A DNA stretch of 20,000 nt from an uncultured virus (IMG/VR IMGVR_UViG_3300035670_000136). Lineage: Duplodnaviria > Heunggongvirae > Uroviricota > Caudoviricetes. Both the position numbers and the translations under genes were made by a program. The stretch lies in the IMG/VR virus record IMGVR_UViG_3300035670_000136; one strand, written 5' to 3'. Below are positions 1 through 20,000 of the stretch, in pieces; positions within the stretch are counted from its first letter, which is position 1; each line of letters opens with the position of its first letter. The notes beneath the pieces were generated by a model. That model saw only the letters and a program-made list of their open reading frames with translations. It was not told the origin of the DNA and searched no databases.

Positions 1-1
1 T

Positions 2-502
2 AGAGCATGGCGCGAGCAGCCAGACAAATGGTGGTCAGAAAAATTCGGTCGTGAGTTTTCACCAAGATTAGCACTCCAGCTAATGGGCACAGAGGCAGGT
101 CGTGATGTATTTCACCCCGACCTCTGGGTTCATACTGTAATGCGTCGATGTGAACAGGCGCCATATCACAATTATGTCATTGCTGATGTTCGTTTCCCAA
201 ACGAGATTAATGCAATTGTAGAATCTGGCGGCAAAGTTATTCGCGTTCGTCGCGGCGATGAACCTGAGTGGTATGATCTTGCTAGAGAATGTAATCGTGG
301 TCTTCACAGTCCAGATGTGATGCGCAATTCATATCCAGAAGTCCACCAATCGGAGTGGGCTTGGATTGGATCACATTATGATGTTGTTCTCGATAACAAC
401 TGTACTTTGGAAGAATTGACTATAAGGGTTGATAAATTGATAGATTCGTTATATAATAATCGTGTTGAAGCAAATGAGGTTGTAAATTATGAAACTTTCT
501 AA
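2..502 (+). CDS. gp1: Deoxynucleoside monophosphate kinase (T4 gp1-like), 5' truncated by window edge
   Basis: Frame is open from position 2 (RAWREQPDKWWSEKFGREFSPRLALQLMGTEAGR...). The PRxxLQxxGTE..R and VIADVRFPNE motifs, plus H.SE near the C-terminus, are typical of phage dNMP kinases. Confidence 0.9.
   Translation, partial: RAWREQPDKWWSEKFGREFSPRLALQLMGTEAGRDVFHPDLWVHTVMRRCEQAPYHNYVIADVRFPNEINAIVESGGKVIRVRRGDEPEWYDLARECNRGLHSPDVMRNSYPEVHQSEWAWIGSHYDVVLDNNCTLEELTIRVDKLIDSLYNNRVEANEVVNYETF
429..457 (+). promoter_or_regulatory. Sigma70-type promoter upstream of the sliding clamp gene
   Basis: TTGATA (429-434), 17-bp spacer, TATAAT (452-457); lies 31 nt before the gp45 ATG. Confidence 0.6.
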
Positions 503-1172
503 TGATACTGTGACTATTTTGAAAAACTTTGCGTCAATCAACAGTGGGATTGTCGTCAAGCCAGGTAATAAACTTCGAACAATTTCCGCCAACAAGGCAA
601 TTCTCGCAGAAGCAACTGTTGCAGAAACCTTTCCGCATGAGTTTGGAATTTATGACTTGAATAAGTCACTTGGTCTTTTGTCGATGAATAAGAACGACAA
701 TGAAGTAGAGATCCTACAAGACTTTCTCGTCTTCAAGAGTTTGAACGGTAAGGGTACGATTCGTCAGCGTTTCACCGCAACTAATCTTATTCTCTGCCCT
801 CCAAACAAGAGCATTAACATTGCAGCATATGAAGTGAAGTTTACACTTCCTGCTGAAACTTTAAATTGGGTATTCAGTGTTGCTTCAATTTTGAAGTGTC
901 CAAACGTTGTTGTAAGTAATGAAGATGGTAAAGTCGCGATTGCTGCAATGGACGTTAAAGGTGAAATCGTAGACGACGCAAAGGTCGTTCTTGATAGCGA
1001 TACTGATACCAAATTCCAGGCAACTCTTAAGATCGAAAATCTTAAGGTCGTTCCCGATGAATATGTTGTTGAGATTTCTTCAGTTGGTGTTTCGAAGTTC
1101 CATAATGAGTCGAAGAATCTGACCTATTGGATTGCAATTGAAGCCGCTAACTCTACCTTCGGAGAAGAATAA
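489..1172 (+). CDS. gp45: DNA polymerase sliding clamp (T4 gp45-like)
   Basis: N-terminus MKLSNDTVTILKNFASINSGIV, FGIYDLN motif, C-terminal YWIAIE; 227 aa; upstream of the clamp loader. Confidence 0.95.
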   Translation: MKLSNDTVTILKNFASINSGIVVKPGNKLRTISANKAILAEATVAETFPHEFGIYDLNKSLGLLSMNKNDNEVEILQDFLVFKSLNGKGTIRQRFTATNLILCPPNKSINIAAYEVKFTLPAETLNWVFSVASILKCPNVVVSNEDGKVAIAAMDVKGEIVDDAKVVLDSDTDTKFQATLKIENLKVVPDEYVVEISSVGVSKFHNESKNLTYWIAIEAANSTFGEE

Positions 1173-1408
1173 TGGCACTTGATAAAGCAAAGGTTTTGGG
1201 ATGCCTTCAAGAAATCTCAAACTCTCTCACTCGTATTGAGGCTGAGCGCGATCTGATTAAAGAGATTCTTCAGAAGATGCAAGACGAATGCGAGATTCCC
1301 AAGAAGTTGGCTCGTAAACTGGCGAAAGTTTACCACAAGCGTAGTTTTGAAGAAGAAGTTGCCGAGCAGAACGACTTCGTTGAAATTTACGAAAACGTGG
1401 CTAAGTGA
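1172..1408 (+). CDS. Small dsDNA-binding protein (phage DsbA/GapR-like)
   Basis: 78-aa helical protein, pattern IEAERDLIKEI...KLAKVYHK..F.EE; coupled to gp45 by a TAATG overlap; family assigned from recall. Confidence 0.6.
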   Translation: MALDKAKVLGCLQEISNSLTRIEAERDLIKEILQKMQDECEIPKKLARKLAKVYHKRSFEEEVAEQNDFVEIYENVAK

Positions 1409-1420
1409 CTATATAATACT

Positions 1421-1493
1421 AAGAGGTGTAGCGTTCTGCTAATGGTACAATCCGCCAGACTGCCACCATGGGACTTCACCTTCCCCACCTCTT
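1421..1493 (+). ncRNA. Candidate structured ncRNA, perfect four-way junction (tRNA-like cloverleaf, not a canonical tRNA)
   Basis: P1 AAGAGGTG(1421-28)/CACCTCTT(1486-93); P2 TAGCG-ttc-TGCTA (1429-41); P3 ATGGT(1442-46)/ACCAT(1465-69); P4 GGGA-cttcacct-TCCC (1470-85). No linker nucleotides between stems; TATAAT at 1412-17 upstream; U-rich tract downstream. Confidence 0.6.
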
Positions 1494-1504
1494 TCTTTTT
1501 GATT

Positions 1505-1577
1505 TGTATAAATAGAGATGTCCCTCGCGGAACGGCAATTCCCAGGGACCCTAATACTGCAAAGGAGTATCAGCATG
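1505..1577 (+). promoter_or_regulatory. Late promoter plus structured leader (copy 1) of an endonuclease-like gene
   Basis: TATAAATA (1507-14, T4 late consensus); GTCCCT-cgc-GGAA-cggcaa-TTCC-c-AGGGAC (1520-49); ATACT-gcaaagg-AGTAT (1554-70) overlapping the SD GGAG; ATG at 1575. Confidence 0.8.
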
Positions 1578-1955
1578 TCTATTTATACATATAAGACTCA
1601 TAAGGCTCTCTGTAAATTATTCAATACAGAGTATCACGAAGACCCTTCATTCAGTGACCAACAATTGAATTGTGTTCCGAAAGATTCTACACTCATAGAA
1701 CCATGGAATAAAGGAAATGAACTGTTTATGGGTAAAAATAATCCCATGGCAGAAAGAACTGGCGAAAAACATTTCTTTTGGGGTAAGACTCATACAGATT
1801 CTGCGAAAAAAAGAATTAGTCTTGCTTTAGTTGAACGTATGAAGGATTATGAATACCGAACAGTTGAATGCCCTCATTGCCGTAAAGTTGGTGGCGTAAA
1901 CAATATGAATCGGTATCATTTTAATAAATGTAAATCTTTGCAATGGAGTAATTGA
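1575..1955 (+). CDS. Homing-endonuclease-related DNA-binding protein (NUMOD3-like motif + C-terminal Zn finger), no recognisable nuclease domain
   Basis: GEKHFFWGKTHTDSAKKRIS is NUMOD3-like; C-terminal CPHC...MNRYHFNKC. Start moved from 1518 to 1575 because of the AAGGAG SD; 126 aa. Confidence 0.75.
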   Translation: MSIYTYKTHKALCKLFNTEYHEDPSFSDQQLNCVPKDSTLIEPWNKGNELFMGKNNPMAERTGEKHFFWGKTHTDSAKKRISLALVERMKDYEYRTVECPHCRKVGGVNNMNRYHFNKCKSLQWSN

Positions 1956-1957
1956 TC

Positions 1958-2278
1958 ATGGCAACAAGACGTAATTTTTTCAAGTATCTTGGTCTTGCTG
2001 GTGGTGTAGCCACTGGTGGTGTTGTAGCCGCTGCTGCTGTTCTTCCTGATGCTGAGAAGTGTGAAGTGATAGAAGAAATTCAAGCTGCTGGTTACAATGG
2101 TAAGTTGACACTTGGTAATGAATATGGTCAACTTGCGCCACCAGACGGTACAATCAGTTTTGGTCCAAAATTTGTTCCAGGAACGGAAAAGCGTGTAACC
2201 GCAAGTATGACCGTCGGTCCTGATGGTGAAATGTACTTGCTTACAAACGGGAAATGGCGTAGAATAGTGACTGAGTGA
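1958..2278 (+). CDS. Hypothetical protein with twin-arginine (Tat)-like signal peptide
   Basis: MATRRNFFKYLGLAGGVATGGVVAAAA matches S/T-R-R-x-F-[L/F]-K followed by a hydrophobic, Gly/Ala-rich stretch; SD GGAG upstream. Confidence 0.7.
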   Translation: MATRRNFFKYLGLAGGVATGGVVAAAAVLPDAEKCEVIEEIQAAGYNGKLTLGNEYGQLAPPDGTISFGPKFVPGTEKRVTASMTVGPDGEMYLLTNGKWRRIVTE

Positions 2279-2305
2279 TTTATTATATTATGAAGGGGTT
2301 ATATT

Positions 2306-3250
2306 ATGTTGCAAAATGTGGAACTGTTGTGGGTCGAAAAATATCGACCTAAAACTATTGAAGATTGTATCCTTCCTGAAAACTTTAAGAAAACCTTTCA
2401 AGAGTATGTAGCGCGCAAAGAAATTCCAAACATGATCCTTTCGGGTTCAGCAGGTGTCGGTAAGACAACTGTTGCCCGAGCGATGTGTGAAGAGATTGAG
2501 TGTGATTATATTATTATCAACGGTTCAGATGAATCAGGTATTGATACTCTACGTGTAAAGATTAAAGGGTTCGCTTCCTCCGTTTCTCTGACGGGAACAG
2601 GAAGAAAGGTAATTATTATCGATGAGGCAGACTATCTAACTGCCAATGCTCAAGCCGCATTCCGTGGCGTTATCGAAGAGTTTTCTAAAAACTGTTCGTT
2701 TATCTTCACTTGCAACTTTAAAAATCGAATCATTCAACCGCTACACTCTCGATGTGCGGTAATTGATTTCAAGTTACAGAACGGTCAGAAAGCGAAGATG
2801 GCTTCTGCTTTTCTTAAGCGTGTTGAGCAGATTCTTAAAGAAGAAAAGATCTCGTATGATCTGAAGGTCGTAGCCGAACTGATTACAAAGTTCTTCCCCG
2901 ATTATCGAAGAATTTTAAATGAACTCCAGCGATACAGCGTTGGTGGTACGATCGATATTGGTATTCTTTCTAACATTGGCGATTTTAAAATCACTGAACT
3001 TGTCGCCTTTTTAAAAGAGAAAGACTTCCGAAGTGTTCGTAAGTGGGTCGCCCAGAATACCGACAACGATACTCATCGAATTATGCGCGAAATTTACGAC
3101 AAATTATATGACGTTTTAAATCCAACCACGATTCCAATGGCAGTTATTCTTCTTGGTAAGTATCAGTATCAAGCCGCCTTTGCAGCCGATCAGGAAATCA
3201 ATCTTATGGCGTTCTTGACCGAACTCATGGTCGATTGCGAGTTTAAGTGA
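2306..3250 (+). CDS. gp44: Clamp loader large subunit (T4 gp44-like, RFC-type AAA+)
   Basis: LWVEKYRP, Walker A GSAGVGKTT, Walker B IIIDEAD, and SRC motif. Confidence 0.97.
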   Translation: MLQNVELLWVEKYRPKTIEDCILPENFKKTFQEYVARKEIPNMILSGSAGVGKTTVARAMCEEIECDYIIINGSDESGIDTLRVKIKGFASSVSLTGTGRKVIIIDEADYLTANAQAAFRGVIEEFSKNCSFIFTCNFKNRIIQPLHSRCAVIDFKLQNGQKAKMASAFLKRVEQILKEEKISYDLKVVAELITKFFPDYRRILNELQRYSVGGTIDIGILSNIGDFKITELVAFLKEKDFRSVRKWVAQNTDNDTHRIMREIYDKLYDVLNPTTIPMAVILLGKYQYQAAFAADQEINLMAFLTELMVDCEFK

Positions 3251-3251
3251 T

Positions 3252-3422
3252 ATGGAAACATTATGTCTTCGAAATGCTCCAAAGCGATATATTGTGAGTA
3301 TTGGTAATAAGATACTATTAGTTACGCATGACCATCGTTATGCAAAACAAGTAGAGGCAGAGATTCGTATTCGTAAAATAACTGACGAATCTTACACAGT
3401 TATTTCTGGGGGGACTAAATGA
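3252..3422 (+). CDS. Small hypothetical protein (56 aa), not in the ORF track
   Basis: ATG at 3252 is 1 nt after the gp44 stop; METLCLRNAPKRYIV...ISGGTK*; the stop overlaps the gp62 start (ATGA) and the ORF fills the gap exactly. Confidence 0.6.
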   Translation: METLCLRNAPKRYIVSIGNKILLVTHDHRYAKQVEAEIRIRKITDESYTVISGGTK

Positions 3423-3790
3423 CTGACCTATTCAAGGATATCGTACCGAGTATTCTTCAAACTAAAAAGCCAATATTGGAGGACGAAAAAGACTACAATT
3501 CCTTTATGGTAAATCGAGCACTTTCGTATCATATGGATTGCATAATGTATGCTAACCAAATGAACGTTAATTTCGGTCTGGATAGAAAACCTCAGTATGA
3601 CTATTTAATAAATATAGTCAGGGCGAAGAAACGAAACTTTGCCAAATGGGAAAAACCCATACAAGAGGATAATTTGCAATCAATAAAGTTATTTTTCGGT
3701 TATTCTGATGCCAAGGCTGCAGAGGCTTTGAAAGTACTGACTGATGAGCAAATTGATATTATAAAAGAAAAAACGAAAATAGGTGACTGA
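3419..3790 (+). CDS. gp62: Clamp loader small subunit (T4 gp62-like)
   Basis: YNSFMVNRALS...D.IMYANQMN, QYDYL...R.KKR.F.KW.K, FGYS..KA.EAL..L; position between gp44 and regA. Confidence 0.93.
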   Translation: MTDLFKDIVPSILQTKKPILEDEKDYNSFMVNRALSYHMDCIMYANQMNVNFGLDRKPQYDYLINIVRAKKRNFAKWEKPIQEDNLQSIKLFFGYSDAKAAEALKVLTDEQIDIIKEKTKIGD

Positions 3791-3791
3791 A

Positions 3792-4199
3792 ATGAGTGTT
3801 GATAATTTAGTGGAAGTGACGCTACAGAATGCTGATGACTTCCTCAAAATCCGCGAGACACTAACGCGCATCGGTGTAGCCGCTAAAAAAGAAAATATTT
3901 TATATCAATCTTGCCATATTCTACATAAGCAAGGTCGCTATTACATAGTTCATTTCAAAGAATTATTTTTGCTAGATGGTAAAGCATCAAGCATCTCTGA
4001 AAATGATCTTGCTCGTCGTAATTCGATTGCAAATCTTTTAGAGGAGTGGGGATTGCTAAAGGTTGTTGATTCCGAAAAGATCAAAGAACCAAAAGCGCCA
4101 CTATCTCAAATTAAAATTATTGCTTTCAAAGACAAGAACGATTGGCAACTAGTTGCTAAATACAACATAGGTCGTAAGTTGGAGCCAAGACAGCAATGA
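3792..4199 (+). CDS. regA: Translational repressor RegA
   Basis: DDFLKIRETLTRIGVA, LYQSCHILHKQGRYYIVHFKELF.LDG, RRN.IA.LL.EWGL, KYNIG; ATG at 3792 follows SD AGGTGA. Confidence 0.97.
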   Translation: MSVDNLVEVTLQNADDFLKIRETLTRIGVAAKKENILYQSCHILHKQGRYYIVHFKELFLLDGKASSISENDLARRNSIANLLEEWGLLKVVDSEKIKEPKAPLSQIKIIAFKDKNDWQLVAKYNIGRKLEPRQQ

Positions 4200-4735
4200 C
4201 AAACAGAATCAACGACGAAGTTTCTCTATCAGAAGCGGTTAAGTACCACTTAGACGAAAAGATTTCATTTACTGAAAATATTTTTCGTCCAGGTTCTGAT
4301 AAATTCTTTGAGTTGATTCGTGAAGCAAAGAAACTATATTCTCGCGGCATGTATGTACCTGCTGATGAATGGGAAGTTGATTTGCTTGAAAGCGACATCG
4401 GCGAGTTTGCTGAGTTTAATGGCAAACAAGTACCATTAGATTTTCCAATTGAGATTGAAGATATTAACGAAGAAGATAAAACTGAGGGTAAAGGTATCGG
4501 CAAACCATTTCGTCAAGGAAGTGGTGGGGCTGTTTATGTTCGCACCAGTGATGGTAATGTCAAGAAAGTTAATTTCAGTCAATCAGGTATGGCAAAAAAG
4601 TATAACGATCCTGCGCGTGTTCGTTCTTTTGTTGCTCGTCACCACTGTTTGACTAACAAAGATAAGACCAGTGCTTCTTACTGGGCATGCCGTTGGCCAA
4701 GATATTTTTCAAACTCAGGTAAGACTTGGTGGTAA
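4196..4735 (+). CDS. Conserved phage hypothetical protein (acidic N-terminal half; basic C-terminal domain with R.RSF.ARH.C...YWAC)
   Basis: 179-aa ORF coupled to regA by ATGA; two-part charge architecture. Confidence 0.75.
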   Translation: MTNRINDEVSLSEAVKYHLDEKISFTENIFRPGSDKFFELIREAKKLYSRGMYVPADEWEVDLLESDIGEFAEFNGKQVPLDFPIEIEDINEEDKTEGKGIGKPFRQGSGGAVYVRTSDGNVKKVNFSQSGMAKKYNDPARVRSFVARHHCLTNKDKTSASYWACRWPRYFSNSGKTWW

Positions 4736-4998
4736 ACCCTTACGTTGAAGAACGTATTGACGCTAACAGTTTTTATCGTATCTTTGACAAAAATGTCGTT
4801 AGCGAAGAATTAGTTTGGCATCGCGACCATTCAACGCGAGTCATAACTATAATTGAAGGTGAAGGTTGGTTATTGCAATTAGACAATCGTTTACCCATAG
4901 AAATAAAAGTTGGAGAAGTCTATACTATTCCAGCAAACACTTATCATCGCGTGAAACGTGGTTTGAGTGACCTTAAGATTATGATACAGGAGATTTGA
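4726..4998 (+). CDS. Cupin-fold protein
   Basis: ELVWHRD...EG.GW.LQLDN.LP...IP...YHRV fits the two-His cupin motifs. Confidence 0.75.
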   Translation: MVVNPYVEERIDANSFYRIFDKNVVSEELVWHRDHSTRVITIIEGEGWLLQLDNRLPIEIKVGEVYTIPANTYHRVKRGLSDLKIMIQEI

Positions 4999-5000
4999 TA

Positions 5001-5651
5001 ATGGATCATTTTTATAATCAGCCACATATGGGTGAAAATTGGTTTACCTTTCCCCATCTCTATAGAGCAATGGTTGATCGATTTCCATCAGGCAGTCACT
5101 TTGTAGAAATTGGTAGTTGGAAGGGAATGTCGGCTGCATTCATGGGAGTTGAACTTATCAACTCAGGTAAAGACATTAAATTCGATTGTATTGACATTTG
5201 GGCTGAAGAAGCATATGTCAAAGAGAATACCGTCATTGACGGTAAAGTAGTTTCACAGGATCTTTTCGGCAAGGAACTTTATAACACCTTTTTAAGAAAT
5301 ATTGATCCTGTTCGTCATGTGCTAAATCCAATTCGCAAAGATTCCGTTGCTGCGGCAGCAGACTATGAAGACGGCTCGCTTGATTTTGTTTTTGTGGATG
5401 GCGATCATAGTTATGAAGGCGTTAAGCGCGACATTATTGCATGGCTTCCTAAAATGAAACCAAATAGCGTTTTTGCTGGACATGATTACGCATGGACGCC
5501 AGTCATTCAACAAGCAGTTGGAGAAATCTTTGGTCCAGGTGAATTTCATGATCCTTGGAGAAATGGTTGCTTCTTATTTGAAATTAAAGATGGTAAACCA
5601 TATCATCCAAGCATGCAAAAAAATAGTAAAGTTTTTGTTTATAACACATAA
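5001..5651 (+). CDS. Class I SAM-dependent methyltransferase (Methyltransf_24-like)
   Basis: VEIGSWKGMS (motif I), LDFVFVDGDHSYEGV..DI..W, GHDY; ATG at 5001 follows SD AGGAG. Confidence 0.88.
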   Translation: MDHFYNQPHMGENWFTFPHLYRAMVDRFPSGSHFVEIGSWKGMSAAFMGVELINSGKDIKFDCIDIWAEEAYVKENTVIDGKVVSQDLFGKELYNTFLRNIDPVRHVLNPIRKDSVAAAADYEDGSLDFVFVDGDHSYEGVKRDIIAWLPKMKPNSVFAGHDYAWTPVIQQAVGEIFGPGEFHDPWRNGCFLFEIKDGKPYHPSMQKNSKVFVYNT

Positions 5652-5662
5652 AGGAATAAATT

Positions 5663-6235
5663 ATGCTCTCAGTGAATGTATATCGACTTCGTGATGATAT
5701 TGAACTTCCAACATATGGCACTTCTTTAGCAAATTGCTTTGATTTATCATTCCAACCAACTTCAAACGTTGTGAGTGGATATGATTCATTCAATTCACCA
5801 ATTGAATATAATGTAAATCATTTAGGTGAGTTGTCAGTCTATCCTGGTGATCGTTTGCTCATCCCTACAGGATTGATCTTCAAGATCGAACGCTACGTTA
5901 CAATTGAGACGTTTGCAGACATTGCACGACACGACGACGAACTTCCACTTCAGAACTATAGCATTCGCCTTCATCCTCGCTCAGGGCTTTCGCTTAAGAA
6001 AGGATTGATCCTAGCGAACTGCGAAGGCATTGTTGATGTTGATTATCAAGAGGAAGTGTTTGTTCTTTTGACGAACGTTTCTAAAATGCATACAACAATT
6101 CGTCGTGGTGATCGCATTGCTCAGGCTGAAATTGTTGCAAATGAACCATTTCAGTTTATTGTTGCCTCTGAGAGACCAGAAAAACACTCCGAAAGAAGTG
6201 GCGGTTTTGGAAGCACAGGCGTAAATAATGCCTAA
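5663..6235 (+). CDS. dut: Trimeric dUTPase
   Basis: Motifs FDL, PRSGLS, GIVDVDYQEE, RIAQ and RSGGFGSTG. Confidence 0.93.
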   Translation: MLSVNVYRLRDDIELPTYGTSLANCFDLSFQPTSNVVSGYDSFNSPIEYNVNHLGELSVYPGDRLLIPTGLIFKIERYVTIETFADIARHDDELPLQNYSIRLHPRSGLSLKKGLILANCEGIVDVDYQEEVFVLLTNVSKMHTTIRRGDRIAQAEIVANEPFQFIVASERPEKHSERSGGFGSTGVNNA

Positions 6236-6296
6236 ATAGTATTGGATGCCCATATGGGGTCTATAACTATAAACTTGCTTATTAAAGGAGTTACAA
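6232..6296 (+). promoter_or_regulatory. hsp20 leader: late-promoter-like CTAAATA, small hairpin and ROSE-like SD-occluding hairpin
   Basis: CTAAATA at 6232-38; GGATGCCC-atat-GGGGTCT (6244-62); CTTGCTT(6274-80)-atta-AAGGAG(6285-90) pairing with a bulged G. Confidence 0.55.
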
Positions 6297-6740
6297 ATGA
6301 CTAATATAACTGCACTTACATCTATGGATCATCTTGATCGTTTACTTCCAGCAGCACTTGGTTTTGAACATGTGTTTTCTACGCTGGACAACGCAACCAG
6401 AATCTTAACTGCAACAGGAACTACATCGTTCCCACCTGTGAACGTCATTAAAACTGACGAATACAATTTCACAGTTGAACTTGCAGTCGCTGGTTATAAA
6501 CAAGATGAAATCGAAATCACTTCTGAGAGAAACTCTCTAAAAATCAAAGGCAAAAAGACAGACACCGACGAACGCAACTATCTTGTAAAGGGTATTGCTG
6601 GTCGTCAGTTTTCTCGCCAATTTGTTCTTGCTGACACAGTAGTGGTTCGTGATGCGACTCTTGCTGATGGCATTCTTTCTATTCAATTAGAAAATGTCAT
6701 TCCTGAAGAACAGAAACCTCGTAAGATTGATATCAAATAA
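6297..6740 (+). CDS. hsp20: Small heat shock protein (Hsp20/IbpA-like)
   Basis: FPPVNVIK, ELAVAGY, YLVKGIAGRQFSRQF.LAD, A.L.DGIL.I.LE..IPEEQKPRKI.I. Confidence 0.95.
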   Translation: MTNITALTSMDHLDRLLPAALGFEHVFSTLDNATRILTATGTTSFPPVNVIKTDEYNFTVELAVAGYKQDEIEITSERNSLKIKGKKTDTDERNYLVKGIAGRQFSRQFVLADTVVVRDATLADGILSIQLENVIPEEQKPRKIDIK

Positions 6741-6759
6741 CCATTGAGATAACTATATT

Positions 6760-7239
6760 ATGCATAATGATGAATTGACGTGGGATGAATTGTTTATCTT
6801 ACAGGCTACTCTGATTTCTCAGAAAAGCAAGGACCCGTCGACAAAAGTGGGGTGTATTATTGTCAATGATGATAACGTCATCTTGTCAACGGGTTTTAAT
6901 GGCTTTCCAAGAGGCATTGAAGAAGATTGGAAAGATCGATGGAAGAGTCCAGAAAAGTATCATTGGGTTGAGCATGCTGAACGCAATGCAATCTTCAATG
7001 CAGCACGTGTTGGCGTTTCATTAAATGGCGCCAAAGCCTATCTAAATTGGGAACCGAAACCTTGCGCTGAATGTAGTCGCGCACTCATTCAAGCAGGCAT
7101 CAAGGAAGTTATCGGACCAAATCGACCGTTCTCTGGTAAAGGTGCAGGAAAGCATTACTCAATTGATCACTCAGAAATTATGCTGCGCGAAGCGGGTGTT
7201 AAAATTAGAGTTTGGAACATGCCAATGGAGTTACTATGA
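6760..7239 (+). CDS. dCMP deaminase
   Basis: SKDPSTKVGC, GFNGFPRG, HAERNAI and PCAEC zinc-binding motifs. Confidence 0.92.
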   Translation: MHNDELTWDELFILQATLISQKSKDPSTKVGCIIVNDDNVILSTGFNGFPRGIEEDWKDRWKSPEKYHWVEHAERNAIFNAARVGVSLNGAKAYLNWEPKPCAECSRALIQAGIKEVIGPNRPFSGKGAGKHYSIDHSEIMLREAGVKIRVWNMPMELL

Positions 7240-7805
7240 AAGGTGAATGGGCATATTGGGAAAATTACTTCACGCCAGAAACTTGCAGTAAAATAGTTCA
7301 ACTGGCATTTAAGTTACCAGCACAAACGCCAACAGTTGGTGGTTTAACTGGCGATGCAGTTAAAACTCTCAGACGTTCCACTGTGCGTTGGATTACTGAA
7401 GACAATCCAGATTTCACTTTCTTATTCGATGAATATTGGAAATTGTTGGTTCGAATTAATCGCGATTTCTTTGGTTTTAATGTAACACATTTACCACCTC
7501 TTCAATTTACAGAATATCATTCAACAAACTTGGATGAGTATAAAAGTCATCAAGACGTGTTTTGGATCACTGATACACCTAGACATCGTAAAGTTTCGAT
7601 GATAACACAATTGTCACCAAGAAGTGATTATGACGGTGGAGAACTTGTTTTAGAAAATTTAAATCAATACCCACCAAAAGAAAAAATTGAAACTCAAGGA
7701 ACAGTCATTTCATTTCCGTCGTTTGTTCACCACTCACTTAAACCTGTAACAAGAGGAACTCGTTATAGCCTTGTTGGATGGTTTGAGGGTCCTAAATTTC
7801 AATGA
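7236..7805 (+). CDS. 2OG-Fe(II) oxygenase (prolyl-hydroxylase/PKHD-like)
   Basis: HQD...RKVS...YDGGEL...FPSF..H...PVT.GTRYSLVGW; start at ATG 7236 (ATGA overlap, SD GGAG). Confidence 0.9.
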   Translation: MKGEWAYWENYFTPETCSKIVQLAFKLPAQTPTVGGLTGDAVKTLRRSTVRWITEDNPDFTFLFDEYWKLLVRINRDFFGFNVTHLPPLQFTEYHSTNLDEYKSHQDVFWITDTPRHRKVSMITQLSPRSDYDGGELVLENLNQYPPKEKIETQGTVISFPSFVHHSLKPVTRGTRYSLVGWFEGPKFQ

Positions 7806-8392
7806 AAGCGTTGTGGTCACATACACAAGCGTTCACACCAAGTCAGTGCGAGCAGATTATCAATTCTGCTAAAAAGCAAAAACCATCTTGGGCACAAACA
7901 GGCGGCACTCCTGAATTAAAGAAAACGTTTGAACACAGAAGAAGTAAACTTGTTTGGATACCAGAAAATCATCCTGAACTTCATTTTGTTCATAGAGTGT
8001 TTTGGGGTATTGTGACACGTATGAACAATGAATACTTTAAAGCGCATATAACATCTTTACCACCTTTGCAATTTACTCAATACTCAGAACAATATCAGGG
8101 CGAATATAAATTGCATATGGATTTAGATTGGCTGGATGCTAATGGTATTGCATCGCAGTATGGTCATCAAAGAAAGGTCTCTGCCATTGTTCAACTTTCA
8201 GATCCAAATACTTACGAAGGTGGTGATTTCGAATTTGGTCATGAAGTTCGCGAAAAACCAAATTGTCATGAAATACGCAAACAAGGCACACTCATGGCAT
8301 TTCCGTCCTTTCTTCATCATGGCGTTCGACCTGTAACGAAAGGCAAACGGTACAGTCTTGTTGGGTGGTTTGAAGGTCCTCCCTGGCGCTGA
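7802..8392 (+). CDS. 2OG-Fe(II) oxygenase, tandem paralog of the previous gene
   Basis: HMD...RKVS...YEGGDF...FPSFLHHGV.PVTKGKRYSLVGWFEGP; shares LPPLQFT and RYSLVGWFEGP with the upstream gene. Confidence 0.9.
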   Translation: MKALWSHTQAFTPSQCEQIINSAKKQKPSWAQTGGTPELKKTFEHRRSKLVWIPENHPELHFVHRVFWGIVTRMNNEYFKAHITSLPPLQFTQYSEQYQGEYKLHMDLDWLDANGIASQYGHQRKVSAIVQLSDPNTYEGGDFEFGHEVREKPNCHEIRKQGTLMAFPSFLHHGVRPVTKGKRYSLVGWFEGPPWR

Positions 8393-8461
8393 CGTAAGTT
8401 ATTGATTTTATTAGGATTTTTACCCGTTGACTTTTAGAGTAAAATCAACGATAATTGTTCT
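8393..8461 (+). promoter_or_regulatory. Sigma70-type early promoter with upstream 31-bp box containing an IHF consensus (copy 1)
   Basis: CGTAAGTTATTGATTTTATTAGGATTTTTAC (8393-8423); TTGACT(8427-32)-17 bp-GATAAT(8450-55); ATG 6 nt after the -10 box. Confidence 0.75.
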
Positions 8462-8722
8462 ATGGTAAATGAAAAAGCCTACGCCCAAGGCTATAGGGCA
8501 GCAGTCATCAAGTCAATTAACAACCTTAAAGCCGAAGCCATTAGGCTCGGATTCGATTTTCCCACAGATTTTAAGCCTGAAAATTCAACGGCAGACGTCG
8601 ACGAACTAGTATATTTTCAGGCTGAAATGCTCGAATACATCTACGAACACCTAGAATTCGAGTCGATTTTATACAATCCTGAAGCCATGCCGCAGGACGT
8701 TGATAGGGCTCTTTTTCACTAA
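8462..8722 (+). CDS. Hypothetical protein (acidic, probably early)
   Basis: 86-aa ORF immediately after the promoter; no SD. Confidence 0.7.
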   Translation: MVNEKAYAQGYRAAVIKSINNLKAEAIRLGFDFPTDFKPENSTADVDELVYFQAEMLEYIYEHLEFESILYNPEAMPQDVDRALFH

Positions 8723-8734
8723 AACATCTGTTGT

Positions 8735-8802
8735 CGTAAGTTGTTGATTCTATTAGGGTTTTTACTATTGCGTTTTTCAGGGCATTTTGCTATAATAGTC
8801 TT
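8735..8802 (+). promoter_or_regulatory. Sigma70-type early promoter with upstream 31-bp box (copy 2)
   Basis: CGTAAGTTGTTGATTCTATTAGGGTTTTTAC (8735-65; 28/31 identical to copy 1); TTGCGT(8768-73)-17 bp-TATAAT(8791-96) with extended TGn; ATG 6 nt later. Confidence 0.8.
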
Positions 8803-9072
8803 ATGAAATACGAAAACACTGTAAAAGTAGGTGACGTCGTCAAGTCTCTTGACTTCGTTGGTATCAACGACTGTTATTATGTCGGTCTCGTGGTCGGCAT
8901 CAGTGACATGGACGGCACTTTCCGTGCCAAGACCATCAAGCGTGTGTGGCAGGGTAAGTTGGACAAGAAATTTCCGTCTGACTTCTTCACTGCTCCGCTT
9001 CTTGGCAACCATTTCTTCGACGACATGGCTGAAGAAAAGGGTGCCGCTCCTCGCATTCAGGTGGTTGCCTAA
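8803..9072 (+). CDS. Hypothetical protein (beta-rich; similar to 9529..9792)
   Basis: 89-aa ORF, first gene after promoter copy 2. Confidence 0.75.
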   Translation: MKYENTVKVGDVVKSLDFVGINDCYYVGLVVGISDMDGTFRAKTIKRVWQGKLDKKFPSDFFTAPLLGNHFFDDMAEEKGAAPRIQVVA

Positions 9073-9296
9073 TGAATATCGATGACCGACATGGTAGTCC
9101 GTATGATCGTGGTCGCGCTGACAGTTATTATCGTCGCGCTCGAAGTCCGCACTATATGAAAAGTGACATCAATGGCTATGTGACTTTCAATAGTGCTCGC
9201 GTGTCCGAGAAAGACATGACTGCGCAACAAATTGTTGAGTACAATCTTGGCTTCGACGAGAACGAGGCAGAACAAAATTTCAAGGAGTGGGAGTGA
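9072..9296 (+). CDS. Hypothetical phage protein (HGSPYDRGRADSYY motif)
   Basis: 74 aa; TAATG coupling to the upstream gene. Confidence 0.75.
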   Translation: MNIDDRHGSPYDRGRADSYYRRARSPHYMKSDINGYVTFNSARVSEKDMTAQQIVEYNLGFDENEAEQNFKEWE

Positions 9297-9298
9297 TT

Positions 9299-9529
9299 AT
9301 GAAAGTGCAAACTGAAACGATTTTGTCTGAAGCGATTGACCTTGTTGATGGTGTCGATCATGTTTTGGCAAACACGATGACGCAGTACGATCTGAGTAGC
9401 CGAGATTGCTACAGCATGGCAGATCGACTTGAGCGTGCGCGCAACATTCTTCTGACGATCGGCGATCGTGTGTATCGTGATGAGCGTCGTTCGCAGACTG
9501 TTGACATTATTGACGGAGTGCCATTCTAA
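9299..9529 (+). CDS. Hypothetical protein
   Basis: ATG at 9299 after GGAG; 76 aa, helical. Confidence 0.7.
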   Translation: MKVQTETILSEAIDLVDGVDHVLANTMTQYDLSSRDCYSMADRLERARNILLTIGDRVYRDERRSQTVDIIDGVPF

Positions 9530-9792
9530 TGACAGCGAAGTCTAAATTTGAATCTGCGATTAATGTTGGTGAATGCATCAAAGCATACGACATTATGCCA
9601 AGAACAGGCGTTGAATGTTATGTTGTTGGTGTGGTTCGCGAGATTAAAGTTGTAGACGACGTTAAAGTCTTTTTGATTGACTGTGTGTATGACAGTTTCG
9701 CAAATAACGACTTCACACGTGCTGGTAAGCAAGTCAAGGTTCCAGTAGCATTGTCGAAGTTTGAATTTGATCATAGAATACAAAAGGTGTAA
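9529..9792 (+). CDS. Hypothetical protein (paralog-like to 8803..9072)
   Basis: 87 aa; TAATG coupling; shared K[YF]E..V/INVG..K..D....CY.VG.V..I pattern. Confidence 0.75.
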   Translation: MTAKSKFESAINVGECIKAYDIMPRTGVECYVVGVVREIKVVDDVKVFLIDCVYDSFANNDFTRAGKQVKVPVALSKFEFDHRIQKV

Positions 9793-9793
9793 T

Positions 9794-10027
9794 ATGGGTT
9801 ATTTTAAAAATTTAGAAATTGATGTAATTGAGATGCATCGCCATGATGGTCTTAAGGAAACAGAGATCGCTAAGATCACTGGTCTTACTTTGAGCGAAGT
9901 CAATGAGATTCTCGCTGCGTATGAAAATCGTGACATGGACTACAGTGAGAATGATGGCGATATGGTCAGTTACGATGATCTCGTTTTTGATCCAGGTGAT
10001 ATTGACTATAATGCGGAGCACTACTGA
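9794..10027 (+). CDS. Putative helix-turn-helix protein with acidic tail
   Basis: GLKETEIAKITGLTLSEVNEIL is HTH-like; ATG at 9794 follows AAGGTG. Confidence 0.65.
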   Translation: MGYFKNLEIDVIEMHRHDGLKETEIAKITGLTLSEVNEILAAYENRDMDYSENDGDMVSYDDLVFDPGDIDYNAEHY

Positions 10028-10248
10028 TGGAAGATTTAAGAACTGTGTTTGATAATCAAACGTCAATACAAATGTCTAAAGTTGTAGAACACTCGCGCGC
10101 TTTGGAAGCGATGGGTTGTGCTGTGATTGTTTTTACTCCAGAGGAATTGCGTGGTGCAAAGCCAAGCAAAGTTGAAGAACGTTTGGTTGAACTCGGCTGG
10201 GAAGTGATTGATGATCTTGCCACCGAACCGAGAGAGGGTGAATTATAA
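10027..10248 (+). CDS. Hypothetical protein (paralog of 10456..10695)
   Basis: CAVIVFTPEELRGA...VEERLVELGWEVIDDLAT. Confidence 0.75.
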   Translation: MEDLRTVFDNQTSIQMSKVVEHSRALEAMGCAVIVFTPEELRGAKPSKVEERLVELGWEVIDDLATEPREGEL

Positions 10249-10463
10249 TGGTTGATGAAATCCTAGTTGAACTTGAGAGTTTACTTAAAAGTCACGACTG
10301 GTATTATGAATTCAACGACGATACTGATGCGTGGCAAAGGGGGAATCGAAATAACTTGCGGATTCATAATCTTTTAGGTACACTTGAGTCTATGGGTCAC
10401 AGGAAGATTGGCGTCAAGTTGTACGATCAATACTGCCCATGGGGTTTGAAACGAGATGAGTGA
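10248..10463 (+). CDS. Hypothetical protein (L..HDWYY motif)
   Basis: 71 aa; coupled to or overlapping neighbours on both sides. Confidence 0.7.
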   Translation: MVDEILVELESLLKSHDWYYEFNDDTDAWQRGNRNNLRIHNLLGTLESMGHRKIGVKLYDQYCPWGLKRDE

Positions 10464-10695
10464 GTTGTGGGAACGAATTCCGTACAGGAGTGAAGTTATG
10501 AATCTTGGTACTATTGAAACTCTTGAGTTGTTAAGCGAACTTCGTCGACGCGATTGTGCTGTTGTTTGTTTTGTTGCAGATGAATTGCGAGGCGCTGACC
10601 CCGATCAAGTTGAAGATCGTTTGATTGAACTTGGTTGGGGTGTAATTGATTCTCTTGCTACAGATGTGAGCGAGGATGAAGAAGATGACGAATGA
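10456..10695 (+). CDS. Hypothetical protein (paralog of 10027..10248)
   Basis: CAVVCFVADELRGA...VEDRLIELGWGVIDSLAT; an alternative start at ATG 10498 has a GGAG SD. Confidence 0.75.
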   Translation: MSELWERIPYRSEVMNLGTIETLELLSELRRRDCAVVCFVADELRGADPDQVEDRLIELGWGVIDSLATDVSEDEEDDE

Positions 10696-10906
10696 ATATA
10701 GACGTTCTGTTCTTGCACCAAGAGCAAGAGAACCGTTTGATCCGAGCAATAGCAGACACATGCTTGACTTTGCTCGCTTTGTGAAGTACAATACTTGGAG
10801 AGATGGTTGTTCGTATTATCTTGAGGATCCGTATACGGATATTCCCTCGATGATTCGAGCGAAGATTGCCGATTACACTTTATCTAAATTGGTAGAAAAA
10901 GTCTAA
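10685..10906 (+). CDS. Hypothetical phage protein
   Basis: REPFDPSN..H...F......W..GC..YLEDPY..IP.MI; 73 aa from ATG 10685. Confidence 0.75.
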   Translation: MTNEYRRSVLAPRAREPFDPSNSRHMLDFARFVKYNTWRDGCSYYLEDPYTDIPSMIRAKIADYTLSKLVEKV

Positions 10907-10907
10907 T

Positions 10908-11078
10908 ATGGAATTCTTGATTGTACTGCTGCTCTTTCTTTTATTGCCATTTCTTTTATTGAAATTTTTCTTTTCAGTAATTAGTTTTATCTGGCAGTAC
11001 ATCGGAACATTGTTTGTTGTTTTGATCATATTACTTTTTTATTCTTGTAGTTCAGCAGTGGAGTTATTAAATGTCTAA
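10908..11078 (+). CDS. Small very hydrophobic membrane protein (56 aa), not in the ORF track
   Basis: MEFLIVLLLFLLLPFLLLKFFFSVISFIWQYIGTLFVVLIILLFYSCSSAVELLNV*; ATG 1 nt after the upstream stop; fills the gap. Confidence 0.55.
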   Translation: MEFLIVLLLFLLLPFLLLKFFFSVISFIWQYIGTLFVVLIILLFYSCSSAVELLNV

Positions 11079-11259
11079 AGAAGATTTCGAAGTTTTGCCT
11101 CGCGGAACAACTGAAGAACTGAGAGTGTTGCGTCGATTTGTAAATGAAATGCTTGCATTGGCTGCGATTCACGATATGCCAGTACCGCATGAGATGCGCG
11201 CTAAACTCGACACCGTTGCTCGTTTCTATAACGAACATGTGGAGAAGTATCCGCTATGA
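11071..11259 (+). CDS. Hypothetical protein
   Basis: 62 aa; GGAG SD. Confidence 0.7.
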   Translation: MSKEDFEVLPRGTTEELRVLRRFVNEMLALAAIHDMPVPHEMRAKLDTVARFYNEHVEKYPL

Positions 11260-11576
11260 TGATCTATTGCGCTGCGCGTTTCAAACCAAAGAAGAAGCGT
11301 AAGCCAAAAGGTGTGATTGCGAAGAAGTATAACAAAAGCGCGGCAATTCTCGGAGTAGAGAAACTTCCGCGCCTTGAATATGGTTCACGAGTTGGGGCTG
11401 ATGCTGCTCGCAGTGTTCAGTCGCTCAATTCTGATAAAATCTTTACAGAAAAAAGAGAGAGCCTGATGTATACAGGCGAAAGAAAATTGTTGGGTGTGGC
11501 TGTAATGCATAAATCAAATTTGGTTCCAGTATTCGATCAAAAAGAGGCTGAAGAAATTTCTAAGATGAGACGCTAG
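11256..11576 (+). CDS. Basic hypothetical phage protein (C-terminal YTG...MHKSN.VPV...ISxMRR)
   Basis: 106 aa, Lys/Arg-rich; 3' end overlaps the convergent HNH gene. Confidence 0.8.
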   Translation: MMIYCAARFKPKKKRKPKGVIAKKYNKSAAILGVEKLPRLEYGSRVGADAARSVQSLNSDKIFTEKRESLMYTGERKLLGVAVMHKSNLVPVFDQKEAEEISKMRR

Positions 11577-12114
11577 AACAATTTGAAAAATGCCATCGAT
11601 TCATTGAACTTTTTTGCCCTTGTTTACCGCAATTAGGGCATTTTACTGTTTGTCCAAAAGGATGTTTTTGTTCTTCGATCAATTTCTTGCTTCTTTTCCC
11701 TACAACTTCTGCGTGTTTTTTAGATTGCCAATGATGTAATCTCGAAGCAACTAAAGATCTTTGTGTAATATCGGCAGGTCTGTTCCCGACATTTTGTTGA
11801 AAGTGATGAGTCCCTAATTTGACTTTTTTTCTAGATGGATTATTATCGCCTAAAAAATTATGCGTTTTGGTCGCTAATCTTTCTAAGTTTGAAATTTTAG
11901 AACCTTCGCTTTGTAGAAATTTTATGATGTCACCTTTATTCATTTGTCCAGATAAACCTTTCCAGGCTGCGAAATCTTCAGGACAACCGTATTGTTCGAA
12001 CAACTTTCGATGCGCTTCGGCATGCTCTTCGACAGTGAGTTCGATGATATTTGATGGGTCGTCAGTGCCGCCCATGTGTTTTGGTATGATATGATGCTTG
12101 TGATATATACACAT
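11560..12114 (-). CDS. Free-standing HNH homing endonuclease with C-terminal Zn finger
   Basis: HHIIPKHMGGTDDPSNIIELTVEEHAEAH (HNH); C-terminal CPNCGK...MNRWHFSNC; the only credible minus-strand gene; has its own promoter and SD. Confidence 0.88.
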   Translation of the reverse strand: MCIYHKHHIIPKHMGGTDDPSNIIELTVEEHAEAHRKLFEQYGCPEDFAAWKGLSGQMNKGDIIKFLQSEGSKISNLERLATKTHNFLGDNNPSRKKVKLGTHHFQQNVGNRPADITQRSLVASRLHHWQSKKHAEVVGKRSKKLIEEQKHPFGQTVKCPNCGKQGQKSSMNRWHFSNCSSVSS

Positions 12115-12185
12115 GTTGATACTCCATAGTAGTATTAAAGTCGGTGGATGGTAGTAACATCGCGATCGACACCTTTATTTATACA
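12112..12185 (-). promoter_or_regulatory. Late promoter plus structured leader (copy 2) of the HNH gene
   Basis: Minus strand: TGTATAAATA-aaggt-GTCGAT-cgc-GATG-ttactac-CATC-c-ACCGAC-ttta-ATACT-actatgg-AGTAT-caac-ATG. Confidence 0.8.
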
Positions 12186-12208
12186 TCTCTCGCATGCGGC
12201 GAGGTTAA
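12185..12208 (+). pseudogene. Orphaned 3' end of the 11256..11576 gene (ISRMRRG*)
   Basis: ATC TCT CGC ATG CGG CGA GGT TAA mirrors the gene's current terminus ISKMRR* on the other side of the HNH cassette. Confidence 0.65.
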
Positions 12209-12222
12209 CATAGGAGATTTTT

Positions 12223-12432
12223 ATGGGTATTCATAAACAAGCTGCTGTTGAAACTGTGAAGTCTGTTGCAGTACTTTTTGCTGCTGGTGTTGTATTTTAT
12301 TTTTTGTTGAGCATTCTTGGTCCCAAATTGGGATTATTGTTCATGCTTGTGAGTATGATTGGTTGGTTTACTTGGCTGACTTACAGTTTTTATGTTGATA
12401 AGTTTACTATGCAGGATAAGTTCAAGTTGTAA
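12223..12432 (+). CDS. Small two-TM membrane protein
   Basis: Two hydrophobic segments; AGGAG SD. Confidence 0.75.
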   Translation: MGIHKQAAVETVKSVAVLFAAGVVFYFLLSILGPKLGLLFMLVSMIGWFTWLTYSFYVDKFTMQDKFKL

Positions 12433-12614
12433 TGCGAAGCCCATGTAAAGGGATATGCAAAATGAACACCCGAAGCGGTTTCTGCCTCGGGTGTTTTCGC
12501 ACACTTCAAGAAATTTCACAATGGACGAAAATGACTCACGATGAGAAGAAGTCTGTTGTAAGAGAATGCGAAGAAAGAGAACGAAAAGCAAACAAAGGAA
12601 GTTGCCGTAGATGA
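12432..12614 (+). CDS. DUF1289-like Cys-rich small protein
   Basis: SPCKGICKM.....CLGCFRTLQEI..W pattern. Confidence 0.8.
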   Translation: MRSPCKGICKMNTRSGFCLGCFRTLQEISQWTKMTHDEKKSVVRECEERERKANKGSCRR

Positions 12615-12874
12615 GCACACTTAAATCAGTAACACCAAAATATGACATTACATGGTACGTCAAATGGACTGCCAGTTTCATCACATTAATTGGGATTACA
12701 GTTAGAGCCAGCGGTCTGATTCAATTTCAATGGATTGATTTAATCTGCAGTTGGATTGGTGCCGTTGGTTGGTTTTACGTCGGATTTAAATGGAATGATC
12801 GCGCATTGATGATATTGAATGGCGTAATTGGCGTTATATTGTTTGCGGGAATATTGCGAGTTACCTTTCAGTGA
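12611..12874 (+). CDS. Small three-TM membrane protein
   Basis: WYVKW..S...IG...W..VG..WNDRALMILN; hydrophobic. Confidence 0.75.
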   Translation: MSTLKSVTPKYDITWYVKWTASFITLIGITVRASGLIQFQWIDLICSWIGAVGWFYVGFKWNDRALMILNGVIGVILFAGILRVTFQ

Positions 12875-12913
12875 CGACTAAATATATCATACAATGTCAC
12901 TGATGGATTTTTT

Positions 12914-13666
12914 ATGATTAATGAATTAGATCTTCTCTCATTATCCGAGAAGTTTAAAACTGCATTGCCATTCAATCATGTCGTGATTGATAACTTCTTC
13001 GAAGAAGAACTTGCCGTTAAGATTGCAGAAGAATTTCCAAAACACAATTCTGATGTTTGGACTGTTGCATACGATAATCCTGTTGAAGTAAAGAAAGCAT
13101 GTTCGCACTGGGATAAATTTCCAGCGAGTATCTACTCTGCATTATACTACCTTTGTAGCAAAGAATTTGTAGATAAGTTACAAGTCATTACTGGTATAGA
13201 TGAGGTGCATGCAGATTATGGGCTTCACGGCGGAGGAATGCATTCGCACTGTCGTGGCGGTAAATTGAACATTCATAAGGACTATTCTGTGCATCCAAAA
13301 CTTCCATTGCGCAGAAACTTCAATGTCATTGTATACATGACTCCAGACTGGCAAGCAGACTGGGGCGGCGGAATAGAGTTCTGGTCGCACGACTACGAAA
13401 AAAATCTCCCCAAAGAGTGTTATGCGCGATACGAAAACAAATTTAATCGTGCAGTTATTTTCGATACAACTCATAATTCTTGGCATGGACTGCCAGATGA
13501 ATTGACCTGCCCACCAGAAGTGGCTAGAATGAGTCTTGCAACATATTATCTCACTCCAATTACTCTCGAAACAGAAACGAGAAAGAAAGCGTTCTTCACG
13601 CCTCATAAAGATCAATATAACGACCCTAGCATTATGGAATTTTGTAAAAAGAGAAGTCAAATATGA
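12914..13666 (+). CDS. 2OG-Fe(II) oxygenase
   Basis: PFNHVVIDNF, LHGGGMH, LNIHKD (HxD), WGGGIEFW, FNRAVIF.T...SWHG.P, R.SLATYY. Confidence 0.9.
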   Translation: MINELDLLSLSEKFKTALPFNHVVIDNFFEEELAVKIAEEFPKHNSDVWTVAYDNPVEVKKACSHWDKFPASIYSALYYLCSKEFVDKLQVITGIDEVHADYGLHGGGMHSHCRGGKLNIHKDYSVHPKLPLRRNFNVIVYMTPDWQADWGGGIEFWSHDYEKNLPKECYARYENKFNRAVIFDTTHNSWHGLPDELTCPPEVARMSLATYYLTPITLETETRKKAFFTPHKDQYNDPSIMEFCKKRSQI

Positions 13667-14427
13667 AAGTAAGTATTATCACGGCAAGTATTGGTAATCC
13701 TCATCTGGCTGAATGTATAAAGTCAGTTCGCGAACAAACATATAAAGATATTGAACATCTTGTATTTGTAGATGGAAATGAACGATGGGGCGCAGTGAAT
13801 GGTATACTTTATGATTTAAATTTTCCTGTTGGCGCCGAACGTGGAGCACTGTCAAACGAACATGTCTGCGTTCTTCCGTATGCGACAGGCACTGATCGTT
13901 ATAATGGTCATCGTGTGTATGGCGCTGCGACCTTTGTTGCAAATGGCGACTTCTTTATCTTCCTGGATGAAGACAATGCGCTCGAACCAGATCATGTTGA
14001 AAAATTAGTTGCACTTGTTAAGGAAAACAATTTAGATTGGGCATTCTCACTGAGAAAGATTATTGGCCAGAAAAGTGAATTTATTTGTTTAGATGATTGC
14101 GAAAGTCTTGGTAAGTGGGCATCGGTGTTGGATCCAAGAGACTTCTTCATCGATGTAAATTGTTACTTCATTAAGAAACAAGTTGCGGTTGGAATGGCTC
14201 CTGTTTGGTATCGCAAATTTAGAGAACCTGGTCAACCTGAGATTGATCGCGTCATTGCTGCCATGTTGATGCACCCAAATAACAAATTAAAATTTGACGG
14301 TGTTATGGACTATACGGTAAAATATCGAGTAGGCAACACAGGTCTTTCCGTTCAGGGTGAGTTTTTCTTAAACGGAAATGAAGTTATGATGAAGAGATAC
14401 AACGGAGAGTTACCGTGGAAACGTTAA
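13663..14427 (+). CDS. Glycosyltransferase, GT2/GT-A fold
   Basis: MKVSIIT, SV.EQTY, VFVDG, FIFLDEDN (DxD). Confidence 0.9.
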   Translation: MKVSIITASIGNPHLAECIKSVREQTYKDIEHLVFVDGNERWGAVNGILYDLNFPVGAERGALSNEHVCVLPYATGTDRYNGHRVYGAATFVANGDFFIFLDEDNALEPDHVEKLVALVKENNLDWAFSLRKIIGQKSEFICLDDCESLGKWASVLDPRDFFIDVNCYFIKKQVAVGMAPVWYRKFREPGQPEIDRVIAAMLMHPNNKLKFDGVMDYTVKYRVGNTGLSVQGEFFLNGNEVMMKRYNGELPWKR

Positions 14428-15041
14428 ATTCGTCGGTTTTGCTTTCAACAATTTACTATAGTGGCATAAAAAGTAAAACTGTTGAACTCAAAAGAGAGAT
14501 TTATGATAAGTTTGATCCGAAGAAGTATCCAAAACTTGGATTCGGAACTGGCATGCCATCAATAGAATTTTTAAATTATCTTTGGATCATGAATAACTGC
14601 ATGCCAAAAAATATAGAACCTAGCATTGCTAAAGCAGTGAAAGAAAATTCTAAGAATACAGTAGATGCTGAAGTTATTGTTTTTCTGAATAGCGGAATTG
14701 TTCCGCTCAATAAAGATTCTATTCAGATGATGGTCGACGCTGCCCTCGACGGTAAGATTTTCAATTTCTCATTGTGTGATGGAATTGCTTTTAGCAAAAC
14801 CACCTATAAAAAGTTAGGAGAACCTAACATGAGAGATTTACTTGCAGAGGCAAGAAAGAATAAAGTTCCAACAGTAACATTAACTGTCAGCAACATTAAC
14901 GATAGTAATAAAACATATGCCCTTGATGGTAAAGATTTGTTTTGGCAATCTGGTGGCGAAAACCACGAAGAAAAATTTTGGAATAAATGTGAAGAAGTAT
15001 TAGTGGGAGATATTTATGAAGATCGTAGTATTAAGCACTGA
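14415..15041 (+). CDS. Divergent GT-A-like protein, paralog of 15861..16583 lacking DxD
   Basis: Aligns by eye with the downstream gene (YLWIMN/YFWAMN; VFLNSGIVPLN/LILDIDCIPLN; FWNKCE/FWERCE); GTG start. Confidence 0.65.
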   Translation: METLNSSVLLSTIYYSGIKSKTVELKREIYDKFDPKKYPKLGFGTGMPSIEFLNYLWIMNNCMPKNIEPSIAKAVKENSKNTVDAEVIVFLNSGIVPLNKDSIQMMVDAALDGKIFNFSLCDGIAFSKTTYKKLGEPNMRDLLAEARKNKVPTVTLTVSNINDSNKTYALDGKDLFWQSGGENHEEKFWNKCEEVLVGDIYEDRSIKH

Positions 15042-15864
15042 TACTGAACATTATTTGCTGCAGTGGTGGCTTCCACACACTGCAAACAAATTTGATCTTG
15101 GTGTTATTGTTGATTTCAATTGTGATGATAACTCCGAAGATAACACCTACGAACTGTACAAGAAATTTGTGCCACATTGGCGTTACTATAAAGTTACCCA
15201 AAAAGAGGTCAGCAATTTCTTATGGGATGTTGTATTGAGTAAAATCGAGAAAGATTTACTTGCTGAATTTCCAGGAAGTTGGATTACAACTTTAAACGCT
15301 ACAGAATTCTTAGTTGGCGATTTATCATTCTTGGACAACATTAAAGTTAATCGTCAAGTTCTAATTCCATGTCATTTAATGAATGATACGTTGGAAAATG
15401 AAAACGTAGAACCTGATCCGAATGTACCGTTACTTGAACAACGGTATCACGGCGTTCACTACAAGTCAGACTATCCGCACCCTCATCGCGGTAAATCGTT
15501 TCAGTTGTTTGAAGAACAGAAACCTGCTGACGTAATTTTAAACACACGCTGGATGAGAAGCATTCACAACTATCCTGTGGATTATCTGGCAACGTCCATT
15601 TATTCTGTTGGTAGACATTTTTGGGATTTGACTCGCGCTACTGATCAACTCGCAATTTGTCATTTGAATCTTTCTCCATATACACAAACATTCTTACACC
15701 GTAAGAAAAACATTCAGAGACGTTTGACCGCCTCAGACCATCAAGCAGATCGTGGCATTCATCATCAAGTGAATGACGCTAAACTTGAAGCACGCAAGAA
15801 GTTTTACGATCAACTGACTGTAGATCTTTCTTCCGAAATAAAAAAACTAGAGAGTAATAAATGA
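15016..15864 (+). CDS. Putative glycosyltransferase (GT2-like)
   Basis: E.YLL.WWL.H....FD.GVIVD...S.DNT; W...LNATEFL; VGRH; H-L at the GT-A C-terminal site. Confidence 0.7.
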   Translation: MKIVVLSTDTEHYLLQWWLPHTANKFDLGVIVDFNCDDNSEDNTYELYKKFVPHWRYYKVTQKEVSNFLWDVVLSKIEKDLLAEFPGSWITTLNATEFLVGDLSFLDNIKVNRQVLIPCHLMNDTLENENVEPDPNVPLLEQRYHGVHYKSDYPHPHRGKSFQLFEEQKPADVILNTRWMRSIHNYPVDYLATSIYSVGRHFWDLTRATDQLAICHLNLSPYTQTFLHRKKNIQRRLTASDHQADRGIHHQVNDAKLEARKKFYDQLTVDLSSEIKKLESNK

Positions 15865-16583
15865 TGAAAAATCCTTGCATCGTAACATACTTCATGGGAA
15901 ATGTTTCGAATAAAACGGCTGAACTTCAACAGCAAGTTATCAAAAAATACAATAAATCAAACATTCCTTTGTATCAAGTAAAAGGTGAGATCCGTCATGG
16001 CGATTTTATTGATTATTTTTGGGCTATGAATGGCGTTGAAGTTGATGGCTTTAAAGATAAAAAATTAGAGCACAAATTTGAACACGATGCAATATTGATA
16101 TTGGATATTGATTGCATTCCTTTAAATGATAAAGCCATTGATTACTATTTGGAAAAGGCTGCTGAAGGTAAATTAATTGGTAATGCGCAACGCTCAAATC
16201 ACATTGAAAACGGTCAACACGTATTCGCAGCACCTTCAGCATTAGCAATTTCGAAAGAAACATTTATTAAAATCGGCACACCATTAGCGAAAGAAACGAT
16301 GCGATCTGATGTTGCTGAAGAGTATACTTGGGCAGCGGAAGAACATAATGTTCCAGTTGAGTTGACGATGCCTCTTTCTTATGCAAAGGCTCCTTACAAA
16401 TACAATTGGGAAAAAGATCAACGCCCCTTTTGGGCACTTAAAGATGGAATGCCTGTGTATGGTATAGGCACCTCATTCGGTAATGACGAGCATGGTGAAA
16501 TGTTTTATCACAACTTTCAAATATTTCATCCAGGCAGTCAAGAGATGTTTTGGGAACGTTGCGAGAAAGCATTGAATGCGTAA
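15861..16583 (+). CDS. Putative glycosyltransferase / nucleotide-diphospho-sugar transferase (GT-A)
   Basis: ILILDIDCIPL (DxD), RSDVAE, YH.F; located in the GT cluster. Confidence 0.7.
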   Translation: MMKNPCIVTYFMGNVSNKTAELQQQVIKKYNKSNIPLYQVKGEIRHGDFIDYFWAMNGVEVDGFKDKKLEHKFEHDAILILDIDCIPLNDKAIDYYLEKAAEGKLIGNAQRSNHIENGQHVFAAPSALAISKETFIKIGTPLAKETMRSDVAEEYTWAAEEHNVPVELTMPLSYAKAPYKYNWEKDQRPFWALKDGMPVYGIGTSFGNDEHGEMFYHNFQIFHPGSQEMFWERCEKALNA

Positions 16584-17169
16584 TGATTTATTAGACTTAT
16601 GCAAAACTAACAAATACGAAACTGATAAATTTGCTGAGAATAATGAGATTTGCAAATGGACAGAGGTTAAACATTCGTATGTTGAATCTGCATATGGAGA
16701 ATTATTCGAAGGTATTAGAGCGGCAAAAAATGTTTTAGAAATTGGAATTTTAACTGGCGGATCGCATCTTCTATGGAGAGATTACTTTTCGGAAGCCACT
16801 ATTGTTGGTATTGATATTAACCCTTGTGTTGCATTATTAAACCAACAAAGAATAGTTCAAATAACTGCCGACGCATACTCTATTGAAACTGCCAATTTAA
16901 TGAAAGACAATCTGTTCGATCTGATTATTGACGATGGTCCTCATACACTTTCTTCGATGAAAAGAGCAATAGAAAATTATTTGCCCAAACTTTCAAAAAC
17001 GGGTATAATGTGTATTGAGGATATTGCAGAATATGGATGGTTATATGAACTATCTAATATAGTTCCTCAAGAAATGCAAAAATGTATAAAGGTTTTTGAC
17101 CTTCGTGTTAAAGATAACAAAAATGATAGTATTCTTATGATAATTGACAAAGGTGACATAAATGGCTAA
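16576..17169 (+). CDS. Class I SAM-dependent (probably sugar O-) methyltransferase
   Basis: TDK...H.Y, VLEIGI..GGS..LW..YF, GIDI, DLIIDDGPH, IEDI. Confidence 0.88.
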   Translation: MRNDLLDLCKTNKYETDKFAENNEICKWTEVKHSYVESAYGELFEGIRAAKNVLEIGILTGGSHLLWRDYFSEATIVGIDINPCVALLNQQRIVQITADAYSIETANLMKDNLFDLIIDDGPHTLSSMKRAIENYLPKLSKTGIMCIEDIAEYGWLYELSNIVPQEMQKCIKVFDLRVKDNKNDSILMIIDKGDING

Positions 17170-17368
17170 TCGTAGTGATTTTTTTAACGCTAAACTTCCA
17201 CGCAGCATCAAACGATCGCTTGCAATGGCTGAAACGTATGGTTGGGTTAAGAACGCCCATGAGCGTGGCGATCTTCGTCGCGCCATGATCTCGGCGCATG
17301 CTAATCATGTTGGGTTTAAATTGAGACGCAATACTTCTGAGAATCGCGATTCTTCCGATGGTGAATAA
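17162..17368 (+). CDS. Hypothetical protein
   Basis: 68 aa, basic; AGGTGA SD. Confidence 0.7.
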   Translation: MANRSDFFNAKLPRSIKRSLAMAETYGWVKNAHERGDLRRAMISAHANHVGFKLRRNTSENRDSSDGE

Positions 17369-17646
17369 TGAATTCTCTCGCCGAACTTAAAGACCATTTC
17401 GCAAGAAATGATATTGCCATAAAAGAATTTATGGGCTGGTATCTTAAGGTTGGCAAAGATACATGGACCATGTCTAATGGCGTTTTTTATTGCAACAATG
17501 TTCCGCGCAATATGAAAGAAAAAACTCTTTTAGACAATTATGAACGAAAGATTGTAGATTCGATAGAAAAAGAAGTTGAATCGAAAGAAGAACAGATTGT
17601 TTCGCGCAAATGGAAGGCAATGTCGAGCAGAAAAGTTACTGAATAA
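17368..17646 (+). CDS. Hypothetical protein
   Basis: 92 aa; TAATG coupling. Confidence 0.7.
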   Translation: MNSLAELKDHFARNDIAIKEFMGWYLKVGKDTWTMSNGVFYCNNVPRNMKEKTLLDNYERKIVDSIEKEVESKEEQIVSRKWKAMSSRKVTE

Positions 17647-17675
17647 ATAATCAATCTGTTTATTCGGTTAATTAG

Positions 17676-18491
17676 ATGCAAATTATCGTTTTGCTGACCG
17701 CATTGTTTTTATCTGGTGTTGCTGCGTACTACTCAATCATTGGACTTACAGCAATATTCAGTGGCGCGTTTTGGTCCATCTTAATGATGGGCGCAGCGCT
17801 TGAAGTTGCTAAACTCGTCTCGGTTTCTTGGTTGTATCGAAATTGGGATCAATGTTCTTTATTGATGCGCTCATATATGACTAGTGCAATTGCAATTCTT
17901 ATGCTCATCACTTCAATGGGCATATTTGGTTATCTTTCAAGAGCGCATATTGAAAGTTCAGCAGCGAATACTAGTGACTTGATTGCGCAGATTGAAACTC
18001 TAAATGACAATATCGCAAGTAAAGAGTTTACAAGAGATCTTTACATTAAACAAATCACGAATATCGACAATACGCTAGTCAAGTATATAGAACTTGGAAG
18101 TGTGACTAGAGGGTTGCAAGAAAAACGCCGTTTAGATTCTGAAAGAAAAACCCTTGAAACAAATAGATCTGAAATTGATAAGGAATTGATTGCTCTAAAA
18201 AGCGAGCGTAACAAACTCCTTTCCGAACAGAAAAAACAAGAAGTTGAAATTGGTCCTTTAAAGTATATCGCTGAGTTGATATATGGTAAAGAGGCTGAAA
18301 ATCATTTTGATTCTGCTGTGCGATGGGTTATAATATTGCTTGTGCTTGTATTTGATCCGTTGGCGATTGTATTGTTGATCGCAGCAAACACAACGCACAA
18401 AACCAGAGGGCGGGCAATCAAAGTCTCTGGTAAAAAAGGTTACGTTGAAGTGCACAAATCTGATATACTGGATGTTGGTAAATTTAAATAA
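17676..18491 (+). CDS. Membrane protein with three N-terminal TM segments, long coiled coil and C-terminal TM
   Basis: AAYYSI.GL..IF, LEVAKLV..SWL, ITSMGIFGYLS.AH, EIGPLKYIA, VFDPLAI.LL; pattern recalled from large T4-like phages. Confidence 0.8.
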   Translation: MQIIVLLTALFLSGVAAYYSIIGLTAIFSGAFWSILMMGAALEVAKLVSVSWLYRNWDQCSLLMRSYMTSAIAILMLITSMGIFGYLSRAHIESSAANTSDLIAQIETLNDNIASKEFTRDLYIKQITNIDNTLVKYIELGSVTRGLQEKRRLDSERKTLETNRSEIDKELIALKSERNKLLSEQKKQEVEIGPLKYIAELIYGKEAENHFDSAVRWVIILLVLVFDPLAIVLLIAANTTHKTRGRAIKVSGKKGYVEVHKSDILDVGKFK

Positions 18492-18502
18492 AGGTGAACT
18501 AA

Positions 18503-18790
18503 ATGACTGTTAGAATTTTAAAATTGATTACAGGCGAAGAAATTATTGGCGAAGTTGTTTCTGAAAACGAAAGTCATATTGAATTGAAGAATCCACTTTC
18601 AATTATGCTTCGTCCTGCACAAGACGGATTTACTTTTGGTTTCGTTCCTTGGTGTAATCTTATGGAAGGTAATAAAAAGATATCTCACGATAGAATCATT
18701 ACTTCTGGCGATGCTTCTGACGATGTCAAGAATACCTATAACTCAATGTTCGGCGGCATCGTAACTCCTCCAAAACAACTGATTGTATGA
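18503..18790 (+). CDS. Conserved T4-like hypothetical protein (possible Sm-like fold)
   Basis: LKLITGEEII..V, NPL, PW, Y...FG.I..P; directly upstream of the DNA polymerase gene. Confidence 0.75.
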   Translation: MTVRILKLITGEEIIGEVVSENESHIELKNPLSIMLRPAQDGFTFGFVPWCNLMEGNKKISHDRIITSGDASDDVKNTYNSMFGGIVTPPKQLIV

Positions 18791-20000
18791 GTGCATTTTA
18801 CACTAATGTCACCATTATTGGTGACAATGTGTTGTTTCGCGGGATTAAAGACGGTAAGAGATTCCGCAAGAAGGTTCATTACAATCCAAAGTTCTATGTT
18901 AAGTCCACAACTCCAACTAAATGGCAAACTCTGAATAAAGAGTATGTTGAAGAAAAGGTCTTTAAATCCATTCGTGAGGCAAGAAACTTCATGGATGAAT
19001 TTAAAGACGTCAACAACTTTGAAGTGTACGGTTCAAACCGTTATGAGTATGCATTCATATCTGACATATTCCCAGAAGAAATTGATTGGGACTTGAGTCA
19101 GATATGTGTTGCATATATCGACATTGAGGTTGGATCTGAAAACGGATTCCCTGAACCTTCAAAGGCGACTGAAGAAGTCACCGCGATCACTCTCGGTATG
19201 GGTGGTCGCAATTATGTTTTCGGTTGTGGTGACTTCAATAACACCTTCGAGAATACAGAATACATCAAGTGTCAAGATGAATATGAACTTATCGAAAAGT
19301 TTATCGACAAGTGGACTTTATATTATCCTGACATCGTAAGTGGTTGGAACGTTCGTTTCTTCGACTTCCCTTATCTCGTAAATCGCATCACTCGTTTGTT
19401 TGGTGAAGATAAGGCATTGAAACTTTCTCCTTGGGGTAAAGTCACGTCTAGTGAAATTAATTTTCGTGGCAAGAAACAAACTTGCTATGAACTTTATGGC
19501 ATTTCAATCCTGGACTATTACGAACTCTATCGTAAGTATTCAGCAAATCCAAACCAAGAGTCCTACAAACTAGATCATATCTGTAGCGTTGAACTTGGTG
19601 AGCGTAAGTTAGATTATTCTGAATACGAAAACCTACATCAACTGTACAGACTCGATTATCAAAAATTTATCGAGTATAACATTCGTGACGTAGAACTTGT
19701 ACAAAAACTCGAAGATAAAATTCGTTTGATTGAACTTGCGATGACTTTGGCGTATGATGCTAAAGTAAACTATGATGATGTGTTCTCGCAAGTACGAATG
19801 TGGGATACAATCACATATAATACTCTGAAAGCCAAGCATATGGTTATTCCTCCACGCAAAAATGCAGAGAAGGATAGCCAGTATGCTGGTGCATTCGTTA
19901 AAGATCCGATCCTTGGTATGCACGAGTGGGTCGCGTCGTTTGATTTGAACAGTCTGTATCCTCACTTGATCATGCAATACAATCTCTCGCCTGAGATGTT
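18787..20000 (+). CDS. gp43: Family B DNA polymerase (T4 gp43-like), 3' truncated by window edge
   Basis: MSAFYTNV...; ExoI DIEVGSENGFP, ExoII GWNVRFFDFPYL, ExoIII YNIRDVELV, polymerase motif A SFDLNSLYPHLIMQYNLSPE; absent from the ORF track because it has no stop in the window. Confidence 0.97.
   Translation, partial: MSAFYTNVTIIGDNVLFRGIKDGKRFRKKVHYNPKFYVKSTTPTKWQTLNKEYVEEKVFKSIREARNFMDEFKDVNNFEVYGSNRYEYAFISDIFPEEIDWDLSQICVAYIDIEVGSENGFPEPSKATEEVTAITLGMGGRNYVFGCGDFNNTFENTEYIKCQDEYELIEKFIDKWTLYYPDIVSGWNVRFFDFPYLVNRITRLFGEDKALKLSPWGKVTSSEINFRGKKQTCYELYGISILDYYELYRKYSANPNQESYKLDHICSVELGERKLDYSEYENLHQLYRLDYQKFIEYNIRDVELVQKLEDKIRLIELAMTLAYDAKVNYDDVFSQVRMWDTITYNTLKAKHMVIPPRKNAEKDSQYAGAFVKDPILGMHEWVASFDLNSLYPHLIMQYNLSPEM

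Follow-up and report, generated by a model that had tools for sequence, protein, structure and literature searches.

What occupies the short interval between dsbA and the clamp-loader gene in the replication operon of certain T4-like phages, and what would such an element act on? The window, a stretch of 20,000 nucleotides from an uncultured virus (IMG/VR IMGVR_UViG_3300035670_000136), is part of a T4-like phage genome with the gene order dNMP kinase, gp45 clamp, DsbA, gp44, gp62 and regA. The gp45 gene lies at 489-1172, and dsbA (1172..1408, + strand; PF11126, phrog_639) is the 5' neighbour with which the element travels. The gp44 clamp-loader gene (2306..3250, + strand; phrog_168) is the fixed landmark on the 3' side and directly adjoins the element in many relatives. 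A first-pass annotation, made from the letters alone, had described a tRNA-sized four-way-junction RNA at this place; its structure was borne out by comparison with related phages, and a different role is proposed here.

In the window, a separate inserted cassette (1507..1955, + strand) follows directly behind the RNA and consists of a late promoter (TATAAATA, 1507-1514), a hairpin (1520-1549) and a NUMOD3 homing-endonuclease-like ORF (1575-1955). It stands outside the RNA family, since only the window and L040 have it among 36 distinct downstream stretches. The replication operon of the window (489-4199) is a mosaic: its DsbA is about 90% identical to that of the common clade, gp45 about 40% and gp44 about 63%, and gp44 clusters with phages without the RNA. 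The cultured gp44 relatives were all less than 60% identical (best 40 listed). Blastn of the RNA region against cultured phages gave 15 short matches at chance level, and a covariance-model search of the DLP6 and BUDD genomes gave no signal above noise.

Some other features were recorded along the way. A second phrog_655 gene lies at 11560-12114 on the minus strand of the window. A ROSE_3-like thermometer (6240-6302; 32.6 bits, cut-off 43), with CTAAATA at 6232, lies where a phage Hsp20 gene (6297-6740) begins and also occurs in L322 (39.1 bits) and L402. Near the gp44 end of L322, a weak SAM-SAH riboswitch-like score (4284-4324; 24 bits, cut-off 40, E 0.3) is probably due to chance.

The window encodes a four-way-junction RNA

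The RNA occupies 1421-1493 on the + strand (73 nt) and folds into a four-way junction whose helices abut with zero linker letters, as the first-pass annotation had described, one pair in P2 being a G-U. The outer helix P1 joins 1421-1428 to 1486-1493, and its 3' strand could alternatively pair with nt 4-9 of the initiator tRNA discussed below, wobbles included, as a possible switch. The P2 hairpin (1429-1441) pairs 1429-1433 with 1437-1441, is variable in sequence and loop size among relatives, and has a GNRA-type loop in L132 and L402. The P3 hairpin (1442-1469) is formed by 1442-1446 and 1465-1469, five base pairs that all covary, and encloses loop 3 (1447-1464, 18 nt). The P4 hairpin (1470-1485) pairs 1470-1473 with 1482-1485 and encloses loop 4 (1474-1481, 8 nt). 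Inspection by eye for a pseudoknot between loop 3 and loop 4 never found complementarity of more than 2 bp. P1 and P4 together give 11-12 stacked pairs, which in the modelled fold would be compatible with cutting by RNase P.

The junction is the minimum-free-energy fold of the window RNA (-21.5 kcal/mol, z -2.08), matched by 3 of 200 dinucleotide shuffles, and a perfect four-way junction arose in none of 500 mononucleotide shuffles; the GC content is 52%. The single-sequence fold signal is modest and the comparative signal, given below, is strong. ARAGORN called no tRNA at this locus of the window, and Rfam gave no match to the RNA at E<=5 for the window nor at E<=2 for eight homologous loci. 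A tRNA or pseudo-tRNA was rejected for want of any ARAGORN or RF00005 score, CCA occurring only inside P1 and being absent in the window. A simple intrinsic terminator was rejected as well: related loci have four covarying helices and fixed loops, not a terminator hairpin only, and the element was not listed by a terminator scan.

The RNA belongs to a covarying family in freshwater T4-like phages

Within one clade of freshwater T4-like phages, the RNA has its place between dsbA and the clamp-loader gene. At 80 viral loci selected by the DsbA protein alone the loop motif was found in 79, the remaining locus stopping 23 nt past the dsbA stop codon. Two more DsbA searches found the strict motif in 136 of 154, the others being variants, cut contigs or phages without the RNA. 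A covariance model built on 46 copies matched 69 of the 80 metagenome loci, a set that overlaps the model-building genomes, and gave one match per genome in five large contigs.

The first-pass annotation had looked to covariation in the region behind dsbA of related phages to decide whether the structure is real. In a plain, unfitted MAFFT alignment of the 46 copies, 91% of the cells pair and 17 of the 20 pairs change on both sides, a level of covariation reached by none of 500 shuffles, whereas slid registers pair in 42-61%. A fitted alignment gave 98% of cells paired and changes on both sides at 16 of the 20 pairs. All four helices show such changes; P2 is unconstrained in sequence, and P3 is constant in length at 5 bp. 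Among the model matches, which were not picked by motif, all 69 had the loop-3 core and 68 had TCACC, the remaining one being cut off. A larger set of 92 distinct copies was picked via the core motif, in which the invariance of the core is circular; its sole change, G to A in 2 of 92 copies (L402 and L415), cannot be tied to a host. Loop 3 measures 16-20 nt and loop 4 reads YUCACC across copies. With four covarying helices and no match in ARAGORN or Rfam, the fold is a real RNA structure, not a tRNA, of an uncatalogued family.

A search of bacterial genomes with the loop pattern returned at least 120 matches, with no junction among those inspected. Twelve large viral contigs with a host-type tRNA-fMet did not carry the RNA, which says little because only two of them have a gp44 relative, at 34% and 27%. 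Genome bins containing dsbA were considered as a clue to the host and set aside; the two short contigs concerned (Actinomycetota with the RNA, Halanaerobiales without) are likely misbinned. The loop sequence was absent from four supplements of PMC10690425 (Fremin 2023), as far as these were available, and the candidates just upstream of gp44 that were inspected there (DNAVirus_4627, 3658, 8780) are marine; the RNA may be present among the 8,495 unnamed candidates of that study.

Other structured elements were seen in comparable positions. In L1224 (about 2735-2810) the equivalent slot holds a different folded insert of about 75 nt, with a short closing helix and a U-tract. Eight letters of its last loop are complementary to the tRNA-fMet D loop, which in a single copy may be chance; its pattern gave 0 of 52 matches in a T4 context, and no homologue was found. 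The RNA-less clade of L417, L422 and L462 has two other conserved hairpins 3' of dsbA (about 3240-3320), the second of which has an invariant, purine-rich loop with ACCGG at its end.

Strand, promoter and organization of the locus

The + strand was taken as the RNA strand. Among 1258 helix cells there were 37 G-U against 1 A-C, and in 74 copies a perfect junction was found in 38 plus-strand as against 22 minus-strand folds. The minus strand folded lower in energy in 70 of the 74 copies; therefore the strand is not fixed by energy alone.

A promoter-like motif lies at 1409..1417 (+ strand), where CTATATA overlaps the TATAAT (1412-1417) reported in the first pass. The U-rich tract reported downstream is present too (1494..1500, + strand) and is a possible 3' end; a simple terminator scan did not score this 3' end as a terminator, and over 74 copies the 14 nt after the RNA are 53% T. 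CTATATA differs by one change from CTAAATA, the late motif at this spot in most relatives. In most copies the CTAAATA-type motif overlaps the last dsbA codons, and it is still present without such overlap in L011, L095, L322 and L466. In four genomes, [CA]TAAATA precedes 25 of 81 ORFs in structural regions as against 4 of 111 in replication regions, and the motif was therefore read as a late promoter. With the late-promoter-to-+1 spacing taken from the accessible part of PMC1524935, transcription would start at or just before P1, that is, putatively at 1421 in the window. Lake RNA libraries contain the region, and one contig reaches from dsbA through the RNA to the gp44 start; this evidence consists of assembled contigs, which carry no ends, strand or level. 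None of 24 sequencing runs screened by sequence words held half of the words.

In five relatives without the RNA, the dsbA stop and the gp44 start are about 20-40 nt apart, with the same type of ribosome-binding region. Other sister clades also do without the RNA, and their gp44 start is unchanged; therefore the RNA looks like a stand-alone late small RNA. Unrelated genes have been inserted on either side of it. A quick gp44 tree (55 rows, from 140 distinct proteins thinned at 90% identity) showed the RNA in all but one of a 29-row group and in L825, and placed the window and L087 among RNA-less phages (98% SH-aLRT), so that the RNA came with dsbA and not with the clamp loader. This distribution favours an accessory small-RNA gene over a required gp44 leader. 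The stand-alone transcript foreseen in the first-pass annotation is thus probable, a CTAAATA-type motif standing 4-9 nt upstream of P1 in 70 of 74 copies and the RNA being cleanly missing from sister phages.

The two conserved loops complement initiator tRNA-fMet

Loop 3 (GCCAGACUGC[UC]) and loop 4 (UCACC) jointly complement one continuous stretch, nt 5-21, of the tRNA-fMet type found in Burkholderiales and other bacteria. In the window, 1454-1463 complements tRNA-fMet nt 12-21, in the D loop and D stem, without a mismatch (every letter counted), 1447-1453 keeps the same register with mismatches, and 1475-1481 complements nt 11 to 5, adjoining the loop-3 site. Across the 92 distinct copies loop 3 covers tRNA nt 10/12-21 and loop 4 nt 5-10, and 90 of them have a P1 3' strand able to pair with nt 4-9, wobbles included. 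The two loop sites abut on the tRNA with a gap of 0-1. The joined two-loop complement (16 letters) gave at least 120 matches, and among those listed 107 were initiator-type tRNA-Met(CAT) by ARAGORN and 4 further ones cut tRNA copies, mostly, among the 80 for which a title was given, from Beta- and Gammaproteobacteria; this shows only that the tRNA site exists.

The loop-3 complement first drew attention by its resemblance to the D arm of an initiator tRNA, and this was then put to the test. The partner test covered 41 tRNAs and the rRNA operon (9,080 nt) of one freshwater Burkholderiales genome, which was chosen for having the matching tRNA and may not be that of the phage's host. There tRNA-fMet was the best two-loop partner for four different copies, with a score of 16-17 against 11.5-13 for the others. 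The shuffle rates understate the search space, the pairing idea having come from the likeness to known tRNA sequences before any test: shuffled loops of the four copies reached the tRNA-fMet score in 8, 7, 4 and 3 of 1000 cases; with the invariant 9+5 letters 18 of 5000 shuffles did so (56 of 5000 under looser rules) and with the majority 12+4 letters 0 of 5000; for loop 3 alone the counts were 225, 60 and 2 of 5000 for 9, 10 and 12 letters. The loop-3 9-mer fits tRNA-Pro too, and the complement of the 10-mer occurs 5-81 times per genome, which speaks against uniqueness. In the G010 genome (L482) it occurs 81 times against 5 for the reversed control, perhaps reflecting codon bias or a repeat.

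Beyond the core, the rest of loop 3 in the main clade stays in register at tRNA nt 23, 25, 27 and 28 and is mismatched at 22, 24 and 26. The extended register matched 16 of 19 and 17 of 19 letters in L001 and L114 (5 and 0 of 3000 shuffles), was borderline in the window (14 of 18 letters, 151 of 3000 shuffles) and was not significant in four distant copies. Natural loops hardly pair with themselves (0 to -0.4 kcal/mol, as against -3.9 for an exact complement); the mismatches at 22, 24 and 26 would prevent loop 3 from forming a mirror image of the D stem. Moreover, each of 97 distinct copies has a match to tRNA A11 in loop 3 or in loop 4, a double mismatch never occurring. Where loop 3 lacks the A11 match (23 copies including the window) loop 4 always supplies it, whereas otherwise loop 4 is free (17 of 74); for this hand-off Fisher's p is 0.01, uncorrected for kinship, the 23 copies coming from few lineages.

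The exact site occurs in 42 of 61 Burkholderiales genomes (not each confirmed as tRNA). Its U20 form is widespread in other phyla (tRNA-Met in 114 of the 120 matches listed) and fits both loop forms, and host range is therefore not pinned. A search for variants aimed at other D-loop types gave at least 120 matches with four loose parses, none convincing and none listed in a T4 context. The first-pass annotation had speculated about a tRNA mimic or a decoy for anticodon nucleases. This received no support: an anticodon arm, a T loop with A58 and a free 3' CCA are not conserved, and what the invariant loop letters spell is complementary to the tRNA and does not copy it. Judged by their letters, the loops are antisense to a tRNA, not a tRNA mimic, and we regard base-pairing of the RNA with the tRNA, in whatever form, as probable.

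A possible antisense clamp on the host initiator tRNA

It is fairly likely that the four-way-junction RNA clamps the host initiator tRNA via its D arm, either trapping or sensing it. Our preferred reading, with a probability of roughly 0.4, is a stand-alone late small RNA of about 75-80 nt that would pair with host tRNA-fMet in trans as a two-loop antisense clamp. P2 would stack on P3 and P4 on P1, presenting loops 3 and 4 side by side, and the constant 5-bp P3 together with the 5-7 nt from junction to CACC would keep the two sites in register. Loop 3 would seed on the tRNA D loop and then unzip the D stem, and loop 4 would take tRNA nt 5-10/11, giving a clamp of 16-17 bp and breaking the tRNA elbow. 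The host initiator, its precursor or its 5' half would thus be trapped or routed to decay, and initiation would be handed to the phage's own initiator-like tRNA, which has no clamp site. The likeliest benefit may be that the phage no longer depends on a host initiator open to cleavage or modification by host defences. The outcome of the pairing is the least certain part of this mechanism.

The D stem is weak (-3.6 kcal/mol) compared with the loop duplex (-21 to -28 kcal/mol), tertiary contacts not counted. Cofolding with the whole tRNA gave a gain of -5 to -13 kcal/mol in a nearest-neighbour model that ignores tertiary structure; in this model tRNA nt 4-9 pair with the P1 strand rather than with loop 4, and P1 opens. 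That the stems covary while the loops stay fixed was counted for the clamp, and that mature tRNA is compact and modified counts against it. The available text of bioRxiv 10.1101/2021.11.09.467952 says that tRNA fragments inhibit P22, and by analogy a sponge for tRNA fragments is a thinkable role of the RNA.

Five RNA-carrying phages encode 27, 20, 41, 17 and 5 tRNAs; the window's own record (G001, a 21.8-kb fragment) contains no tRNA. Among the loci inspected, an initiator-like CAT tRNA with a different D arm is present in four of the five carriers, two of these tRNAs being without the D-loop GG, and in G002, which has two CAT tRNAs, initiator status is not clear. The phage CAT tRNAs score 7-11 against the loops and have no clamp site. 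Two RNA-less relatives also encode divergent initiator-like tRNAs; therefore the phage initiators permit the clamp model and do not favour it. Initiator-like tRNA-Met genes without D-loop G18G19 were seen in L601 (G003), L598 and L612 (G004) and L997 (G016), and L605 and L598 (G002, G004) contain tRNA genes whose variable arm is long and which were read as Ile(TAT).

Alternative explanations

The same loop complementarity would also serve a cis-acting, tRNA-sensing switch, analogous to a T-box but directed at the D arm. Loop 3 would capture free tRNA-fMet or the 5' half of it, and this ligand would move from loop 4 to the P1 3' strand, thereby opening P1 and removing a terminator, so that gp44-gp62-regA are read through. 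The pairing of the P1 3' strand with tRNA nt 4-9, the opening of P1 predicted by cofolding, the constant place upstream of gp44 followed by a U-tract and the library contig that runs from the RNA into gp44 all agree with it. However, the P1 changes are transitions, which automatically leave the pairing to a G/U-rich strand intact, replication genes would not be expected behind a late promoter, and unrelated genes as well as the cassette with its own late promoter have been inserted between the RNA and gp44. Moreover, sister phages do without the RNA, and the gp44 of the window groups with RNA-less phages. On balance, we hold such a switch to be unlikely. Where conserved loops lie side by side on a four-way junction, they typically form a site for a ligand or protein, as in the hairpin ribozyme and yybP-ykoY. 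The loops might thus dock together or bind a protein or small molecule (e.g., DsbA or a host factor), the tRNA match being chance or the relic of an inverted tRNA gene. Two loop-3 letters mismatched to the tRNA are kept in 87 of 92 copies, two junction G-C pairs are nearly invariant, and the RNA travels with dsbA. This leaves unexplained why the sites abut on one special tRNA, the A11 hand-off and the shuffle rates below 1%; a relic would not remain invariant while the stems turn over, and dsbA is also found without the RNA, so that we consider the proposal doubtful.

The UCACC of loop 4, which equals the 16S anti-Shine-Dalgarno sequence, had been pointed out in the first pass. The match is real and invariant, and AGGTGA indeed stands 5 nt before the ATGs at 3792, 17162 and 18503; it accounts for loop 4 only, and an mRNA site with GGUGA next to the loop-3 complement was not seen to recur. 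It may still be a second role. A C4-like antisense RNA for mRNA, with loop 4 masking a GGUGA ribosome-binding site and loop 3 the neighbouring stretch, is very unlikely, even if A would be a better partner than tRNA G10 for the U of UCACC. Additional perfect complements of loop 3 number 0, 2, 1, 0 and 1 in five phage genomes: two complete genomes (G002, G005) have none beyond the RNA's own opposite strand, and the three others have 1-2 scattered ones each. Sites of the form GGTGA-N0-8-loop-3 occur in 22 of 61 Burkholderiales genomes, scattered and with differing spacers, and the ten that were inspected fall in unrelated long reading frames. A decoy RNA made from the minus strand, exposing a copy of the tRNA-fMet D loop, would fit the lower folding energy of that strand and its better z in the window (-3.19). 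The excess of G-U over A-C and of perfect plus-strand junctions argues against it, as do the promoter motif, the U-tract, the GNRA loops and the direction of the operon, each of which agrees with the + strand; we rate it highly improbable. Equally hard to credit is that the locus acts as single-stranded DNA, folded so as to take up a 5' fragment of tRNA-fMet for priming replication: the location in the replication operon suits it, and perfect pairing ends at the end of the D loop, where the 3' end of the fragment would be paired, whereas the RNA is dispensable in sister phages, the promoter and the U-tract suggest a transcript, and no origin signature was noticed.

Significance

Phages bring tRNAs, repair tRNAs and evade tRNA nucleases. 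A phage RNA that targets a host tRNA would be new; this novelty depends on the tRNA pairing and is probable to the same degree. Searches of open-access titles and abstracts found no report of this RNA or of a phage RNA base-pairing with a host tRNA. The 2010 review PMC3014915 states that in T4 not one trans-acting small RNA had been characterized by then. If true, the clamp would be a new route for taking over or monitoring translation initiation and, next to the T-box, a second RNA in nature that reads tRNA, through another contact. It would also give a reason for the odd D loops of phage initiator tRNAs and a built-in host marker, since the loop must match the host D loop. If the pairing fails, there is still an uncatalogued, strongly covarying RNA family.

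Comparison with known systems

The T4 RegA operators resemble the RNA in their position near gene 44. A RegA operator was rejected for the RNA itself, since this is a GC-rich fold whereas T4 RegA sites, in the available text of PMC3014915, lack structure, are rich in A and U and extend over the AUG; the AU-rich start of gp44, 3' of the RNA, could be such a site. The same text mentions T4 RNA C and RNA D, small RNAs whose role is not known. They share with the present RNA that they are small RNAs of a T4 phage, and differ in lying in the tRNA region.

Closest in design are the C4 antisense RNA (Rfam RF01695; P1/P7) and the P4 CI and N15 CA RNAs, which, in the sources as far as available, are tRNA-sized phage antisense repressors cut by RNase P. 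C4 RNA has a cloverleaf shape and two loops that pair with two target boxes in the phage's own mRNA. The two-loop complementarity is shared, as a prediction, but would be directed to a host tRNA instead of a phage mRNA; moreover, the RNA has no RF01695 match, belongs to a lytic T4-like phage and has no conserved target in its own genome.

With regard to the target, the nearest system is the T-box riboswitch, which reads, among other parts, the tRNA 3' end. According to the accessible part of PMC10424219, it binds a specific intact tRNA at two places and reads the anticodon. Base pairs with a specific tRNA at two places are predicted here too, and both may control downstream genes, whereas the present RNA, of 73 nt, is complementary to the D arm and nt 5-10 and shows neither T-box motifs nor a match in Rfam. 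Finally, phage tRNAs are described in the available text of PMC10264068 as offsetting host tRNA depletion; VapC-type nucleases cut tRNA-fMet. The phages studied here likewise carry 5-41 tRNAs, including initiator-like ones; in that system the host destroys the tRNA and the phage refills it, whereas here a phage RNA would engage the host tRNA.

Follow-up and report, generated by a model that had tools for sequence, protein, structure and literature searches.

Two different endonuclease-like genes in the window analysed here, a stretch of 20,000 nucleotides from an uncultured virus (IMG/VR IMGVR_UViG_3300035670_000136), open with structured leaders resembling each other, which raises the question of what such an element does and on which strand it acts. 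The phage is T4-like; the window contains genes for a clamp, a clamp loader, RegA and DNA polymerase. Both leaders were reproduced with the coordinates and letters originally reported, copy 1 at 1505-1577 on the + strand and copy 2 at 12185-12112 on the − strand. The T4-type late promoter TATAAATA of copy 1 (1507..1514, +), lying 5 nt from the structured core, serves the endonuclease-like ORF P0001 (1575..1955, +; 126 aa, starting MSIY), which carries NUMOD3 and a C-terminal Cys motif, in which no nuclease domain was recognised and which was classed as 'SDQ'. The same motif in copy 2 (12176..12183, −) is matched ahead of the HNH gene P0002 (11560..12114, −; 184 aa, starting MCIY), with an N-terminal HNH motif and C-terminal Cys motifs like those of P0001; similarity between the two proteins is confined to this C-terminal stretch (23/57 identical, E 8e-11).

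More than 160 distinct forms of the element occur among uncultured viral contigs, 5' of genes of the HNH-type, the GIY-YIG-type and a third class, in agreement with the predicted association with endonuclease cassettes of different families. A pattern describing the 5' half, TATAAATA-N5-GTCNNTCGCG, matched 104 viral stretches, and among 106 pattern matches in the loci examined, the window record's own two counted in, the complementary 3' half was present in 99, the remaining seven being six chance matches and one decayed copy. Since the pattern did not require this 3' half, the likeness of the two leaders is, to judge from these matches, far above chance. One identical leader heads genes of three different N-terminal classes (L002, which is window copy 1, L030 and L078), the promoter and TATTTAT marking the two limits of the identity, and a single contig of the X1 run joins 1489 to 1964, a weak indication (side 30) in which the absence of 1490..1963 points to presence/absence, or else replacement, of cassette 1. 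We regard the element as a portable cassette of ~85 bases that opens two selfish endonuclease genes of a T4-like phage.

Pairing within the element is maintained by compensatory change. In alignment A6, pairing holds in 98.8% of the 1625 cells and the covariation score is 0.535, vs 0.133 in shuffles (0/500 as high); in A8, gathered via protein and not via RNA, 99.5% of 398 cells pair with both-side changes at 15/19 pairs, figures to be read with the provisos that the patterns used in gathering fix parts of the motif in three of the four collections and that the sequences share descent, the cell counts exceeding the number of independent events. The internal loop described as an invariant CGC/C is instead a G-C pair between two single bulged bases, and this pair itself covaries (G-C, A-U, or a sense A.C equivalent to an antisense G.U); similarly, the mismatch (A.C) noted in the outer stem of copy 2 corresponds to G.U when the opposite strand is read. 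Copy 2 has an extra compensatory change, TCTA to TTTA together with CAGC to CAAC, preserving one pair of a longer helix, a co-change that the original prediction does not mention. No match was found in an Rfam search with the element, nor was the element found in the GenBank phages searched. The covariation above shuffles, the Rfam result and the unrelated gene families bear out the view that this is a real, covarying and uncatalogued structured element accompanying endonuclease cassettes.

The strand running opposite to the endonuclease gene accommodates the fold better. The covariance model R1 matches copy 1 on the − strand (1506-1588, 89.7 bits) and copy 2 on the + strand (12101-12184, 74.2 bits), and from these matches and the antisense minimum free energies (MFE) the cores at 1520..1574 (−) and 12115..12170 (+) are read as the bodies of a putative antisense RNA. 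Each core holds a helix of 8 bp, hp2' (1573-1551, −, in copy 1; 12116-12138, +, in copy 2), and the hairpin hp1' (1549-1520, −, terminator-like with two bulged G, and 12140-12170, +, respectively). The MFE is −20.2 kcal/mol antisense vs −16.8 kcal/mol sense for copy 1, and −14.2 (z −1.92) vs −7.1 kcal/mol (z −0.23) for copy 2; across all forms, 153 of the 162 distinct cores fold more stably antisense (mean −18.1 vs −13.5 kcal/mol). Hairpin 1 is almost strand-neutral (sense −9.9 vs antisense −10.6, sense better in 59/162), and G.U at its innermost pair favours sense (16 vs 4). In the hp2 segment antisense is better in 158/162 distinct cores (mean −7.2 vs −2.4 kcal/mol), and in 61 distinct gap-free 25-nt segments the eight pairs are standard in 97.1% antisense vs 76.6% sense, with 14 vs 114 of 488 cells unpaired and with antisense G.U at three pairs (59, 19 and 18+1 cells) standing as A.C in the sense strand. 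These values do not support the original proposal that hairpin 2 of a sense leader keeps the SD occluded until the RNA is remodelled, and the data lend no support to a ligand- or protein-responsive switch. The 'hairpin 2' is this 8-bp helix, which includes UCUA and CAGC and accounts for the invariance of both. RNAalifold predicted hairpin 1 alone for the sense alignment and hairpin 1' alone for the antisense MAFFT alignment, hp2' being missed because the hp2 columns are gapped. On these predictions the conserved fold fits the opposite strand better, an asymmetry that is not by itself proof of an RNA, as single-stranded DNA also tolerates G.T.

The flanks of the fold carry promoter-like motifs on both strands. 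The sense promoter shows TAAATA-N5 spacing in 111/162 distinct cores and N4 in 15; facing outward, TAAATA lies 3-8 nt upstream of GCUG in 96/161 cores, with one mismatch in 45/161, and is absent from 20/161, its modal spacing of 5 nt equalling that of the sense promoter. In copy 1 a perfect TATAAATA occupies the opposite strand inside ORF codons 2-5 (1580..1587, −), with 5 nt between it and G1574. This G opens the antisense structure and is the presumed start of the RNA, placed by the usual distance from late promoter to start site. In copy 2 the outward promoter-like motif is the degenerate GATATATA (12102..12109, +), 5 nt before G12115 and one mismatch from NATAAATA, the late promoter published for T4-like cyanophages (PMC2984593). 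The 'MxIY' originally taken as a feature shared by the proteins is not a protein feature but the nucleotide motif TATTTAT, the complement of an opposite-strand late promoter, and this motif is found in each of the three reading frames (87, 12 and 5); among 80 HNH homologues, I/T-Y codons are found in 26/26 with the element vs 6/54 without it. Immediately 3' of hp1' follows a U-rich tail, AUCUCUAUUUAUAC in copy 1 (1506..1519, −), complementary to the sense promoter, and ACCUUUAUUUAUAC in copy 2 (12171..12184, +, from the R1 alignment). The 10 nt past hairpin 1' contain a mean of 6 U, and likewise 6 U in the 33 cores without a sense TAAATA promoter, where the tail is typically AUUUUUGUUG. The tail departs from a textbook terminator in that its first base is A and its run is interrupted; a simple terminator scan called copy 1 (− strand, ending 1520) and did not call copy 2.

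The reading that we favour, with moderate confidence, is that each cassette consists of facing late transcription units over a structured core, yielding a small cis-antisense RNA that restrains the nuclease. Two late promoters would face each other across the 55-57-nt core: from the inward promoter, TATAAATA-N5, the endonuclease mRNA would begin at the base of hairpin 1, and from the outward promoter, (N)ATAAATA, concealed on the opposite strand in ORF codons 2-4, the antisense RNA would begin at the G complementary to the final C of CAGC. If the outward motif fires and the RNA ends at hairpin 1', this transcript would comprise the 8-bp helix, whose loop presents the anti-SD CUCCUU, a single linker base, and the bulged hairpin followed by the U-rich tail, giving a cis-antisense RNA of ~60-75 nt fully complementary to the 5' end, SD and AUG of the mRNA. 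By analogy with the action of IS10 RNA-OUT and IS200 art200 on transposases, it would most likely make the endonuclease mRNA less well translated or less stable.

A sense-strand role, rather unlikely in our estimation, would have the late mRNA start at hairpin 1, acting as a 5' stabiliser or protein site, while hairpin 2 throttles the SD, the whole being a cis-regulatory 5' UTR and perhaps a switch. TAAATA stands 4-5 nt 5' of hairpin 1 in 126/162 cores, hairpin 1 is about equally stable on the sense strand, hairpin 2 holds the SD GGAG, and the literature gives late promoters combined with RBS hairpins as the rule among T-even endonuclease genes (PMC2988022, PMC3014915); such a leader is also compatible with an antisense RNA. 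The weak sense SD helix and its unpaired cells argue against it, as does the RNAalifold prediction of hairpin 1 alone, a result shared by the antisense alignment, and it leaves without explanation the invariance of UCUA/CAGC, the three-frame TATTTAT and the upstream U-rich complement.

It is unlikely that the outward late promoter instead exits the cassette, with the fold serving as a 5' leader, insulator or attenuator of a neighbour transcript and not as a dedicated endonuclease regulator. By a crude ORF heuristic the upstream gene is divergent in 29/53 distinct contexts, where the outward RNA enters it, and in copy 2 this RNA heads toward a + strand ORF (12223-12432) 52 nt past the core; invading endonucleases can supply promoters to their neighbours, according to a review (PMC2988022). 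However, 19/53 contexts, window copy 1 included, are co-directional, the outward RNA being antisense to the upstream gene with the fold equally conserved; the U-rich tail immediately 3' of hairpin 1' favours stopping over reading on; and the neighbour in one subclass is equipped with a near-consensus sigma-70 promoter of its own directly past the tail.

Action as DNA, in the form of ssDNA hairpins, a cruciform or an ~85-bp homology patch for cassette shuffling like that proposed for PeSL motifs (PMC4122927), is very improbable. The identical leader on three unrelated N-terminal classes with its sharp limits, the contig skipping 1490-1963 and the tolerance of DNA for G.T pairs would suit it, but recombination requires identity and not pairing, yet 15/19 pairs have changed compensatorily, a cruciform would show no strand preference, the flanks, fixed in their spacing, resemble a promoter and a U-tail, and PeSL promoters, in the account given of them, are early sigma-70 and not late (PMC4122927). 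Hardly credible is a mask of the kind known to operate at T4 gene e and I-TevI (PMC3014915), in which UAUAAAUA of a read-through RNA pairs with UAUUUAU of codons 2-4 and shuts the start region, late RNA without the 5' arm being translated: in copy 1, 1505-1516 and 1577-1588 do form a perfect inverted repeat of 12 bp, but TATTTA persists, exact or with one mismatch, in 24/30 cores without upstream TAAATA, complementarity past the 6-bp core is no greater in true pairs (1.67) than with shuffled partners (1.49; 69/1000 shuffles as high), and 6-8 A-U pairs closing a ~60-nt junction are weak.

The predicted antisense arrangement is worth comparing with known systems. Late promoters adjoin hairpins that limit expression at the start of the T-even/Aeh1 homing endonuclease genes I-TevI, I-TevII, I-TevIII, segB and mobE, where, as described, the hairpin is sense-stable, conceals the SD and contains the late start (PMC2988022, PMC3014915), whereas in the cassette both hairpins lie 3' of the promoter, the SD helix is weak on the sense strand and the fold belongs to the opposite strand. 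The 'fractured genes' study of Dassa et al. 2009 reported metagenomic free-standing GIY-YIG and Vsr-like endonucleases with a conserved upstream hairpin, ten including TATAAATA (PMC2677866); the motifs in its supplementary Figure S4 text (file 1) have other sequences, with the promoter inside the hairpin. PeSL of T4-like phages are likewise short, genome-repeated promoter and stem-loop modules tied to modular exchange, described with early sigma-70 or middle promoters and a simple terminator as stem-loop (PMC4122927), unlike the two late promoters, covarying two-helix fold and fixed endonuclease-gene link of the cassette. Type I toxin-antitoxin pairs (SymE/SymR, hok/sok) also place a short cis-antisense RNA over the mRNA start of a harmful protein, with the RNA promoter inside the gene, toward its 5' end, but addiction logic is not evident for a cassette in a lytic phage.

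CfrI of S-PM2 is an antisense RNA of a T4-like phage over a homing endonuclease ORF start, as predicted here: annotated as beginning 58 nt within the F-CphI ORF, it crosses the ORF start antisense, reaching ~200-225 nt and extending into psbA (PMC2984593). An R1 search of the 45-kb S-PM2 CfrI locus gave nothing at CfrI (best 10.8 bits, elsewhere), and CfrI and the putative cassette RNA are not of one RNA family. IS10 has a face-to-face pIN/pOUT layout. Like IS10 RNA-OUT and IS200 art200, the latter of which blocks initiation of tnpA translation (PMC4513863), the predicted cassette product is a small structured antisense RNA encoded opposite the beginning of an enzyme gene of a mobile element, its 5' UTR included, and covers the ribosome site; it shares with them neither sequence nor structure homology, and would place this arrangement in a lytic T4-like phage, under late (gp55-type) motifs, at a homing endonuclease.

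The conserved secondary structure of the leader shared by the two endonuclease-like cassettes of the window fits better on the antisense strand, the one opposite to these genes. The leader is built on a core of 55–57 nt (hairpin 1 followed by the hp2 segment) and occurs as copy 1 at 1505–1577 (+), ahead of the ORF P0001 (1575–1955, +; 126 aa, starting MSIY), and as copy 2 at 12185–12112 (−), ahead of P0002 (12114–11560, −; 184 aa, starting MCIY); the sequences recorded for both in the original prediction proved exact on re-reading. P0002 carries an HNH motif right at the N-terminus, which scores 18.9 bits with Pfam HNH, below the cut-off of 21.4, and it matches PHROG 655 ('homing endonuclease') with E 2.2e-21; in P0001, only a NUMOD3 repeat (Pfam, 22.3 bits) and no recognised nuclease domain were found. 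As had been predicted, the two proteins are alike only at the C-terminus with its Cys motifs, 23 of 57 residues being identical. The gene content of the window is that of a T4-like replication module (dNMP kinase, sliding clamp, clamp loader subunits, RegA, and DNA polymerase), in which cassette 1 separates the clamp region from the clamp loader, and the 21.8-kb viral fragment containing the window holds only these two copies of the element. No tRNA was found in the stretch upstream of copy 1. One contig of the sequencing run X1 connects 1489 directly to 1964, without cassette 1, a weak hint at presence/absence polymorphism of this cassette. Elsewhere in the window, 3256–3422 (a 56-aa ORF between clamp-loader genes) is missing from contigs of 2 other runs, and 8423–8783 is exchanged for 19 other bases in contigs of 4 runs; judged from these contigs, the segments bounded by 3255–3423 and 8422–8784 are more small indel cassettes in relatives of the window phage.

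Three IMG/VR pattern scans, differing in which parts of the motif were left free, together yielded at least 162 distinct cores. Scan 1, with the promoter and the first (5′) half of hairpin 1 specified, found 104 stretches, and 99 of the 106 matches in the loci examined possessed the complementary 3′ half, unrequested by the pattern. Scan 2 (hairpin 1 and UCUA fixed, no promoter) gave at least 121 stretches, at least 104 of them distinct, and scan 3, with the interior of hairpin 1 unfixed, at least 118, at least 95 of them distinct; a complementary outer stem was present in 79 of the distinct ones listed, of which 53 read CGCG...CC and the other 26 had an altered interior, CACG throughout. A fourth sample was taken via protein, using an alignment as the query (P0002 alone retrieved only 2 loci): the element was present in 26 of the best 80 loci encoding HNH-domain relatives, in every case over the ORF start, and the covariance model of the element (R1) placed it on the opposite strand each time. 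Three HNH homologues giving no R1 match (L353, L400, and L409) show another GC-rich hairpin with (C)UCUAA behind it, besides an SD region and, past the ATG, TATTTAT, which suggests that the superfamily of such cassettes may be wider than R1 detects.

Neither megablast of 8 kb nor blastn of the 106-nt leader matched GenBank phages, and R1 gave nothing above 8.2 bits on the HNH loci of cultured phages (S-SRM01, S-SKS1, S-B05, and Klebsiella phage Hyena). The element is nearly absent from prokaryote genomes: among 106 pattern matches, R1 confirmed only 5 of the 80 examined, namely three short MAG contigs, one 132-kb MAG contig, and a weak case in an Alistipes chromosome. Consistent with the suspicion that the motif is uncatalogued, a search of the whole window, both strands, against Rfam 15 gave 2 matches to E = 1, neither at the cassettes. 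At 6240–6302 (+), Rfam's ROSE_3, the RNA thermometer found with heat-shock genes, matches below threshold (32.6 bits; gathering score 43; E 0.0023). The match stands immediately 5′ of a phage Hsp20-like ORF (6297–6740, phrog_432), for which it might act as a thermosensor.

Hairpin 1 consists of a 6-bp outer stem, a pair between two single bulged bases, a 3–5-bp inner stem, and a loop. What had been described as an invariant CGC/C internal loop must be read as two bulges, because the intervening pair covaries (G–C, A–U). The compensatory changes noticed between the two copies extend to the family: in the protein-ascertained sample, both partners have changed at 15 of 19 pairs, and pairing is kept in 99.5% of 398 cells. 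Bases fixed by the scan patterns covary there too, the third outer pair being A–U in 8, C–G in 6, and G–C in 6. Both bulged bases are identical in every distinct row covering them (21 of 22 rows, one being cut off). RNAalifold on MAFFT alignments predicted hairpin 1 alone, on either strand; hp2 was missed because its columns are gapped, and it was analysed instead on gap-free 25-nt segments and a model-based alignment.

When the 162 cores were folded both ways, the antisense strand was the stabler in 153, with means of −18.1 vs −13.5 kcal/mol for the sense strand. Hairpin 1 is nearly strand-neutral (−10.6 antisense vs −9.9 sense kcal/mol), and the hp2 segment is the main source of the asymmetry (−7.2 antisense vs a mean of −2.4 sense kcal/mol; the antisense fold is the stabler in 158 of 162). 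Read from the other strand, hairpin 2 becomes an 8-bp helix, CUGNNNCU/AGNNNUAG, that takes in the invariant CAGC and UCUA and, over 61 distinct gap-free segments, makes standard pairs in 97.1% of cells antisense vs 76.6% sense, three positions having antisense G·U where the sense strand has A·C; by these values, the SD-sequestering sense hairpin of the original prediction is weak. The recurrent 'mismatches' of hairpin 1 on the sense strand are likewise A·C (12 cases in one outer pair, 14 in the between-bulge pair), with no sense G·U at either, and each corresponds to antisense G·U; the innermost pair has the opposing sign, with 16 G·U vs 4 A·C on the sense strand. Copy 1 folds at −20.2 antisense vs −16.8 sense kcal/mol and copy 2 at −14.2 (z −1.92) vs −7.1 (z −0.23) kcal/mol, and the TTTA/CAAC of copy 2 is a compensatory change within the 8-bp helix.

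The shared MxIY start, previously taken as a protein trait, is a nucleotide motif, TATTTA, that occurs in all three frames (87 nnT-ATT-TAT, 12 TAT-TTA, and 5 in the third frame) and lies 4–7 nt beyond CAGC in most cores (mode 5). I/T-Y codons are found in all 26 HNH homologues that have the element, compared with 6 of the 54 that lack it; the element-free ones begin M-K-H-K-H-H. The complement of this start motif, (N)ATAAATA, has been published as a late-promoter form of T4-like cyanophages (PMC2984593). Directed outward, TAAATA stands 3–8 nt before GCUG (mode 5), exact in 96 of 161 cores, with one mismatch in 45 (including copy 2), and absent from 20. Copy 1 has it as a perfect TATAAATA (1587–1580, −), and all three perfect TATAAATA of the 20-kb window fall in the two cassettes, three being unremarkable as a count (0.98 expected by chance; 20 of 200 shuffles reach three). 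On the sense strand, 126 of 162 cores have TAAATA 4–5 nt 5′ of hairpin 1, with both hairpins downstream of the promoter, as predicted originally. These spacings make the layout symmetric: TAAATA-N5-[core]-N5-TATTTA. The 10 nt following hairpin 1′ on the opposite strand contain a mean of 6 U, the same as in the 33 cores without a sense promoter, whose usual tail is AUUUUUGUUG; the tail opens with A and is broken up, and a terminator scan called copy 1 and missed copy 2.

Several variants of these surroundings were seen. In a subclass (L118, L126, L136, and about 16 further loci), GTCAACAAAAAT takes the place of the sense late promoter immediately 5′ of hairpin 1. Read from the opposite strand, it gives AUUUUUG and then a sigma-70 promoter close to consensus (TTGACA-N17-TATAAT/TATACT/TACAGT), directed away from the cassette; the spacer of this promoter holds a covarying hairpin, which makes it PeSL-like. 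In L156, L196, and L207, the two-helix core is intact, both late promoter motifs are absent, the ORF has no TATTTAT, and an ordinary terminator hairpin with a T-run lies upstream of the core. In the window, between the ORF end at 1408 and cassette 1, a long inverted repeat (1423–1500, +; AGAGGTG...CACCTCT, then a T-run) looks like a terminator for the upstream gene, and on the other strand an outward RNA of copy 1 would stop there too.

The genes behind the element are of several kinds. A Pfam search of 81 distinct downstream ORFs from scan 1 assigned 19 to HNH, 3 to HNH_3, 2 (weakly) to GIY-YIG, and 28 to NUMOD3, and 33 to no family; sorting 80 of the 81 by our own motifs gave 24 HNH-type, 22 GIY-YIG-type, 20 'SDQ' ORFs without a known catalytic domain, including P0001, and 14 others. 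The downstream genes include the HNH, GIY-YIG, and NUMOD kinds expected in the original prediction. An identical leader heads three ORF classes (L002, which is window copy 1, L030, and L078), and the element is accordingly a module belonging to no single gene. About 20 of 80 distinct ORFs, P0001 included, have a common N-terminal domain of about 45 aa (M-x-I/T-Y-..-L-C-E-I-L-N-..-SDQ-E-L-N-x-I-P-E-D; window 1575–1700, +; also L004, L014, L027, L028, L035, L043, L063, L070, L074, and others), followed by NUMOD3 repeats. The domain gave no Pfam family and no nuclease motif, and these ORFs may represent a new small domain or nuclease-less DNA-binding relics.

In the predicted mechanism, two late promoters would oppose each other across the core, and the outward one would produce a small RNA of about 60–75 nt, composed of a helix at the 5′ end, a loop bearing the anti-SD sequence, and a bulged hairpin resembling a terminator. 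The core carries the complement of GGAG and ends 0–3 nt from the ATG; with its 5′ end placed by what we take to be the distance from a late promoter to its start site, the antisense RNA would by geometry start at or past the ATG, and its sequence would complement the initial ~55 nt of the mRNA for the endonuclease, SD included, reaching the AUG. In the simplest role, it would limit translation or stability of this mRNA. We infer from sequence that the outward promoter fires, where the RNA ends, and that it represses.

A structured sense mRNA leader can coexist with such an antisense RNA; the late mRNA would begin at hairpin 1, which folds equally well on the sense strand. Such a leader leaves the strand asymmetry, UCUA/CAGC, TATTTAT, and the tail unexplained. 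That the outward promoter drives a neighbouring gene fits part of the contexts: by a crude heuristic, wrong for copy 2, the upstream gene is divergent in 29 of 53 contexts but co-directional in 19. A role at the DNA level, as a shuffling patch or single-stranded hairpin, is compatible with the tolerance of G·T, yet would need neither the covariation nor the promoter spacing. A mask of the gene e/I-TevI type, in which the promoter would pair with early codons, has some appeal in copy 1, where the repeat spans 12 bp, but fails in the cores without an upstream promoter. This long-range promoter/codon helix was rejected as the main explanation, its extension past the 6-bp core being no better than with shuffled partners.

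Large phages commonly carry homing endonucleases as selfish genes, and to our knowledge their harmlessness has been explained only in a few T-even cases, all by RBS hairpins on the sense strand. If the antisense mechanism is true, the element, present in hundreds of uncultured viral contigs (T4-like by assignment in the case of the window), would be a second, apparently widespread, way of restraining these enzymes, a portable promoter/antisense-RNA module ahead of unrelated nuclease families, and a new structured RNA family for annotating phage genomes. It would account for the puzzling common MxIY N-terminus, which would be a promoter read the wrong way round, and the cassette would offer a compact, testable case of convergent late promoters and a system in which to ask if mobile nuclease genes regulate or exclude each other via RNA. 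A bolder reading, which we consider improbable, is that the antisense RNA is a diffusible, trans-acting specificity determinant of the cassette family, or a partner of the nuclease through its bulged G. Its targets could then be other cassettes whose leaders match, whether in the same genome or in a co-infecting phage, which would amount to multicopy inhibition, or 'incompatibility', between homing endonucleases, and the fast compensatory turnover of both stems would reflect divergence into specificity groups. The two invariant bulged G could likewise be a binding site for the DNA-binding module of the cassette proteins, e.g., NUMOD3, in which case the RNA would be a true partner of the nuclease.

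The element is worth comparing with known systems. A review of T4 mobile elements stresses that their nucleases are kept in check by several layers of control (PMC2988022). The T-even RBS-hairpin masks of the I-TevI and mobE type rely on a stable sense hairpin that sequesters the SD, with the late promoter within its 5′ arm so that late transcripts are without this arm, whereas in the element sense hp2 is weak and the promoter precedes both hairpins. PeSL combines a near-consensus early sigma-70 promoter with a stem-loop, whereas the cassette's own promoters are TAAATA-type; a sigma-70-like TTGACA-N17-TATAAT adjoins some copies, but outside the conserved core, unlike the coupling in PeSL. The annotated RNA CfrI of phage S-PM2 lies over F-CphI in the same geometry as the proposed antisense RNA; R1, run with filters off on 45 kb of S-PM2, found nothing at the CfrI locus (16545–16742), and by this model CfrI is not a homologue. 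The nearest printed case is that of the 'fractured genes' of Dassa 2009, with conserved TATAAATA-bearing hairpins before endonucleases, although the hairpin sequences in its supplementary file 1 differ from the element (PMC2677866). A full-text literature search returned no description of the element, and, as far as the searches show, the RNA family, the late-promoter pair, and the link to homing endonucleases are unpublished. The arrangement has counterparts among antisense regulators. IS10 RNA-OUT, type I antitoxin RNAs, and IS200 art200 have an opposite-strand promoter in the 5′ coding region that faces the mRNA promoter, as does the element at the level of motifs. A conserved fold on the antisense strand is a further trait of such regulators that the element shows, and cis-antisense sRNA regulators cover the SD and start codon, as the proposed RNA would by geometry. 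Of art200 it is reported that it blocks 30S binding to tnpA (PMC4513863). Cis-antisense control of a mobile element's own enzyme is a known kind of system.
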